A DNA stretch of 64,000 nt from Candidatus Epulonipiscium sp. (GTDB lineage Bacteria > Bacillota > Clostridia > Lachnospirales > JAAYNZ01): assembly GCA_012799415.1 (NCBI GenBank), contig JAAZLH010000090.1, positions 17,668-81,667 of the forward strand, read 5' to 3'. Of the stretch, positions 1 to 64,000 are shown piece after piece (position 1 is the stretch's first letter; the number at the start of each line of letters is the position of its first letter). The notes under the pieces are model-generated. The model was given only the letters and a program-made list of their open reading frames with translations, had not been told where the DNA came from and made no database searches. A program made the position numbers and the translations under genes.

Positions 1-162
1 GATGGTTCATATCAATTTTTTGAAGAGCATAGAAGAATTAAACCAGCTCATGTAAAAGTAGTTATCCATCCACCGATAGAAACAGTGGATTTAACATCTG
101 AACAAGTCAAAACACTAGCACAGGATCTACAAATACAAATTGAATCAAAAATTCAGAAATAG
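1..162 (+). CDS. 3' end of probable 1-acyl-sn-glycerol-3-phosphate acyltransferase (partial)
   Basis: Frame 1 is open to TAG at 160-162; DGSY..FE....IKPAHVKVVIHPPIET resembles a PlsC C-terminus. Confidence 0.55.
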   Translation, partial: DGSYQFFEEHRRIKPAHVKVVIHPPIETVDLTSEQVKTLAQDLQIQIESKIQK

Positions 163-200
163 ATAGAAGAAATATATCTTTTTTTTACAGATAATAAAGG

Positions 201-947
201 ATGAATGAGATGACAATGAAAAAATACCGGGTAGATAAGATTTTGGCCTCTCTTGGGATTGGGAGCCGTAAAGAAGTAAAAAAATATATTCGTGATGGTT
301 GGCTAACGGTGGATGGAATTATTATTCAAGATCCTGGGTTTATAGTGAATCCAGCTGTATCAGAATTATATTTTCAAAATCAAAAATTAGATTATCAGCA
401 ATTTCGTTATTATATGCTAAATAAACCCTCAGGGGTAATTTCAGCTACAGAAGACAGATATGATCAAACAGTTATTGATTTATTAGATTTAGAAGATCGG
501 CTAAATATCTTTCCAGTAGGGCGTCTAGACAAAGATACCGAAGGGCTACTTATACTAACAAATGATGGGAAGTTAGCTCATAACCTATTATCACCCAAAA
601 AAAAGGTTCCAAAAACCTATTATGCAAAAATACAAGGTCGGGTTAATGAAGAAGATGGAGAGGCTTTTCAAGCTGGTATTATATTAGATGATGGATATAA
701 AACTTTACCAGCTGAGCTAACTATTTTATCATCAGGAGAAGTTTCTGAAATTGAATTAACAATCTATGAAGGAAAATTTCATCAAGTTAAAAGAATGTTT
801 ATAAGCCGAAATAAAGAGGTTCTTTATTTAAAAAGAATTTCCATGGGAGAATTAAGACTAGATTTAGATCTTGCATTAGGAAGCTATCGACCTTTAACAA
901 ATGAAGAAATTCAGAAGCTTAAGCAAAGTGCTGGAAATTTAGAATAA
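201..947 (+). CDS. rsuA: RsuA-family rRNA pseudouridine synthase
   Basis: N-terminal S4 domain; NKPSG, GRLDKDTEGLL and EGKFHQVKRM motifs. Confidence 0.9.
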   Translation: MNEMTMKKYRVDKILASLGIGSRKEVKKYIRDGWLTVDGIIIQDPGFIVNPAVSELYFQNQKLDYQQFRYYMLNKPSGVISATEDRYDQTVIDLLDLEDRLNIFPVGRLDKDTEGLLILTNDGKLAHNLLSPKKKVPKTYYAKIQGRVNEEDGEAFQAGIILDDGYKTLPAELTILSSGEVSEIELTIYEGKFHQVKRMFISRNKEVLYLKRISMGELRLDLDLALGSYRPLTNEEIQKLKQSAGNLE

Positions 948-967
948 ATTTAGCCGGGAGGATAACA

Positions 968-1459
968 GTGAAATATCAAATCCGTCAAAATGTATTTAGT
1001 ATACGAAGCCGCTTTATTATTAAAGATGAACATGAACAGCCTCGGTATACAGTGGAAGGAAAATTTTTTTCTTTAGGAAAGCAATTGACATTGTATAACA
1101 TGCAAGGAGTGGAAGAGATCTACATCGAACAAAAAATATTCCGTTTTTTACCAGAGTATCATTTTTATAAAAAAAGGCAACACATAGCAACAATTAAAAA
1201 AGAAATTTCTTTTTTAAGACCTCGCTATTATATTGAAAGTAATCAAGGGCATTATGAGATTGAAGGTAATGTATTTGCTTATGATTTTAAAATCATAAAG
1301 AATAAAAAAATGATTGCAATTGTCAATAAACGGTGGTTTTCATTCGGAGATACTTATGGAGTGGAAATAAGTGATTGTGAAGATGTTAGCTTTATATTAG
1401 CGTTGGTTATCGTATTAGACCAAATACATCATGAGGATCAAAAGAATCATTCTTCATAA
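968..1459 (+). CDS. LURP-one/scramblase (Tubby C-like) family protein
   Basis: GKFFSLGKQLTL, GNVFAYDF and KRWFSFGDTYGVEI motifs typical of the LURP-one family. Confidence 0.8.
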   Translation: MKYQIRQNVFSIRSRFIIKDEHEQPRYTVEGKFFSLGKQLTLYNMQGVEEIYIEQKIFRFLPEYHFYKKRQHIATIKKEISFLRPRYYIESNQGHYEIEGNVFAYDFKIIKNKKMIAIVNKRWFSFGDTYGVEISDCEDVSFILALVIVLDQIHHEDQKNHSS

Positions 1460-1478
1460 AAAATTGAATATAGATCCT

Positions 1479-1525
1479 AAAACCCCGATAGATAAGTGGT
1501 ATAGTACCTTGTCTATCGGGATTTT
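1479..1525. terminator. Bidirectional intrinsic terminator
   Basis: CCCGATAGATAAG...CTTGTCTATCGGG stem with A/T tails, between convergent genes. Confidence 0.7.
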
Positions 1526-1534
1526 AAAATGCAG

Positions 1535-3484
1535 TTAAATTATTTGCTCTAATTTTTCTATTTCATCCATCCAAATACGAACACTTGCATCGCTCGGCAT
1601 AGACCAAGCACCTCGAGGAGAAAGAGAGACGGAGCCTATGGCTGGATTATCAGGTAAACAAGAACGTTTGAATTGTTGAGAAAAAAACCGTCTATAAAAG
1701 ACTTTCATCCAATAGAGAATCGCAGCAGAATCATATTTTGTAGAAAAAGCTTGTTGAGCTAAGTAGAAAACCTTGGATGGTGAAAAGTTAAATCGAACTA
1801 TTGCATACATATAAAAGTCATGTAATTCATAGGGGCCAACAACCTCCTCAGTTTTCTGCTCAATTTTTCCTCCAGCTGTTGGTGGTAATAGCTCCGGACT
1901 AATAGGTGTATTTACGATATCTAACAATGTAGTTTGTAGGCCTACATCTGTACTTTGTAATGCAGCCCAACGAACTAAAATTTGAACTAGAGTTTTTGGT
2001 ATACTGGCATTGATAGCATACATTGACATATGATCTCCGTTATAGGTGGCCCATCCCAATGCTAGTTCTGATAAATTACCAGTTCCTATAACTAAGGCTT
2101 GTTCTTTGTTTGCTAGATCCATCAAAATTTGAGTTCTTTCACGTGCTTGAGAATTTTCATAAGTAATATCATGAACTTCAGGATTATGACCAATATCTTT
2201 AAAATGTAAACTAGTAGCCTCTCTGATAGGAATCTCTATCTGGGTAATATTTAAATAATCCATAAGACGAATAGCATTTTCATAAGTCCGCCCTGTTGTG
2301 CCGAAACCTGGCATCGTAATGCCTAGGATGTTATTCCTGGTAATTTTCATCTTATCAAAAGTTTTCACAACTGTAAGAAGAGCCAAAGTAGAGTCTAATC
2401 CACCTGAAATACCTAAAACCACTTTGCTGGTTTGAGTATGTTCTAATCTTTTCATAAGACCAGCACATTGAATATTAAAAATTTCTATGCAGCGTTGGTC
2501 AAGTTCCTCATCCTTTGGTATAAAAGGATGAGTAGAAGGGGGAGGAGAAAGCTTTGCAATTTGTTTCAATGATAAATTAAAGGGGATCTTTTTAATAGGT
2601 TCTGTAATTATACTATATTTCTCTAGGCATTCTCCAAAACTTCTATTTTTTTGTCTTTCTTGCACTAGTTTTTTATAATCTATATCTCCATAAATCAAGG
2701 GAGTTAAAGAAGATGAACAGCTATTTTGAAGATCTAAGTTGTTTTCTGCAATAAAAGAAGCACCTCTGAATACTTGATCTGTCGTAGATTCTCCCTCTCC
2801 TGCTGAAACAGAAAGATAACCACTGATACATCTACCGGATTGTTGCTGTACTAACGATTGATAATAGGCCGTTGAACCAATCGATGTAGGGAGAGCATTT
2901 AAATGTACTATTAAGGTAGCACCTTGAAGGCATAAAAAAGAGCTAGGGGGAATGGGTGCATATAAATCTTCTCCAATTTCTATGCCTATGCATAATTCTG
3001 GATAGGTTTGATCTTGAAAAAGAAGATTAGTACCAAAGGGTACATTTTGTTCACAAATCTTTATTTCTCTTACAGATGTAGAAGATGACGAAGAGAACCA
3101 TCTTTGATCTAAGGAAGCGGGAGAAATTGATAAAAAAGTTTTAGGCACTACACCTAGAATTTTGCCTTGGTGTAAGAGAATACCACAGTTAAATATTTGG
3201 TTTTGTATAGATAAAGGTATCCCTATGACAATTAACATATTGATTTCTCTTGTATAATCCAATATGCGGGTTAATTGTTGTTGGCTTTCTACCAATAACA
3301 GTTCTTGATGAAATAAATCACCACAAGTAGCACTTGTCACAGATAACTCAGGAAAGGCAAGGATTTGAATATTTTTCTTTTTAGCTTGATCTATCCAATA
3401 AATAATCTGATCTACGTTATGTACACAATCTCCAACGATACCTTTGGGGATTGCGGCTCCTACTCTTATATAACCAAAATTCAT
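1535..3484 (-). CDS. nadE: Two-domain NAD(+) synthetase (glutaminase domain apparently degenerate)
   Basis: Nitrilase-fold N-domain (FPELS, PKT) plus synthetase domain (GISGGLDS, ENSQARER, SQQFKRS); usual EICED reads EIGED. Confidence 0.92.
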   Translation of the reverse strand: MNFGYIRVGAAIPKGIVGDCVHNVDQIIYWIDQAKKKNIQILAFPELSVTSATCGDLFHQELLLVESQQQLTRILDYTREINMLIVIGIPLSIQNQIFNCGILLHQGKILGVVPKTFLSISPASLDQRWFSSSSSTSVREIKICEQNVPFGTNLLFQDQTYPELCIGIEIGEDLYAPIPPSSFLCLQGATLIVHLNALPTSIGSTAYYQSLVQQQSGRCISGYLSVSAGEGESTTDQVFRGASFIAENNLDLQNSCSSSLTPLIYGDIDYKKLVQERQKNRSFGECLEKYSIITEPIKKIPFNLSLKQIAKLSPPPSTHPFIPKDEELDQRCIEIFNIQCAGLMKRLEHTQTSKVVLGISGGLDSTLALLTVVKTFDKMKITRNNILGITMPGFGTTGRTYENAIRLMDYLNITQIEIPIREATSLHFKDIGHNPEVHDITYENSQARERTQILMDLANKEQALVIGTGNLSELALGWATYNGDHMSMYAINASIPKTLVQILVRWAALQSTDVGLQTTLLDIVNTPISPELLPPTAGGKIEQKTEEVVGPYELHDFYMYAIVRFNFSPSKVFYLAQQAFSTKYDSAAILYWMKVFYRRFFSQQFKRSCLPDNPAIGSVSLSPRGAWSMPSDASVRIWMDEIEKLEQII

Positions 3485-3820
3485 GGCTATTCACTCCTTC
3501 AAAATTAGTTTAGACTATATGTATTTGCTCTGAATTGAGGAAAAAGTTGTATTTTTAGCAAGTATAGATATTTACTACAAGATATTTAAAGTTTGTAAAT
3601 GTATCAATAAGATTATTTTTTTATACTCTTATTATTCTGTGCAATAAGTTATTATTTATATAATATCATATGGAGTAGAGCAGTTCAAAGAAAAAATTAT
3701 TCAATTTATATACTTGTTATTTCATGATATATTAGCTACAATGAAAAGGTAATAATTTTTACATAAGATAGAATTAACTAGATCACATGAATATTGGAAT
3801 TAAAGAAGGGTGGACTTATA

Positions 3821-4276
3821 ATGGGGAACAAAATTAAAATGGAATGTCAAAAACATATTGCCCTGGTGGCTCACGATAATCGAAAAGATGATTTGTTAGA
3901 ATGGGTAGACAAAAATCAAGACATTTTGAAACAACATTTTTTATATGGGACAGGAACAACAGGAACCTTAGTTTCCCAAAAAATAGGTTTACCTGTGAGA
4001 ACATATAAAAGTGGACCTTTAGGTGGAGATCAGCAGATAGGATCACGGATTGTTGAAGGTGATATTGATTTTTTAATTTTCTTTTGGGATCCTCTAGAAG
4101 CTCAGCCTCATGATCCAGATGTGCGTGCTTTACTTCGAATTGCTGTTTTGTGGGACATTCCTGTAGCAAATAATAAGGCTAGTGCTGACTTTATGATGAC
4201 TTCTCCTTTGATACAGCAAGAGTATGAAAGAACCATTGTAAATTATCAAGCTAAAATTAAAATTGATGAAAGGTAA
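3821..4276 (+). CDS. mgsA: Methylglyoxal synthase
   Basis: [24 protein letters not shown] and [11 protein letters not shown] motifs; start moved to ATG 3821. Confidence 0.95.
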
Positions 4277-4302
4277 CAAAATCTTACATAACAAATAAAA
4301 TA

Positions 4303-4349
4303 ATAAAAACAGAGTGGGTAATTTAATAGATTACTCACTCTGTTTTTAT
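4303..4349. terminator. Bidirectional intrinsic terminator
   Basis: ATAAAAACAGAGTGGGTAAT / ATTACTCACTCTGTTTTTAT inverted repeat between convergent mgsA and lexA. Confidence 0.75.
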
Positions 4350-4406
4350 GTAGTGTTTTTTATAAAAAACATATTATAACTACAATTATTTACTTTTCAA
4401 AACTCA

Positions 4407-5018
4407 TTAGAATCTTCTAAATAGGCCAATGACCTTACCAAGAATATCAATCTCTTGCAGAATAATAGGAGACATAGCAGGGTTTTCTGGTTGTAAACGA
4501 ATATGGTTTGTCTCTTTAAAGAAACGCTTTACCGTTACTGAATCTTCAATGAGGGCAACAATAATATCTCCATTTTCAGCTGTTTGCTGTTTTCTTACTA
4601 AAATTTGATCATGATCATAAATACCAGCATCGATCATACTATTTCCTTCAACTCTTAGCATATAAACAGTGTCATTATTTACATATTCAATTGGTAAAGG
4701 GAAATAATCTTCAATATTTTCAATGGCAAGAATAGGCTCACCAGCAGTTACTTTACCAATGATAGGAACATTGACTAATTCTCGTCGGTTACCAATAAAA
4801 GATTCATCTAATATTTCAATAGCCCGGGGTTTTGTAGGGTCTCTACGAATGAGTCCCTTTTTTTCAAGACGCTCTAAATGTCCATGAACAGTAGAGGTAG
4901 ATTTTAATCCTACTGCCTCTCCTATTTCACGAACAGAAGGAGGATATCCTTTGTTTAAAATTTCTTGTTTTAAGAAGTTAAGAATGTTCTGTTGTTGTTC
5001 GCTTAAGTTATTTATCAT
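4407..5018 (-). CDS. lexA: SOS repressor LexA
   Basis: [17 protein letters not shown] cleavage site, GNSM catalytic Ser, TVKRF Lys. Confidence 0.97.
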
Positions 5019-5098
5019 AAGATCACCTCGAATTTCATATCAGTCCAATTTGGCATTGTCCTATTATCCATAGTATATCACAGGAAGAAGAACAAATC

Positions 5099-5180
5099 AA
5101 ACGAATGTTCTATTTGTTTGCAAAAAGCATTGACAAAGAATAAATGTTCGCTTATAATGAAATTACACAAACATGCGTTC
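5099..5180 (+). promoter_or_regulatory. Consensus sigma-A promoter of yneA with three SOS (Cheo) boxes
   Basis: TTGACA(5130-5135)-17bp-TATAAT(5153-5158); AAAC-N4-GTTC 5099-5110, GAAT-N4-GTTC 5138-5149, AAAC-N4-GTTC 5169-5180. Confidence 0.85.
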
Positions 5181-5193
5181 GAGGAGGGGTTTT

Positions 5194-5517
5194 ATGAAAA
5201 AATATTTCTTTATAAAAAATACAAAACGTTTTATATCTACATTAGTATTGTTTTTATTTATATCTCAAGCCCTATTTGGATTAATCTGGGGAATTCCAAA
5301 TGTAAGAGGGGCATCCGTTCCTTCCACAACAACCTATTTTCATTCAATTCAAATCCAAGAAGGAGACAACTTATGGAATCTTGCCCAACGTTATAAGTCT
5401 GAAAAAGAGGATATTAGAGAGTATATCAAACGCATTCAAAAATTAAACCAACTTAACGGTAATCATATTTATATAGGCGAATATCTAATTCTTCCAATAG
5501 AAGTAGTTGCTCATTAA
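5194..5517 (+). CDS. yneA: YneA-like SOS cell-division inhibitor (TM + LysM)
   Basis: Divergent from lexA; N-terminal TM helix, LysM motif IQEGDNLWNLA; RBS GAGGAGG before ATG 5194. Confidence 0.75.
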   Translation: MKKYFFIKNTKRFISTLVLFLFISQALFGLIWGIPNVRGASVPSTTTYFHSIQIQEGDNLWNLAQRYKSEKEDIREYIKRIQKLNQLNGNHIYIGEYLILPIEVVAH

Positions 5518-5535
5518 AGTTAATAACTAAGTTTT

Positions 5536-6603
5536 TTAACTATCACGTAATTTAACGATTCTTGCTGCCTGTCTACGGCGTTCATCTTCAATTTGAGCAT
5601 AATGTTTTCTTGTTGTATTTACATCTTTATGCCCTAACACATCTGCAACTAAGTAAATATCTCCAGTTTCGCGATATAGATTAGTACCATAAGTGCTTCT
5701 AAGTTTATGAGGTGAAATATTTTTTAGAGTTGTAACATGGTTAGCGTATTTTTTAACTAAATTTTGAATAGATCGTACACTCAACCTTCTATTTTGCAGT
5801 GATAAAAAAAGAGCTTGTTCATGACCTTGGATGGGCTTTTTTTCTATTCTTTCTTTCCAATAATCATTTAAGGCTTCTTCGACTTCGTCACCAAAGTAAA
5901 TAATCACTTCACTTCCACCTTTTCGGATAATTTTAAGTCCATTTACATTGAAATCTACATCATCCATGTTTAGACCCGCACATTCTGAAACGCGAATTCC
6001 TGTTCCAAGAAGCAAAGAAACAATTGCAAGGTCTCTGGTTTTGGTATATTCATGGTATTTTTTTTGAGAATCTGTTAAGGATTCTCCAGATTCTATTTCA
6101 TCTAAAAGTTTTGCAACCTCATCAATTTCTAAACGTACGATATTTTTTTCTCGAATTTTAGGCATATCAACAAGAGTAGGAGGGTTGGTTTTAATTTTTC
6201 TCTTTTTATAAAAATACTGAAACATAGTACGTAAGGAAGCTAATTTTCTAGCTTTACCACGTTCATCATTTTGATATTCGATTTCTTTTGAAGAATCATC
6301 AGGATGTGGTTTTTTATAATAACTAAGATATTCTAAGAACATTTCAATATGATCTGGGGTAATGGTATCTAAATCTTCTATATTTAATTGTTTAACTGTT
6401 TTATTTTGAAAAAGAGGGTGAATTTCTAAAATATATTCAAAAAAAATTCTCAGGTCATAAGCATATCCTATACGGGTTTTAGAAGTCGTCGTTGGCTCAA
6501 TTCCACGAAAAAATTCAAAAGCAAAAGGCGGAAGAGACTCTAGTAACATTCGCAATTGCAAAGAATCTTTTTGTTTCTGTAGTTCATGAAAGTTATTATT
6601 CAT
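5536..6603 (-). CDS. Tyrosine recombinase, XerC/XerS-like
   Basis: GTGIRVSE, RKGG, HKLRST, LGHKDVNTTRKHY catalytic residues intact. Confidence 0.9.
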   Translation of the reverse strand: MNNNFHELQKQKDSLQLRMLLESLPPFAFEFFRGIEPTTTSKTRIGYAYDLRIFFEYILEIHPLFQNKTVKQLNIEDLDTITPDHIEMFLEYLSYYKKPHPDDSSKEIEYQNDERGKARKLASLRTMFQYFYKKRKIKTNPPTLVDMPKIREKNIVRLEIDEVAKLLDEIESGESLTDSQKKYHEYTKTRDLAIVSLLLGTGIRVSECAGLNMDDVDFNVNGLKIIRKGGSEVIIYFGDEVEEALNDYWKERIEKKPIQGHEQALFLSLQNRRLSVRSIQNLVKKYANHVTTLKNISPHKLRSTYGTNLYRETGDIYLVADVLGHKDVNTTRKHYAQIEDERRRQAARIVKLRDS

Positions 6604-6785
6604 TATTTTAACACCTCATACTTTATATTTAATTCTATTATATCATATTTCAATTTTTGTCTCTAATATCTCCTCTGTAGCAATACACATTTTATAATTG
6701 TATATCCAAATATTACGATTGACAAAATCTATATATTGCAGTATTATAATATATGGGTTGCATACTTAACTTAAGGAGGATTATT

Positions 6786-7259
6786 ATGTCAAAAAGAAAA
6801 TCTTATATGAAATGGTCATGGATTATTATTATTCTATTTTTTGTTTTATCAATTTTGGATATTCGTTTTGGACTATTAGGTTTTTTATGCATGTTAGCTC
6901 CTATGTATCATGCTTTAAGAGGAAGAGGTAAAGTACATTGTTCTAGTTATTGTCCCAGAGGATCTTTCTTGGGTAAATTCTTATCAAAGCTTTCCTTTCA
7001 GAACACATTACCCAAATGGATGCGTTCCAAAATATTTAAACATATATTGCTATTTATAATGATGATATTATTTTCTACCTCATTATATCATGCTGGATGG
7101 GACTACTTAAATATTGCTTTTGCTATTTTTCGTTTTATGCTGACATCTTTCATTGTCGGAATTTTAATAGGTGTCTTTTTTAAACCTCGAAGCTGGTGCC
7201 AAATTTGTCCAATGGGACACGCTACTGGCCTCATTAGAGATGCGATTGAAAACAAGTAA
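6786..7259 (+). CDS. Membrane 4Fe-4S-binding protein
   Basis: TM helices with CSSYCPRG and WCQICPMG (CxxxCP) motifs; RBS AAGGAGG. Confidence 0.75.
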   Translation: MSKRKSYMKWSWIIIILFFVLSILDIRFGLLGFLCMLAPMYHALRGRGKVHCSSYCPRGSFLGKFLSKLSFQNTLPKWMRSKIFKHILLFIMMILFSTSLYHAGWDYLNIAFAIFRFMLTSFIVGILIGVFFKPRSWCQICPMGHATGLIRDAIENK

Positions 7260-7356
7260 GACAGATTTATTTTGAGCTAAGAAAATATTTATTCCCTTGA
7301 CTTGAAAGGAACAAGTTTTCTTAGCTCTTTTGAAGAATTGAACTTTATATGTTTTC

Positions 7357-8115
7357 CTAGTTACTTTTTAAAGTTGTTACATTTGTAGATAGATGCCTTG
7401 TTTTTTTAAATCCCGGAATATAACTTGTATCTATGGCTTTAAACAAGCGATCAGATAATCCTGGGTTTTCTTGATTTAATTTTAAAATCAAATTTTTTAC
7501 ATATTCTCTTTTTGTGAAGCCATTGGCAATGCAAGGGTTTTGAACTACAGGTAGACTTTCTTTTTCTGAAAAAGTAATAATATCTTTTTCAGATAGATAT
7601 AATAATGGGCGAATAGAAAAAAGGTTTTTACGATCCAGATAAGTAACTGGAGCGAAAGTATGAATACGGCCTTCATAAAATAAAGATAAGAATAAGGTTT
7701 CTACTAAATCATCTTTATGATGGCCTAAAGCCACTTTATTACAACCAAGCTCTACTGCTATGTTGTTTAAAACTCCTTTACGCATTTTAGCACAGAGGGA
7801 GCAGGGATTTTTTTCTTTTCTTTCATCAAAAATGATTTGGGCTATATCTGTTTTAGGAATCGTATAGCGAATTTCTAACTTATCACATAACTGCTGAATT
7901 CCAGTAAGATCTACACCCTCAAATCCCATATCTACTGTGATGGCTTCAATCTCAAATTTTTTAGGATAAAATCTTTGTAACTCTCGTAGCCCTCTTAAAA
8001 GAGTGAGGCTATCTTTACCACCGGAAACACCAATAGCGATGCGATCACCTTCTTGAATCATGTCATAGTCTTCAATAGCTTTTCTTAAGTTACTTAGTAG
8101 CCATTTCATATTCAT
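7357..8115 (-). CDS. ttcA: tRNA 2-thiocytidine biosynthesis protein (TtcA family)
   Basis: SGGKDS PP-loop, CSLC, GHHKDD and IRPL motifs. Confidence 0.88.
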   Translation of the reverse strand: MNMKWLLSNLRKAIEDYDMIQEGDRIAIGVSGGKDSLTLLRGLRELQRFYPKKFEIEAITVDMGFEGVDLTGIQQLCDKLEIRYTIPKTDIAQIIFDERKEKNPCSLCAKMRKGVLNNIAVELGCNKVALGHHKDDLVETLFLSLFYEGRIHTFAPVTYLDRKNLFSIRPLLYLSEKDIITFSEKESLPVVQNPCIANGFTKREYVKNLILKLNQENPGLSDRLFKAIDTSYIPGFKKTRHLSTNVTTLKSN

Positions 8116-8453
8116 TTTAATCTTCCTTCCAATCTCTATCTTTAAAATACATCTATTTATTATAATTAGCTTTCTATCAACTTGCAAGGAAATAAAATTT
8201 ATTTTTGATGCATATCAAATCTTTTAATCTAATTAACCTAAAAAGATTCTTTTATTTTTAACAATGGATTGTGAGAATTCGGAGATTTTTACAAAGAGAA
8301 TATTGCGTCCCATAGTTTTTATGATACACTAAAGAAAGGAATAATAATATCCATTTGCTTAGCAATGAGTGTATTTTTAACTTGGGCATTTATGGAATAT
8401 TAAGGAAGTAACGAATTATATTTGAGTCTGTTTATATGACAAGGAGGATGGAT

Positions 8454-10145
8454 ATGAGGAAAAAAATTATTATTGTAGGTGGAGTGGCAGGTGGTGCTAG
8501 TGCAGCCGCTAGGCTTAGAAGACTTGATGAAGAATGTGAAATCATCCTTTTAGAAAAAGGACCTTATGTTTCCTTTGCAAACTGTGGTTTACCTTACTAT
8601 ATTGGAGGAGTGATTGAAGATAGAGATCAGCTTTTTGTACAGACAGCCGAAAGAATGATGCAACGTTTTGCAATGGATATTAGAGTACGACACGAAGTTT
8701 TGCAAGTATTACCTGAGAAAAAATCAGTAGTTATATTTGATCATCAAAATCAGGTACAATATGAAGAAACTTATGATTCTTTAGTATTATCTCCTGGATC
8801 AAAACCACTTCAACCAGCTATTAAGGGATTAACAGAAAGTCAAAATATTTTCACTGTATGGACAGTGCCAGATGTAGATCAAATTAAGGCTTATTTAGAT
8901 AAATACAAATCACAACATGCAGTAGTTATAGGAGGTGGATTTATTGGACTAGAAATGGCAGAAAACTTTCATCATCTAGGTCTAAAAGTTACAATTATAG
9001 AGATGGCAGAGCAAGTGATGGCCCCTTTAGACTATGAAATGGCCATGTTAGTTCATCATCATTTGTTATCTAAAGACGTACAGCTTTATCTAAACAATGC
9101 TGTGCAATTTTTTGAGCCTATACAAAATAAGAATAAAACAAAAATACACCTTCAAAGTGGAAGTGTTTTAGAAGGTGATATTATTGTTTTATGCATTGGC
9201 GTTAAACCTAATACAGATTTTCTAAAAGAATCAGGTATAGATTTAAATGTAAGAGGTGGTATTAAGGTGAATAAACACATGGAAACCTCTGTACCTGATA
9301 TTTATGCTGTGGGGGATGCAGTAGAAGTGACGGATTTTATAACAAAAATGCCTGCTATGATTCCATTGGCTGGACCTGCTAATAAGCAAGGTAGAATTGT
9401 TGCTAATCAAATCATGGGTCGAACAGAAGCTTATGAAGGCACCCAGGGAACATCTATTGTTAAGGTTTTCAACCAGACAGTAGCTACAACGGGAGCTAAT
9501 GAAAAAACATTGAAGCAATACCAAATCCCTTATTCTATTTCCTTGACAGAATCTAATTCTCATGCCAATTACTATCCAGGGGCTACGCCCATGATTATGA
9601 AACTATTATTTTCACCTAAAGATGGGAAAATTTTAGGTGCTCAGATTGTAGGAGAAGATGGGGTGGATAAACGAATTGATGTTATTGCTACCGCCTTGCG
9701 GTGGGGAGCTACAGTAGAGGATTTAGAACAATTAGAGCTAGCTTATGCACCTCCTTACGGAGCAGCAAAAGACCCTGTGAATATGGCAGGGTATGTAGCT
9801 AATAATATTTACAAAGGGGATGTAATTCCAGCTTTTTATCATGAAATTCAAGATTTAGATCCAGTTAAAACGTTAATTTTAGATATACGAGAAAAGGACG
9901 AAAGAAATCTTGGCTACATTATTGGATCACTTCATATCCCTCTAGGCCAGTTAAGGCAAAAGATAAACCAGCTACCTAGAAATAAAGAAATTATTATATA
10001 TTGTAGAAGTGGAGCTAGATCTTATTTGGCTTGCCTGATTTTAATGCAAAATGAATTTGAAAATGTTAGAAACTTATTAGGTGGATATGAGTTTTATCAG
10101 GTCATAAACAAGACAAAAAAAGAATTACGCGGAACTATTCATTAA
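8454..10145 (+). CDS. CoA-disulfide reductase with C-terminal rhodanese domain
   Basis: GGVAGGAS, SFANCGLPY, GGGFIGLE, YAPPY motifs; rhodanese YCRSGARS. Confidence 0.9.
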   Translation: MRKKIIIVGGVAGGASAAARLRRLDEECEIILLEKGPYVSFANCGLPYYIGGVIEDRDQLFVQTAERMMQRFAMDIRVRHEVLQVLPEKKSVVIFDHQNQVQYEETYDSLVLSPGSKPLQPAIKGLTESQNIFTVWTVPDVDQIKAYLDKYKSQHAVVIGGGFIGLEMAENFHHLGLKVTIIEMAEQVMAPLDYEMAMLVHHHLLSKDVQLYLNNAVQFFEPIQNKNKTKIHLQSGSVLEGDIIVLCIGVKPNTDFLKESGIDLNVRGGIKVNKHMETSVPDIYAVGDAVEVTDFITKMPAMIPLAGPANKQGRIVANQIMGRTEAYEGTQGTSIVKVFNQTVATTGANEKTLKQYQIPYSISLTESNSHANYYPGATPMIMKLLFSPKDGKILGAQIVGEDGVDKRIDVIATALRWGATVEDLEQLELAYAPPYGAAKDPVNMAGYVANNIYKGDVIPAFYHEIQDLDPVKTLILDIREKDERNLGYIIGSLHIPLGQLRQKINQLPRNKEIIIYCRSGARSYLACLILMQNEFENVRNLLGGYEFYQVINKTKKELRGTIH

Positions 10146-10201
10146 ACTTGTCTTTCGCGAATAGTTATCTATATAGACTTTTACTTTAATGTTTATACAA
10201 A

Positions 10202-10265
10202 AATGACATGAAACTTGGTACACTACTTTCCCTTAAAGAAATTATGAACCAAGTTTCATGTCATT
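10202..10265. terminator. Long perfect inverted repeat, probable terminator
   Basis: AATGACATGAAACTTGGT...ACCAAGTTTCATGTCATT (18-bp arms). Confidence 0.6.
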
Positions 10266-10621
10266 AATAATTTTGTAAATGGGCTTTATTATCTCTGACT
10301 CTTGCCCATCATAGCTTTAAGACCAAGTTCACCAAAATCAACAGTGCATTGTCCTTTTTTTACCTCTCCAGTAAATAACTCTTTATCATTCATACCATCA
10401 TATGGCATGTCTTCTCCCATTTGCTCAATAAAAATTAATCCGTTTTTTTCAATCTATAAGATCTGCTGGGCGGCTGTATATGATTCTTCCGCCACCTGTT
10501 TTATAACTCTATATCGTACACATACTCTAGCTCCTCTTTATATTTCTGTATCGATATAATAATTTCATATTTAAGGATATCTTTCAAAGGTGGCAGGCGC
10601 TTCAAAGCATACTACAAATTT

Positions 10622-11461
10622 TTAAACAGACTCATAAATTTTCTTTAAATAATCTCTACTTTCATTCATAAAAGGTTCTTTTGTGTCTTCAAGTAGTATA
10701 TTAACCAAAGGTTTTCTAGCTTTAATTTCCTTTAGAATAAAATCATAGTTTAGCAATCCTTGACCAACAGGTACAGTTTTTACACCATCGTCTGTAAGGA
10801 CAAAGTCTTTGGCATGAACAATAACAATTCGATCTCCAAATAATTCTAATGATTCAGCAACCACTTCTTCTTGGCGCTGATAGTTATTTTTATCGATTAG
10901 ATTAACAGGATCAAAAATAACCTGTAAATTATCAGAGTCAATGGTATCCAGTAATCTTTTCATTCTTTTAGGATCATTGATGGTAAACTTTGTAACAGCT
11001 TCAACCCCAACAATAACACCAAATTTTTCAGCTTCATCTACCAGTTCTTTCATACTTGTTACCAACTCATGAAAAATTTCTTCGCCATGATTAGCAGGAT
11101 GGAATGAAAAGTCTGCATTGATAGAGCCTGTTTCTGTTCCTATGATACTACAATTAAAGTCACGAGCAAATCTAATATGCTCTTTAAAGCGATCTAATGA
11201 TTTTCTTCTTTGTTCTAGATCAGGATGCACAGGGTTAATATAACATCCTAAGACAGCAACATCAACATTATGTCTATTTAACACATGAGCAATATGGCGC
11301 CCCATTCCGGGGCTTAAAGAACCTAAGCTGCTATTTAAGCTAGGTAATGCTTTGGCAAGGGCTAATTGAATGGCCGTAAATCCTTTTTCGGATACTTTTT
11401 GTGCAATCACCTCTATATCATCCAAAACATTCAAGTCATGTGCTCGTACTCCTAAATTCAT
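10622..11461 (-). CDS. Sugar phosphate isomerase/epimerase (xylose isomerase-like TIM barrel)
   Basis: GVRAHD, LGCYINP, GTETG, FDPVN and HAKDF motifs. Confidence 0.8.
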   Translation of the reverse strand: MNLGVRAHDLNVLDDIEVIAQKVSEKGFTAIQLALAKALPSLNSSLGSLSPGMGRHIAHVLNRHNVDVAVLGCYINPVHPDLEQRRKSLDRFKEHIRFARDFNCSIIGTETGSINADFSFHPANHGEEIFHELVTSMKELVDEAEKFGVIVGVEAVTKFTINDPKRMKRLLDTIDSDNLQVIFDPVNLIDKNNYQRQEEVVAESLELFGDRIVIVHAKDFVLTDDGVKTVPVGQGLLNYDFILKEIKARKPLVNILLEDTKEPFMNESRDYLKKIYESV

Positions 11462-11560
11462 ATAAATTCTCCTTTTCTATTTTTCTTCTTTATCTATTAG
11501 AAACTTCTATCTTTATCGTTTCTTCTAGTACTAGAACTAGCAATAGTATGTCCATTAAAC

Positions 11561-12850
11561 TCAAGGTATTTGAATTTGTCCTTTATGATACATTGATTGG
11601 AGAGCCATCATTACTCCTATTTTAGCATGATGCCAAGAAAGGCCTCCTTGTAAAAATACATTATAGGGAGGGGTAATTGGTGCGTCTGCACTGAGTTCAA
11701 TAGAAGATCCCTGTACAAAGGCGCCAGCTGCCATAATAACTGGATATCCATACCCTGGCATATCAGCAGGGATTGGAGTCACAAAACTATCTACAGGAGC
11801 ACCTTTTTGAATACCTTGACAAAAAGATATTACATTTTCAGGCTCTCTTAATTGGATGGCTTGGATAATATCATGACGACTATCTTGGGCGGAAGGCATA
11901 ACTTTAAAACCCAACCTTTCAAAAAGGTGAGCTGCAAAAATTGCTCCTTTTACACTACCATTGACTACTTGGGGAGCTAAAAATAATCCTTGGAATAATA
12001 GCTGATTAATTCCTAAGGTAGCTCCTACTTCTTTTCCTAAACCAGGGGCACTTAAACGAATAGCAGCTTGTTCTACATATTTTTCCTTTCCTACAATATA
12101 TCCCCCTGTAGGCGCCAATCCTCCGCCTGGATTTTTAATGAGAGAACCAACAACTAAATCTGCTCCTACTTCTGAAGGTTCAATGGTTTCAACAAATTCA
12201 CCATAACAGTTATCTACCATACAAATTACATCAGGCTTAATATTTTTGATAAAAGTAATTAACTCGCCTATTTGTTGAACAGATAAGGTTGGTCGCCAAT
12301 CATAGCCTTTTGAACGTTGGATAGTAACCAATTTTGTTTTTTCGTGTATAGAGCTTTTAATTTGATCATAATCAAAAGTACCGTCTTGTAGTAAATCTAC
12401 CTGACGATAGGTGATTCCATATTCTTTTAGAGAGCCAGGCATTGGACGAATACCTATAACTCCTTCCAATGTATCATAAGGTTTACCTACAGGAGATAGA
12501 ACCTCATCCCCTGGGCGTAAGTTGCCAAATAAGGCTACTGTTAAAGCATGGGTACCTGACATCAATTGTGGTCTTACAAGGCCTGATTCCGCCCCAAAAA
12601 CATGAGCATATATGTCCTCCAATGTATCACGACCTAAATCATTATACCCATAACCTGTTGTAGCAGAAAAATGAGATTCGCTTAAAGAATGATATTGCAT
12701 TGCTTTTAAAATTTTTAGTTGATTATACTCTGTTGTTTGATCAATAGTACTAAAAAATGCCTGTATTTTTTTTTCTGATTGAAAACAAAAATCAATAATT
12801 TTAGGATCAAGTTGAAATTGCTCCTTTAAATAATCTTTAAGTCTATTCAT
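11561..12850 (-). CDS. ynbB: YnbB / methionine gamma-lyase family PLP protein (aluminium resistance family)
   Basis: TGYGYNDLGRD, SGTHAL, DNCYGEF and GSLIKNPGGGLA motifs; downstream of hfq. Confidence 0.88.
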   Translation of the reverse strand: MNRLKDYLKEQFQLDPKIIDFCFQSEKKIQAFFSTIDQTTEYNQLKILKAMQYHSLSESHFSATTGYGYNDLGRDTLEDIYAHVFGAESGLVRPQLMSGTHALTVALFGNLRPGDEVLSPVGKPYDTLEGVIGIRPMPGSLKEYGITYRQVDLLQDGTFDYDQIKSSIHEKTKLVTIQRSKGYDWRPTLSVQQIGELITFIKNIKPDVICMVDNCYGEFVETIEPSEVGADLVVGSLIKNPGGGLAPTGGYIVGKEKYVEQAAIRLSAPGLGKEVGATLGINQLLFQGLFLAPQVVNGSVKGAIFAAHLFERLGFKVMPSAQDSRHDIIQAIQLREPENVISFCQGIQKGAPVDSFVTPIPADMPGYGYPVIMAAGAFVQGSSIELSADAPITPPYNVFLQGGLSWHHAKIGVMMALQSMYHKGQIQIP

Positions 12851-12974
12851 GATGTGCTCCTTTATTTATATAACCTGCTGATAAAACATGCTTATTTTAA
12901 AGGTAGGCATGTTTGTGTAATACCTTTTCCATATGAAAGAAGAACCCCTAAGGTCCTTCAATAGATAGTAAATG

Positions 12975-13220
12975 TTAAAAATCTGTAGTGTTTTTTTCAA
13001 TCGCTGTAAGAGAAACAGCCTTTACAGGTACCATGGTAGAAATAGCGTGCTTATAAATCATTTGTTGTTTACCTTCACTATCCAAAATAACAGTAAAATT
13101 ATCAAAACCCTTTACAGTTCCTTTCAACTGAAAACCATTAGTTAAAAAAATAGTCACTGGAATTCGTTCTTTGCGCATCTGGTTTAAAAATACATCTTGT
13201 AAATTTACTGGTTTACTCAT
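12975..13220 (-). CDS. hfq: RNA chaperone Hfq
   Basis: NLQDVFLN...NGFQLKG...YKHAIST; start at MSKP. Confidence 0.97.
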
Positions 13221-13268
13221 CCTAATCTCTCTCTCCTTTCTATTTTCACAGCATGTCATTCTTCTATT

Positions 13269-14237
13269 TTATATGATTTTTCCAACTTCTTCAACATGAT
13301 TTCGCATTTTCGTCATAATTTGAGTGTAATTAAATTGTTCTTGATCAACATGAATCCAATTAACCTCTTTTTCTCTACGAAACCAAGTGAGTTGGCGCTT
13401 TGCAAAGTGGCGTGTATCTCTCTTTAAAATATAGATAGCTTCTTCTAAAGAACAATTGCCAAGGAGATACTCTATAATTTCCTTATATCCTAGGCCTTGC
13501 ATAGAAACTAGTTGGGGTCCATAGCCCTGCTTTAATAAAGCATTTACCTCCGCTATTAATCCTTTTTCTATCATTTGATCTACTCTTTTATTGATTCGCT
13601 CATATAACAAAGTACGTTCCATCGTTAAAGCAAAAAAGACTAATTGGTAAGGGGTTGACTTTTGTTTTTCTATTTCGTTATGAAGGGAGATAGGCTCCCC
13701 GGTTTGCTGGTAATATTCTAAGGCGCGGATAATCCTTTTAACATTATTAGGGTGGATATTTTTAGCGGAAATAGGATCGATTCGTTCTAACTGTTGATGT
13801 AGTATTCCGCTACCTTCTATTTTTGCTTTTTGCTCAAGGGAATTTCTGTAGTCACCATCTTTTTTCGTCTCTTTGAATTCAATATCATATATGACGGATT
13901 GAATGTAGAATCCAGTCCCCCCTACAATAATGGGGATTTTCTTCTTTTGATAAATACCTTCTATGGCTTTTTTTGCTTTTTGCTGAAATAAAGCCACATT
14001 CCATTCTTCGTCTGGATTGACTATATTCAGTAAATGATGAGGAATGTTCTCCATCTCTTGGGGGGTTGGCTTTGCAGTCCCAATATCCATGTGACGATAT
14101 ACCTGCATAGAATCTGCAGATATAATTTCCCCATCAAGAGATTTAGCAAGTTCAATTCCTATTTTTGTTTTTCCAGAAGCGGTAGGTCCGCCAATAACAA
14201 TTAAAGGTTTATTCATAAGCTTATTTCCTTCTTTCAT
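13269..14237 (-). CDS. miaA: tRNA dimethylallyltransferase
   Basis: GPTASGKT, DSMQVY, GGTGFY and AKRQLTWF motifs. Confidence 0.96.
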   Translation of the reverse strand: MKEGNKLMNKPLIVIGGPTASGKTKIGIELAKSLDGEIISADSMQVYRHMDIGTAKPTPQEMENIPHHLLNIVNPDEEWNVALFQQKAKKAIEGIYQKKKIPIIVGGTGFYIQSVIYDIEFKETKKDGDYRNSLEQKAKIEGSGILHQQLERIDPISAKNIHPNNVKRIIRALEYYQQTGEPISLHNEIEKQKSTPYQLVFFALTMERTLLYERINKRVDQMIEKGLIAEVNALLKQGYGPQLVSMQGLGYKEIIEYLLGNCSLEEAIYILKRDTRHFAKRQLTWFRREKEVNWIHVDQEQFNYTQIMTKMRNHVEEVGKII

Positions 14238-14241
14238 TCCA

Positions 14242-16074
14242 TCATTGAATACGATGGAATTTTTTTTCTAACTCATATTTAGTCATTTCTATAATTGTGG
14301 GCCGTCCATGGGGGCAAGTATATGGATTTTCTAAAGCCAGCAATTCTTGAATGAGCCTATGGCTTTCATTTTCACTTAAGGTATCCATTGCTTTTACGGC
14401 AGCTTTACAAGCCAAAGATGCTACCTTTTCTAAACGTAGTTCATATGCAGATTGCACAGGTGTTTCTTGAAGTAAATCAATCAATTCTAGAAAAAAGTCT
14501 TGTCCTAAAGGCTGATTGAAAACAATAGGTAAAGAACGAAGAATGAAAGAGTTTTCTCCAAAATCTTCGATTTCAAACCCAAAATCGAGGAGTAATTCTT
14601 TATTTTCTTCTAATACTTGCTGCTCTTTTAAGGATAGATCTAAAACCAAAGGTTCTAATAATATTTGACTATCTGGGGTATGGTTGCGATAATCTTGCAA
14701 TAGTTTTTCATATAGGATCCGTTCATGTGCAGCATGTTGATCAATGAGATACATTTTGTTTTCTGCTTCTACAATCCAATAAGTTTTAAATAATTGGCCT
14801 ACAATTTGATAATGCAAGGGGAAAATTTCAGCAACTGTTGGAGGTGAAACTGTTGCTAGTGGCCCATTATTTCCCTTATTTTGCTCTACTACCGGGAGGT
14901 AATCTGCCTTTACCTCATGAATCTCCTCTAAAGTCTTCTCTTTTTTAGAGAGTTCAGGCAAAGAAGAAAAGGGTTTTGTAGTTCTAGGAATCTCGAAAGG
15001 TTCAGGCAAAACCTCTTGAACAGCTGACATAGATGACGCCTCTTTTTTTCTAGATATAGGATCCCAAGAAACTTGTGGGATTAAATTTTCAGCTTGCAAT
15101 CTTTCAGTTACTATTTTAAGTAGCCATTCATAGATTGTTTCTTCATCTCGAAAACGTACTTCCATTTTGGTAGGATGTACATTGGCATCAACTTCTCTAG
15201 GGTCAATCTGCAAATGAAGTACAAGTACGGGAAATTTATTGATAGGTAGAAGAGTCTTATAAGCAGTTTCCACACAGTTTTGTAGGAGATCACTTTTGAT
15301 ATATCGACCATTAATAAAGAAACTCTCATAATTGCGATTTCCACGATGAATTTGGGGCTTACCTAAATATCCAACTATTTTCATATCATCTTTTTGGGCT
15401 TCTATTGGTATCATATGCTTGACCATTTCTTTTCCATAGACATGAAAAATACAATTTTGCAAATTATTATTTCCAGAAGTATGGAGTATAATAGAGTTAT
15501 TATTAATAAATTTAAAAGAAATAGCTGGATGTCCCAAGGCTATTTTGTGAATTATATCGCTAATATAACTAGCTTCTGTTCCAGATTTTTTTAAGAATTT
15601 ACGTCGGGCGGGGGTGTTAAAGAAAAGATTACGCATAATAATGGTTGTACCTTCAGGGCAGCCAATTTCTTCTTCACGCAAAACTTTTCCTCCCTCAATC
15701 TCTACTCTAATCCCTGTCACTTCTCGAGGAGTTTTTGTGATCATTTCAATTTGAGCAACAGATGCGATACTAGCTAATGCTTCACCTCGAAAACCTAAGG
15801 AAGAAATATGAAATAGGTCTTCATCTTTTTGAATCTTACTAGTTGTATGTCGAAGAAAGGCAGTTCTCACCTCTTGCTTAGGAATGCCTATCCCATTATC
15901 TGTAATACGAATAAAAGAAATACCTCCCTCTTTTATCTCTACAGTAATTGCACTTGCTTTAGCATCAATAGAATTTTCTACTAACTCTTTAACGACAGAT
16001 GCCGGGCGTTCTACTACCTCACCGGCAGCAATTTTATTAATAGTATGTTGATCGAGCATATGTATCGATTGCAT
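14242..16074 (-). CDS. mutL: DNA mismatch repair protein MutL
   Basis: KIAAGEVVERP, GFRGEAL, DQHAAHER and CPHGRP motifs. Confidence 0.97.
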   Translation of the reverse strand: MQSIHMLDQHTINKIAAGEVVERPASVVKELVENSIDAKASAITVEIKEGGISFIRITDNGIGIPKQEVRTAFLRHTTSKIQKDEDLFHISSLGFRGEALASIASVAQIEMITKTPREVTGIRVEIEGGKVLREEEIGCPEGTTIIMRNLFFNTPARRKFLKKSGTEASYISDIIHKIALGHPAISFKFINNNSIILHTSGNNNLQNCIFHVYGKEMVKHMIPIEAQKDDMKIVGYLGKPQIHRGNRNYESFFINGRYIKSDLLQNCVETAYKTLLPINKFPVLVLHLQIDPREVDANVHPTKMEVRFRDEETIYEWLLKIVTERLQAENLIPQVSWDPISRKKEASSMSAVQEVLPEPFEIPRTTKPFSSLPELSKKEKTLEEIHEVKADYLPVVEQNKGNNGPLATVSPPTVAEIFPLHYQIVGQLFKTYWIVEAENKMYLIDQHAAHERILYEKLLQDYRNHTPDSQILLEPLVLDLSLKEQQVLEENKELLLDFGFEIEDFGENSFILRSLPIVFNQPLGQDFFLELIDLLQETPVQSAYELRLEKVASLACKAAVKAMDTLSENESHRLIQELLALENPYTCPHGRPTIIEMTKYELEKKFHRIQ

Positions 16075-16090
16075 AGAATCACCTCTCTTT

Positions 16091-18757
16091 CTACTTCATC
16101 CATTGTTTTGCCTTTTGATTTAATTCATATAGTTTTTGCATGGTTTCCATGGGAGTCATCTCGATTATGTTTAGTTCTTTTAATTCTTCTAAAAGTTCAT
16201 GTTTATGTTGACTAAAAAGATCCAGCTGCAAAGAGGGTTCCTCTGTTGCAGGCATCTGAGATATAGAAATAGGTGGAGTAGGTGGATTCTTCTCTAAGGA
16301 AATAGTTGTTGGGTTTTTAGCAATATCTGCAGCTTCTAATTCAGATAAAATAACTCTTGCTCGTTCTATTACTTCTAAAGGCACGCCTGCTAGTTTTGCC
16401 ACTTCAATTCCATAGCTATGATCCGCACCACCTGGTTGAATCTTACGTAGGAAAATAATGTCATCCCCTTGTTCTTTTACAGCAATACAGTAATTTTGAA
16501 CAGATGGGATTTTCCCTTCTAATTCTGTTAGTTCATGATAATGAGTAGCGAACAAAGTTTTGGCCCCAATTTTTGAAGAGTCTGCAATGTGCTCAACTAC
16601 GGCCCAAGCAATACTTAATCCATCAAATGTACTTGTCCCTCGACCAATTTCATCAAGAATCAATAAACTATTTTTAGTTGCATTATGTAGGATATTAGAT
16701 ACCTCTGACATCTCTACCATAAATGTACTTTGTCCCGATGACAAATCATCTGATGCTCCAACTCGAGTAAAAATACGATCTACAACACTAATATGAGCTT
16801 CTTTAGCTGGTACAAAACTTCCCATTTGGGCCATAAGTACAATAAGAGCTACTTGCCTCATATAGGTAGACTTCCCTGCCATATTTGGACCGGTAATAAT
16901 ACAAAGTTGGTGTTCTTTTTGATTCAAATACGTATCGTTGGAAATAAAATTTTCCATAGGCATCATTTTTTCTACAACAGGATGTCGTCCATCCTTAATC
17001 TGAATAGTTCCATCTTGCGTGATCATAGGTTTATGATAATCTTGACGCTCTGCTACTTCAGCCAAAGATTGCAAAACATCAATGGTTGCTACCCACTGTG
17101 CAGTCTTTTGTATTCGTTTAACTTCTTTGGCGATTTTTTCTCTAATCTCAATGAATAAATCATATTCTAGCTCAACAACTTTTTCTTCTGCCCCTAAAAT
17201 ATTTTCCTCAATTTCTTTAAGTTCAGGTGTGATGTATCTCTCTGCATTGGCAAGAGTTTGTTTTCGAATGTAGCGATCCGGAACTGCACCTAGATGAGAT
17301 TTTGTTACTTCGATAAAATATCCAAATATTTTATTATAACGAATCCGGATATTTTTAATTCCTGTTTTCTCCCTCTCTTCAGCTTCTAGAGCAGCAAGCC
17401 ACTGTTTTCCTTCTGTTTTAGCCCGGTGTAAATGATCTACCTCATCATTATATCCTTTTTTAATAATATCACCCTCCCGAATAGAAATGGGAGGCTCATC
17501 ATGGATACTTAGATGTATCAATGTATGGATATCTTCAAGAATATCTAATTGTTTATAAATTTCTTGTTGGTAAATGGCTTGAGCAGGTTCTAGTAAGGCA
17601 TGAATAGCTGGGAGTAGGCTTAAAGAATTTTTAAGTGCAATAAGATCTCTTCCATTCACAGTACCATAAATGACTTTACTCATTAGGCGTTCCAAATCGT
17701 AAACGCCTCCTAGTAAATCCTTTAAATCAGAGCGTAAAAGTGGATCTTCTTTAAATTCTTCTACTCCGTCTAAGCGTTTAATAATATCTTCTGGATGAAT
17801 TAAAGGTTGTTCAATCCACTTTCTCAGGAGCCGACTACCCATAGCTGTTTTAGTTTGATCAAGCACCCATAGTAGAGATCCCCTACGTTGCTTTTCACGG
17901 AGTGTTTCAACTAATTCTAGGTTACGGCGTGTAGTAATATCTAATACCATGTAGTCATGAGTAAAGTAAGGGATGATACGTGACAAATGAGATAAGCTAA
18001 TTTTTTGGGTTTCCTGTAAATATTGTAATAAAGCACCTGCTGCAGAAATACCATATTCTAACTCATCTAACCCAAGTCCATCTAATGCATGAACTTGAAA
18101 ATGTTGACACAATTTTTGGTCACAAATAGTAGGTTCAAAATGCCAATCTTCATAAGGATTCATAAAGCATTGGAAACGACTTTGAATTTCATTAAGCTTT
18201 TTTTCATCTAAGGCAAGAGAGGAGTTGAATATCACTTCCTGAGGCTCAAATTTTCCTAATTCATCAATGAGCTTACGATGTTCATCAGTGTCTGTCCATT
18301 GTGTTACCTGAAACTCACCTGTGGTAATATCTACAATAGCAAAACCAAAGTTATTTTCATGTTGATAAATACAACTCAAATAATGATTTTTTTTATCTTC
18401 CAGCCCATCAGGATTCATATTGGTTCCTGGCGTAATAATTCGCACAACTTCTCGTTTTACAATGCCTTTTGCAACCCTTGGATCCTCTACTTGCTCACAC
18501 ATGGCCACCTTATATCCTTTTTCGATTAGGCGATGGATATAGCTATCTGCTGAATGATATGGCACTCCACACATAGGTGCTTTTTCTTTTAACCCGCAAT
18601 CCCGTGCTGTTAATGTAATATCTAACTCCTTAGAAGCAGTAATAGCATCCTCAAAAAACATTTCATAGAAATCACCTAAACGAAAAAAAAGAATACAGTC
18701 TTTATATTGATTCTTAACTTCCATATATTGTTGCATCATTGGTGTAAGTTTACCCAT
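16091..18757 (-). CDS. mutS: DNA mismatch repair protein MutS
   Basis: TPMMQQY, GDFYE, TGPNMAGKSTYMRQ and DEIGRGT motifs. Confidence 0.97.
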   Translation of the reverse strand: MGKLTPMMQQYMEVKNQYKDCILFFRLGDFYEMFFEDAITASKELDITLTARDCGLKEKAPMCGVPYHSADSYIHRLIEKGYKVAMCEQVEDPRVAKGIVKREVVRIITPGTNMNPDGLEDKKNHYLSCIYQHENNFGFAIVDITTGEFQVTQWTDTDEHRKLIDELGKFEPQEVIFNSSLALDEKKLNEIQSRFQCFMNPYEDWHFEPTICDQKLCQHFQVHALDGLGLDELEYGISAAGALLQYLQETQKISLSHLSRIIPYFTHDYMVLDITTRRNLELVETLREKQRRGSLLWVLDQTKTAMGSRLLRKWIEQPLIHPEDIIKRLDGVEEFKEDPLLRSDLKDLLGGVYDLERLMSKVIYGTVNGRDLIALKNSLSLLPAIHALLEPAQAIYQQEIYKQLDILEDIHTLIHLSIHDEPPISIREGDIIKKGYNDEVDHLHRAKTEGKQWLAALEAEEREKTGIKNIRIRYNKIFGYFIEVTKSHLGAVPDRYIRKQTLANAERYITPELKEIEENILGAEEKVVELEYDLFIEIREKIAKEVKRIQKTAQWVATIDVLQSLAEVAERQDYHKPMITQDGTIQIKDGRHPVVEKMMPMENFISNDTYLNQKEHQLCIITGPNMAGKSTYMRQVALIVLMAQMGSFVPAKEAHISVVDRIFTRVGASDDLSSGQSTFMVEMSEVSNILHNATKNSLLILDEIGRGTSTFDGLSIAWAVVEHIADSSKIGAKTLFATHYHELTELEGKIPSVQNYCIAVKEQGDDIIFLRKIQPGGADHSYGIEVAKLAGVPLEVIERARVILSELEAADIAKNPTTISLEKNPPTPPISISQMPATEEPSLQLDLFSQHKHELLEELKELNIIEMTPMETMQKLYELNQKAKQWMK

Positions 18758-18836
18758 AATATCCCTCTTTTAAATTTAGATTTAAAAATATTATATAAAA
18801 CAATCAGGAGATAAAAAGTGCGATTCCTCGCACTTT

Positions 18837-19229
18837 TTATGGTTTCATAGCACAACAACCGCCAGACTTTTTATTGCAACCCTGTCCACAGGATGACACT
18901 GAAAATAAGGGAGCAGGAAGGGAAAATTCTAATATGCCTAGTACTTGGTCTAGTACTGTTCTAATTTTTTTTTCGTGATCCTGTATCTTTTGTAGGATAG
19001 GATTGTTTTGTATTTGTAAATTGATTTTTTGCAACTCCATCACTATATTAGATTGCTCAGCAGAGGCTATAGCAGAGAGTTTACCTTGAAGATTTTTCTG
19101 TGTTCTTAGTAATTGAATTGCTGTATCATCTTGTTCTAGTTGATCTAAAGTAGCAAGATAAGCTTTTACTTCTTCCGTATCTAAAAGGCAAGAACTAAGT
19201 TCTCTTGTTTTTTCAAAAACTGTTTTCAT
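18837..19229 (-). CDS. YlbF/YmcA-family regulator with Cys-rich tail
   Basis: Helical 130-aa protein between miaB and mutS, the ymcA position in Firmicutes; C-terminal CGQGC..CC. Confidence 0.65.
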   Translation of the reverse strand: MKTVFEKTRELSSCLLDTEEVKAYLATLDQLEQDDTAIQLLRTQKNLQGKLSAIASAEQSNIVMELQKINLQIQNNPILQKIQDHEKKIRTVLDQVLGILEFSLPAPLFSVSSCGQGCNKKSGGCCAMKP

Positions 19230-20644
19230 TATACTATCAACTCTCCTATTAAATAGTAAGGCTTTGCATCTGTAATTTTTACAGGCACAATTTTCCCTAC
19301 TAAGGATGAATCACCAGCAAAATGCACAAGGTGATTTGTATCAGATCGTCCTGTTAAAATTGTTTGATTTTCTTGATTGGCTTCTTCTACGAGGATTTGT
19401 AGGATTTCCTCTTTTTTTTCTAAATTGTTTTCATAAACAATAGAATCTAAAATGCTAAGTAACTCATTGAAATGTTTTTTAGCTTTCTCTTCTGGTATTT
19501 GATCTTCCATAGTAGCCCCTGGTGTTCCTGTTCGTTTGGAATATAGGAATGTAAAGGCACCATCAAATTTAACTTGTTGAACAAGATCAAGAGTTTCTTG
19601 AAACTCGTTTTCATGTTCTCCTGGAAAACCTACAATAATATCTGTTGTTAAAGAAATATTGGGCATAGCAGAACGGATTTTTTTAACTAAATTTAGATAA
19701 TGTTCTTTGGTATATTTACGATTCATGGCCTTTAATATTTTTGTACTACCTGCTTGAACAGGGAGATGTAAATGCCTACAAATTTTATTCGACTCTTTCA
19801 TAACTTTAATTAGCTCATCTGATAAGTCTTTAGGATGAGATGTCATAAATCGAATACGCTCAAGGCCTTCTATATGAGTTAAATCCTTAAGCAGGTCTGG
19901 AAAAGAGTAATCTTGTTCTAATGTTTTTCCATAGGAGTTTACATTTTGACCCAGTAGCATAATTTCTTTTACACCATCAGCAACTAATCTTTGTACTTCA
20001 GCAAGAATTTCTTCAGGTAGACGGCTTCTTTCTCGCCCTCTAACATAGGGAACAATACAGTAACTACAAAAGTTATTACACCCATACATAATATTAACCC
20101 CAGCTTTAAAAGTATCTTTTCGAATACTTGGTAAATCTTCTACGATCTCTTGATGTTCTTTCCATATATCAATAACCATTTGATTTGTTTCGAGATGGGT
20201 TTGTAATAGTTCAGGAAATTTATAAAGATTAAAAGTGCCAAAGACTAGATCTACATGTCTATACTTCTGTTTGATTTCTTTCAATACATTTTCCTGCTGC
20301 ATCATACAGCCACAAATAGCTATTTTGATATGTGGATTTTTTTCCTTATACGATTTTAAAGAACCTAAACGGCCGAAAACTTTTTGCTCTGCATTTTCTC
20401 GAACACAACAAGTGTTATAAATAATAAAATCTGCTTCTTTCTCTTTTACGGCTAAACTAAATCCCAGTTTTTCTAATATTCCTACCAATTTTTCAGAATC
20501 ACGGACATTCATCTGACATCCAAAGGTCTGAATAAAGTAGGATAATCCTTTTCCCTGAAATGAAGAAGAAAGCTCTTCTATGATCTGTTTCTGACGTAGG
20601 GCTTCTTCTTCCCCAATTTTATAAACTCTTTCTTTACGGCTCAT
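19229..20644 (-). CDS. miaB: tRNA-i6A37 methylthiotransferase
   Basis: TFGCQMN, NTCCVRE, radical SAM CNNFCSYC and TRAM domain. Confidence 0.96.
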   Translation of the reverse strand: MSRKERVYKIGEEEALRQKQIIEELSSSFQGKGLSYFIQTFGCQMNVRDSEKLVGILEKLGFSLAVKEKEADFIIYNTCCVRENAEQKVFGRLGSLKSYKEKNPHIKIAICGCMMQQENVLKEIKQKYRHVDLVFGTFNLYKFPELLQTHLETNQMVIDIWKEHQEIVEDLPSIRKDTFKAGVNIMYGCNNFCSYCIVPYVRGRERSRLPEEILAEVQRLVADGVKEIMLLGQNVNSYGKTLEQDYSFPDLLKDLTHIEGLERIRFMTSHPKDLSDELIKVMKESNKICRHLHLPVQAGSTKILKAMNRKYTKEHYLNLVKKIRSAMPNISLTTDIIVGFPGEHENEFQETLDLVQQVKFDGAFTFLYSKRTGTPGATMEDQIPEEKAKKHFNELLSILDSIVYENNLEKKEEILQILVEEANQENQTILTGRSDTNHLVHFAGDSSLVGKIVPVKITDAKPYYLIGELIV

Positions 20645-20745
20645 TATATATAAAATCCTCCTTACTTACGTTACGATTAACAACTCTTTCTTATTTTATA
20701 TAATCTGAGGAGTAATTGCAACCATTTTAGTATGATATCATAATT

Positions 20746-21717
20746 TTAAAAAACTAATTTCTGCATTTCTTCTTGTTTTTGTTTTGCATCAATCTCATGG
20801 GTATAAGTAGACAAAGTAATTGAAGGATTTGCATGAGAAATAATACTAGCCAACGTACGTATATTCATCCCTGCTGCAATGGAGTAAGATGCAAAGGTGT
20901 GCCGAAACAAATGGGCATGAATTTTTCGTTCTAAATGTGCAGATAACTCTAGCATAAAATCATATAAAGTTCTTGTAGAGATATGATTTTCAGAATTATA
21001 GATGCTGGGGAAAAGCCATGGACTTTCTGGTAATAGATAGCCTGCTTGTTGTAACATTTGAATCCCATTTTCGTATTCAAAAAAAGCATATTTTAGTTGA
21101 ATATGAATAGGGATTTCATTGTATTTTTTCCCTTTTGCAATGATACCTAAAGTATTGGTCATTAGTTTTAAGTTGCTTTTCTTAATAGATACGGCCTCAT
21201 AGGCACGGCATCCTGTAAATAAAAGAATATAGACAAGTAACCGATTACGAAATAGTACATACAACTGATGTAATTGTTTTTGATTAGGTGTAAAACTTTG
21301 GTTTATTGTTTTGATTTTATTTTCAATCTCTTGATTAAGAAGCTGAAAAATCTGTTGAATTTCATCCTTACTTAATACTTCTTTTGGTCCTTGGGTATTT
21401 TTGAAATGAACAACATCTACTAATTCCCATACTTTTGTTTTACATAGTTTTTTCTGATAACAAAATCGTAGAAATCGTTTTAAGACAATTCGTTTTCTCT
21501 TTTGGGTACTCATAGCTAAATGAGATGTGCTCTCCTGAAAAAACTGTGATATTAAAGGATAAGTTAAATCATCAATTTTCATATTTCCTAAAAAATGTTT
21601 ATCTAAAAAATATAATAATTGATCTAAATCAATCTGATAGCTTTTTATTGTATTTGAAGATCGACCGATGTCAATTAAACTTTGAAGAAATAATTTTTGA
21701 GCATCTTTTATAATCAT
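20746..21717 (-). CDS. Tyrosine recombinase/integrase (Xer-like)
   Basis: TGCRAYE, KGKK, HLFRHTFA, SHAN..T..Y; N-terminal SAM-like domain. Confidence 0.85.
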   Translation of the reverse strand: MIIKDAQKLFLQSLIDIGRSSNTIKSYQIDLDQLLYFLDKHFLGNMKIDDLTYPLISQFFQESTSHLAMSTQKRKRIVLKRFLRFCYQKKLCKTKVWELVDVVHFKNTQGPKEVLSKDEIQQIFQLLNQEIENKIKTINQSFTPNQKQLHQLYVLFRNRLLVYILLFTGCRAYEAVSIKKSNLKLMTNTLGIIAKGKKYNEIPIHIQLKYAFFEYENGIQMLQQAGYLLPESPWLFPSIYNSENHISTRTLYDFMLELSAHLERKIHAHLFRHTFASYSIAAGMNIRTLASIISHANPSITLSTYTHEIDAKQKQEEMQKLVF

Positions 21718-21803
21718 CTATATTCACCTTCTTTTTTATGCACTCTTTTATTATACCATAAATAAAGTTGACGTTAGATGTAAAAACAATTATTTTGAAT
21801 AAC

Positions 21804-21847
21804 AAAAGGAATAAACTTGAAATAATATTTCTAAGTTTATTCCTTTT
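21804..21847 (-). terminator. Intrinsic terminator
   Basis: AAAAGGAATAAACTT...AAGTTTATTCCTTTT inverted repeat. Confidence 0.65.
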
Positions 21848-21902
21848 ACTAGATAATGAATATAATTTTTGAAAACATAATCACAAAAAATTAAAGATAT
21901 AA

Positions 21903-22466
21903 TTAACTAATTTGATTATAAAGTAATACATCATTAGCATAATTGCTAAGTTTACCTTCATAAAGTAAATGCAATTCTTTACATTTTCTAAAATCTCTAG
22001 GAGATACTAGCGCAGCTGGCTTATTAAAAATATGAATATCACTATTATAAAGTAAGGTTGCGACAAATTGAGAGCAAAAATAATTATATTCCCTTTCGAT
22101 AGGAATATTAAATACAATTCCTAAAAGTCCTACCAAGTTATATCCATAATATTCCTTTTCTATATTAAAACGCTCTATTTCTTTTTTTAAAGCTTCATAT
22201 TGAACCCAATTTATTTCTAAAGCGTACAATGCACAATTTGTATTTGGGAACCTTGCATAAGTGCCGTTGATAATATCTTCTCTTATAAACCCACCGATAA
22301 AAGGATTATTAGGATTCAATCGTCCAAAACTGTATAAATCCTCAAGAACAATATCTAAGGCAAGAGAAACGTGAGAGTAAGGTTCTTGAGTATATTGTTT
22401 TATACATTTTGAAAGAAGGGAACCACTATGGGTAAGCAAGATATATGCTACATATTTTTTATCCAT
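21903..22466 (-). CDS. Conserved hypothetical protein, permuted papain-like (YSH...YFCSQFV)
   Basis: His before Cys motif order: PYSHVSL and NYFCSQFVA. Confidence 0.6.
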   Translation of the reverse strand: MDKKYVAYILLTHSGSLLSKCIKQYTQEPYSHVSLALDIVLEDLYSFGRLNPNNPFIGGFIREDIINGTYARFPNTNCALYALEINWVQYEALKKEIERFNIEKEYYGYNLVGLLGIVFNIPIEREYNYFCSQFVATLLYNSDIHIFNKPAALVSPRDFRKCKELHLLYEGKLSNYANDVLLYNQIS

Positions 22467-22554
22467 AGCACACCTCTAATTATATAATTTACAAGCCCTC
22501 CTGCGTAATAAAGAAGACTTGCAAATTACATTATCTTTGATTTGGCTACAACTG

Positions 22555-22995
22555 TCAAGAGTTTTTATTTTCCGTAATAACTCCTTTTTTCAAAATAATG
22601 TTTGCATACAATGCTTTTTCACTTGTGGCTATAATTGCATATGCTTTTTTAGCCCTTTCGTAAAATTTGAACCTTTCTATATACTCCGACCCTAATATAC
22701 TTTCATGTGTTCTTAAGATCTCTTGATATTTATTCCATATAGTAGGCTGTGTAGGATCACCAGGCACAACCTGCATTAAAGCCACTGGCCGCTCCACATA
22801 AGTATCTAATGGAAATAAAGATAAAATAGCATCTAGTAATTCTGGAATATTATGTCCATCTGCACGAACTAATCGTTGAGCATGACTAGATGCGGGAAAG
22901 TTACCATCTGCTAAGATAATTTCATCTCCATGACCCATTTCCATCAATATTTTTAGCAATTCAGGGGATAAAATAGTGGGAATTCCTTTTAACAT
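22555..22995 (-). CDS. fucU: L-fucose mutarotase (RbsD/FucU)
   Basis: MGHGDEIILADGNFP, ERFKFYE and YANIILKKG motifs. Confidence 0.92.
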   Translation of the reverse strand: MLKGIPTILSPELLKILMEMGHGDEIILADGNFPASSHAQRLVRADGHNIPELLDAILSLFPLDTYVERPVALMQVVPGDPTQPTIWNKYQEILRTHESILGSEYIERFKFYERAKKAYAIIATSEKALYANIILKKGVITENKNS

Positions 22996-23061
22996 AGTGT
23001 TTCTCCTTCATGTATAATGATAAAACATTTGGAATCTTATTCATTTACCCTATAAACTGAT

Positions 23062-24876
23062 TTATTTTTTACCGTACAAAGGACCAAAGTTGCCACAGGC
23101 ACGATAGTCAGCACCCTGTGGGTCCATAGCCCCGAAAGCACTCCATGCCTTAGGACGGAATAGCCTTTCTTCAGGTACATTATGCATAGCTACTGGGATT
23201 CTTAACATGGAGGCCAGAGTAATGAGTTCACCGCCAATATGCCCATAGCTAATGGCTCCGTGATTTGCACCCCAATAATTCATAACAGAATAAACATTTT
23301 TAAAGGGGACATAGTCTGTAAGATTTGGAACAAACCAGGTGGTAGGCCAAGTAGGGTCTGTTCTTTGATTTAAAATTTCATGGATATCTTCAGGTATATC
23401 AACGGTGTATCCTTCTGCAATTTGTAGAACAGGGCCAAGTCCTTTAATTATATTGATTCTTGTCATAGTCACAGGCATTTCTCCACGGCTTAAGAAACAA
23501 GAGGAATAACCTCCACCTCTAAAATAGCCTAAGTTGGCAGGACGCCAAGAAGTAGCAGCTAGACATTTTTGAGCCTCTTCTTTAGAGATATTCCAATATG
23601 GTTTCATTATTGGATTTCCATTATGATCTGATTGTTGCCCGGTTCCATCTAAAGTTGTAGATCCTGAATTAATCAGGTGGATGATGCCATTTTGGGCTTT
23701 TCCTGTTAGTTCTTTGCCAGTGACCCGCTTTACTGATTCTGGACTCCAATAAGTTCGTACATCTGAAAAAATTTGAGCTGTGCCTGTTAATAGATGCCCA
23801 AACAACATAGAAATACCATTTAAACAATCATTTTCTGTAGCCATAATAAAAGCTTGGCGAATTCCATTCCAATCAAATGAAGAATTTAAGATCGCTTCCA
23901 TAAAATCTCCATTTGGGAAATGATCCGTCCATTGACGTTGGCCTTGAAACCCAGCTGCAATAGCGTTATGGCCTTCTGCTTCTTCAGCAAAACCAAGAGT
24001 TTTTAAGACTGGGTTGCCAATCATTAAATCTCGACAAATCAGGGTCATCTTAACAACAAATTCCCATTCTTGGTCTTTCTCTTCTCTAGAGCGCTGTTGA
24101 GATTCAATGTTATTATCAGGACCTTCTTTGCAATATTGACGAGTCCATTTAAGGGCTTTTTCAAACTCTTCTTGGTCATAAATATTCTCTTCTATCCTCC
24201 GAATAACTTCACTCATATCCACATATTCACACCTCATACCTAGATAACTTTCAAAAAAGTCTGGATTTACTATAGAGCCTGCAATTCCCATGGAGACTCC
24301 ACCAATGGATAAATAAGATTTTCCTTTCATAGAAGCAACAGCTAATCCTGCTTTAGCAAATTGTAAGAGCTTTTCTTGTACATCTTGAGGAATTTGAGAG
24401 TCGTCAGCATCTTGCACGTCTTTTCCGTAAATACTAAATACAGGTAAACCTTTCTGATCATGCCCAGCCACTGCTGCTGCTAAATACACTGCACCTGGCC
24501 TCTCTGTCCCATTAAAGCCCCAAATGGCCTTTGGAATTAAAGGATCCATATCAATAGTTTCGGAACCATAGCACCAACAAGGTGTAACAGTAATAGAGAG
24601 TCCAACACCTTCTCGTGTAAACTTTTCTGCTGTTCGAGCAGCTTCTGCCACCCCCCCAATAGTGGTATCGGCAATAACACATTCTACTACTGATCCATCA
24701 GGGTGTTTCAAATTTGTGCTTAAAAATTCAGCAACTCTTTTTGCCATCCCCATAGTTTGATCTTCTAGAGATTCACGGACTCCTTTTCGCCTTCCATCAA
24801 TTGTAGGGCGTATTCCTATCTTTGGAAGATTTCCATTTAAGCGATTTACTGGTTCGTTGATTTTAAAACTTGACAT
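23062..24876 (-). CDS. fucI: L-fucose isomerase
   Basis: [23 protein letters not shown] and WGANHG motifs. Confidence 0.96.
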
Positions 24877-24909
24877 CTAAACCCCTCCTTTATTATGTAG
24901 AAACAGCAA

Positions 24910-24925
24910 AAGTAAACGATTACTA
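24910..24925. promoter_or_regulatory. Predicted LacI-family operator upstream of fucI
   Basis: AAGTAAACGATTACTA, CG-centred near-palindrome; related copy at 26003. Confidence 0.6.
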
Positions 24926-24947
24926 TCGGGTGAAACAAATGTAAAAG

Positions 24948-25955
24948 CTATATTCTTTTCACTGAACTACCTATTTTTATTTTTGATGAAATGATATGTT
25001 TTTTATATGGAACTGAAGTTGAATTGGAGATTCTGCTCAGCAAAATTTCGCCAGCTTTTTGACCTATCTCTAAAGGATTTTGATGAATAATTGTTAATTT
25101 GGGTTCAATTAATTCAGGCACACGGATATCCCCGAAAGAAACTAAGGAGATATTGTTAGGAATTTGCAAACCAATGGCCTTACAGGCCATCATTACACCT
25201 TCTGTCATGTCATTATTAACTGAAAAAATGGCAGTTGGGAGATCTTTGGATTGGGAGTTGATCATATGAACCATAGAGTCATATGCTTTTTTGCGATTAT
25301 ATGCTCCTTCTAAAATATAAGACTCGTATATAGGAACTTTGTGATCTATACACGCATCATGAAACCCTTGATAGCGCTCTTGTGCAGTACTAATATCCAT
25401 AAGACCATTGATAATACCTATTTTTTGATGTCCTTGCTCAATCAGATGCTGGACAAGCTGATATGCACCATACCTATTATCTTCTACAACTACATCTGCT
25501 TTGACTCCTTCAATTTCACTATCTACCATCACTAATTTTAATCCTTGATGAATAAATTCATTAAGAATAGTGGCTTGATTTTGACGAGTTGCTAAAACCA
25601 CAAATTCTACGCGTTTCTCATAGAATAGTTTTAATAATTTTAGCTCTTTTCTCTCATCTTCATCCGTGCTGGCTAAAAGCATATGGTAGCCTAAATGGCT
25701 GACTACGGACTCTACTCCTCTAGCGATCTCCATAAAATAAGGATTAGATATATCAGGAACAAGCAATCCGATAAGATAGGTTTTTTTCTGCTTTAAACTC
25801 CTTGCAACATCATTAGGGCGGTAATTAAATTCTTTTACGACATTCAAAACTCTTTCGCGTACCTCTTGACTTACGGGATAATTATTATTAAGAACCCGGG
25901 ATACTGTAGCTGTAGAAACGTTTGCCATTTTTGCTATATCTTTGATTGTGATCAT
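24948..25955 (-). CDS. LacI-family transcriptional regulator
   Basis: TIKDIAKMANVSTATVSRVLN HTH plus periplasmic-binding-type domain. Confidence 0.93.
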   Translation of the reverse strand: MITIKDIAKMANVSTATVSRVLNNNYPVSQEVRERVLNVVKEFNYRPNDVARSLKQKKTYLIGLLVPDISNPYFMEIARGVESVVSHLGYHMLLASTDEDERKELKLLKLFYEKRVEFVVLATRQNQATILNEFIHQGLKLVMVDSEIEGVKADVVVEDNRYGAYQLVQHLIEQGHQKIGIINGLMDISTAQERYQGFHDACIDHKVPIYESYILEGAYNRKKAYDSMVHMINSQSKDLPTAIFSVNNDMTEGVMMACKAIGLQIPNNISLVSFGDIRVPELIEPKLTIIHQNPLEIGQKAGEILLSRISNSTSVPYKKHIISSKIKIGSSVKRI

Positions 25956-26002
25956 ACTACTCCTCTGTTTCTTGCAAAAATATTATTTAGACTTAGTAAT
26001 AA

Positions 26003-26018
26003 TAGTAATCGTTTTCTA
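26003..26018. promoter_or_regulatory. Predicted autoregulatory LacI operator
   Basis: TAGTAATCGTTTTCTA, matching palindrome TAGTAATCGATTACTA. Confidence 0.55.
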
Positions 26019-26341
26019 TTATATTATAACTAAATTTTTTAAAAATTTCAATCCATTCTTTTTACAAAAAATATTTTAAAGGTGAATTATCATTTATTAA
26101 AATACTATCGAGTAAAGAGCTGTGCAAATAGTAGGAATCATAATTCTAGTAGCTACCAATTTCATTTACCATAATATAATTATGAAAACTTATGTTGAGA
26201 TTTATATATACTATTCTTTATTTTGTATTTTAGTGAAATGTCCATGGTGATAAAAGCATCTTATTACTATATAGGTATCTTATTGAAAAATAAGAAAATT
26301 TCTCTTCATTATTTAACGGAATCTTAAAAATGAACCAATGA

Positions 26342-26370
26342 ACCAAAGATAATATATAATTATCTTTGGT
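26342..26370. repeat. Perfect 12-bp inverted repeat with 5-bp AT spacer
   Basis: ACCAAAGATAAT-ATATA-ATTATCTTTGGT in a 1-kb intergenic gap. Confidence 0.7.
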
Positions 26371-26974
26371 CCAGTCATTCCTTAGAACCCTTATATATAC
26401 TGGATTTGTAATTTAAATAATAGGAATTTCCCACCATACCACATATAACTGTTCTAGGATATCATATTAAGTTATTTGCCTGTTTAAACTGAAAACATAC
26501 CGTTTAGACATAAATGTATCACTTTAAAATAAAAACACCGTTACGGCTAAATTTGAAAGAGGAATTTTTTCATATAAATAGATAAAATACATATTATAGT
26601 GTTTTTAGTTTTTAAAATTTTATAATCCATTTTAGAGTAGTTTTTCTAATTTGTGGACTATATATGTTTGAAAATCAATCATGCTTACATAATAAATTTA
26701 TGGTTAACTTTTTCTTTGTACATAATGTTGTTTGCCTAGTTTTTAATCATGAATTTTTCATATGAAATTACGCTTCTTACTTAGCTACTGCAAGTTTTCT
26801 ACGGGCTAAATATACTTAGTATTCATAGTTTGACTCTCCGCTTTTCTGGCTATTATTAAATCGTCTATTGGCAGCTAGTTGCTATAGCTTTTTTGCAATT
26901 AAATTCTGCATGTTCAATCTTTTAAAACTATGGTATAATAAATAAAAGATTACCATAATTTTGGAGGTGTTTTT

Positions 26975-27622
26975 ATGTATGTAAAAGATCGCATGAATAG
27001 AAATGTAATCTCTGTTTTTCCTGATGCCTCTATCTCTTTAGCTTTTCAGCTGATGAAAGAACAAGGTTATTCCCATTTACCTGTTGTAAAAAACGGAAAA
27101 TTAGTAGGTATGATTACTGAAAATTTGCTAACAGAAGTTAGCCCTTCAAAGGCAACAACTCTAAGTATGTATGAATTAAACTACTTACTATCTAAAACAA
27201 AAGTGGCTGATATTATGAACGAAGAAGTTATTACTGTTCAGCCTGAAATGATTATTGAAGAAGCGGCTACTCTATTGCGAGATAAGATGGTAGATGCCCT
27301 TCCTGTTATTGATGAACATAGCCAATTGCTAGGCATTCTGACAAGAACAGATATTATTGATGCCTTCATTAAACTAATGGGAATCAATGAGCCAGGAACA
27401 AGAATTGTGTTAGAAGTTAAGGATGAAGCTGGAGCTTTAGCAGAAATTTTAGGAATCATTAAATCATATGGTTTGAGTATTTCTCATATTAGTAGTTTCA
27501 ATCTCAATATGGATGACGAAAATCAAGAAATCATCATGCGCTTAAATACTTTGGAAGTTGATGATCTTTTAAACACATTACAAACAAAAGGATACAAGAT
27601 TCTTTCCGTCCAGAAAAAATAA
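26975..27622 (+). CDS. CBS-pair + ACT domain protein (AcuB-like)
   Basis: Two CBS domains (HLPVV, ALPVID), SPSKATTLS motif, C-terminal ACT domain. Confidence 0.85.
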   Translation: MYVKDRMNRNVISVFPDASISLAFQLMKEQGYSHLPVVKNGKLVGMITENLLTEVSPSKATTLSMYELNYLLSKTKVADIMNEEVITVQPEMIIEEAATLLRDKMVDALPVIDEHSQLLGILTRTDIIDAFIKLMGINEPGTRIVLEVKDEAGALAEILGIIKSYGLSISHISSFNLNMDDENQEIIMRLNTLEVDDLLNTLQTKGYKILSVQKK

Positions 27623-27652
27623 TAAAGAGGCCTGTTAAAGGCCTCTTTATTA
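27621..27652. terminator. Bidirectional terminator
   Basis: AATAAAGAGGCCT...AGGCCTCTTTATT between convergent genes. Confidence 0.75.
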
Positions 27653-28354
27653 TTAACCCAAATATGCTTTTCTTACTTGTTCATTACCTAGGAGTGACTT
27701 TGCTTCTCCTTCTAAAACAACTCTTCCTGTTTCCAATACATATGCGCGATTTGCTATTGATAAAGCCATATGAGCGTTTTGTTCTACTAATAATACTGTA
27801 GTTCCGGCTTTATTTATTTCCTCAATAATATTAAAAATTTCTTTAACTAATATAGGGGCCAATCCCATAGATGGTTCATCTAATAGAAGTAATTGAGGCT
27901 TAGACATTAAAGCGCGTCCCATAGCTAACATTTGCTGCTCTCCACCACTTAAAGTTCCAGCCAATTGCTTTTTCCGTTCTTTTAATCTAGGGAATTTTTC
28001 AAAAACATCTTCAATACCTTTTCCAATTTCTTCTTTGTTTTTACGGGTATAGGCACCTAATTCTAAGTTTTCTAGAACTGTCATTTGTGAAAAAACCCTT
28101 CGTCCTTCTGGAACATGGGCCATACCCATCTTTAATAATTGATGAGGTTCTATCGAAGAAATATTTTGGTCTTTAAAAATGATTTCACCTACTTGGCTTC
28201 TTAGTAAAGCAGAAATAGTGTGAAGAATAGTAGTTTTTCCTGCGCCATTGGCTCCAATCAAAGTGACAATTTCCCCTTGTTTAACTTGAAAAGAAACATC
28301 TTTAATGGCACGAATTGCACCATAATTAACATTAATATTATTAATCGTGAGCAT
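27653..28354 (-). CDS. livF: Branched-chain amino acid ABC transporter ATPase
   Basis: GANGAGKTT, LSGGEQQMLA and DEPSMGLAP motifs. Confidence 0.92.
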   Translation of the reverse strand: MLTINNINVNYGAIRAIKDVSFQVKQGEIVTLIGANGAGKTTILHTISALLRSQVGEIIFKDQNISSIEPHQLLKMGMAHVPEGRRVFSQMTVLENLELGAYTRKNKEEIGKGIEDVFEKFPRLKERKKQLAGTLSGGEQQMLAMGRALMSKPQLLLLDEPSMGLAPILVKEIFNIIEEINKAGTTVLLVEQNAHMALSIANRAYVLETGRVVLEGEAKSLLGNEQVRKAYLG

Positions 28355-28367
28355 TTTAAATCCTCCT

Positions 28368-29126
28368 TTACTCTCCTAAGTAAGCACCAATGACTTTTGC
28401 ATTGTTTTTTATTTCATCTGGCTTACCTGATGCAATAACCATTCCGTAATCTATGACTATAATTCTTTCACAAATTCCCATGACTAAGTTCATATCATGT
28501 TCTATCAATAAAATTGCAATTTTAAACTGATTACGAATAAAATGAATGGTTTCCATTAATTCTTTAGTTTCTTGAGGATTCATGCCTGCAGCAGGCTCAT
28601 CTAACAATAAGAGTTTTGGTTCAGTAGCAAGAGCCCTTGTAATTTCTAATTTTCTTTGCTGACCATAGGGAAGGTTTTTAGCTTTTGTCATAGCCAAGTG
28701 TTCCATTTGAAATAAGGATAATAATTCTTTGGCCTTTTCATCAATAATTTTTTCTTCCTTCCAATAGGAGGGAAGACGTAAAACTCCTGCCAAAGTAGAG
28801 TATTTCATTTGATTATGAAAAGCAATTTTTACATTGTCAATAACAGATAAATCTTTAAAAAGACGAATGTTTTGAAAGGTTCTTGCAATCCCTTTTTGAA
28901 CGATTTGATAGGGATGTTTCCCTACAATAGAATCATTTTCAAAGAAAATCTCTCCCTCTGTAGGAAGGTAGACACCAGTTAATAGATTGAAAACAGTTGT
29001 CTTTCCTGCACCATTGGGCCCTATCAATCCTACAAGTTCATTAGGATTCATTTGCATATAAAAGTTACCAACAGCTCGTAGTCCACCAAAGGTAATGCCT
29101 AGTTCTTTTACTTCTAATAGGCTCAT
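28368..29126 (-). CDS. livG: Branched-chain amino acid ABC transporter ATPase
   Basis: GPNGAGKTT, LPYGQQRKLE and DEPAAGMN motifs. Confidence 0.92.
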   Translation of the reverse strand: MSLLEVKELGITFGGLRAVGNFYMQMNPNELVGLIGPNGAGKTTVFNLLTGVYLPTEGEIFFENDSIVGKHPYQIVQKGIARTFQNIRLFKDLSVIDNVKIAFHNQMKYSTLAGVLRLPSYWKEEKIIDEKAKELLSLFQMEHLAMTKAKNLPYGQQRKLEITRALATEPKLLLLDEPAAGMNPQETKELMETIHFIRNQFKIAILLIEHDMNLVMGICERIIVIDYGMVIASGKPDEIKNNAKVIGAYLGE

Positions 29127-30094
29127 GACTCTTCCTCTCCTTTCTTGTGGATTTTATATTTTCTAAATAGTCTAGATAAAGAAAATTCACGGGTACCCAA
29201 AAATCCTTCAGGTCGAAAAATCATCATAAGAATAAGGGAAAGAGAATAGATAAGCATACGATAATCTGCTAATCCACGCAATGCTTCAGGTAAAATAGTC
29301 AGTACAATAGCTGCTAGGATAGATCCAGTGAAACTGCCCATACCTCCTAACACGACAATAACTAAAATTTCAACTGAATAAATAAACCTAAAGGTACTAG
29401 GCATTAATGTTCGGATGTGATGAGCATAAAGTCCTCCACCGACACCGGCAAAGAAAGCTGCTAAAGTAAATGCAAAGATTTTATAATAGGTAGTAGGAAT
29501 ACCAACTGCTTCTGCTGCAATTTCGTTCTCTCTAATTGATAAAACTGCTCGCCCATGTCGTGAATGAACAAAAGTATATAGCAAAGTAACGACTACGACC
29601 ATAACCCAAAAAACAAGGTGAAAGTTTGTTAACCTAGAGATTCCTGTTAACCCTTTTGCACCTCCAGTAATCTTAAGGTTATTTAAAATAATGCGGATAA
29701 TCTCTCCGAATCCTAAAGTAATGATTGCTAGGTAGTCTCCTTTTAGACGTAATGCAGGAATTCCTATAAGTATTCCAAAGATACCTGCTATAATGCCACC
29801 TATTATTAGTGAAAGAATAAAACCAAGGGTTGTAGAAATATTAAAATAAGTAGTGAAAATAGCAGAAGAGTAAGCTCCTATAGCCATAAAACCTGCATGC
29901 CCTAAAGCCAATTGTCCCAAAAAGCCAGTTGCAAGGTTTAAGCTAGTAGCCAGAATGATATTGATTCCAATTAAAATTAAAAGACCTGTATAATAACTAC
30001 TCAACAAGCCAGTTTGAATAAGTAACAAAAATAATATATATAGAAGAACAATCGCAATGGCATTGGTAATGTATTGAGTTTTTCTTTTCATCAT
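29123..30094 (-). CDS. livM: Branched-chain amino acid ABC permease
   Basis: LGHAGF and RLKGDYLAIITLGFGEI motifs. Confidence 0.9.
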   Translation of the reverse strand: MMKRKTQYITNAIAIVLLYILFLLLIQTGLLSSYYTGLLILIGINIILATSLNLATGFLGQLALGHAGFMAIGAYSSAIFTTYFNISTTLGFILSLIIGGIIAGIFGILIGIPALRLKGDYLAIITLGFGEIIRIILNNLKITGGAKGLTGISRLTNFHLVFWVMVVVVTLLYTFVHSRHGRAVLSIRENEIAAEAVGIPTTYYKIFAFTLAAFFAGVGGGLYAHHIRTLMPSTFRFIYSVEILVIVVLGGMGSFTGSILAAIVLTILPEALRGLADYRMLIYSLSLILMMIFRPEGFLGTREFSLSRLFRKYKIHKKGEEES

Positions 30095-30101
30095 AGTTCA
30101 C

Positions 30102-30977
30102 CTATACTTTCTCACGCACATTTTTACCAAGAATTCCTGTGGGTTTAATTAATAAAACTAAAATTAAGATTCCAAAAACAATAGCATCTGACCATAAGGT
30201 AGAAATATAGCCCTTAGTTAAACTTTCAATAATACCCATTAAGAATCCTCCAAGCATGGCACCTGGCATAATACCAATTCCACCTAAGACTGCCGCAATG
30301 AAAGCTTTTAAGCCTGGCATAATCCCCATATAAGGTTGTATTTGTGGATATGCAATGCTATAAAGTACTCCAGCCACTCCTCCTAAAGCGGAACCAATAG
30401 CAAATGTAATTGAAATCGTAATATTAGCATTTATCCCCATCAACTCTGCTGCGTCTTTATCTTCTGATACTGCACGCATGGCTTTTCCTGTTCTTGTTCT
30501 TTTAATAAATAATTCTAAAAGTATCATAAGACAGATAGCTAAAGCTAATGTAATGATCGTAATCCAAGGAATTTGTAACTTTCCCATTTGAATAGGAGGT
30601 AGATCAATATAATAAGGAAAAGATTTTGCACTGGATCCAAAAATAATAAGGAATAAATTTTCAAGTGCAAAACTTACTCCAATAGCTGTAATTAAAGCAG
30701 AAATCCTGGGCGCATTGCGTAAGGGTTTATATGCAATACGCTCAATAAGGACACCTGAAAGAGCACAAAAAATCATTGTAATAATTAGTACAATCCCTAT
30801 AGGCAATTGAAAAATGGAAAGAGCAACAAAAGCGCTAAAGGCACCTATCATCATAATATCTCCATGAGCAAAATTTATTAATTTAACCACACCATAGACC
30901 ATGGTATAACCCAAAGCAATTAAAGCATATATGCTCCCGACATGCAGTCCGTTGATGAGTTGTTGTATCAAAGTCAT
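30102..30977 (-). CDS. livH: Branched-chain amino acid ABC permease
   Basis: GSIYALIALGYTMVYG..NFAHG; start MTLIQQ placed from RBS AGGAGG. Confidence 0.9.
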   Translation of the reverse strand: MTLIQQLINGLHVGSIYALIALGYTMVYGVVKLINFAHGDIMMIGAFSAFVALSIFQLPIGIVLIITMIFCALSGVLIERIAYKPLRNAPRISALITAIGVSFALENLFLIIFGSSAKSFPYYIDLPPIQMGKLQIPWITIITLALAICLMILLELFIKRTRTGKAMRAVSEDKDAAELMGINANITISITFAIGSALGGVAGVLYSIAYPQIQPYMGIMPGLKAFIAAVLGGIGIMPGAMLGGFLMGIIESLTKGYISTLWSDAIVFGILILVLLIKPTGILGKNVREKV

Positions 30978-31059
30978 ATCCATTCCTCCTGTGATCAATC
31001 TTCTTGGCACTTTATATAAAGAAAGGGAGATATTGTTTCTCCCTTTCTTAGTTATTAAA

Positions 31060-32226
31060 TTATGGTTCAATGGTGGTAAAAGCCTTTTGGACTAACTTAT
31101 CATCAACTTTCTCTATTTTAAGAACTGTAACACTTTTAATAGGGTTACGGTATTCATCAAACTGAATATGTCCTGTGATATAATCACCATTTGTTTCTTT
31201 TAATGCTTTGATAATAGCATTAGAATCCAAGGTACCCGCTTTTTCAATAGCAGATAATATGATTTTTCCAGTGTCATATCCAAGAGCGGCTAAAGCATTT
31301 GGCAATTCACCATAAGTCTCTTTATATTTTTTTACAAAGCGTTGAATCTCAGGATTTGGATCATCGGCAGAATAATGATTAACAAAATAGGCACCATCTA
31401 CTGCATCTGGAAAATCTTTTGCTTGTTCAATTACTCCATCCCATCCGTCTACCCCTAATAAAATTGCATCAATACCAACTTCGTGAACCTGCCTGGTAAT
31501 TAAAGCTACTTTTTCATAATAGTCAGGTATAAATAATACTTCAGGATTTTGATTTTTAACATTTGTTAGGATGGATTTAAAGTCTTGATCATCTTTGGTG
31601 TACCCTTGTTTTGAAAGGATAGTTCCTCCGTTTTCAACAAAATTTTCTTCGAAGGCTTCTGCATTTCCTTCGGAAAAATCACTACCAACATCATATAGTA
31701 TCGCAGCTGTTTTACCTTGAAGATCTGTAGCTGCAAATTTTCCCATCATACCACCTTGAAAAGCATCAATATAACACGCCCTGAAAATATTATCACCTTT
31801 CGTAGTTACATCCCAAGCAGTAGCAGTAGGTGTAACCATAGGAATGTTCTTCTCAGCAGCAAGTTCAGCAATAGCCAAGGTAGTACCACTAATATCAGAT
31901 CCAAGAAATACATCAATTTTTTCACGGTCAACCAGCTTATTAAAAGCATTAGCTGCATCTACTTCGGAGCCTTTATTATCTTCAACAACAAACTGAATTT
32001 TTTTACCAAGAACATTACCTATTTCTTCTTGTTCCTTAAGTGCCAATTCTACGCCATTTCGTGCTGCAATACCATAAACAGCAACATCTCCTGTTAAAGC
32101 AAAACTTGCACCTATTTTAATAACATCACTTTCCTTAGTACTCGCACACCCACTTAGGCTACTCATGATCAATAAACCAATCATGATAATGGAAAACATA
32201 GAAAATCCTTTTTTAGTAGTTTTCAT
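31060..32226 (-). CDS. livK: Branched-chain amino acid ABC substrate-binding lipoprotein
   Basis: Lipobox LSGC; LTGDVAVYG and FRACYID motifs; first gene of the liv operon. Confidence 0.85.
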   Translation of the reverse strand: MKTTKKGFSMFSIIMIGLLIMSSLSGCASTKESDVIKIGASFALTGDVAVYGIAARNGVELALKEQEEIGNVLGKKIQFVVEDNKGSEVDAANAFNKLVDREKIDVFLGSDISGTTLAIAELAAEKNIPMVTPTATAWDVTTKGDNIFRACYIDAFQGGMMGKFAATDLQGKTAAILYDVGSDFSEGNAEAFEENFVENGGTILSKQGYTKDDQDFKSILTNVKNQNPEVLFIPDYYEKVALITRQVHEVGIDAILLGVDGWDGVIEQAKDFPDAVDGAYFVNHYSADDPNPEIQRFVKKYKETYGELPNALAALGYDTGKIILSAIEKAGTLDSNAIIKALKETNGDYITGHIQFDEYRNPIKSVTVLKIEKVDDKLVQKAFTTIEP

Positions 32227-32558
32227 TTCAATACCTCCCCAATTATAAAATTTTGTCTATAGCAAGAAAAAGTAAATACTTATTTCTTTTAACTATATAT
32301 ATGAGATTATATAGTTAAAATCCTTCAATTTCAAGAATAATTTTTTATTTTCGCAAGTATTCATGCTTTAAGTTTATTTTTATTTATAAATGATATGAAA
32401 TGCAAGTTGTTAGAATCTTGATTTTTCAGTTTTTTTCCTCTATACTATAAAGAAAAAACAAGGTCATTTCTATCTCTTTGCATTTACTTCAAAACCCACA
32501 TCTACACACTTAGGCAATAACTAAGCAAGATGTATTAAGACTAGATAATGATAGATAG

Positions 32559-33659
32559 GTGATAATAATGAAAATAATAGAAGAAATTTTGGATCTTTCT
32601 TTTGATATCGGAAAAATTTTTGATAACTATGTTAATGAAAACATTATCTTTTTTGATATTGAAACGACAGGTTTATCCCCTGATAGGGGTGAAGTATATC
32701 TGATTGGCTGCCTAGTTTTTCAGCAAAATCAATGGCGATTGATTCAGTTTTTAAGTGAATCCCCTTCTGATGAAAAAAAGATACTAGTAGCTTTTCAGAA
32801 CTTATGCAACTTTCATGACACTTACATTCATTTTAATGGACGTTCTTTTGATATTCCATACCTAAATAAAAAATTTTCCCATTACCATTTAAAAGGTTTT
32901 TCTTCTCTTAGTACAGAAATTGACCTTTTTAGAAAAATCAAATCCTATCATGCTTTATTACAATTAGAAACATATAGTCTTTCTTCTTTAATGGAGTTTG
33001 TAGGAAGAAAGCGAAAGGATTTTTTTACAGGAAGAGAATTAATTGGCCAATATCTTCAATATCGATCCCAGAAATCATCTTGCCTTGAAAAAAACATTCT
33101 TTTGCACAATAAAGAAGATGTTCTAGGACTATTAGATGTATTTATCATAGAGCAACAAATTCAAGCATTAAAATCTGCTTATAAAGTGAACAGTTGGTAT
33201 ATAGAATCTAATAGTATTGAAGAAAAGAAATTGCATGGCTCAATTCAATTCAATCAGCCCTCTTATCTAGACTTTGTTTTAAATCTACCATGGGGTAAAA
33301 TTATATTTTATTCAAAAGATACGAAGGCGGATCTATGCATTCAGCTTTTTCACGGAACAGCCTATCATTTTTTTGACAATTATAAAGAGTATTATTATAT
33401 AGCTGATCAAGATGAAGCCATTCATAAGTCTGTAGGAAAATTTCTCCCTCCTATAAAAAGAAAACAGGCAACAGCTTCTAATTGCTATATAAAAAAAGAA
33501 GGGCTATTTATTCCTATATGGATGGCAGTAGATAATCTCCCTCTCTTTTTTTTAAGTATTAGAAAGGAACAAGGATACCTTCCTATAAATTTCTCTAATC
33601 AAAAAGAGCTGCTTTCTATATGGCTAGAACAATGGCTACAAACTATTTTCCTATTATAA
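32559..33659 (+). CDS. YprB-like RNase H-fold protein
   Basis: FFDIETTGL, HFNGRSFDIPYL and HNKEDV motifs. Confidence 0.8.
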   Translation: MIIMKIIEEILDLSFDIGKIFDNYVNENIIFFDIETTGLSPDRGEVYLIGCLVFQQNQWRLIQFLSESPSDEKKILVAFQNLCNFHDTYIHFNGRSFDIPYLNKKFSHYHLKGFSSLSTEIDLFRKIKSYHALLQLETYSLSSLMEFVGRKRKDFFTGRELIGQYLQYRSQKSSCLEKNILLHNKEDVLGLLDVFIIEQQIQALKSAYKVNSWYIESNSIEEKKLHGSIQFNQPSYLDFVLNLPWGKIIFYSKDTKADLCIQLFHGTAYHFFDNYKEYYYIADQDEAIHKSVGKFLPPIKRKQATASNCYIKKEGLFIPIWMAVDNLPLFFLSIRKEQGYLPINFSNQKELLSIWLEQWLQTIFLL

Positions 33660-33663
33660 TTTA

Positions 33664-34452
33664 TTAAGTAATGTCATTGGTAGTCTTTTGATAGAAAAAA
33701 GTTTTTTTAGAGGAAAATCCATAGCGATGAGCTAGAATAATTTGCTCAGTGCTACCCACAAACAGAATTCCCCCCTCCTTTAAGGAGTGATTAAATTTTT
33801 TATAAATTTCAGATTTTGCTTCTTCGGTAAAGTAAATTAAAACATTGCGGCAGATAATGAGATCACATTGTGTTGGATATATATCTTTTAATAGGTCATG
33901 AGATTTAAACTCTACACAATTTTTAATTTCATCTTTTACTCTGTATGAATCGCCTAGTCTTTCAAAGTATTTTTCTTTAAATTCTTTTGGAACTGATGCA
34001 ATACTTTTTTCATTATATACACCAATTTGGGCTCTAGCTAGAATTTTTTCATCAATATCTGTTGCTAATACTTTAATCTGAGATAAAGGAAAAAATTTCG
34101 ATAATAGCATGACTAGAGAATAAGGTTCATCCCCTGTAGAACATGCTGCGCTCCAAATCTTTAGATTTTGTGATCTAGAAGCCAAGGATGGCAAAATATC
34201 TTTTTCTAAAACCTCCCATTGAGAAGGATTTCTAAAGAATTCTGAAACATTGATCGTTAAATAATTAATAAATTCTTTGTATAATTTTGAATCTATTTTT
34301 AATCCTTCTACATAAGTTTGATAACTATCATATTGATTTTTTTTAATTAAAGAATCGATTCGACGTTTCATTTGTCGTTCTTTATAGCTATGTAAATCAA
34401 TGCCTGTTAATTTTAAAATAGCATCTTTAAAACCTTCATAATCTTGAATCAT
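33664..34452 (-). CDS. cheR: Chemotaxis methyltransferase
   Basis: TINVSEFFR, WSAACSTGDEPYS and CRNVLIYF motifs. Confidence 0.95.
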   Translation of the reverse strand: MIQDYEGFKDAILKLTGIDLHSYKERQMKRRIDSLIKKNQYDSYQTYVEGLKIDSKLYKEFINYLTINVSEFFRNPSQWEVLEKDILPSLASRSQNLKIWSAACSTGDEPYSLVMLLSKFFPLSQIKVLATDIDEKILARAQIGVYNEKSIASVPKEFKEKYFERLGDSYRVKDEIKNCVEFKSHDLLKDIYPTQCDLIICRNVLIYFTEEAKSEIYKKFNHSLKEGGILFVGSTEQIILAHRYGFSSKKTFFYQKTTNDIT

Positions 34453-34525
34453 AAATTGGTTCCCCCTTGGTTAATAGATAAATTTGTATTATTTATTCAG
34501 ATATTTACAAAATGATTGGTTCGTA

Positions 34526-34557
34526 TAGAATATACATGTAATTACATGTATATTCTA
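34526..34557. repeat. Perfect 32-bp palindrome overlapping the cheR promoter
   Basis: TAGAATATACATGTAATTACATGTATATTCTA; minus-strand TTGACA(34574-79)-16bp-TAGAAT(34552-57). Confidence 0.75.
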
Positions 34558-34600
34558 ACAGTTTTCATTACAATGTCAATCTTAACCAAGAGGTTGGGTT

Positions 34601-35266
34601 TTACACATAGCGTTTTTTTAGCTCAAGAAATATATCTTCCCAGCTGACATTTTGGTTGACCATAAGAACTGTTAAGTGATAAAGTAGGTCTGCTACTTCA
34701 TAAGTGATTTCTTCAGGATTTTGATTCTTTGCCCCAATAATCACTTCTGCTGTCTCTTCACCTACTTTTTTTAGGATTTTATCTAGTCCCTTCTCTAAAA
34801 GATAATTAGTATAAGACCCTTCTTTGGGATTGTTTTTTCTGTCTACAACAACATTATAAACATCTTTTAGAATTTGGGATGCATAGGTTTCTACAGGATC
34901 AAAAACTAAGTCTTGTTTTTCAACAAGCCCTTTTTTTTTCTCTAAATCTTGATAAAAACAGGATTTATGTCCCGTATGGCAAGCACCACCAATTTGTTCC
35001 ACTTGAATTAAAAGAGTATCATGATCACAATCAAGGGATATTTTTTTCACTTTCTGATAATGTCCTGAGGCTTCACCCTTTAGCCATAGCTGTTTTCGAC
35101 TTCGACTATAATAGTGAACTTTCATTGTTTCCAATGTTTTTTGCAGTGCTTCTTCATTCATGTAAGCTAACATAAGGACTTCTCTGGTTAGGTTATCCTG
35201 GGTAATTACTGGGATAAGACCGTTATTATCAAATTTAATAGAAGCAATAACTTCCATAGGAATCAT
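34601..35266 (-). CDS. hisIE: Phosphoribosyl-AMP cyclohydrolase / phosphoribosyl-ATP pyrophosphatase
   Basis: SRSR..LWLKGE, DCDHD, ACHTG..SCF and KKVGEE motifs. Confidence 0.95.
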
Positions 35267-35283
35267 CCTTTCTTTTCATTATC

Positions 35284-36042
35284 CTAAAATACAGGGACCT
35301 TTTTTTCATATAAAAATTTTTTTAGTGCTTGAATATCTATTTCTTTAAAATGAAATAAGGATGCTGCTAAAGCTGCATCAGCATGACCCTTTTCAAAGGC
35401 ATCATAAAAATCTTTCATTGTTCCTGCTCCACCAGATGCAATGATAGGTATAGTCACTTTTTCCTTAACACACTTTAGTAAAGAAATATCGTATCCTGAT
35501 TTTGTACCGTCTCGATCCATACTTGTAAGCAATATTTCTCCGGCGCCTCTTTTTTCTACCTCTTGAACCCACTTTAATACATCTATATTTGTGTTCATTC
35601 TTCCCCCGTTAATATATACATCCCATCCGGAATAATTTTCTCGTTTCTTCACATCAACAGCTACAACAACTCTTCGACTTTCAAAATTCAGAACAAGTTC
35701 ATTAATTAGCTCTGGAGTCTGTACAGCTGCCGAATTTAAAGATATTTTTTGAGCACCCGCACTCAGAATTTCACGAACATCTTCTATTGTTCTAATGCCT
35801 CCTCCCACAGTAAGGGGAATATTTGTTTGTTCTGCGATTTTGCGTACTACATCAATCATTATATTTCTTTTCTCATATGTGGCATTGATATCTAATAAAA
35901 CCAATTCATCTGCACCAACTTGACTGTAGTATTCTGCAATTTCAACAGGATCTCCTGCATCTCTTAATCCTGTAAAATGAACACCTTTCACGACTCTCCC
36001 TTGATAAAGATCTAAACATGGAATAATTCTTTTGTGCTTCAT
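35284..36042 (-). CDS. hisF: Imidazole glycerol phosphate synthase cyclase subunit
   Basis: RIIPCLD, GGGIR and [13 protein letters not shown] motifs. Confidence 0.95.
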
Positions 36043-36046
36043 TTTA

Positions 36047-36769
36047 TCACCTCGTTTCAAATTGCTGAATAACTGTAGAAAGATCCAAGAACCCTTGATA
36101 TAGAGCTTTACCTATGATGGCTCCTTCTACCTGAATTTGTTGTAGTGCTTTTAAATCTCCTATATTAGTGACACCACCAGAAGCAATGATATTCATATTT
36201 GTTTGTTCTATAAGATTTTTAGTAGCCTCTACATTAGGACCCGATAACATACCGTCTTTTGAAATATCTGTATATATAATTGTTTCTACCCCTATTTCCT
36301 TCATTTGAAGACATGTTTCTACGGCAGAGAAGGGGCTTACTTTTTCCCAACCTTCAATAGCTACTTTTCCATCTTTTGCATCAATTCCTACTACAATATG
36401 ATCTTTACCAAACCTCCTGATGGCTTCTTTTACAAAAGAAGGGTCTTGAATGGCTACAGTTCCCAGAATGACTCTTTGAATTCCTAACGAAAGTTTTTGC
36501 TCAATAGAAGCCATAGTTCGTATCCCTCCTCCTAATTGGATAGGAATTGAGATTTTTTGTGCTATTTTTTTAATCACTTCCAAGTTTACTGTATTTCCTA
36601 CCAAAGCACCATCTAGGTCGACCAAGTGTAAATAGGTGGCACCACACTCTGCCCATTTTAACGCAGTTTGTAGTGGATCCTCATCATAAATTGTAATTTC
36701 ATTAAACTTCCCTTGTTTAAGTCTAACGCAATTTCCATTTTTAATATCAATGGCAGGATAAATTCTCAT
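36047..36769 (-). CDS. hisA: ProFAR isomerase
   Basis: [22 protein letters not shown] and TDISKDG motifs. Confidence 0.95.
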
Positions 36770-36817
36770 CTGTCATTCTCCTCACATTTTATTTTTACAA
36801 ATAAACAACTTTTAAAT

Positions 36818-37408
36818 TTAAAGTTCTAGCATTCCTTTTGTAGATAAAACACCTTGAACTCTCGGATCAATCTGTATAGCTTCGTCTAACGCTTTTCCTG
36901 CTGCTTTAAAAAGTGCTTCAGCAATATGATGATTATTTTTACCAGCTAACACTTTCAAGTGTAGATTGATTCCTCCATGAAGGCAAAGCGCTCGAAAGAA
37001 TTCTTCAACCATTTCTGTTTCCATAGTCCCTAAATTAGGAACTGTAAATGATGCATCTACTACAGAATAAGGGCGCCCTGATAGATCTACAGCTGCTAAG
37101 ACTAAAGTTTCTTCCATGGGCAAGATACAGGACCCATATCGTTTAATTCCTTTTTTATCCCCTAAAGCCTTAGTAAAAGCTTGCCCTAGTACAATTCCTA
37201 CATCTTCTATTGTATGATGAGCATCTACTACGATATCGCCTACTGCTTGGATAGTTAAATCCATAAATCCATGTTTACTAAATAATGTTAGCATATGATC
37301 AAAGAAGCCAACTCCAGTTTCTATATCGCTTTTTCCCATTCCATCAATAAGTAAGGTTAATTGGATATCCGTTTCTTGTGTTTTTCTTATAATGCTTGCT
37401 TCTCTCAT
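36818..37408 (-). CDS. hisB: Imidazoleglycerol-phosphate dehydratase
   Basis: FFDHML, DAHHTIED and NNHHIAE motifs. Confidence 0.96.
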   Translation of the reverse strand: MREASIIRKTQETDIQLTLLIDGMGKSDIETGVGFFDHMLTLFSKHGFMDLTIQAVGDIVVDAHHTIEDVGIVLGQAFTKALGDKKGIKRYGSCILPMEETLVLAAVDLSGRPYSVVDASFTVPNLGTMETEMVEEFFRALCLHGGINLHLKVLAGKNNHHIAEALFKAAGKALDEAIQIDPRVQGVLSTKGMLEL

Positions 37409-37459
37409 TGTTCTTCTCCCCTCTTTTGTTTTTTAATTCTTTAATCAGTATCTTTATGA

Positions 37460-38518
37460 TCAAGATAGTACATTTTCTTTTAGAACTTGAAATATTTTTT
37501 GATTTTCTTCTCGAGTGCCAATAGTAACTCTAAAGCAACTTAAAAGTCCAGGATGATTAGAAAAATCTCTAACTAGAATATTTTTTTGCTGAAAAATTTT
37601 ACTTATACTCTTATTTTTGATTTCAATTAATAAAAAATTAGCTTTAGAGGGGTATACCTTATAACCTATATCTATCAACTGCGAGGCTAGCCAATCTTTT
37701 TCCTTCTGTAATGCTTTTATGCGTTCCTCATAAAGAGGGATTTGTTCTAATGCCATAAGAACAATTTTTTCAGATAAGGTGTTTAAATTGTAAGGGGGTT
37801 TTGTAATTGATATGGCATCAATCATTTCTTTGGATCCTATTCCATATCCAACACGGAGTCCTGCCAGACCAAAAGCTTTAGAAAATGTACGAATAACAAA
37901 TATATGAGGGTATTTATGAATAAAGTCAATCATACTATCATCCATAAATTCACCATAAGCTTCATCTATAAGTACAGGACAAGTTACTTTAGAGACAATT
38001 TCCTCAATGCCACCAATAGAAAGTTGGTTACCTGTAGGATTGTTAGGCGTACATAAAACAATAATTTTAGGTTTATATTTAGCATAAGCCTCTAATATTT
38101 TTGAAGTAGAATAGTGATAATTTTCTTCTAAAGGCACCTCGATCGGAATGCCATGATTCATACGTGCACTTAAACTATACATAGTAAAAGACGGACTAGG
38201 TAAAAGTATTTGATCATTAGGCTCTAAAAAGACTTTCATCATGCAATCAATAAGCTGATCAGAACCTACTCCACAGATTACATTATCCTCTTCTACATTC
38301 CAAAGCTTACCTATGGCCCTTCGTAAATCATTACTATCTGTATCTGGATATCGATTTAGATTTTCTTCTTTTTCAATCCATTCAATGAGCTGGTGTTTAA
38401 CTTTTACCGGTAAAGAAAAGGGACTTTCATTCGCATCTAATTTTATTTCATAAGGAACAGCTGGTGAATGATATGGTTTTAAATTTTGAAGATCTTTCCT
38501 TATATAAGAGTTAATCAT
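37460..38518 (-). CDS. hisC: Histidinol-phosphate aminotransferase
   Basis: LDANESP, PNNPTG, DEAY and TFSKAFGLAGLR motifs. Confidence 0.95.
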   Translation of the reverse strand: MINSYIRKDLQNLKPYHSPAVPYEIKLDANESPFSLPVKVKHQLIEWIEKEENLNRYPDTDSNDLRRAIGKLWNVEEDNVICGVGSDQLIDCMMKVFLEPNDQILLPSPSFTMYSLSARMNHGIPIEVPLEENYHYSTSKILEAYAKYKPKIIVLCTPNNPTGNQLSIGGIEEIVSKVTCPVLIDEAYGEFMDDSMIDFIHKYPHIFVIRTFSKAFGLAGLRVGYGIGSKEMIDAISITKPPYNLNTLSEKIVLMALEQIPLYEERIKALQKEKDWLASQLIDIGYKVYPSKANFLLIEIKNKSISKIFQQKNILVRDFSNHPGLLSCFRVTIGTREENQKIFQVLKENVLS

Positions 38519-39809
38519 TTTGAAACCTCACTTTCACTGCATTGGCATGAGCTGTTAACGCTTCTGCTTCTGCAAAATATTCAATGTCTTTATGCAGTGC
38601 TTTTAAGGCATCTTTATTGAAGGCAATAACACTTGATTTTTTAACAAAATCGTCAACGGATAAGGGAGAAAAAAACTTTGCTGTACCGTTGGTGGGAAGA
38701 ACATGATTAGGACCTGCCATATAATCACCTAAAGGTTCCGGTGAATATTCCCCTAAAAAGATAGCACCTGCATTTTTAATAAAAGGTAATAATTCAAAAG
38801 GTTCTTTTGTTATTATTTCTAAATGTTCAGGTGCAATTTGGTTACTAATATTTATTGCTTCTTTTATGTCTTTAACAATAATGATGGCACCAAACTTTTC
38901 AAGAGAACGTTGAATAATTTCTTCTCTAGAAAGGACCTGGCTTTGTTTGTTTATTTCTTGCTGGACTTGTTTAGCTAGTTCAGTACTATTTGTAACTAGA
39001 ATAGCAGAAGCTAATTCATCATGCTCAGCTTGAGATAATAAATCGGCAGCTACATAAGTAGGATTTGCGCTTTGATCTGCTATAATTAAAATTTCGCTAG
39101 GTCCAGCGATAGAGTCAATACTTACATACCCATAAACCGCTCGCTTGGCTAAAGCTACGAAAATGTTTCCTGGACCTACAATTTTATCCACTTTAGGGAT
39201 ACTTTCTGTACCAAAAGCGAGAGCAGCTATGGCCTGAGCGCCACCTACTTTATAAATTTCTGTAACACCTGCTTCATGAGCTGCTACAAGAGTTGCTGCT
39301 GGTAGTTCTTTTCCACCTTGGACTGGAGTAACCATAATGATACGCTCTACCCCAGCTACTTTGGCAGGAATTACATTCATCAATACGGAAGATGGATAGG
39401 CAGCCTTTCCACCCGGTACATATACACCTGCACTCTCTACTGCAGTTATTTTCTGCCCTAAAATTGACCCTAAAGGATCAGTATCAAACCAGCTATTTTG
39501 TTTTTGTTTGTTATGGTAGGCTTCTATTCTTTGAATCGATCGTCGGATAATAGTTATATATTCCTCGCTCATAGTTTCATAGGCCTGCTGAATTTCTTCA
39601 TTAGTTACTTTGACAGTAGAAGGTGTTAGACGAATTCCATCAAAACGTTCTGTATACTCAAAAACTGCTTGATCCTTTTTTTTACGGACTTCTTTAATAA
39701 TGGATTGTACTACTTCTTGCTCTTGGTGAAGGTCAAGTTGGGTACGTTCAAAAAAATTTTTAAAAAATATATCAGCTTCTTGATTTTGAGAATTAATAAT
39801 AGGTATCAT
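38511..39809 (-). CDS. hisD: Histidinol dehydrogenase
   Basis: YVPGG, GPGN, AGPSE, QAEH and APEH motifs. Confidence 0.96.
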
Positions 39810-40458
39810 TAAATCCCTCCCCCTTTAATAACTGCTCTCTAATTTGATCGATTAAATATTTAATTCGTTCGTGTTCTATCTTCATGCTAACACGATTGAT
39901 CACCATTCTTGCGGAAATAGGCGTAATATCTTCCAAAACAACTAATCCGTTTTCTTTTAATGTTTTTCCTGTTTCTACAATGTCTACAATAACTTCTGAA
40001 AGACCTACAATAGGGGCAAGTTCTACAGATCCATTTAATTTCACAATCTCTACTGTTTGATGTTTTTTATTATAGAAATAATCCATTGCAATATTAGGAT
40101 ATTTTGTAGCTACACGCAAAGGAACTCCTTGATCAAGTTTTTTTTTCATTTCAGGCGGTCCAGCCACAGCCATTTTACATGCACCAAAACCCACATTTAG
40201 TACTTCATAAAGGTTTCGTTTTTCTTCCAATAATGTATCTTTACCTACAACGCCTATATCAGCTACTCCATACTCTACATAGGTAGGAACATCACTAGCT
40301 TTCGCTAAAAAGAACTTAAGTTTTTGTTCTTCATTGACAAAAACTAATTTTCTAGACTTTTCCTTCATTTCTTCACAAGTAAATCCTGCGGATTCTAATA
40401 ATTCCATTGTTTGTTTAGCTAAGCGTCCTTTAGCTAAAGCAAATGTTAAATATCTCAT
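39793..40458 (-). CDS. hisG: ATP phosphoribosyltransferase (short form)
   Basis: ALAKGRL, GSVELAP and DIVETG motifs. Confidence 0.95.
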
Positions 40459-40472
40459 TGCACCCTCACCTC

Positions 40473-41732
40473 CTAATCTATATTCAATAGTGCTGAGACT
40501 GTTGTATATGTTACTTCCTCAGTCAATATATTGATCAATGTAATATTTTCATTATCCTTAAAATATAAAATGCCGTTAATATTTTTTTGCTTGGCATAAG
40601 CCTTGTTTTTTTCTAAGTCTTCTCCTAATAGACTATTTTCAATATACATACCTTGACTCCTAAGAACTTGACTTACGGCAAAAGCTTGTTTGCGGCCTGT
40701 TGGTGAATACATAAGTAATGTATCTACTGCATCAATAGGGATCTTAATATTCTGTTGTTCTAGAACAGCCAATACTTGATTGGTTATTAAAGCAAAGCCC
40801 ACTGCAGGCTGGGAGTTGCCATATTCTTTGAGCAATCCATTGTATCGTCCACCATGCAGAATTGGAGCACCACTGCCATAAGTATAGCCTCGAAAGATAA
40901 TACCAGTATAATAATGAAGTCGATTAACCATGCCTAAATCAAAAAATACATACTGTTCAACACCATAGTCACAAAGTACTTTATACAATTCATTAAGATC
41001 AGCTAGGGCTTTAAGAGCTTTTGGGCTTTTTGTCATTGTCTTGGCTTTATCTAAAATATTAAGCTCTCCAAAAAATTGAGGCAGTTCTAAAAACAATTGT
41101 TTTAAAGGTAAGGGTAAAGGATGCTGAGTGATAATATCTTCTACCCCAATATAGTCTTTACGATTAATAAAATTCCTTATTTCTTCCCCAGTCTCTTCAT
41201 CAAAGCCTGCTTCTTCTAAAATCCCTTTAAAAAACTCAACGTTGCCTATATCCAGCTGGAACTCCTTAAATCCACAGGCAAGCAAGCTTTGGATGGCTAA
41301 TGCGATAGCCTCTGCATCTGTTTCTGTAGAATCGATCCCAATAATTTCTATGCCTGCTTGCGTAAACTCCCTCATTTTACCTTGAAAATTTTCATTATAA
41401 CGAAAAACATTTTCTAAATAAGAAAGCCTTAATGGCTTTTCTTCAGATCGATAAGTTGTAGCTGCCATCCTTGCAATTGGAGGTGTCATATCAGGTCGCA
41501 AAACTAGAATATTTCCTTCTCTATCAAAAAATTTATACATTTGTTTAGGCTCAATATTTCCCTTATCATTTGAAAAAACTTCATAGTATTCAAAAGTAGG
41601 CGTATGAACTTGCCAAAAACCATATTGATGAAATAGAGATCTTATCTTTTGTTCTAAGTTAACTTTTTGATCATATTCTGTATAGAGAATATCACGGACC
41701 CCGTCCGGGGTATGAAGCTGATTTTCTTTCAT
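40473..41732 (-). CDS. hisZ: ATP phosphoribosyltransferase regulatory subunit
   Basis: HisRS-like [16 protein letters not shown] and YYTG motifs; upstream of short hisG. Confidence 0.92.
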
Positions 41733-41752
41733 TTTAACCACCCTCACTCTTT

Positions 41753-41818
41753 TGATTTACCATGCTAAAGTAATGAAATAATAAATGTTATTATAATGCT
41801 ATTCTTTATATTTGTCAA
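41753..41818 (-). promoter_or_regulatory. his operon sigma-A promoter and HisR(YerC)-type operator
   Basis: Minus-strand TTGACA(41813-18)-17bp-TATAAT(41790-95); TACTTTAGCATGGTAAATCA at 41753-41772 resembles YACTTTA-N6-TAAAGTR. Confidence 0.65.
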
Positions 41819-41921
41819 ATCTTTTTTATTTTTTAACTAATAAAATTTTTTGGCTTGCAAGGGATCAAGTTTTTTAAATAATTGGTTGATTGTAATTTTT
41901 TAACTTTATAGAGATAATATA

Positions 41922-41979
41922 TAATAAAACCTAGTAAAAGAGAGAGTAGCCATCACATTTCTCTTACTAGGTTTTATTA
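41922..41979 (-). terminator. Terminator downstream of mutY
   Basis: TAATAAAACCTAGTAA...TTACTAGGTTTTATTA inverted repeat. Confidence 0.65.
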
Positions 41980-41986
41980 AGTAATC

Positions 41987-43033
41987 TTATAATACTTTTT
42001 GTAAAATAGCTTGGTACGCAGTAGGGATTGTCAATTTTTCCATAATAGAAACCGTAGCCCATTGCATTGTGGGCATCATTGAATCAAAAGATGATAAGGT
42101 GCATTTATATACTTTCATTTTCCAATGTCGATGAGTGAAAGTATGTTCTGTTTTTAAAAGCAAGCTTTCTGGTTGAATAACAAGACCATATTTTTTTTGA
42201 AATTTTTCTACAAATTCTTTTTTATTTTCTGCTTGTACCCCAGGAAATTCCCAAAGCCCTCCCAGTAATCCTCCTTCTTTCCGCTGATTCATTAACACAC
42301 TATCTCCCTTATAGATCACTGCTATATACCGATTTTCTATTTTAGGTTTTGCTTTTTTGGCCTTTATAGGTAGGTTTTGTTCCTCCCCTTGAATAAAAGC
42401 CTTGCAATTTTCCTGCATTGGGCATTGTGAGCATCTAGGAGAGGTTGGTATACAAATAAGCGCTCCTAGTTCCATTATTGCTTGAGTAAAGTCTGAGGCT
42501 GCTCCTTCAGGAATATAATACCTTACAATGTCTTCAATTTCTCTTTTTGTACTTTGTAATGTGATATCTTTTTCGACTAAAAAAAGGCGTGATATTACTC
42601 GTAGCACATTACCATCAACGGCTGGGTAAGCCTGATTATAAGCTATACTTAGGATAGCTCCTGCAGTATATGGACCAATTCCAGGTAGAGATATCACCTC
42701 TTCATATGTTTTTGGGAAAACCCCTTTATATTGCTCTACAATAAGGACAGCCGTTTTGTGAATATTACGCGCTCTTGAGTAATAACCCAATCCTTCCCAT
42801 AATTTTAAAATGTCTTCTAGAGGAGATTTTGCTACATCATAAATGGTAGGAAATCGATGCATAAATCTTTCGTAATAAGCGATAACTGTTTCTACTCGTG
42901 TTTGTTGTAACATAATCTCAGAAATCCAAATACCATAAGGGTCTTTTCTTTGTCGCCAAGGTAGATCACGCTGATCTCGCTGATACCAACGGATAAGATC
43001 CATGACCCACCGTTGATGGTCATCATTATACAT
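41987..43033 (-). CDS. mutY: A/G-specific adenine glycosylase
   Basis: SEIMLQQT, WEGLGYYSRARN, HhH-GPD and FeS cluster Cys motifs. Confidence 0.95.
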   Translation of the reverse strand: MYNDDHQRWVMDLIRWYQRDQRDLPWRQRKDPYGIWISEIMLQQTRVETVIAYYERFMHRFPTIYDVAKSPLEDILKLWEGLGYYSRARNIHKTAVLIVEQYKGVFPKTYEEVISLPGIGPYTAGAILSIAYNQAYPAVDGNVLRVISRLFLVEKDITLQSTKREIEDIVRYYIPEGAASDFTQAIMELGALICIPTSPRCSQCPMQENCKAFIQGEEQNLPIKAKKAKPKIENRYIAVIYKGDSVLMNQRKEGGLLGGLWEFPGVQAENKKEFVEKFQKKYGLVIQPESLLLKTEHTFTHRHWKMKVYKCTLSSFDSMMPTMQWATVSIMEKLTIPTAYQAILQKVL

Positions 43034-43038
43034 TTTGT

Positions 43039-44334
43039 CTAACTCCTGTCTGTAATTAAATAAATACGATTTTGCTTTGAATCTACTTTTAAATGATATT
43101 TTATTGCTTGTGCTATACTATCTAGGGAGTATAATGGATACTCCCTAGATAGCAGAGGTTCTAGCTGAAAAGTAGAAAATTTCTTCTTAATATAAGGGTT
43201 TATAAAAAATTGCTCTGTAACATAAAAAGATCCATCCTTTTCATAAATGAAATCATTTACTCGAATCCATTCTTCTTGAAGAAAACCTTTATATTGAACT
43301 TCTAGCTCATTTAAAAAATAAGGTGGAAGTATAAGGTTTTGATAATTGTGAAGAAGTTCATCTTGTTCTGTAACACAAAAGTTTTCTTGGCCAAGGTCAA
43401 AGGATTGAATTTCAATATTATTAAAATCCATATAATGTACAGCTTTCACTTTTGGATACCTTGTTTTTAAAGAAGTATAAATATCTTTTAATAATCCATT
43501 GGCTTGTTCAATATAATATCTATGGTCTACAGTAGAATAGTGAGAAATTCCTAATTGTGAAATCATTAAAGGCTTTCGATGCTGATACATTAGGTAAAAT
43601 TCATCTAGGGTAGCTAAAACATCTAGTTTTTTTTCTTGATTTGAATCAGCTTCTATATATAGGTTTAAGCCAATCCAATCTATATATTCATCTCCTGGAT
43701 CGTATAGATGGCTTTCATAGATATAGTCAGATGATAAACTCCAAATCATACTAATATTGGGGGCCTTTTTTTTAAAAATAGTATATGCTTTTCTAAAAAA
43801 ATCTTGATATTCAATATGATTACCAAAATAATGTGAAAAATCAGGATAGAATTGAACAAAGATGGGGACAAAAAACTCACCTAACTCCTCAGCTGTTCCT
43901 TCTAATAACTGTTCTTGATAAGGGAAAGCCTTAGATGGAGGATGAATAATCAGATGAGGCGTTTTCATCTGGGATGCACATTCTAAAATCCAATCTAAGG
44001 GAAATGGATCGCCAAGCCTTAAATGCCGAATATAAATACCATGAGATTTTTGTGTTCTATTTTCGAAACTTTTGATATCAAATTGAAGATTTTTATTTGA
44101 TAAAATATAAGCCCCTAAATATGCTCCTTTTCTTGGCTCATACAAACTAAGAGAATAATCCTTTTGTTCTATCCATAACTCATAAGATGTAAGCGATATC
44201 TCTTGTTCTAGAGGAATAACCTCCTCTTCTTTAGTAATGATAGAAACACTAGGGTTAGATTGTGATAAAGAATAAGCAATGGCAATAGATAGGATTAATA
44301 TTGTATAGGTAATAAACCACTGTTTTTTTTTCAT
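43039..44334 (-). CDS. Secreted/anchored GH26-like TIM-barrel protein, likely non-catalytic
   Basis: N-terminal TM; YEP..GAYLGAY, YDPGDEYIDWIGLNLY and KPLMISQLG resemble GH26 motifs. Confidence 0.55.
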   Translation of the reverse strand: MKKKQWFITYTILILSIAIAYSLSQSNPSVSIITKEEEVIPLEQEISLTSYELWIEQKDYSLSLYEPRKGAYLGAYILSNKNLQFDIKSFENRTQKSHGIYIRHLRLGDPFPLDWILECASQMKTPHLIIHPPSKAFPYQEQLLEGTAEELGEFFVPIFVQFYPDFSHYFGNHIEYQDFFRKAYTIFKKKAPNISMIWSLSSDYIYESHLYDPGDEYIDWIGLNLYIEADSNQEKKLDVLATLDEFYLMYQHRKPLMISQLGISHYSTVDHRYYIEQANGLLKDIYTSLKTRYPKVKAVHYMDFNNIEIQSFDLGQENFCVTEQDELLHNYQNLILPPYFLNELEVQYKGFLQEEWIRVNDFIYEKDGSFYVTEQFFINPYIKKKFSTFQLEPLLSREYPLYSLDSIAQAIKYHLKVDSKQNRIYLITDRS

Positions 44335-44405
44335 ATATGTACACTCCTTTCATCTAGGATTGTCCACATTTACAGTGTTTTTTATACTATCTATAAAATA
44401 TATTC

Positions 44406-44948
44406 TTATTCAGCAGCAGAAACTAAATAAGTGTTTAGTGTTTCTAAATAATGAATATAAGCCCCTCCCCTATTTTCAATTCGATACTCTTGAGGAAAGG
44501 CAGCATATGGAATAGACTTTCTTCCACCTTTTTGAGCTTCATTCCACCAATGTTGTAAGATGTGAAAGGGAAGGAAAAAATATTCATCATAGGATGAAAA
44601 ATAAACCAATAAAAACGCAACACCTTTATGTTGCTCGTACTGAGACATAAATTCCATTTGATGTGCATGTACATTTTGAAGGGGGAGATGTTTTTGAGCT
44701 GTTTCCTTTGCATCAAAACAAATAGGAATTCCTTGAACAACTCCTATATAGTCTACTGTACTTTTTTGTTCGAAATACGCTAGGGTTATCGTACGATTTT
44801 CCTCATTTATTTTTACTGGTTTAATAGATGTTGGAATTTTTTGAACGATGGCTAATCCTCTAGATATATAGAGATCATTAGTAAGGTTAATCAATTCTTC
44901 TAGAGTGCTACCGCGTAGACCCCGGCTGTTCCAATAGCCCATTGTCAT
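44406..44948 (-). CDS. recU: Holliday junction resolvase RecU
   Basis: RGSTLEELIN, KIPT, STVDYIG, FDAKET and HQ motifs. Confidence 0.92.
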   Translation of the reverse strand: MTMGYWNSRGLRGSTLEELINLTNDLYISRGLAIVQKIPTSIKPVKINEENRTITLAYFEQKSTVDYIGVVQGIPICFDAKETAQKHLPLQNVHAHQMEFMSQYEQHKGVAFLLVYFSSYDEYFFLPFHILQHWWNEAQKGGRKSIPYAAFPQEYRIENRGGAYIHYLETLNTYLVSAAE

Positions 44949-44978
44949 TACCTCCTATGTTTTAGCCTAATAGCATAT

Positions 44979-45995
44979 TTAATCTTCAATTTTTTGTAGT
45001 GTCCAGCGTGCTGTTTTTTGTAGTGTTACATTGGGGTGTTGTAAAAAAGATTGTACCAAAGGGACTAAATGAGAATTAGGGTTATTAGCTAACGCAATTA
45101 GGGCATTTCTCTGCAAAATAGGTTTCCCTCTCCAGGCAGATGCAGTTGATCCATATATTTCATTAAAAGTTTTATTACTCATTGTCAGTATTTGTTCTAA
45201 GTCTGGATAAGCAGAAGTCTCTAGGGGATAAAAATAACTTTTGTCTTGAAAAGGAATTTGTTGATTATAGGGACAAATACTTTGGCAAAGATCACATCCG
45301 TATAGCTGTCTTCCCATTTTCCCTCTTAGGATAGGACTGATTTCTTCTTTGGTCTGTGTTAAATAAGAAATACACTTTTTTGCATTCATTTCATAGTCTT
45401 TGCAAAGAGCATTAGTCGGACAAACTTTTTGACAAAGATCACAGGTTTCACAATAAGATTCATAACAAGGATAATCTGGTTCAATCTCTATATCTGTAAT
45501 TAGATATCCAATAAAAAACCATGACCCAAGAATAGGTGAAATAACAGAGCAGTTTTTCCCCTGCCAACCTAACCCAGCACGCTTAGCTACCTCACGATCT
45601 ATTAAAGGGCCTGTATCCACAAATGCTTTGTAATCTCCACCTAGGTTTTTTTGTAAATAATCACTTAATTGGTTTAACTTGTTTTTTAAAACAGCATGGT
45701 AATCTAGTCCCCAAGCTGCCTTAGAAAGTTTACCATAGGGTCGATCAGGTACTTCTTCATGCCAATTTACATGGTACCCTTCGCCTACAGCAATAATTGT
45801 TTTGGCATTTGGGAAGGTATAACAAGGGTCAATTCTTTTTTTAATATCCTTTTCTTCAAAGCCGCTTAAATAACCTTTTTTTTGTCTATTTAGTAAGGTT
45901 TCTTCAATATAAGAAAAAGGTGCTGCAGAAGTAAATCCAATAATATCAATTTTAAACTCTTTACTTTTTTGAATACATAGTTCTTTTATATTCAT
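44979..45995 (-). CDS. queG: Epoxyqueuosine reductase
   Basis: DYH, VDTGP, GLGWQGKN, two Fe-S clusters and YGCDLCQ motifs. Confidence 0.92.
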   Translation of the reverse strand: MNIKELCIQKSKEFKIDIIGFTSAAPFSYIEETLLNRQKKGYLSGFEEKDIKKRIDPCYTFPNAKTIIAVGEGYHVNWHEEVPDRPYGKLSKAAWGLDYHAVLKNKLNQLSDYLQKNLGGDYKAFVDTGPLIDREVAKRAGLGWQGKNCSVISPILGSWFFIGYLITDIEIEPDYPCYESYCETCDLCQKVCPTNALCKDYEMNAKKCISYLTQTKEEISPILRGKMGRQLYGCDLCQSICPYNQQIPFQDKSYFYPLETSAYPDLEQILTMSNKTFNEIYGSTASAWRGKPILQRNALIALANNPNSHLVPLVQSFLQHPNVTLQKTARWTLQKIED

Positions 45996-46098
45996 TTTGT
46001 ATCACCTTTTGTTATTATACAGGATTTCACTGACTTTATCTATTAAATTTATTGATTTTATATGGAAAAAAGATTATACTAAAGATAGGTGATGTAAA

Positions 46099-47298
46099 AT
46101 GATGGATATTATAAAAAGCAAATTAAATCAATATCAAGAATGGATAAAAGAAGAGATCAACTACTTCTCTTTATCTACTCAAGAACAAGCTTTATTTTTA
46201 GAAAACAAAAAAAGATATCGCCGAGCTAGAGATAAATATGTACAATTGAATAATTGGCCTAAAGCTATTGAAATTAGCAAGCTGTTGGAGGATTATGAAA
46301 ATATATTTAATTATCAAGTAAAGAATGAAGAATGGGAACAAGCCCTACATACAGTAGAATTATATGAATTATATCATCTTGGAGCACCTTTATGTGTAGA
46401 ACGAGGCTTACTTAACAAAGCAGCTCATATGTATTCCTTTTTCGATAGGATAAAAGCTGCATCCCTTTATAAGCAACTTGGATTATGGGATAAAGCTGCG
46501 GAATCTTATTTACTTACTGAGCAATATTTTCGGGCTTTGGATTGCTTAGATAATTTAAAAGATATAGAAAAAAAGATACAGGGATATAAAAATATTGAAA
46601 TGAAAACTGATGAGCTTTTTGCAAAAAAACAATATGAAAAAGCTTTGAAGCTATATATTCGAATGGAGTTATGGGAAAAAGCCTTACAAATATCTCAGAT
46701 TTTAAATTATACAGATATTTCAAGCCAAATCTATGAACAGTTGGCTCAGTTGGCTCTAAATGCAGGTGAATTATTAAAAGCAGCAAGCTTTTTAGAGCAG
46801 ATTCATGTTCCCGAGGCTATACATCTATATTTAGAAATAGGATATATTGAAGATGCAGCTAGGTTACTTATCAATATGAATAAAAAAGAAGAAGCCCTGC
46901 AGCTCTTTTTAGAATATAAATATATTGATAAAGCAGAAAAATTAGCAGAGAAAGAAGATTTATATGATATATTACTTTCTTATTATAAACAATCAACTAA
47001 TATAGAAAAAATATATGAAATTTATGAGAAGCTGGAAAAGTTTGAGGAGGCAGCCCTTTATTTTATAGAGCAAAAAAGAAATGATTTAGCTCTACCTTGC
47101 ACAAAAAAAATTGTAGATAAATCAAAGGCTGTATTATTACTTGAACAAATGGAAGAATGGGAAATGGCTGCACATTATTATTTAGCTTTAAATAGGCCAG
47201 ATCTATGCGAAATTTGTTTGCATAAATCTGGATTTAATCCGCAGCAAATCAAAGAATTTATTAAGATAAAAAACTATCCCGATTCTTTTTCTTTGTAA
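46099..47298 (+). CDS. Alpha-helical repeat (TPR-like) hypothetical protein
   Basis: Recurring W/Y-x-KA-x-x-Y helical units across 399 aa. Confidence 0.6.
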   Translation: MMDIIKSKLNQYQEWIKEEINYFSLSTQEQALFLENKKRYRRARDKYVQLNNWPKAIEISKLLEDYENIFNYQVKNEEWEQALHTVELYELYHLGAPLCVERGLLNKAAHMYSFFDRIKAASLYKQLGLWDKAAESYLLTEQYFRALDCLDNLKDIEKKIQGYKNIEMKTDELFAKKQYEKALKLYIRMELWEKALQISQILNYTDISSQIYEQLAQLALNAGELLKAASFLEQIHVPEAIHLYLEIGYIEDAARLLINMNKKEEALQLFLEYKYIDKAEKLAEKEDLYDILLSYYKQSTNIEKIYEIYEKLEKFEEAALYFIEQKRNDLALPCTKKIVDKSKAVLLLEQMEEWEMAAHYYLALNRPDLCEICLHKSGFNPQQIKEFIKIKNYPDSFSL

Positions 47299-47317
47299 GG
47301 GAAAGAATCAGGATTAT

Positions 47318-48280
47318 TTATTTAGGAATGATTTTTGTGAAAATATTTGGTGGCGGGGAAGTAAATTCCTGTTCATTTAAATATTCTAAATGGTTCTTTA
47401 TATTAGAAAACCTTATTTTGTATCCATGAAGTAATTGGCTAGATAATTTATATTTTTGAAAAAGGATTTGATTCCATGTAGGTTCTCCATATTTAGGATC
47501 TCCTGCAATGGGATGTTGAATCGATGATAAATGAAGTCGAATTTGGTGTGTACGCCCTGTAGCCAATTGTACTTCTACTAGTGTACTTTCTCCATTAGAT
47601 TGTATTGGCCAATAATAAGTTTCAATAATTTTACTATTTTTAGTTGGAACTGTGTCAATTTGTCCCTTATTTTCTTTATGGTCTTTTGAATAATAGTCAA
47701 CTAGTCTTCCTTCTTTTTTTAAATTTCCTTTTACAATAGTTAGGTAATAGCGTTGAATAGATTGTTTTTGTATGCAATCATTGATCTCCTGTAAAGTAGG
47801 CAGATTTTTACCAACAATAATCAATCCACTGGTGTTTCTATCTAGCCTATTACAAAGACCAGGTGTAAACCCCTGCTCCTGTTCGGGTAAAAACTCTGAT
47901 TGTTCGTATAAATAATATAAAACCTGATGTAATAAAGTATTTTTTTGATTTGGTTTGTTTGGGTGTGTAAGTAATCCGGCTGGTTTATTACAAATCAATA
48001 TGTTTTGATCCTCATATACAATATCAAAGGTTCGTTGTACTTGGACAACTTTTGCCAATGATTTTTGAAATTGGGCGATGGTGTCATTACTTAAATATAG
48101 CTGTATTTGATCTCCTACCCTCAAAAGTTCATTTCCTGTTGCCTTTTTATTATTGTATTTAATTCTTTTTTTTCTTAGCATTTTGTAAATAAAACTTTTC
48201 GGTGCTTGATCCATATATTTCATTAAAAACTTATCAATTCTTTGATTAGCATCATTAAATTGTATGGTTAATTCTTTCAT
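47318..48280 (-). CDS. RluA/RluC/RluD-family pseudouridine synthase
   Basis: S4 domain, NKPAGL, NRLDRNTSG and TGRTHQIR motifs. Confidence 0.9.
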   Translation of the reverse strand: MKELTIQFNDANQRIDKFLMKYMDQAPKSFIYKMLRKKRIKYNNKKATGNELLRVGDQIQLYLSNDTIAQFQKSLAKVVQVQRTFDIVYEDQNILICNKPAGLLTHPNKPNQKNTLLHQVLYYLYEQSEFLPEQEQGFTPGLCNRLDRNTSGLIIVGKNLPTLQEINDCIQKQSIQRYYLTIVKGNLKKEGRLVDYYSKDHKENKGQIDTVPTKNSKIIETYYWPIQSNGESTLVEVQLATGRTHQIRLHLSSIQHPIAGDPKYGEPTWNQILFQKYKLSSQLLHGYKIRFSNIKNHLEYLNEQEFTSPPPNIFTKIIPK

Positions 48281-48292
48281 TGATTCACCTTT

Positions 48293-48853
48293 CTATAACG
48301 AATGGAACTGGATGATTTTAATATACTCTTTTTGCTGAGATAAGTCCATTGTTTTATTCTCTTGAAGTGTGGAGATAAGAGCTCTAATGTTTTTATCACC
48401 ATAAACGAAGTTTATCTTATTGTCTAAACCTTTTCTTTCAAAAATATAAATGATTGCGTTTTCACTTTTTCTAGAGTTTGAAGGTTTATTTTGACTAAGG
48501 CAGTGAATGCTAGAATCCCCTATCAAAATACCATCAAAAAATATATTATTTTTGCCATTAGTTAAGAGGGCACTATTCCATAAGACATAAGGAAGAGGAG
48601 TTTTCTCAAATTGCGACAACCATTTTTTACTAGGGTCTTTATAGGGTAGATAAACAATGAGACGAACACCCAATTGAGCGACACCCAAAATTAAAAAAAT
48701 AGCGATGATTGTAAATATGTTTTTAGGTGTTTTAGTTAGCCATATTCCAAAGCCATAAGTAGTTAGCATACTTCCTAAAACTAACAATGTGTAAAAGCTA
48801 TATTTCTTTTTTTGATGTTTTAGATATTCAGAATCACGTAAAATTTTTTCCAT
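48293..48853 (-). CDS. Hypothetical membrane protein
   Basis: Two TM helices; KNIFTIIAI motif; operonic spacing. Confidence 0.6.
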   Translation of the reverse strand: MEKILRDSEYLKHQKKKYSFYTLLVLGSMLTTYGFGIWLTKTPKNIFTIIAIFLILGVAQLGVRLIVYLPYKDPSKKWLSQFEKTPLPYVLWNSALLTNGKNNIFFDGILIGDSSIHCLSQNKPSNSRKSENAIIYIFERKGLDNKINFVYGDKNIRALISTLQENKTMDLSQQKEYIKIIQFHSL

Positions 48854-48864
48854 TTTAAAACTCC

Positions 48865-49626
48865 TTACTCATAAATCATCTTAATAGTCATCCCGCCATC
48901 TACAATAAGATTTGTTCCTGTCATAAAACTAGCTTGCTCAGAGGTCAAGAAAAGACATGCATGAGCAATATCTTCCGGAACACCTACTCGCCCTACCAAA
49001 TGTTGTGCATGATCCCGCTCAGATGTATGGATAAACTTTCTATCTTTTTGTTTTTTCCACTGAGATACATCTATCCACCCTGGGCTAATGGCATTGACCC
49101 TGATATTAGGTCCTAGGCTAGCAGCTAGTGAGTGAGTTAAGGATAATAACCCCCCTTTAGAAGCTGAATAAGGTTCTGTATGAGGTTCCGACATCAAAGC
49201 ACGTGTAGATACAATATTAATAATACTTCCTCCTTCATTAGACATAAAGGGAAGTACATTTTTTGTCACAAGGTAGGGGCCAGTTAAATTAACAGCTAAT
49301 ACGTGATTCCACTCTTCTATGCTACGATTACATAGAGTTCCTCCTGAAGAAATTGCAGCATTATTAACAAGAATATCAATACGTTCAAAACGTTTTGATA
49401 TAAGATTCATCATGTTTTCAATACTACTAACTTCACTTACATCAGCAGGTATAAAAAAACAATAGTGGTTTTGATTCAAGATATACTCTTCTGTTTCTTT
49501 TCCTGCTTCTTCATCAATATCTGTAATAATAACATAGGCCCCTTTTTTTGCATAGGCCCTAGCAATGCAAGCACCTATTCCCTGACCTCCTCCTGTAATT
49601 AACACAACTTTATTTTTAAAATCCAT
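48865..49626 (-). CDS. SDR-family oxidoreductase
   Basis: TGGGQGIG, NNAA, YSASK and VNAISPGWI motifs. Confidence 0.9.
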   Translation of the reverse strand: MDFKNKVVLITGGGQGIGACIARAYAKKGAYVIITDIDEEAGKETEEYILNQNHYCFFIPADVSEVSSIENMMNLISKRFERIDILVNNAAISSGGTLCNRSIEEWNHVLAVNLTGPYLVTKNVLPFMSNEGGSIINIVSTRALMSEPHTEPYSASKGGLLSLTHSLAASLGPNIRVNAISPGWIDVSQWKKQKDRKFIHTSERDHAQHLVGRVGVPEDIAHACLFLTSEQASFMTGTNLIVDGGMTIKMIYE

Positions 49627-49708
49627 ATGGTCTCCTCCGTTTCTATCATCATTCTAAGTGTAGCAAAGAATAGAGAGAAAGAAAAGGGGAACCGAAAAAA
49701 TTTTTGAG

Positions 49709-51007
<1,299 letters not shown>

Positions 51008-51017
51008 TTAGTAATAT

Positions 51018-51048
51018 AAAAACTCTCCTAGATAAAAGGAGAGTTTTT
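51018..51048 (-). terminator. Riboswitch expression-platform terminator
   Basis: AAAAACTCTCCT...AGGAGAGTTTTT between the SAM aptamer and metY. Confidence 0.8.
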
Positions 51049-51055
51049 GATTCTC

Positions 51056-51160
51056 CTCTTATCTGTCAGAAATAAATTCTGTTGGAATTAGCACCTTTCA
51101 TGTTCTACATGAGGTTGCCGGGTTTCATTGGGCCAGTCCCTCCACCACTCTCGATAAGAG
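51056..51160 (-). ncRNA. SAM-I (S-box) riboswitch
   Basis: Minus strand CTCTTATCGAGAG-TGGTGGAGGGACTGGCCC..GAAACCCGGCAACC...GGTGCTAATTCC...GATAAGAG. Confidence 0.95.
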
Positions 51161-51244
51161 TTTTATATTTTTTATTTTGTCTAAATTATCACATAATAGG
51201 ATTTTTGTCAATAGTAAATTTCTTATGCTTTTATTTTAGGGATG

Positions 51245-51466
51245 TCACCAAGGGAATTTTTGAACATTTTGGATAATACCACAAGCTAGTTTTTTACCTG
51301 AATTTCCTGCTGGTTGTGATCGATAATCATCAGGTGATTCATGAATAATAACACTTTTGCCAATGATATCATTAACATGAAATCGATTAGTAAAAAAAGA
51401 CATCCTGGCGACACCAGCGTTGGAAAATAATACAGGAAAATCGCCAGCATGGTTACCATGAGGTTG
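51245..51466 (-). CDS. sodC: 3' half of interrupted Cu/Zn superoxide dismutase
   Basis: QPHG-NHAGDFP...GKSVIIH..PDD..SQPAGNSGKKLACGII is the canonical SodC C-terminal half; no stops or frameshifts. Confidence 0.9.
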   Translation of the reverse strand, partial: QPHGNHAGDFPVLFSNAGVARMSFFTNRFHVNDIIGKSVIIHESPDDYRSQPAGNSGKKLACGIIQNVQKFPW

Positions 51467-51480
51467 TGTGTACTCATTGG
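51456..51480. repeat. attR: core CCATGAGGTTG (51456-51466) plus element arm TGTGTACTCATTGG
   Basis: Core identical to 62605-62615; arm is a 12/14 inverted match to 62588-62601. Confidence 0.9.
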
Positions 51481-51512
51481 CACTATAATGACCTATGATA
51501 TTGTACATTGAA

Positions 51513-53069
51513 CTAGATAAATACTTCCCATTCTATATCAATATTTAAAAGAGGTTTTACCCCATGATCTGCTTTACTTAACTGGTTAATAGTTATCCTT
51601 TTAACAAGGCTTTCTAAGTTTCTTCTTGTCAACTCGCCTTTTTGTATAATCTCATTTAAAATATCAAGAGATTTTATAGTATCCTTTTTAATATGAAGAT
51701 CTGCCTCTTGGAGATGTGTAAGTTCATTAAGTTGAGAAATCAATAATGTAAGCTCCCTATTTGCTTCATTTATCATTTCAGTAGCAATTTCTTCTATAAT
51801 AATGCCTTTAGCCAATTGCCTGGAGTAATTTTTAATTTCTTCTTTTTTTTCAGTAATTCTTATATTGTATTCAGCGATTGATTCTCCATAACTTTGATTA
51901 CAATTTGTTAGGTTGTTAATTTCTATATCTAATTGATCCAGATGATCCTCTATATACCTTTTTAACATTTCCAATTTATCTAGTATGATTTTAATTAATT
52001 CCCGTTCATTTATTTTGTGGCTACTACAAAATTTGGCTCCATAGAGATGATTATTTGTACAGATATAACTAGGGGGACTTCTTTTCTTTTTAACTTTCAT
52101 AAACCCTCCGCCGCAATCCCCACATTTAAGAAACCCTGCAAATAGATTAATGCCAGCACTTGTTCCCCTAACATTGTTGTTAACTCTATTATCTATGATT
52201 TTTTGTGCTAGTTCGAAATCCTCTTTTGAGATAATAGGTTCATGATAATCTTCATATATAACGTGCTTATCGTCATCTACGAAATGAGTTTTACCGTTTA
52301 CCTTTTTTCTCTTTGTCTTGCCACAGCGCAAAATTCCTATATACACATCATTTTTTATAATCCTTAGAACATGAGTTCCATTCCATTTTTCAGCAACACT
52401 ACTTGATATTTTTTTACCTGTTTTTATATATTGATATTTTGAAGGCGTTAGTACTCTTTCCCTATTTAATATGTTGGCTATGATTCTTCCACCATGTCCA
52501 CCAAGATAAAGTTGAAAGATTCTGGCCACTATAGCTGCAGCTTCTGCATCAATAATAAGTCGATGTTTATTATCTGGATCTCTTATATAGCCAAAGGGAA
52601 CCTTAGTAATTAAGCCACCTTCAGATTGCTTTGTACTTAGATTTGCTTTTATTTTTCTTGATAAATCTTTGATATATTTTTCATTATACCATGTTTTAAT
52701 CCCAATAATATCATCATCATCTTTATCACTATCGTAATTATCGTGTATGAGTATAAGTCTTACATTGTACTCTTCTAGGTACTCTAGGAATAATAAGGTT
52801 TTTGCATTATGGCGACCAATCCTGGATAAATCTTTTGTAAGAAGTATATCAACTTGGTTTAATTCTATCAGCTCCTTTAGCCTAGCTAACTCTCTTCTAT
52901 TAAAGATATATCCGGATATATTATCATCTTCAAAGATATATATGACAGATGAGCCTAATTGAGTAATCGCATAGTTTTTAATCATCTTTTTTTGAGTGAT
53001 AATCGTATCATAGTTTTCCTTATCTTCATCTCTAGAAACTCTGGCATACCCATATATTCTAAGTGCCAT
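51513..53069 (-). CDS. Large serine recombinase (SpoIVCA/CisA-like architecture)
   Basis: YARVS catalytic Ser, DDNISG, KDLSRIGR, recombinase domain, CGDCG..C..C zinc ribbon and coiled coil; ends 46 bp from the att core. Confidence 0.93.
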   Translation of the reverse strand: MALRIYGYARVSRDEDKENYDTIITQKKMIKNYAITQLGSSVIYIFEDDNISGYIFNRRELARLKELIELNQVDILLTKDLSRIGRHNAKTLLFLEYLEEYNVRLILIHDNYDSDKDDDDIIGIKTWYNEKYIKDLSRKIKANLSTKQSEGGLITKVPFGYIRDPDNKHRLIIDAEAAAIVARIFQLYLGGHGGRIIANILNRERVLTPSKYQYIKTGKKISSSVAEKWNGTHVLRIIKNDVYIGILRCGKTKRKKVNGKTHFVDDDKHVIYEDYHEPIISKEDFELAQKIIDNRVNNNVRGTSAGINLFAGFLKCGDCGGGFMKVKKKRSPPSYICTNNHLYGAKFCSSHKINERELIKIILDKLEMLKRYIEDHLDQLDIEINNLTNCNQSYGESIAEYNIRITEKKEEIKNYSRQLAKGIIIEEIATEMINEANRELTLLISQLNELTHLQEADLHIKKDTIKSLDILNEIIQKGELTRRNLESLVKRITINQLSKADHGVKPLLNIDIEWEVFI

Positions 53070-53092
53070 TTTGACTTCTCCCTTAGAACGAT

Positions 53093-53293
53093 CTACTTAT
53101 ATCGAAAAAGTTTGTTATAATCATTACGTATAACCTTCTTTTCTTTTAATCTTGATATAACTATATCTCTAAATGCTTCTTCTACTGTAATGGTTCCATC
53201 GAATCGATGGGTTACTTCCTCAATATTGTTATATTTATTTTTGTCAACAATAACTAAACCTTCACTATAATCTTTGCTTTTTACGATACTCAT
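53093..53293 (-). CDS. Small protein, candidate recombination directionality factor
   Basis: 66 aa, RBS AAGGGGGA, 23 bp upstream of and co-oriented with the recombinase; function inferred from position only. Confidence 0.55.
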   Translation of the reverse strand: MSIVKSKDYSEGLVIVDKNKYNNIEEVTHRFDGTITVEEAFRDIVISRLKEKKVIRNDYNKLFRYK

Positions 53294-53321
53294 ACTATTC
53301 CCCCTTTTGATTTCTACTTAC

Positions 53322-53350
53322 TAATATATGATCAAAAGACTTATACAGTG
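53322..53350 (-). promoter_or_regulatory. Sigma-K-like promoter of small ORF + recombinase
   Basis: Minus strand CACT-N16-CATATATTA versus sigma-K consensus mACm-N16-CATA---Ta. Confidence 0.6.
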
Positions 53351-53682
53351 CCTATATGCATTTGATATTTCAGTAACATATCAAGAGCATATAAGTTTAC
53401 AAACTCAGCCCCTATTGTTTTTTACTTTTTATATTTTAAAATGTTTTATTACTTATTGCCTTCTATAAATTCGCATATAAATACACTAGTCAATATTTTT
53501 GATTTAGTGTATTTATTATTTATGCCATATGTAATTCACATTCTTGTTTTTTCTTATGATCAATACTATAGGCTTCTAGTTTTCTATTGGTATTCCTCTT
53601 TGTTCTACATTTTTTCAATACTAGCCTACTATTAAATTAATAAAAACTTGTTGTTCTTTGGATAATAGGGGTTAGCAAGTTG

Positions 53683-53716
53683 AAAAACAACAGCCTATGA
53701 TAGACTGTTGTTTTCT
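53683..53716. terminator. Terminator separating cargo from the recombinase module
   Basis: AAAACAACAG-CCTATGATAGA-CTGTTGTTTT hairpin downstream of the NUDIX gene. Confidence 0.6.
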
Positions 53717-53768
53717 AGCTTATATTCTAGTTTTCAAGCTTTTTTTACAATTAAGCCTGATTGGGGTT

Positions 53769-54179
53769 TTATATAGCAGTTTGTATTTTCTTCATTAACT
53801 TTGGTTGTATCAAGGGGTATGTCCATTTCTCTGGTAAACCATCAAAAAGCTCTATCTTTTCTATTTCCATCTTTGGTAATTCTTCAAACATCTCAATCTC
53901 TGCAAAAAAAAGCATACCAAATGTTTCTTCACCATTTTTTATAACAGAATAAACACATATCTTCCTTAAATCAAACTTACTTGCACCCGTTTCTTCCCAA
54001 AGTTCTCTTTTAGCAGTTTCTAAAATTGTTTCTCCTGGTTCCCTATGTCCACCAGGGCATTCGTAAGTATCTCGTTCCTTATGCTTGCAAAATACCCATT
54101 TCCCTTTGTGATTTGCTACAATTACTGCAAATTTTAATAAGCTATCATCAACAGTATCATAAAATTTCACTTCTATCAT
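53769..54179 (-). CDS. NUDIX hydrolase
   Basis: Nudix box GGHREPGETILETAKRELWEETG. Confidence 0.9.
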   Translation of the reverse strand: MIEVKFYDTVDDSLLKFAVIVANHKGKWVFCKHKERDTYECPGGHREPGETILETAKRELWEETGASKFDLRKICVYSVIKNGEETFGMLFFAEIEMFEELPKMEIEKIELFDGLPEKWTYPLIQPKLMKKIQTAI

Positions 54180-54491
54180 CTATAAATCTCCTTTGCAAAA
54201 TATAAGCCTACGAATCCTTATCATTGTTTTTCAAATCATAATTTTCTTAAAAAGGCAATTTAAATTGATCAGTAGTAATTATATCATAACATCCTTGTCT
54301 TTAAAACGAATATATAAAATTAAAGTTTGAATGTACTATAAATACTTGATAGCTTAGAATTTTTAAAAACAAGGAGTAAAATACCGTAAAATTCATTTCT
54401 GAATAATACGGTATTAAAATAGGTTTTTTTATTTTGTAATAAACATTGGCTTACGTTAGCAATTGAAAAGGAGCTGATTGCTCAAAAGGTC

Positions 54492-55268
54492 TTATTTAGC
54501 ATTAAAGTATTTATAGCTCTCATATAAGGATATCCAATGTGCATATTTTATATGATTAAGCGCAATATCTCTTTTCAGGCCTGCTATCATACATGCTCGT
54601 GATAACTGATTTTTAGTAAATACTTTTTCAAAACCATAGGTTCTAACTGTTTTAATAAAATTGAAATAATTATTTTTATCAACTTCTTTAATATCTGTTA
54701 CATCCTTTTTCTTAAAGTGAACTAGAACAATATCTACCTTAGGTTTTGGGTGAAAATCATCTTTTTGAAAATAATAGGCAATATCCATTTCAAAAAAGGG
54801 CTTAATTTCTAATGACTTTAAACTTTCTTTTGAACTTCCTATAAATCTCTTGGATGCACCTTTCTCCATAATTAGCCACATCTCTTCTGGAGAGTATTTG
54901 CCTTTAGTCAGTTTATCAACTATTTCTGTAGTACTATTAAATGGAATATTCGAAAAAACTTTATATTTATCTATATTCGGAAGTTGCCAGTTTAAAAAAT
55001 CATGATGATATAATTTTAGGTTATTTTTATTTTTGAACTTGTTTTGTAATTGGTTATATAAATTAAAGTCCAGTTCAACTGCATATACTAAAGAACATTT
55101 ATTTAAAAGAATATCTGTTATATGGCCTTTACCTGGACCAATTTCTAAAACTATATCATTTCTGCTAAGATTTGTTTTCGTAATGCAATTATTTATTTTA
55201 AATCTTGATGTCAAAAAGTTTTGAGACATCTTAATACAATTATTTATTTCTTTTCTATTTTTAGACAT
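54492..55268 (-). CDS. erm: Erm-family 23S rRNA adenine-N6 methyltransferase (ErmQ-like)
   Basis: SQNFL, EIGPGKGHIT, VFSNIPF, MEKGASKRF and FHPKPKVD motifs; upstream leader peptide and attenuator. Confidence 0.85.
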   Translation of the reverse strand: MSKNRKEINNCIKMSQNFLTSRFKINNCITKTNLSRNDIVLEIGPGKGHITDILLNKCSLVYAVELDFNLYNQLQNKFKNKNNLKLYHHDFLNWQLPNIDKYKVFSNIPFNSTTEIVDKLTKGKYSPEEMWLIMEKGASKRFIGSSKESLKSLEIKPFFEMDIAYYFQKDDFHPKPKVDIVLVHFKKKDVTDIKEVDKNNYFNFIKTVRTYGFEKVFTKNQLSRACMIAGLKRDIALNHIKYAHWISLYESYKYFNAK

Positions 55269-55298
55269 AAAAAAACCCCTTTGTATTTATGATAGAAA

Positions 55299-55350
55299 TA
55301 AAAAAGGGCACACTAAAAGGACTTTACTTAAAGTCAAATTTAATGTGCTC
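55299..55350 (-). terminator. Attenuator hairpin in the erm leader
   Basis: Minus strand GAGCACATTAAA...TTTAGTGTGCCC followed by TTTTTT, with inner GACTTT/AAAGTC stem. Confidence 0.6.
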
Positions 55351-55351
55351 T

Positions 55352-55441
55352 TTATTTACGATCTCTATCAACCATACATAGGGATGTAGTAAATCTAATA
55401 CTAGCTCCCATGGAAATCATCATTCTATTTAAGAGTCCCAT
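55352..55441 (-). CDS. erm leader peptide MGLLNRMMISMGASIRFTTSLCMVDRDRK
   Basis: 29-codon ORF with RBS GTGAGG, directly upstream of the attenuator and erm; not in the ORF track. Confidence 0.6.
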   Translation of the reverse strand: MGLLNRMMISMGASIRFTTSLCMVDRDRK

Positions 55442-55689
55442 GTAATATCCTCACTTTTAAAAAATAAAAATCATCCAAAATGATAGATGTTAGTTTCTAA
55501 CACAACTTATTATATCAGAATCACTCCATCAATTCAACTAATATAAACCTTCTTTATTTCCCCAAGTTTCAAAGATATTTATGGTATAAATAATGTACAG
55601 CACAACGTTATAATTATCTTATCAAGAATAATATTTACTTTGGTTGTGGAACATCCATAATTATTTTTTGACAACTCCCACAATAGTAT

Positions 55690-56037
55690 GCTTCCATAGC
55701 AGCTGATGATAGCAGGTAATAATTAGCCAGTATCATCCTATGCAATGTCCTCCAATGATGGAATTACATACCATGTTCCGTGGATCTCCATTTCAGGATG
55801 TGGCTCTTTACCATAAATATATTCTTTATCAAATGCATTCGTATATATCAAGGTCAGACTTTCTGGTTCTAGAGTTATAACTTCTTCATTTATGGCAACT
55901 GTTATATCTGTATTTTGCTGTGAAGTATCATAAGTTGACTTTTCTAGTTTGTCGGCATCTAATTTTTTAAATGAATTATATGCTGCTAAAGTTCCAATTA
56001 ACATCACTAAAACAGTTAAAAATATAGTTTTTTTCAT
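55690..56037 (-). pseudogene. Degraded secreted protein (Ig-like domain?)
   Basis: Signal peptide ORF ends EDIA-TAG, then continues DDTG-TAA-LLPA, consistent with two premature stops. Confidence 0.4.
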
Positions 56038-56211
56038 AGATTACCACTCTCCTTAATTGATTTGACGAGAATGATACCTTGAAAGTTTCATATTTCTATA
56101 CATCTTCATCTTCTATTTTACATAGTACGATAATATAATATTATTGATTCATAGATTCAATAATATTATAAAGCATTGCATAAATAGTGAAAAAGTTTGA
56201 ACTCCATTGAA

Positions 56212-57054
56212 TTATACTTCAAAAGTCATTCCATCATAAGCAAAGATAATGTCCTTATATTGCTTTTGTAATTCTAAATAATCGTCATAAGACTTACCCC
56301 AATCTTCCTCTAAATGAGTAATAATAACTTCCTGAATCCTATATTTATCTTTTAGCTGCTCAATTTCAATCATATTAAACAATTCGTCATTAAGGATATT
56401 ATTTTCTTTTAAAATGTAGTTATCTTTTAGCACTTTACCAACAATAGTGCTTCCGATTATCAAAACATTTGCATCTTTAAAAATATCATTATCAGGAAAT
56501 GGCTTTACATCACAGGGAGCATAAATAACTTTATTTTTTTTCTGTTCAAAAACAAATACGGTTGCGGAATCTGCTTTAATAAAAGTTAATTTTATATCAT
56601 CTAAATAAATAAATTTGCTCACTACTTTTCTTTTAATTATATTCCTACTGTTTTCGTAATAATCTAAATAAGAACCAAGTTTAGATCCTATGGAATTCAT
56701 ATCAGACATAACATGTTCCATAGCAAATACACTAATCGGATTTGTACATTCTTTTCCTTCAGAAATTTCAAACCAATTAAGACGCATATGTTCAAAAATT
56801 CTCATGCCAAGAGTGTGGTCCGGGTCCATATGGCTAAATAGTACGAAATTAACTTGTTGAATGTTGGCATAATTTAATGCATGTACGATATCTTCAGGAG
56901 TATCTACTAATAAGTTTAAATCCTCTAAAAATAAACTACACCCAAATCTAGAATAGGGATTCCCTTTTTTTCTTGCTTCCTTACAAACTTTGCAATTGCA
57001 TAAAGGCTTAGGTAATGCAACACATCCCCCACTTCCTAATACTATAAATTTCAT
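56212..57054 (-). CDS. MBL-fold metallo-hydrolase (PhnP-like)
   Basis: LGSGG..P.P.C.C.VC, VDTPED, SHMDPDH and ITH motifs. Confidence 0.8.
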   Translation of the reverse strand: MKFIVLGSGGCVALPKPLCNCKVCKEARKKGNPYSRFGCSLFLEDLNLLVDTPEDIVHALNYANIQQVNFVLFSHMDPDHTLGMRIFEHMRLNWFEISEGKECTNPISVFAMEHVMSDMNSIGSKLGSYLDYYENSRNIIKRKVVSKFIYLDDIKLTFIKADSATVFVFEQKKNKVIYAPCDVKPFPDNDIFKDANVLIIGSTIVGKVLKDNYILKENNILNDELFNMIEIEQLKDKYRIQEVIITHLEEDWGKSYDDYLELQKQYKDIIFAYDGMTFEV

Positions 57055-57217
57055 GAATTATTCCCCCCATACCTATTCTGCTTAAATTTTACATATTAAA
57101 CCATTTATCTCCAAGGTATTATTCATTAAATACCCATTAACAGAAATTTGAACAGAAACTTTAGATACAACGCCCATTTTTTTTGATTTTATGCTATGGT
57201 ACATAAAGAAATCGATA

Positions 57218-58048
57218 TTATTTAACAAGTGAACTTACCCATCTATATCCCTCATCAATAAATGCTTCACTCGGATTTGTTTCTGGAGTATGTTCAAAAA
57301 TAAAGAGAACATCTTTAGATTGTGCTAAAAACTGTATTATCTTTTCAATTTTATAATAGTTGCTATTTTCTTGTGTTGGATGAACTGGTATCCAAATATA
57401 CCCATCCCCTTCATAATGCACATTATGTAAGTGAACTACTTTTATAAATTCTCTCCATTTTAATAAGTAATTAAAAATTTGCTCTTTCGTGGCAATCATA
57501 TAGTCTCCTATATCTATACATATCTTTATATTGTATTTTGCCCAAATCTCTATTGGGAATTTATCCAGATAATTTATTCCAGCAGGAGAACGATTAAGTC
57601 CAAGTTTAGGTTCACAAATAATATCAATTGAATATTGCTCTTGTATATACCTTAACTTTTTCAAACCTTCCTCAATTAATATGTTCGTATCGGTTAATAC
57701 CTCTTCTTTGAAATATGGAAAATGAACTAGAAGATATTCCATTCCTAAAGCTGACATCCTTTTTGCCTCTAATTCTAATTGCTTCCAAGCATATTTAGAA
57801 TCAAATTGAACTTTTTCAATTAGGTCATATTTACTGTCACCACGAAACAAAGGAGAATGAACACCAAAAGAGACCTGGTGCTGCCTAGATAGTGCTAGAA
57901 ATTTATTTAATGCTTCTTCATTAAGAAACTCTCCAATCTCAATATGCTCAATTCCTTTCCAAAATAACTCTGAATATAGTTCTGGATTTGAAAAAATTAT
58001 ACTACCTGAAACCCCTAATCTATGTGCCATTTTATCCCCCTTTCTCAT
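57218..58048 (-). CDS. Xylose-isomerase-like TIM-barrel protein
   Basis: GVHSP, LVHFP, CEP, DIGD, VHLHN and FEH metal-site pattern. Confidence 0.7.
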   Translation of the reverse strand: MRKGDKMAHRLGVSGSIIFSNPELYSELFWKGIEHIEIGEFLNEEALNKFLALSRQHQVSFGVHSPLFRGDSKYDLIEKVQFDSKYAWKQLELEAKRMSALGMEYLLVHFPYFKEEVLTDTNILIEEGLKKLRYIQEQYSIDIICEPKLGLNRSPAGINYLDKFPIEIWAKYNIKICIDIGDYMIATKEQIFNYLLKWREFIKVVHLHNVHYEGDGYIWIPVHPTQENSNYYKIEKIIQFLAQSKDVLFIFEHTPETNPSEAFIDEGYRWVSSLVK

Positions 58049-58424
58049 TAGTTATAGCTATAGCTTCTAGAATAATGGAGATTACTTCTATTTATCGCAT
58101 GATCAAAGCAAATGCTTATCATCTCTATTGTATTTTCTAATAAGACCACGGATATAATTGAATAATTCTAATCCTATTTCAATTTAGGTTCTTATTCAGT
58201 AGTTTGCTTGTCTTTTACAATAAGACAAGATACAGCCTAACAAATCTCTTTAGCATTTTTCTGAGAAGTAGCACATCTAATATTAGCAAGGTATTTTGTT
58301 CCACAAAAGCTCAATGTTCCTTGCCCGATATTAACTAGTTCTCCTTCAGCTATTATTGTGTTACAGTCAGTACAATGTAATAGAATCCCTACTGCCGGTA
58401 CTACCTTGTAAAATAAAATTATCT

Positions 58425-58690
58425 AAAGGAGAAAATAATTTTGTACCTATGGCCATACTACGACTCTCTCGTAAGATATATGAATACTTGAAAGTTATAA
58501 ATATCTTTTTGTGAGCCAAAAAGTTGATTTCCAATAGATGTAAATGCCATAAGCATATCATTATGAAATGCACCAAATACTGTGCTATCTGCTTCTATAA
58601 TGTTTTTCACATATTTAACCAGCTATTCATATTCTTCTAAACCTCCATTGTTCTTCATAATTAGATTGATATGTGTTTGATGGACAATAT
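58425..58690 (-). pseudogene. Decayed GNAT acetyltransferase fragment
   Basis: Across frames: TVFGAFHNDMLMAFTSIGNQLFGSQK..YL*LSSIHISYE/SRSMAIGTKLF (GNAT motif A) with stops and frameshifts. Confidence 0.5.
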
Positions 58691-58716
58691 GTTTTAATTA
58701 TACTTAAAGATAATGC

Positions 58717-59586
58717 TTATTTTACATGCTTTTCATTTTCTAAAGTAACCACTACAATTTCTGGTCTATTAAATACTCTAATAGGTACTATACTATTACC
58801 AAGTCCTCTACTAACAAATAATGTTGAATGGCTTTTTGTGTAGAAACCACTTGTATACTTAGGAAACAACCCCTGATCTGGTGCTACTAATCCTCCAATA
58901 AAAGGCAGCCTAAATTGTCCTCCATGTACATGTCCAGAAAAAATGAGGTCTATATTTTCATTTGCATAGAGATCAAAAAGTTCTGGTCGATGAGAAAGTA
59001 AAATTTGAAAAACGGAATCATCCGATAAGCGTAAGAGATGGTCTTTTAGTTTAGATGTATTTGTTCTCTCTATATAGTCAGATGTTAAAAAATCTGGATC
59101 TGATAGCCCTAATATTTCTATCATTGATTTATCTTTTATCAGTTTGACTTTATTATCATCAAGTACTTGTACACCGCAATTCAGCAATTCTTGGCTGATA
59201 TTTTTATAATCACTACACCATGCTTCATGATTTCCAGAAACATAGTACACAGGAGCAATTTTCATTGCACCATTTATAAATGTTATTGCAGTATCAAGAT
59301 CATATTTTCTTCTATCAATTAAATCACCGGTAACAACAATTATATCGGGAGAAATTGTTCTGATTTTTTTTAATAGGCACTCTTGATTTTGGCCAAATTC
59401 TTTATTATGTAAATCCGAAATTTGAACAATCGTATATCCGTTAAATCCCTCTGGTACTTTAGCATTACTATAATCTATTTGTGTTGTAATTATATCAATA
59501 TTCTGCCATATGCAAAATATTGATATGGCTGTGGCAGCAAAGGCCACAATAAACATAATTCTAATTTCCTTATGTTTTACAAACAT
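58717..59586 (-). CDS. Metallophosphoesterase (YkuE-like)
   Basis: SDLH, TGDLID, GNHE, LSHRP and GHVHGGQ motifs; N-terminal TM. Confidence 0.88.
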   Translation of the reverse strand: MFVKHKEIRIMFIVAFAATAISIFCIWQNIDIITTQIDYSNAKVPEGFNGYTIVQISDLHNKEFGQNQECLLKKIRTISPDIIVVTGDLIDRRKYDLDTAITFINGAMKIAPVYYVSGNHEAWCSDYKNISQELLNCGVQVLDDNKVKLIKDKSMIEILGLSDPDFLTSDYIERTNTSKLKDHLLRLSDDSVFQILLSHRPELFDLYANENIDLIFSGHVHGGQFRLPFIGGLVAPDQGLFPKYTSGFYTKSHSTLFVSRGLGNSIVPIRVFNRPEIVVVTLENEKHVK

Positions 59587-59831
59587 ATCCCACTTCCTAT
59601 TATCCATTATGTTTAGTTTATATTTTTCTACGCATATACATTTTATCAATAAGTTAATTCCCATTAAGCCAATAAATCCCTTAATAATATATATATTCAA
59701 TTTACTGTTATAAATAATCTTTATTTTTTTATACTATACAGATGTATATTCTATAAAAACTTCAAAACATTCGTTGATTTAATTCTTTCATAATTTATAA
59801 AGAATACATATATAGTTAACAGATAATAATA

Positions 59832-60194
59832 CTAAATTCCAAAGTGGATTAACCATTTATTTTCTTTGATTGCATCACAAATTTTTTCAATCAATTTTTC
59901 AAGTTCTCTTGATTTATACTCAATGTTCTCTTCATTAACAATATTTAAAAATTGCTTAAGAGACTTTGGAGGTATTAATGTTATTCCATAATATGCAAGA
60001 TCTTTGTAAGGTCTATTTGTATTATGTGCAAATGTTTCAAGTTTTTTCATTTTATTGCCGAACCCCTTATGATAGATTTCATCGATAAGGTCACCATCAA
60101 CAGAAATACAATTATATTTTTCAGGTTCATAGAAAGTGTAATCTTTATTTTCTTCAATATAATCAATCATTCCGAATTTATGGATATATGGCAT
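59832..60194 (-). CDS. Hypothetical protein
   Basis: RBS GGAGG before MPYIHKFG; LAYYGITLIPP..HFGI motifs. Confidence 0.65.
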   Translation of the reverse strand: MPYIHKFGMIDYIEENKDYTFYEPEKYNCISVDGDLIDEIYHKGFGNKMKKLETFAHNTNRPYKDLAYYGITLIPPKSLKQFLNIVNEENIEYKSRELEKLIEKICDAIKENKWLIHFGI

Positions 60195-60470
60195 AAACAG
60201 TCCTCCTAAATTGATATATTCATTTATCACATCTCAAATAATATAGATTGTCTTTTTTAGATTATATCACATTTAAATAATATATCGATCTATCTCATAA
60301 TTTTGGTAAAAAGTATTTTTAATATGATATCATTTCATTTTTAAAAGATATGATCACTACCTCTAACTTCTATATTTACATCATCTAATCTTTATTACTA
60401 TAGATCAATAAATTTTAGAAAAAAAGACATCCATGCTGATGTCTTATAATTCTTATTCTTATTCTTCTTC

Positions 60471-61118
60471 TCATTCATCCTCATTTTCATCTGTTTTCTC
60501 ATCCTTTATTTCATCTTCAGGGTGCTGCTTACAATTCTTACAAAGAGCATGAAAGATATCTTCATAAAAATCGCTACTGTCAGTATTTATTGCTTTCACA
60601 ATAGTAGAAATATCTGAATACTGTACAGGAATAAAATTTACTCTATTACTTTTAAGATATTTTTTTAATTCTAGATCAATTTTTAAACTTTCTTCATAGG
60701 AATGAATTCGCCCTCTGTTTTGATATTCCCTATTCCCTCTTTCTACAAAAAGATTAAGATTATTAAACTTTTGAGATAAAGAATTAGTTATCATCTGTAA
60801 AGTGTTTAAGCCCTCTTTGGCATAAATAATACTTTGTTTAATTGGGGCATCTGTTACAATGGCATCTACTTGACCATACATACGGTTAATTCTTCTAAAT
60901 TTTTCTGTAAGTATAGAAAGTTCATTTACAAATGAACCATCTAAAAGCTTTTCTTTTCCATCATAGATTAGCTCTTTAGCTACCTCGCCAACAAATTCCG
61001 CTTCAATTCTTCTTTTTCTAAGTTCACTCGTGATTTCTAATGCACATGTGGTTTTTCCTGACCCAGGACCACCAAAGAGGTTAATTACAATTGTATTGTA
61101 GGTCGCCGTTTTCCTCAC
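60471..61118 (-). CDS. P-loop NTPase (AAA_28 / nucleotide-kinase-like, mobile-element type)
   Basis: INLFGGPGSGKTT Walker A, VTDAP and GRIHSYEES motifs. Confidence 0.7.
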   Translation of the reverse strand: MRKTATYNTIVINLFGGPGSGKTTCALEITSELRKRRIEAEFVGEVAKELIYDGKEKLLDGSFVNELSILTEKFRRINRMYGQVDAIVTDAPIKQSIIYAKEGLNTLQMITNSLSQKFNNLNLFVERGNREYQNRGRIHSYEESLKIDLELKKYLKSNRVNFIPVQYSDISTIVKAINTDSSDFYEDIFHALCKNCKQHPEDEIKDEKTDENEDE

Positions 61119-61200
61119 TCCTTACTGTGTAAACTTTACTATAGCTCCAAAATCTCTTCTAATTTTAATTTTGAGGTTTATTTTATACAAGAGAGTATTA

Positions 61201-62073
61201 TTATAAATTAGACTTTGCATATTCTATTCTGCTTTTTAAATAATCATTCGTGGAGATTCCTTTTTCCGTAAACACTTTATAACATTCTAATGCTAACCTA
61301 TGCTGAGATATATCTATCAAATTTATTATAAAATTATTTATACCAACCCTTGCTTGATTATACATAGAACGCTTGCTATTAAGGTGCTCCCAAGTACCCC
61401 AAATACCCCAAATATCATAATAATCCTTTTTTTTATTATCCAAATCCAAATAAGGGACTAAAGCATCAAAAGAGTTCATTGCTTTATCTAATGTTTCAGA
61501 TTGAATTTCTTTTGTAATAAGTAGCAATGAATAATACGTAATCGTGTAAAACTTAATATTGTAATCAAGTGGGTTTTCTTCTATAAGATTCTTCATATTA
61601 TTTAATGCAAATTCAGATATTCTTTTATTAGGCTTCCCAAGATTTGGATTTTTCAAGGCTACTGCTGCTCTATGAGATTCAAATCTGATTCCTAAATTAG
61701 TGCTTGTTTTTGGTGCAGTATTACAGGCTGTTTGATATAAATCGAACCAAAAGTCTCCGTATCCTCCTTGAATTAGTGTTGCCTTTTGTGTACCATCTGA
61801 AACAGGCCAAAACAGCATTTCTTTAGGTAGCTCTTTATTAACAAAATCTAAAAATTTTATATGATTCTTAAGTTCTTCATCCGCCATTCTAAGCATGGCA
61901 TAATTATCTGAAATACTCCAGTATGCCCATCCGATATCCATATTATTCTTCGTGTCTTTATTATTTAAAAAATCTTGAAGAGTAGATATAATTTTTGTCT
62001 TATTGTTCTCTTTTTGAAGTTGCCTTATTGTGTTAAGTAGATTAATATCCATATATTTGCCCTCCCTAATCAT
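61201..62073 (-). CDS. Hypothetical protein
   Basis: 290-aa open frame; no family recognised. Confidence 0.7.
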   Translation of the reverse strand: MIREGKYMDINLLNTIRQLQKENNKTKIISTLQDFLNNKDTKNNMDIGWAYWSISDNYAMLRMADEELKNHIKFLDFVNKELPKEMLFWPVSDGTQKATLIQGGYGDFWFDLYQTACNTAPKTSTNLGIRFESHRAAVALKNPNLGKPNKRISEFALNNMKNLIEENPLDYNIKFYTITYYSLLLITKEIQSETLDKAMNSFDALVPYLDLDNKKKDYYDIWGIWGTWEHLNSKRSMYNQARVGINNFIINLIDISQHRLALECYKVFTEKGISTNDYLKSRIEYAKSNL

Positions 62074-62587
62074 TAATTTATCATATTACTGATGTATACT
62101 AATAAAATCTTGCCGAAATAGTCTCACCATCTAGTACTCATTATCTCATTCTAATCATCCTCCTAAGATTATTAATTTTCAGTGGAGCTAGTATATAGAG
62201 TTACTTATCTCTAAAAGTGCCTAATTACTCATTTATTTCATATTATAATACTATTGAGTATTTTATCAAAGTCTTTATTTTTCTATCAATTGCTTTCCAA
62301 GAGACTCCTCTTTATATCATCTTTTTATCTATTAAAGTTTTGATTTTCTCCAATCAATTAGCATATAGATTAAACTTACAATGCGTCTGAATCTCAACTA
62401 CAGTGATATCATCATAGAGTTGTCAATAATGTAGATGTTCCTTTACGCATCTTAAAAATCAAACCAAATCTTTCTTATCTATAAGAAAATAATAGGAGCA
62501 AAAGCTAAGCATATTTTCCATATGCTTGTCCATTTTTATTGTTTATATAATCTGTTGTTATCATTGTATTGTTATTCACTAAACTAT

Positions 62588-62615
62588 CCAATGAGTCTAC
62601 ACTGCCATGAGGTTG
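62588..62615. repeat. attL: element arm CCAATGAGTCTACA plus core CCATGAGGTTG (62605-62615)
   Basis: Direct repeat of 51456-51466; arm inverted relative to 51467-51480. Confidence 0.9.
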
Positions 62616-62891
62616 GTTATCTGGATTCCAATGCCCACCTGTACTACCAAAGGGCTCATTAGGATTGCCAATAGTACAATTTCCAAATTCATGAATATGG
62701 AAACCATGTGGACCGATTGGTGATTGACCGGGTTGAGCCGGCTGATACTTAGGCAATCCTTGAATATATACATAAACTTCTGTACCATTTGGAACATCTT
62801 TAAAAATAACTGTTCCTATAATCTGTGGTGCTAGTGGTCCACCTTTAATATAAGCAATAGCTATAGGTTGTTTCATGTAATTATTCATCAT
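62605..62891 (-). CDS. sodC: 5' half of interrupted Cu/Zn superoxide dismutase
   Basis: GPHGFHIHEFGNC...GGHWNPDNQPHG; similarity to SodC stops exactly at the repeat; RBS AGGAGAG. Confidence 0.9.
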
Positions 62892-62926
62892 TATAATCTC
62901 TCCTATTTATAAATAAATCTCAAAAT

Positions 62927-62955
62927 CATCTTATGCCCGCGCATACGTAGATGTG
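62927..62955 (-). promoter_or_regulatory. Sigma-K-like promoter of sodC
   Basis: Minus strand CACA-N16-CATAAGATG, just downstream of the uraA terminator. Confidence 0.65.
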
Positions 62956-62970
62956 AGAAAGCTAGGATAA

Positions 62971-63015
62971 TAAAAAGCAACAACCGAAGTCAATGACCTC
63001 AGTTGTTGCTTTTTA
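62971..63015 (-). terminator. Terminator of the permease gene
   Basis: TAAAAAGCAACAAC...GTTGTTGCTTTTTA inverted repeat. Confidence 0.8.
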
Positions 63016-63016
63016 T

Positions 63017-64000
63017 TTATATATTTTCAGGTAAAAGTTTATTAAGTATAATTCCAATGAAAGCAGCAATAGCTAAACCAGAAACACTCAGACCATCAGC
63101 TACAGGAATTTCCTGAATAGCAATACCTAAAACTAAAATTAGAGAAGAAATAATCAAATTTCTACTATAGCTAAATTCTAATTTTGCATCAATTAAAGTA
63201 CGTACACCAACACTAGCAATCATACCGAAAAGAATAATACTAATTCCACCCATAACCGCTGGAGGAATAGAACGAATGAGAGCACCAAATTTTCCAATAA
63301 AGCTTAATACAATGGCAAATCCTGCTGCAACCCGAAGAATACTAGGATCATATATTTTTGTCACAGCTAGAACCCCTGTATTTTCACTATAAGTCGTATT
63401 TGCAGGTCCACCTAAGAGGCCAGCAACAATAGTTGCTAGTCCATCTCCAAGCATAGTTCTATGGATCCCTGGGTCTTCAAAAAAATCTTTTCCAACTACA
63501 GCACCATTGGTTGTAATATCTCCAATATGCTCAATAAATACTACTAAAGCAATGGGAGCAATAGCTAATATTCCAGTTAAATTAAATACAGGTAACGTAG
63601 TTAGGTCTGCCCATGCTGCTGCTGGAAAGCCAAACCAAGCAGCTTCTTTAATAGGTGTAAAATCTACTAAGTCAAAAGGAATCGAAACAAGATAACCTAC
63701 TATTACAGATATTAAAATAGGAACAAGCTTAAAAAAGCCTTTAGCAAAGATTGAAACAATAATCATTGTGACAACAACAACTCCTGCAATAAATAAAGCA
63801 GTATAATCAATTTCACTAAGCTTTGTTTGGCTATTATAAAAATAACCACTCATTTCTAAAGCTACAGTACTTAGTCTGAGACCAATGACCATAACAATTG
63901 GACCTGTTACAATAGGCGGAAAGAAAGAGTGTACTTTATCAACTCCAAATATTTTAATAACAAAAGCCATTATCACATAAATCAAACCTGCAACTATAAC
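63017..64000 (-). CDS. uraA: Uracil/xanthine permease (NCS2), 5'-truncated by the window edge
   Basis: FPPIVTGP, EHIGD and PANTTYSEN motifs. Confidence 0.85.
   Translation of the reverse strand, partial: VIVAGLIYVIMAFVIKIFGVDKVHSFFPPIVTGPIVMVIGLRLSTVALEMSGYFYNSQTKLSEIDYTALFIAGVVVVTMIIVSIFAKGFFKLVPILISVIVGYLVSIPFDLVDFTPIKEAAWFGFPAAAWADLTTLPVFNLTGILAIAPIALVVFIEHIGDITTNGAVVGKDFFEDPGIHRTMLGDGLATIVAGLLGGPANTTYSENTGVLAVTKIYDPSILRVAAGFAIVLSFIGKFGALIRSIPPAVMGGISIILFGMIASVGVRTLIDAKLEFSYSRNLIISSLILVLGIAIQEIPVADGLSVSGLAIAAFIGIILNKLLPENI

What the first reader, a model, noticed from the sequence alone, without database searches (positions are those of the whole stretch)
51245..62955. Cu/Zn-SOD gene split by an 11.1-kb serine-recombinase element: candidate new skin-like programmed gene rearrangement
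Seen: the two 'short ORFs' at 62505-62891 and 51245-51508 are the N- and C-halves of one sodC gene. Both contain the same 11 bp (CAACCTCATGG on the minus strand, coding Q-P-H-G). Recombination between the copies removes 11,149 bp and gives an in-frame 165-aa protein (...HGFHIH...GGHWNPDNQPHG|NHAGDF...VIIH...ACGII) with all the canonical Cu and Zn ligands. Neither half has a stop or frameshift, although cargo inside the element is decaying, which suggests the halves are still under selection. An intact large serine recombinase lies next to attR. No phage structural or conjugation genes are present. Known: sporulation genes rebuilt by excision include sigK (skin), spsM (SPbeta), gerE (gin), spoVFB and spoVR. 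Inference: this is the same strategy at a different target. I do not recall a described sodC-intervening element, but could not search.
Basis: partly seen in the sequence, partly recalled or inferred. Interest (0 to 1): 0.93.

Follow-up and report, generated by a model that had tools for sequence, protein, structure and literature searches.

The report
Recombinase island splitting a superoxide-dismutase gene
In an uncultured spore-forming bacterium from biogas and sludge reactors, the only Cu/Zn superoxide dismutase gene is cut in two by an 11-kb island that carries its own cut-and-paste enzyme, and the sequence suggests, without proving, that the island is removed during spore formation to rebuild the gene.

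Summary
The two short ORFs are the complementary halves of the genome's only sodC. They are separated by 11,149 bp, bounded by an 11-bp direct repeat, and join in frame to 165 aa. A large serine recombinase (LSR) lies 46 bp from one junction. Contigs from three of four independent metagenome runs bridge both junctions, so this is not an assembly artefact.

New here:
- The host has Spo0A, SpoIVA and SpoIIID, and its sigK is also split beside a different LSR, so it carries a skin-type element.
- A strict sigma-K-type promoter motif lies 28 nt upstream of a 66-aa ORF that forms an operon with the LSR. A complex prediction places that ORF where recombination directionality factors bind (0.68; best control 0.00).
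- sodC and 4 of 11 orthologues carry a sigma-K-type motif at the same spacing.
- 27 LSR clusters at 64-72% identity exist elsewhere. In 11 of them the ORF runs into a sodC 3' half at the same PHGNH site.

Against:
- No excised junction was seen in contigs.
- The cargo includes an Erm-family methyltransferase.
- Elements appear to move between hosts.
- sodC is not a proven sporulation gene.

Verdict: a probable new sodC-targeting member of the sporulation gene-intervening elements. The timing of excision is unproven.

The parts
62928..62954 (-). Sigma-K-type promoter motif upstream of sodC (AC-N17-CATAAGAT), 36 nt before the ATG
   Evidence: Sequence; motif scan. The same relaxed motif at 30-46 nt occurs in 5 of 12 sodC loci, against 27 of 2586 (1.0%) ORFs in G000.
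62616..62891 (-). sodC 5' part (codons for the N-terminal ~92 aa, upstream of the core)
   Evidence: Pfam Sod_Cu positions 2-62; alignment with orthologues.
62605..62615 (-). attL core copy, CAACCTCATGG (encodes Q-P-H-G)
62505..62604 (-). Element-derived read-through tail of the N-half ORF (32 aa, then a stop); holds the right arm of attP
51467..62604 (.). Intervening island, 11,138 bp between the cores, 29.2% GC against 33.2% in the flanks and 34.2% in the genome
   Evidence: No match in the plasmid collection.
61201..62073 (-). Cargo ORF, 290 aa, no family found. An 18-bp in-frame insertion relative to the window is seen in runs X3 and X4.
60471..61118 (-). Cargo: AAA_28 P-loop protein
59832..60230 (-). 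Cargo ORF, 132 aa, no family found
58717..59700 (-). Cargo: calcineurin-like (YaeI-like) phosphoesterase
57218..58048 (-). Cargo: xylose-isomerase-like TIM-barrel protein
56212..57054 (-). Cargo: MBL-fold hydrolase (weak match)
55638..56037 (-). Probable frameshifted gene: a Big_14 ORF (55738-56037), then a DUF6487 remnant in another frame (55638-55763)
54492..55268 (-). Cargo: Erm-family 23S rRNA methyltransferase (a probable macrolide-lincosamide-streptogramin B resistance gene; that reading of the family is recalled, and function was not tested)
   Evidence: NF000499 scores 219.1 bits against a cut-off of 212; Pfam RrnaAD.
53769..54179 (-). Cargo: NUDIX hydrolase (YtkD-like, below the cut-off)
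53322..53349 (-). Strict sigma-K-type promoter motif (AC-N17-CATATATTA), 28 nt upstream of ORF66
   Evidence: The genome holds 301 such motifs in all, 41 of them placed 15-120 nt before an RBS plus ORF. It is the only such placed motif in the 114-kb contig C303.
53093..53293 (-). ORF66, a candidate recombination directionality factor with a strong RBS, 23 nt upstream of the LSR start
   Evidence: Complex prediction: ipSAE 0.68, best control 0.00, with the interface at the LSR DBD2/coiled-coil junction and C-terminal strand.
51513..53069 (-). Large serine recombinase, 518 aa
   Evidence: Pfam Resolvase, Recombinase and Zn_ribbon_recom; PHROG 95 integrase at 307 bits; Ser12 invariant in family alignment A2.
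51456..51466 (-). attR core copy, CAACCTCATGG
51245..51455 (-). sodC 3' part (69 codons plus the stop)
   Evidence: Pfam Sod_Cu to position 133 of 133; alignment.

Best explanation
This is an 11.1-kb non-phage integrative island of a previously undescribed family of LSR elements. The family inserts into the Zn-ligand-coding PHG(NH) site of a leaderless Cu/Zn superoxide dismutase gene in anaerobic spore-formers.

Proposed mechanism:
1. Late in sporulation, sigma-K RNA polymerase in the mother cell transcribes the ORF66-LSR operon from the AC-N17-CATATATTA promoter.
2. ORF66 acts as the recombination directionality factor. It binds the LSR at the DBD2/coiled-coil junction, so that the LSR recombines attL with attR.
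3. The island leaves as a circle, and an intact 165-aa sodC is left under its own sigma-K-type promoter.
4. SodC is then made in the mother cell, probably for the spore surface. The spore keeps the interrupted copy.

Shown: the split, the repeats, the frame, the LSR, the host's sporulation genes and split sigK, and the existence of related elements at the same site. Inferred: use of the promoter, the RDF function, the timing and cell type of excision, and the location of SodC.
For: Structure:
- The two halves, the 11-bp repeat and the in-frame 165-aa product are confirmed.
- Relatives G001 and G002 have intact sodC at the syntenic permease-sodC-SDR locus.
- The reconstructed attP has a dyad (15 of 22 ungapped) centred inside the core. 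That puts it in the top 2% of 3000 random 71-mers.
- The integrated form is bridged at both junctions by contigs in 3 of 4 runs from 4 studies.

Host:
- Spo0A_C, SpoIVA and SpoIIID are present.
- sigK is itself split, with the N half beside a different LSR (21% identity).

Control logic:
- The strict sigma-K motif lies 28 nt before ORF66. The genome has only 301 such motifs, 41 of them placed before an ORF. Those 41 include the sigK N half (31 nt) and a CotJA gene (27 nt).
- Sigma-E and sigma-K share the -10 box, with AC at -35 for sigma-K (PMC3789822, passages).
- No sigma-70-like site lies on that strand in the 475-nt gap upstream of ORF66.
- ORF66-LSR complex: 0.80, 0.68 and 0.67, median 0.68, best of 3 controls 0.00. 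The runs agree in at least 50% of their contacts and the partner's pLDDT is 49-69. The mark was reached by 51 of 78 solved complexes and 2 of 108 mismatched pairs.
- The predicted interface is at the DBD2/coiled-coil junction with beta-strand addition, as described for known RDFs (PMC12286644, passages).

sodC as a sporulation gene:
- The relaxed sigma-K motif lies 30-46 nt upstream in 5 of 12 loci, against a 1.0% background.
- 53 of 55 sodC-positive genomes in the order sample have SpoIVA. sodC is present in 2 of 89 SpoIVA-negative genomes (Fisher p 9e-5; relatives are not independent).
- I saw no N-terminal leader in the aligned orthologues (by eye; not tested with a predictor).
- LysM-SodC fusions exist.

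Family:
- 27 LSR clusters lie at 64-72% identity. 11 of them, 599-610 aa long, carry Sod_Cu at the C-terminus, joined at (L/Q)PHGNH.
- Two metagenome proteins are sodC N halves that end just after QPHGNH.
Against: - No joint skipping 11,149 bp was among the 12 joints listed for 4 runs. These were contigs, which drop rare variants.
- The promoter evidence is motif-based. 7 of 12 sodC loci lack the motif as I defined it, and most of the 41 strict-motif genes are not recognisable sporulation genes (for example a Glu/Gln-type aminoacyl-tRNA synthetase, MFS, M20 peptidase).
- None of my searches found sodC described as a sporulation gene.
- ORF66 has no detectable homologue outside its own cluster. 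It folds with low confidence, and in the tool's own calibration 7 of 44 blind neighbouring gene pairs also pass.
- The island has lower GC, an Erm-family gene and no relative in the same lineage. Only G000 among 401 genomes of the order has sodC split into distant halves.
- P0015 and P0018 have identical SodC 3' halves but LSRs that differ by 21%, which implies horizontal movement.
- I could not obtain DNA context for any related element.
Confidence: 0.55

Rival explanations
1. This is an ordinary mobile genomic island, LSR-driven and carrying an Erm-family gene. It uses the highly conserved PHGNH-coding stretch of sodC as its attB because that site is conserved and the gene is dispensable. 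sodC is simply inactivated. Excision is sporadic and serves transfer, not development.
For: - Erm-family cargo.
- GC of 29.2% against 34.2% for the genome.
- Among 401 genomes of the order, only G000 has sodC split into two distant halves.
- Identical host 3' halves with LSRs 21% apart (P0015 and P0018) show that the elements move.
- No excised form was seen.
- LSR-driven resistance cassettes are a known kind. The LSR's best NCBIfam hits are CcrB, XisF and CcrA, all far below their cut-offs.
Against: - A strict sigma-K-type motif is the only consensus promoter found before the ORF66-LSR operon. Excision in a mother cell is a dead end for a selfish element.
- No relaxase, conjugation or phage packaging family was found in the ORFs scanned.
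- The sodC halves keep all ligands and an open frame. Of the 3 listed strain SNPs in the 3' half, 2 are synonymous and 1 lies in the non-conserved tail.
- The integrated form is the one assembled in all 4 runs examined.
Confidence: 0.33
2. This is a reversible 'active lysogeny' switch. The island excises and reintegrates in growing cells in response to a signal such as oxygen or copper stress, turning sodC on and off in the germ line.
For: - The LSR with a predicted RDF could run both reactions.
- sodC function relates to oxidative stress.
- Reversible switches of this sort are reviewed in PMC13492144 (passages).
Against: - No stress-type regulator or promoter was found in the island.
- The only promoter motif found is of the mother-cell type.
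- No empty-site contig was found in the 4 runs.
Confidence: 0.08
3. This is an assembly or binning artefact: a chimeric contig joins unrelated DNA inside sodC.
For: The genome is a 449-contig MAG with 5.65% contamination.
Against: - Contigs from three independent runs (X3, X4, X5; different studies and years) span both junctions at about 99.7% identity.
- A JGI contig carries the identical LSR.
- The repeat, the frame and the attP dyad would not arise from chimerism.
Confidence: 0.01

Closest known systems
skin element in sigK (Bacillus subtilis, Clostridioides difficile; SpoIVCA/CD1231 with RDF Skr/CD1234)
   Same: An LSR lies beside an att site. A short direct repeat sits inside a coding gene. 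Excision restores the ORF. A small RDF is under mother-cell control (PMC5025042 abstract; PMC10747680 and PMC4191935 passages). The host here also has a split sigK.
   Different: The target is sodC, an enzyme gene rather than a regulator. There are no phage remnants. This LSR is only 21% identical to the host's own sigK-adjacent LSR. Excision has not been demonstrated.
gin element in gerE of Bacillus cereus ATCC 10987
   Same: A non-prophage island interrupts a sporulation gene and is excised by a serine recombinase plus an accessory factor at a 9-bp core (PMC5595907, abstract and passages).
   Different: gin is 28.6 kb with three recombinases; this island is 11.1 kb with one. gerE is a proven mother-cell gene; sodC is not.
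SPbeta in spsM (SprA/SprB) and the yin element in yabG of Clostridium botulinum
   Same: In SPbeta a mother-cell promoter lies directly upstream of a small RDF gene. In yin a sigma-K-type motif is proposed before a predicted RDF, and the RDF was found by complex modelling at the recombinase C-terminal region (PMC4191935 and PMC10747680 passages).
   Different: Those are prophages or prophage-like. yin is confined to one strain. Here a family of related LSRs is seen at the same site in several taxa.
LSR-mobilised resistance cassettes (SCCmec Ccr recombinases; Tn4451-type TnpX, recalled)
   Same: A large serine recombinase moves a small island with a resistance-type gene. CcrB is the best NCBIfam hit at 107.6 bits.
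   Different: That score is far below the cut-off of 900. Insertion is inside a coding gene with frame-restoring repeats. A mother-cell-type promoter is present.
XisF fdxN element of Anabaena heterocysts
   Same: An LSR performs developmental excision in a terminally differentiated cell. It is the second-best NCBIfam hit at 99.5 bits.
   Different: The score is below the cut-off of 375. The phylum and the developmental programme are different.

Membership tests
Large serine recombinase (integrase) | N-terminal resolvase catalytic domain with the nucleophilic Ser | tested here: met
   PF00239 at residues 5-152, 73.4 bits. Ser12 in YARVSRDED is invariant across 16 family members.
Large serine recombinase (integrase) | Recombinase domain (DBD1) plus a zinc-ribbon domain (DBD2) with an inserted coiled coil | tested here: met
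   PF07508 at 176-295 and PF13408 at 309-366. The coiled coil is inferred from the region at about 370-470 and the complex model.
Large serine recombinase (integrase) | att sites with a short identical core and an attP with dyad symmetry | tested here: met
   An 11-bp core occurs twice. The attP dyad is 15 of 22, centred in the core, in the top 2% of random 71-mers. attB is weaker at 13 of 22.
Sporulation gene-intervening element (skin-like) | Interrupts a coding gene; precise excision restores an intact ORF | tested here: met
   The in-silico join gives 165 aa in frame, 121 of 165 aligned columns identical to G002 SodC. Ligands are intact.
Sporulation gene-intervening element (skin-like) | The host forms endospores | tested here: met
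   Spo0A_C, SpoIVA and SpoIIID are over their cut-offs, and sigK is present though split. This is gene content only; no spores were observed.
Sporulation gene-intervening element (skin-like) | The interrupted gene is a mother-cell-expressed sporulation gene | tested here: inconclusive
   A sigma-K-type motif is present in 5 of 12 sodC loci against a 1.0% background. 53 of 55 sodC-positive genomes have SpoIVA. There are no expression data.
Sporulation gene-intervening element (skin-like) | The recombinase or RDF is under sporulation-specific control | tested here: inconclusive
   A strict AC-N17-CATATATTA motif lies 28 nt before ORF66, at the same spacing as in the sigK and cotJA genes of this genome. 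This is motif evidence only.
Sporulation gene-intervening element (skin-like) | Excision occurs during sporulation, in the mother cell | not testable with these tools
   Only contigs of metagenome runs could be laid, and they held no excision joint. Testing this needs cultures or raw reads.
Cu/Zn superoxide dismutase (PF00080) | A complete Sod_Cu domain with Cu and Zn ligands and the disulfide Cys pair | tested here: met
   The halves cover profile positions 2-62 and 50-133. The ligand motifs are conserved in the alignment; the ligand assignment itself is recalled. The gene is complete only after joining.
Erm 23S rRNA methyltransferase | Score over the NCBIfam Erm23S_rRNA_broad cut-off | tested here: met
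   219.1 bits against 212, which is marginal. The best allele-specific model, Erm(45), scores 148.8 against 525. Resistance was not tested.
Prophage | Phage structural, packaging or lysis genes | tested here: not met
   A PHROG scan of 10 island ORFs found only integrase, NUDIX and kinase-like families. The metallophosphoesterase ORF 58717-59700 was not in that scan. A viral-contig scan with the LSR family alignment found none.
Integrative conjugative or mobilisable element | Relaxase, coupling protein or type IV secretion genes | tested here: not met
   No such family was found among the Pfam and NCBIfam hits of the island ORFs.

The most novel reading that the evidence does not exclude
A widespread, host-tamed family of sodC-intervening elements exists in anaerobic spore-formers (this lineage, and taxa whose source records are named Tissierella and Alkaliphilus). 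In this host it forms the second tier of a cascade of programmed DNA rearrangements. Skin excision makes sigma-K. Sigma-K then drives an RDF-LSR operon that rebuilds sodC. That would reveal a leaderless Cu/Zn SOD as a late mother-cell spore-surface enzyme that is kept switched off in the germ line.
Probability: 0.35. Interest if true: 0.75.

Novelty: new member of a known kind. Interest (0 to 1): 0.62.

Why it matters
Gene-intervening elements excised during sporulation are known for a handful of targets: sigK, spsM, spoVFB, spoVR, gerE and yabG (PMC10747680 and PMC4191935 passages). A sodC-targeting family would matter in three ways.

- It would add an enzyme gene that is not on any sporulation list. 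That predicts a spore-associated role for leaderless Cu/Zn SOD in strict anaerobes.
- It would give a natural case of two such elements in one genome, wired in series through sigma-K.
- It offers a compact LSR, RDF and att-site set (518 aa, 66 aa, sites of about 50 bp) with a conserved protein-coding attB. Such sets are useful for recombinase tool collections.

It also shows that in some relatives the recombinase ORF runs across attR into host coding sequence, so the enzyme's C-terminus would differ between the integrated and excised states. That is a possible regulatory feature worth testing.

Tried and rejected
- Close LSR relatives by pattern scan. Genome contigs gave only 36-37% relatives. 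Metagenome contigs gave the identical LSR on a 3.4-kb contig, which ends 27 nt after the stop and 20 nt short of the core so it is uninformative, plus relatives at 36% or less. The word-based protein search later found the 64-72% family, so the pattern scans had missed it.
- DNA context for that family. A viral-contig scan with alignment A2 found none. A class-level sample of 401 genomes (2 not scored) gave only 45% and 42% LSRs, and the 45% one (G425) lies beside a membrane-protein gene, not sodC. Partial sodC matches in G196, G318, G181 and G156 have no LSR nearby. Element size, cargo, N halves and RDFs of the relatives therefore remain unseen.
- ORF66 homologues. Only its own cluster was found. 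The search is word-based and weak for 66 aa.
- Whole island against plasmids: no match. LSR against phages: 33.6% identity or less.
- Excision joints. None of the 12 joints listed fits the cores. All have short sides of 21-28 nt and look like repeats or other organisms. The depth spikes at 50934-51400 are explained by a SAM riboswitch.
- The R-to-K change in GKKLACG was considered as a sign of decay and rejected, because K also occurs in 3 intact orthologues.
- Pseudogene remnants in 10 intergenic frames. Only one credible hit was found, to DUF6487.
- Selection on the halves. dN/dS was not attempted, because divergence from relatives mostly predates insertion and only 3 strain SNPs were listed. 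The intact 3' halves in the fused relatives are biased by how they were found, since an open frame was required.
- The Mantel test of LSR against SodC 3'-half distances gave r 0.73, p 0.0013, n 12. This fits co-divergence, but sequences are non-independent and there is at least one clear incongruence, so I give it little weight.
- Literature. Abe et al. 2013 (Mol Microbiol) is not held, and supplements are closed. Its tables, and the supplementary tables of PMC4191935 and PMC10747680, may list further interrupted genes that I could not see.

Full report
**Observation**

The two short ORFs are real and are complementary pieces of one Cu/Zn superoxide dismutase gene. The ORF at 62505-62891(-) matches Pfam Sod_Cu positions 2-62. 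The ORF at 51245-51508(-) matches positions 50-133. The 11-mer CAACCTCATGG occurs exactly twice in the 64-kb window, at the two break points, against 0.00 expected in 100 shuffles.

Joining the parts by coordinates in a script (numbers only) gives a 498-nt open frame of 165 aa and removes 11,149 bp. In an alignment with 11 intact orthologues the halves overlap only at QPHG. They keep the motifs HGFHIH, GGHW, QPHGNH, AGD and IIH and both cysteines. Assigning these motifs as Cu/Zn ligands is recalled knowledge. These are the only Sod_Cu matches in the whole 3.65-Mb genome.

The two other genomes of the same family, G001 and G002, have an intact sodC of 176 and 160 aa between the same permease gene and the same short-chain dehydrogenase gene.

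**Not an artefact**

The window comes from a 449-contig MAG. The stretch is held by runs from biogas, sludge and digester metagenomes: 20 rows from 12 studies, 10 of them with at least half of the sampled words. I laid four runs from four studies.

- In X3, X4 and X5, single contigs span attR (for example 50000-54412) and attL (for example 61047-64000), with about 10 differences per 4 kb.
- X7 is fragmentary but covers both the island and the flanks.
- None of the 12 listed joints corresponds to the 11,149-bp deletion.
- Contigs drop rare variants, so this does not exclude low-level excision.

**The island**

Between the cores lie 11,138 bp at 29.2% GC, against 33.2% in the flanks and 34.2% in the genome. 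All eleven ORFs of 66 aa or more that I treat as its genes are on the sodC strand. Reading downstream from attL along that strand:

- a 290-aa protein of no known family
- an AAA_28 P-loop protein
- a 132-aa protein of no known family
- a YaeI-like metallophosphoesterase
- a TIM-barrel protein
- an MBL-fold protein
- a Big_14 fragment, followed out of frame by a DUF6487 remnant
- an Erm-family 23S rRNA methyltransferase (219.1 bits against a cut-off of 212)
- a NUDIX hydrolase
- ORF66
- the LSR, whose stop lies 46 bp from the attR core

These assignments rest. No phage structural, relaxase or secretion family was found. The island has no match among plasmids.

The reconstructed attP has a dyad of 15 of 22 positions centred inside the core. 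That is the top 2% of random 71-mers, and it is what an LSR attP looks like. attB is less symmetric.

**The host sporulates and already has a skin-type element**

Spo0A_C, SpoIVA (on the same contig, about 9 kb beyond the window) and SpoIIID are present over their cut-offs.

The sigma-K model matches two separate contigs. Positions 12-118 lie on C329, directly beside a large serine recombinase. Positions 109-226 lie on C327, near a small membrane protein that could be a phage holin (my guess, not tested). The organism therefore carries a split sigK. Its LSR is only 21% identical to the sodC-island LSR, so the two systems are independent.

**Control signals**

ORF66 (66 aa, strong RBS) ends 23 nt before the LSR start. 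A perfect AC-N17-CATATATTA lies 28 nt upstream of its ATG. The sigma-K consensus is AC at -35 with a CATA-type -10 box that sigma-E shares (PMC3789822, passages).

- The genome holds 301 such strict motifs, 0.04 per kb per strand.
- 41 of them lie 15-120 nt before an RBS plus ORF.
- This is the only such placed motif on the 114-kb contig.
- The same motif at nearly the same spacing precedes the sigK N half (31 nt) and a CotJA gene (27 nt; Pfam CotJA, 47 bits).
- spoIVA and spoIIID carry CATATAT-type -10 boxes.
- Most other genes in the set of 41 are not recognisable sporulation genes, so the motif alone has a real false-positive rate.
- No sigma-70-like site was found on that strand in the gap upstream of ORF66.

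**ORF66 as a directionality factor**

A complex prediction of LSR residues 150-518 with ORF66 scored 0.80, 0.68 and 0.67 (median 0.68), against 0.00 for the best of three controls. The runs agreed in at least 50% of contacts. The partner's pLDDT was 49-69, so its own fold is uncertain. In calibration the mark was reached by 51 of 78 solved complexes and 2 of 108 mismatched pairs, and also by 7 of 44 neighbouring gene pairs drawn blind.

The contacts lie on LSR residues 353-388, 465-490 and 505-518. That is the zinc-ribbon/coiled-coil junction plus a C-terminal strand. Known RDFs are reported or modelled to bind there, often by adding a beta strand (PMC12286644, passages). The SPbeta integrase-RDF complex has been solved, so part of this pass may reflect likeness to it.

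**Is sodC a sporulation gene here?**

- G000 sodC has AC-N17-CATAAGAT 36 nt before its ATG. G002 has a strict version at 46 nt.
- Across 12 sodC loci from several families, 5 have the relaxed motif at 30-46 nt. In G000, 27 of 2586 ORFs (1.0%) do. The background comes from one genome, and I chose the motif window after seeing the first cases.
- In a 401-genome sample of the order, 55 genomes have sodC and 312 have SpoIVA. By my reading of the two lists, 53 of the 55 sodC genomes have SpoIVA; the exceptions are 66% and 89% complete. Only 2 of 89 SpoIVA-negative genomes have sodC (Fisher p 9e-5). Relatives are not independent.
- I saw no N-terminal leader in the aligned orthologues; this is by eye and was not tested with a signal-peptide predictor. 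Two metagenome proteins fuse a LysM domain to this SodC. I take that to suggest deposition from the mother cell onto the spore, which is inference.
- PMC3533761 (passages) notes that SOD and other oxygen-detoxifying proteins are widespread in anaerobic clostridia and may serve spore survival.

**A family at the same site**

The word-based protein search found 27 LSR clusters at 64-72% identity, then two at 55%, then 49% or less. Some source records are named Alkaliphilus sp. MSJ-5, Alkaliphilus oremlandii and Tissierella praeacuta.

- Eleven of the 27 are 599-610 aa long and carry a precomputed Sod_Cu domain.
- Their sequences show the LSR reading straight on through a conserved linker (SSIHNIMDMYNEDT or similar) into (L/Q)PHGNH(A/S/I)GDFPVLFSN and on to the sodC stop. 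This is the same insertion point.
- In G000 the homologous linker is present, but the LSR stops earlier and the 3' half is in another frame.
- Two metagenome proteins are sodC N halves that end 3 and 6 residues after QPHGNH.
- In the order sample, only G000 has sodC in two distant halves.
- LSR and SodC 3'-half distances correlate (Mantel r 0.73, p 0.0013, n 12). However, P0015 and P0018 share an identical 3' half while their LSRs differ by 21%. So the elements have moved between, or been replaced in, closely related hosts.
- I could not obtain DNA context for any relative.

**Reading**

The mechanistic capacity is well supported: an LSR, its att sites and frame-restoring excision. The developmental reading rests on four independent but indirect lines:

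1. The host has a sporulation programme and a split sigK.
2. A mother-cell-type promoter precedes a predicted RDF-LSR operon.
3. Mother-cell-type motifs and sporulation-linked distribution are seen for sodC.
4. A recurrent element family sits at one site.

The main rival is a plain mobile island. It is supported by the Erm-family cargo, the low GC, the evidence of horizontal movement and the absence of any observed excision. I put the developmental model at 0.55, the plain island at 0.33, a reversible switch at 0.08 and an artefact at 0.01.

**Prior description**

Five full-text searches and passages of the key papers list sigK, spsM, spoVFB, spoVR, gerE and yabG as interrupted genes. None mentions sodC.

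Noticed in passing
G000 contigs C329:2769-3092 (L022) and C327:1222-1575 (L023): sigK is split in this genome. The N half (model positions 12-118) lies directly beside a large serine recombinase that is cut by the contig end. The C half (109-226) is on another contig, near a small membrane protein that could be a phage holin (my guess, not tested). This looks like a skin-type element, and the assembly breaks inside it.
   Followed up: partly
window 51056-51160 (-): A SAM riboswitch (RF00162, 98.9 bits) lies upstream of the O-acetylhomoserine sulfhydrylase-like gene at 49709-50992. It explains the depth spike and the loose ends at 51112-51163 in the laid runs.
   Followed up: yes
window 54492-55268 (-): An Erm-family 23S rRNA methyltransferase lies in the island, just over the broad NCBIfam cut-off (219.1 against 212) and far from any named allele. 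A short stretch at about 54378-54414, downstream of it, is highly repeated in two sludge runs (depth about 105 against 13).
   Followed up: no
G022, G116, G149, G165, G371 (genus g22), sodC matches: Five species of one genus show a single in-frame stop (TAA in four, TGA in one) inside an otherwise full-length sodC match. This could be a shared pseudogene, a two-ORF arrangement or a start-site effect.
   Followed up: no
proteins P0212 and P0226: These metagenome proteins fuse an N-terminal LysM domain to a complete SodC of this clade. I saw no leader at their N-termini (not tested). This hints at peptidoglycan or cortex-associated placement.
   Followed up: no
proteins P0005, P0008, P0010, P0013-15, P0017, P0018, P0024-26: In 11 related elements the recombinase ORF has no stop before attR and runs on into the sodC 3' half (599-610 aa). 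The enzyme's C-terminus would therefore differ between the integrated and excised states.
   Followed up: partly
proteins P0015 and P0018: The SodC 3' halves are identical but the recombinases differ by 21%. Two element lineages occupy the same or a sister host's sodC.
   Followed up: partly
window 55638-56037 (-): A 99-aa Big_14 ORF is followed in another frame by the C-terminal part of a DUF6487 domain (27.5 bits). This is a probable frameshifted cargo gene.
   Followed up: partly
window 61394, 58053, 60449: Strain differences between runs include an 18-bp in-frame insertion (in X3 and X4) inside the 290-aa cargo ORF and two 6-bp deletions near gene ends. All are multiples of three.
   Followed up: no
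G000 contigs C37, C378, C399 (L035, L042, L046, L047): Several cysteine-rich proteins of no or unknown family (DUF346 repeats, DUF6143) lie behind strict sigma-K-type motifs at 25-42 nt (one at 96 nt). They are candidate spore coat proteins of this organism.
   Followed up: partly
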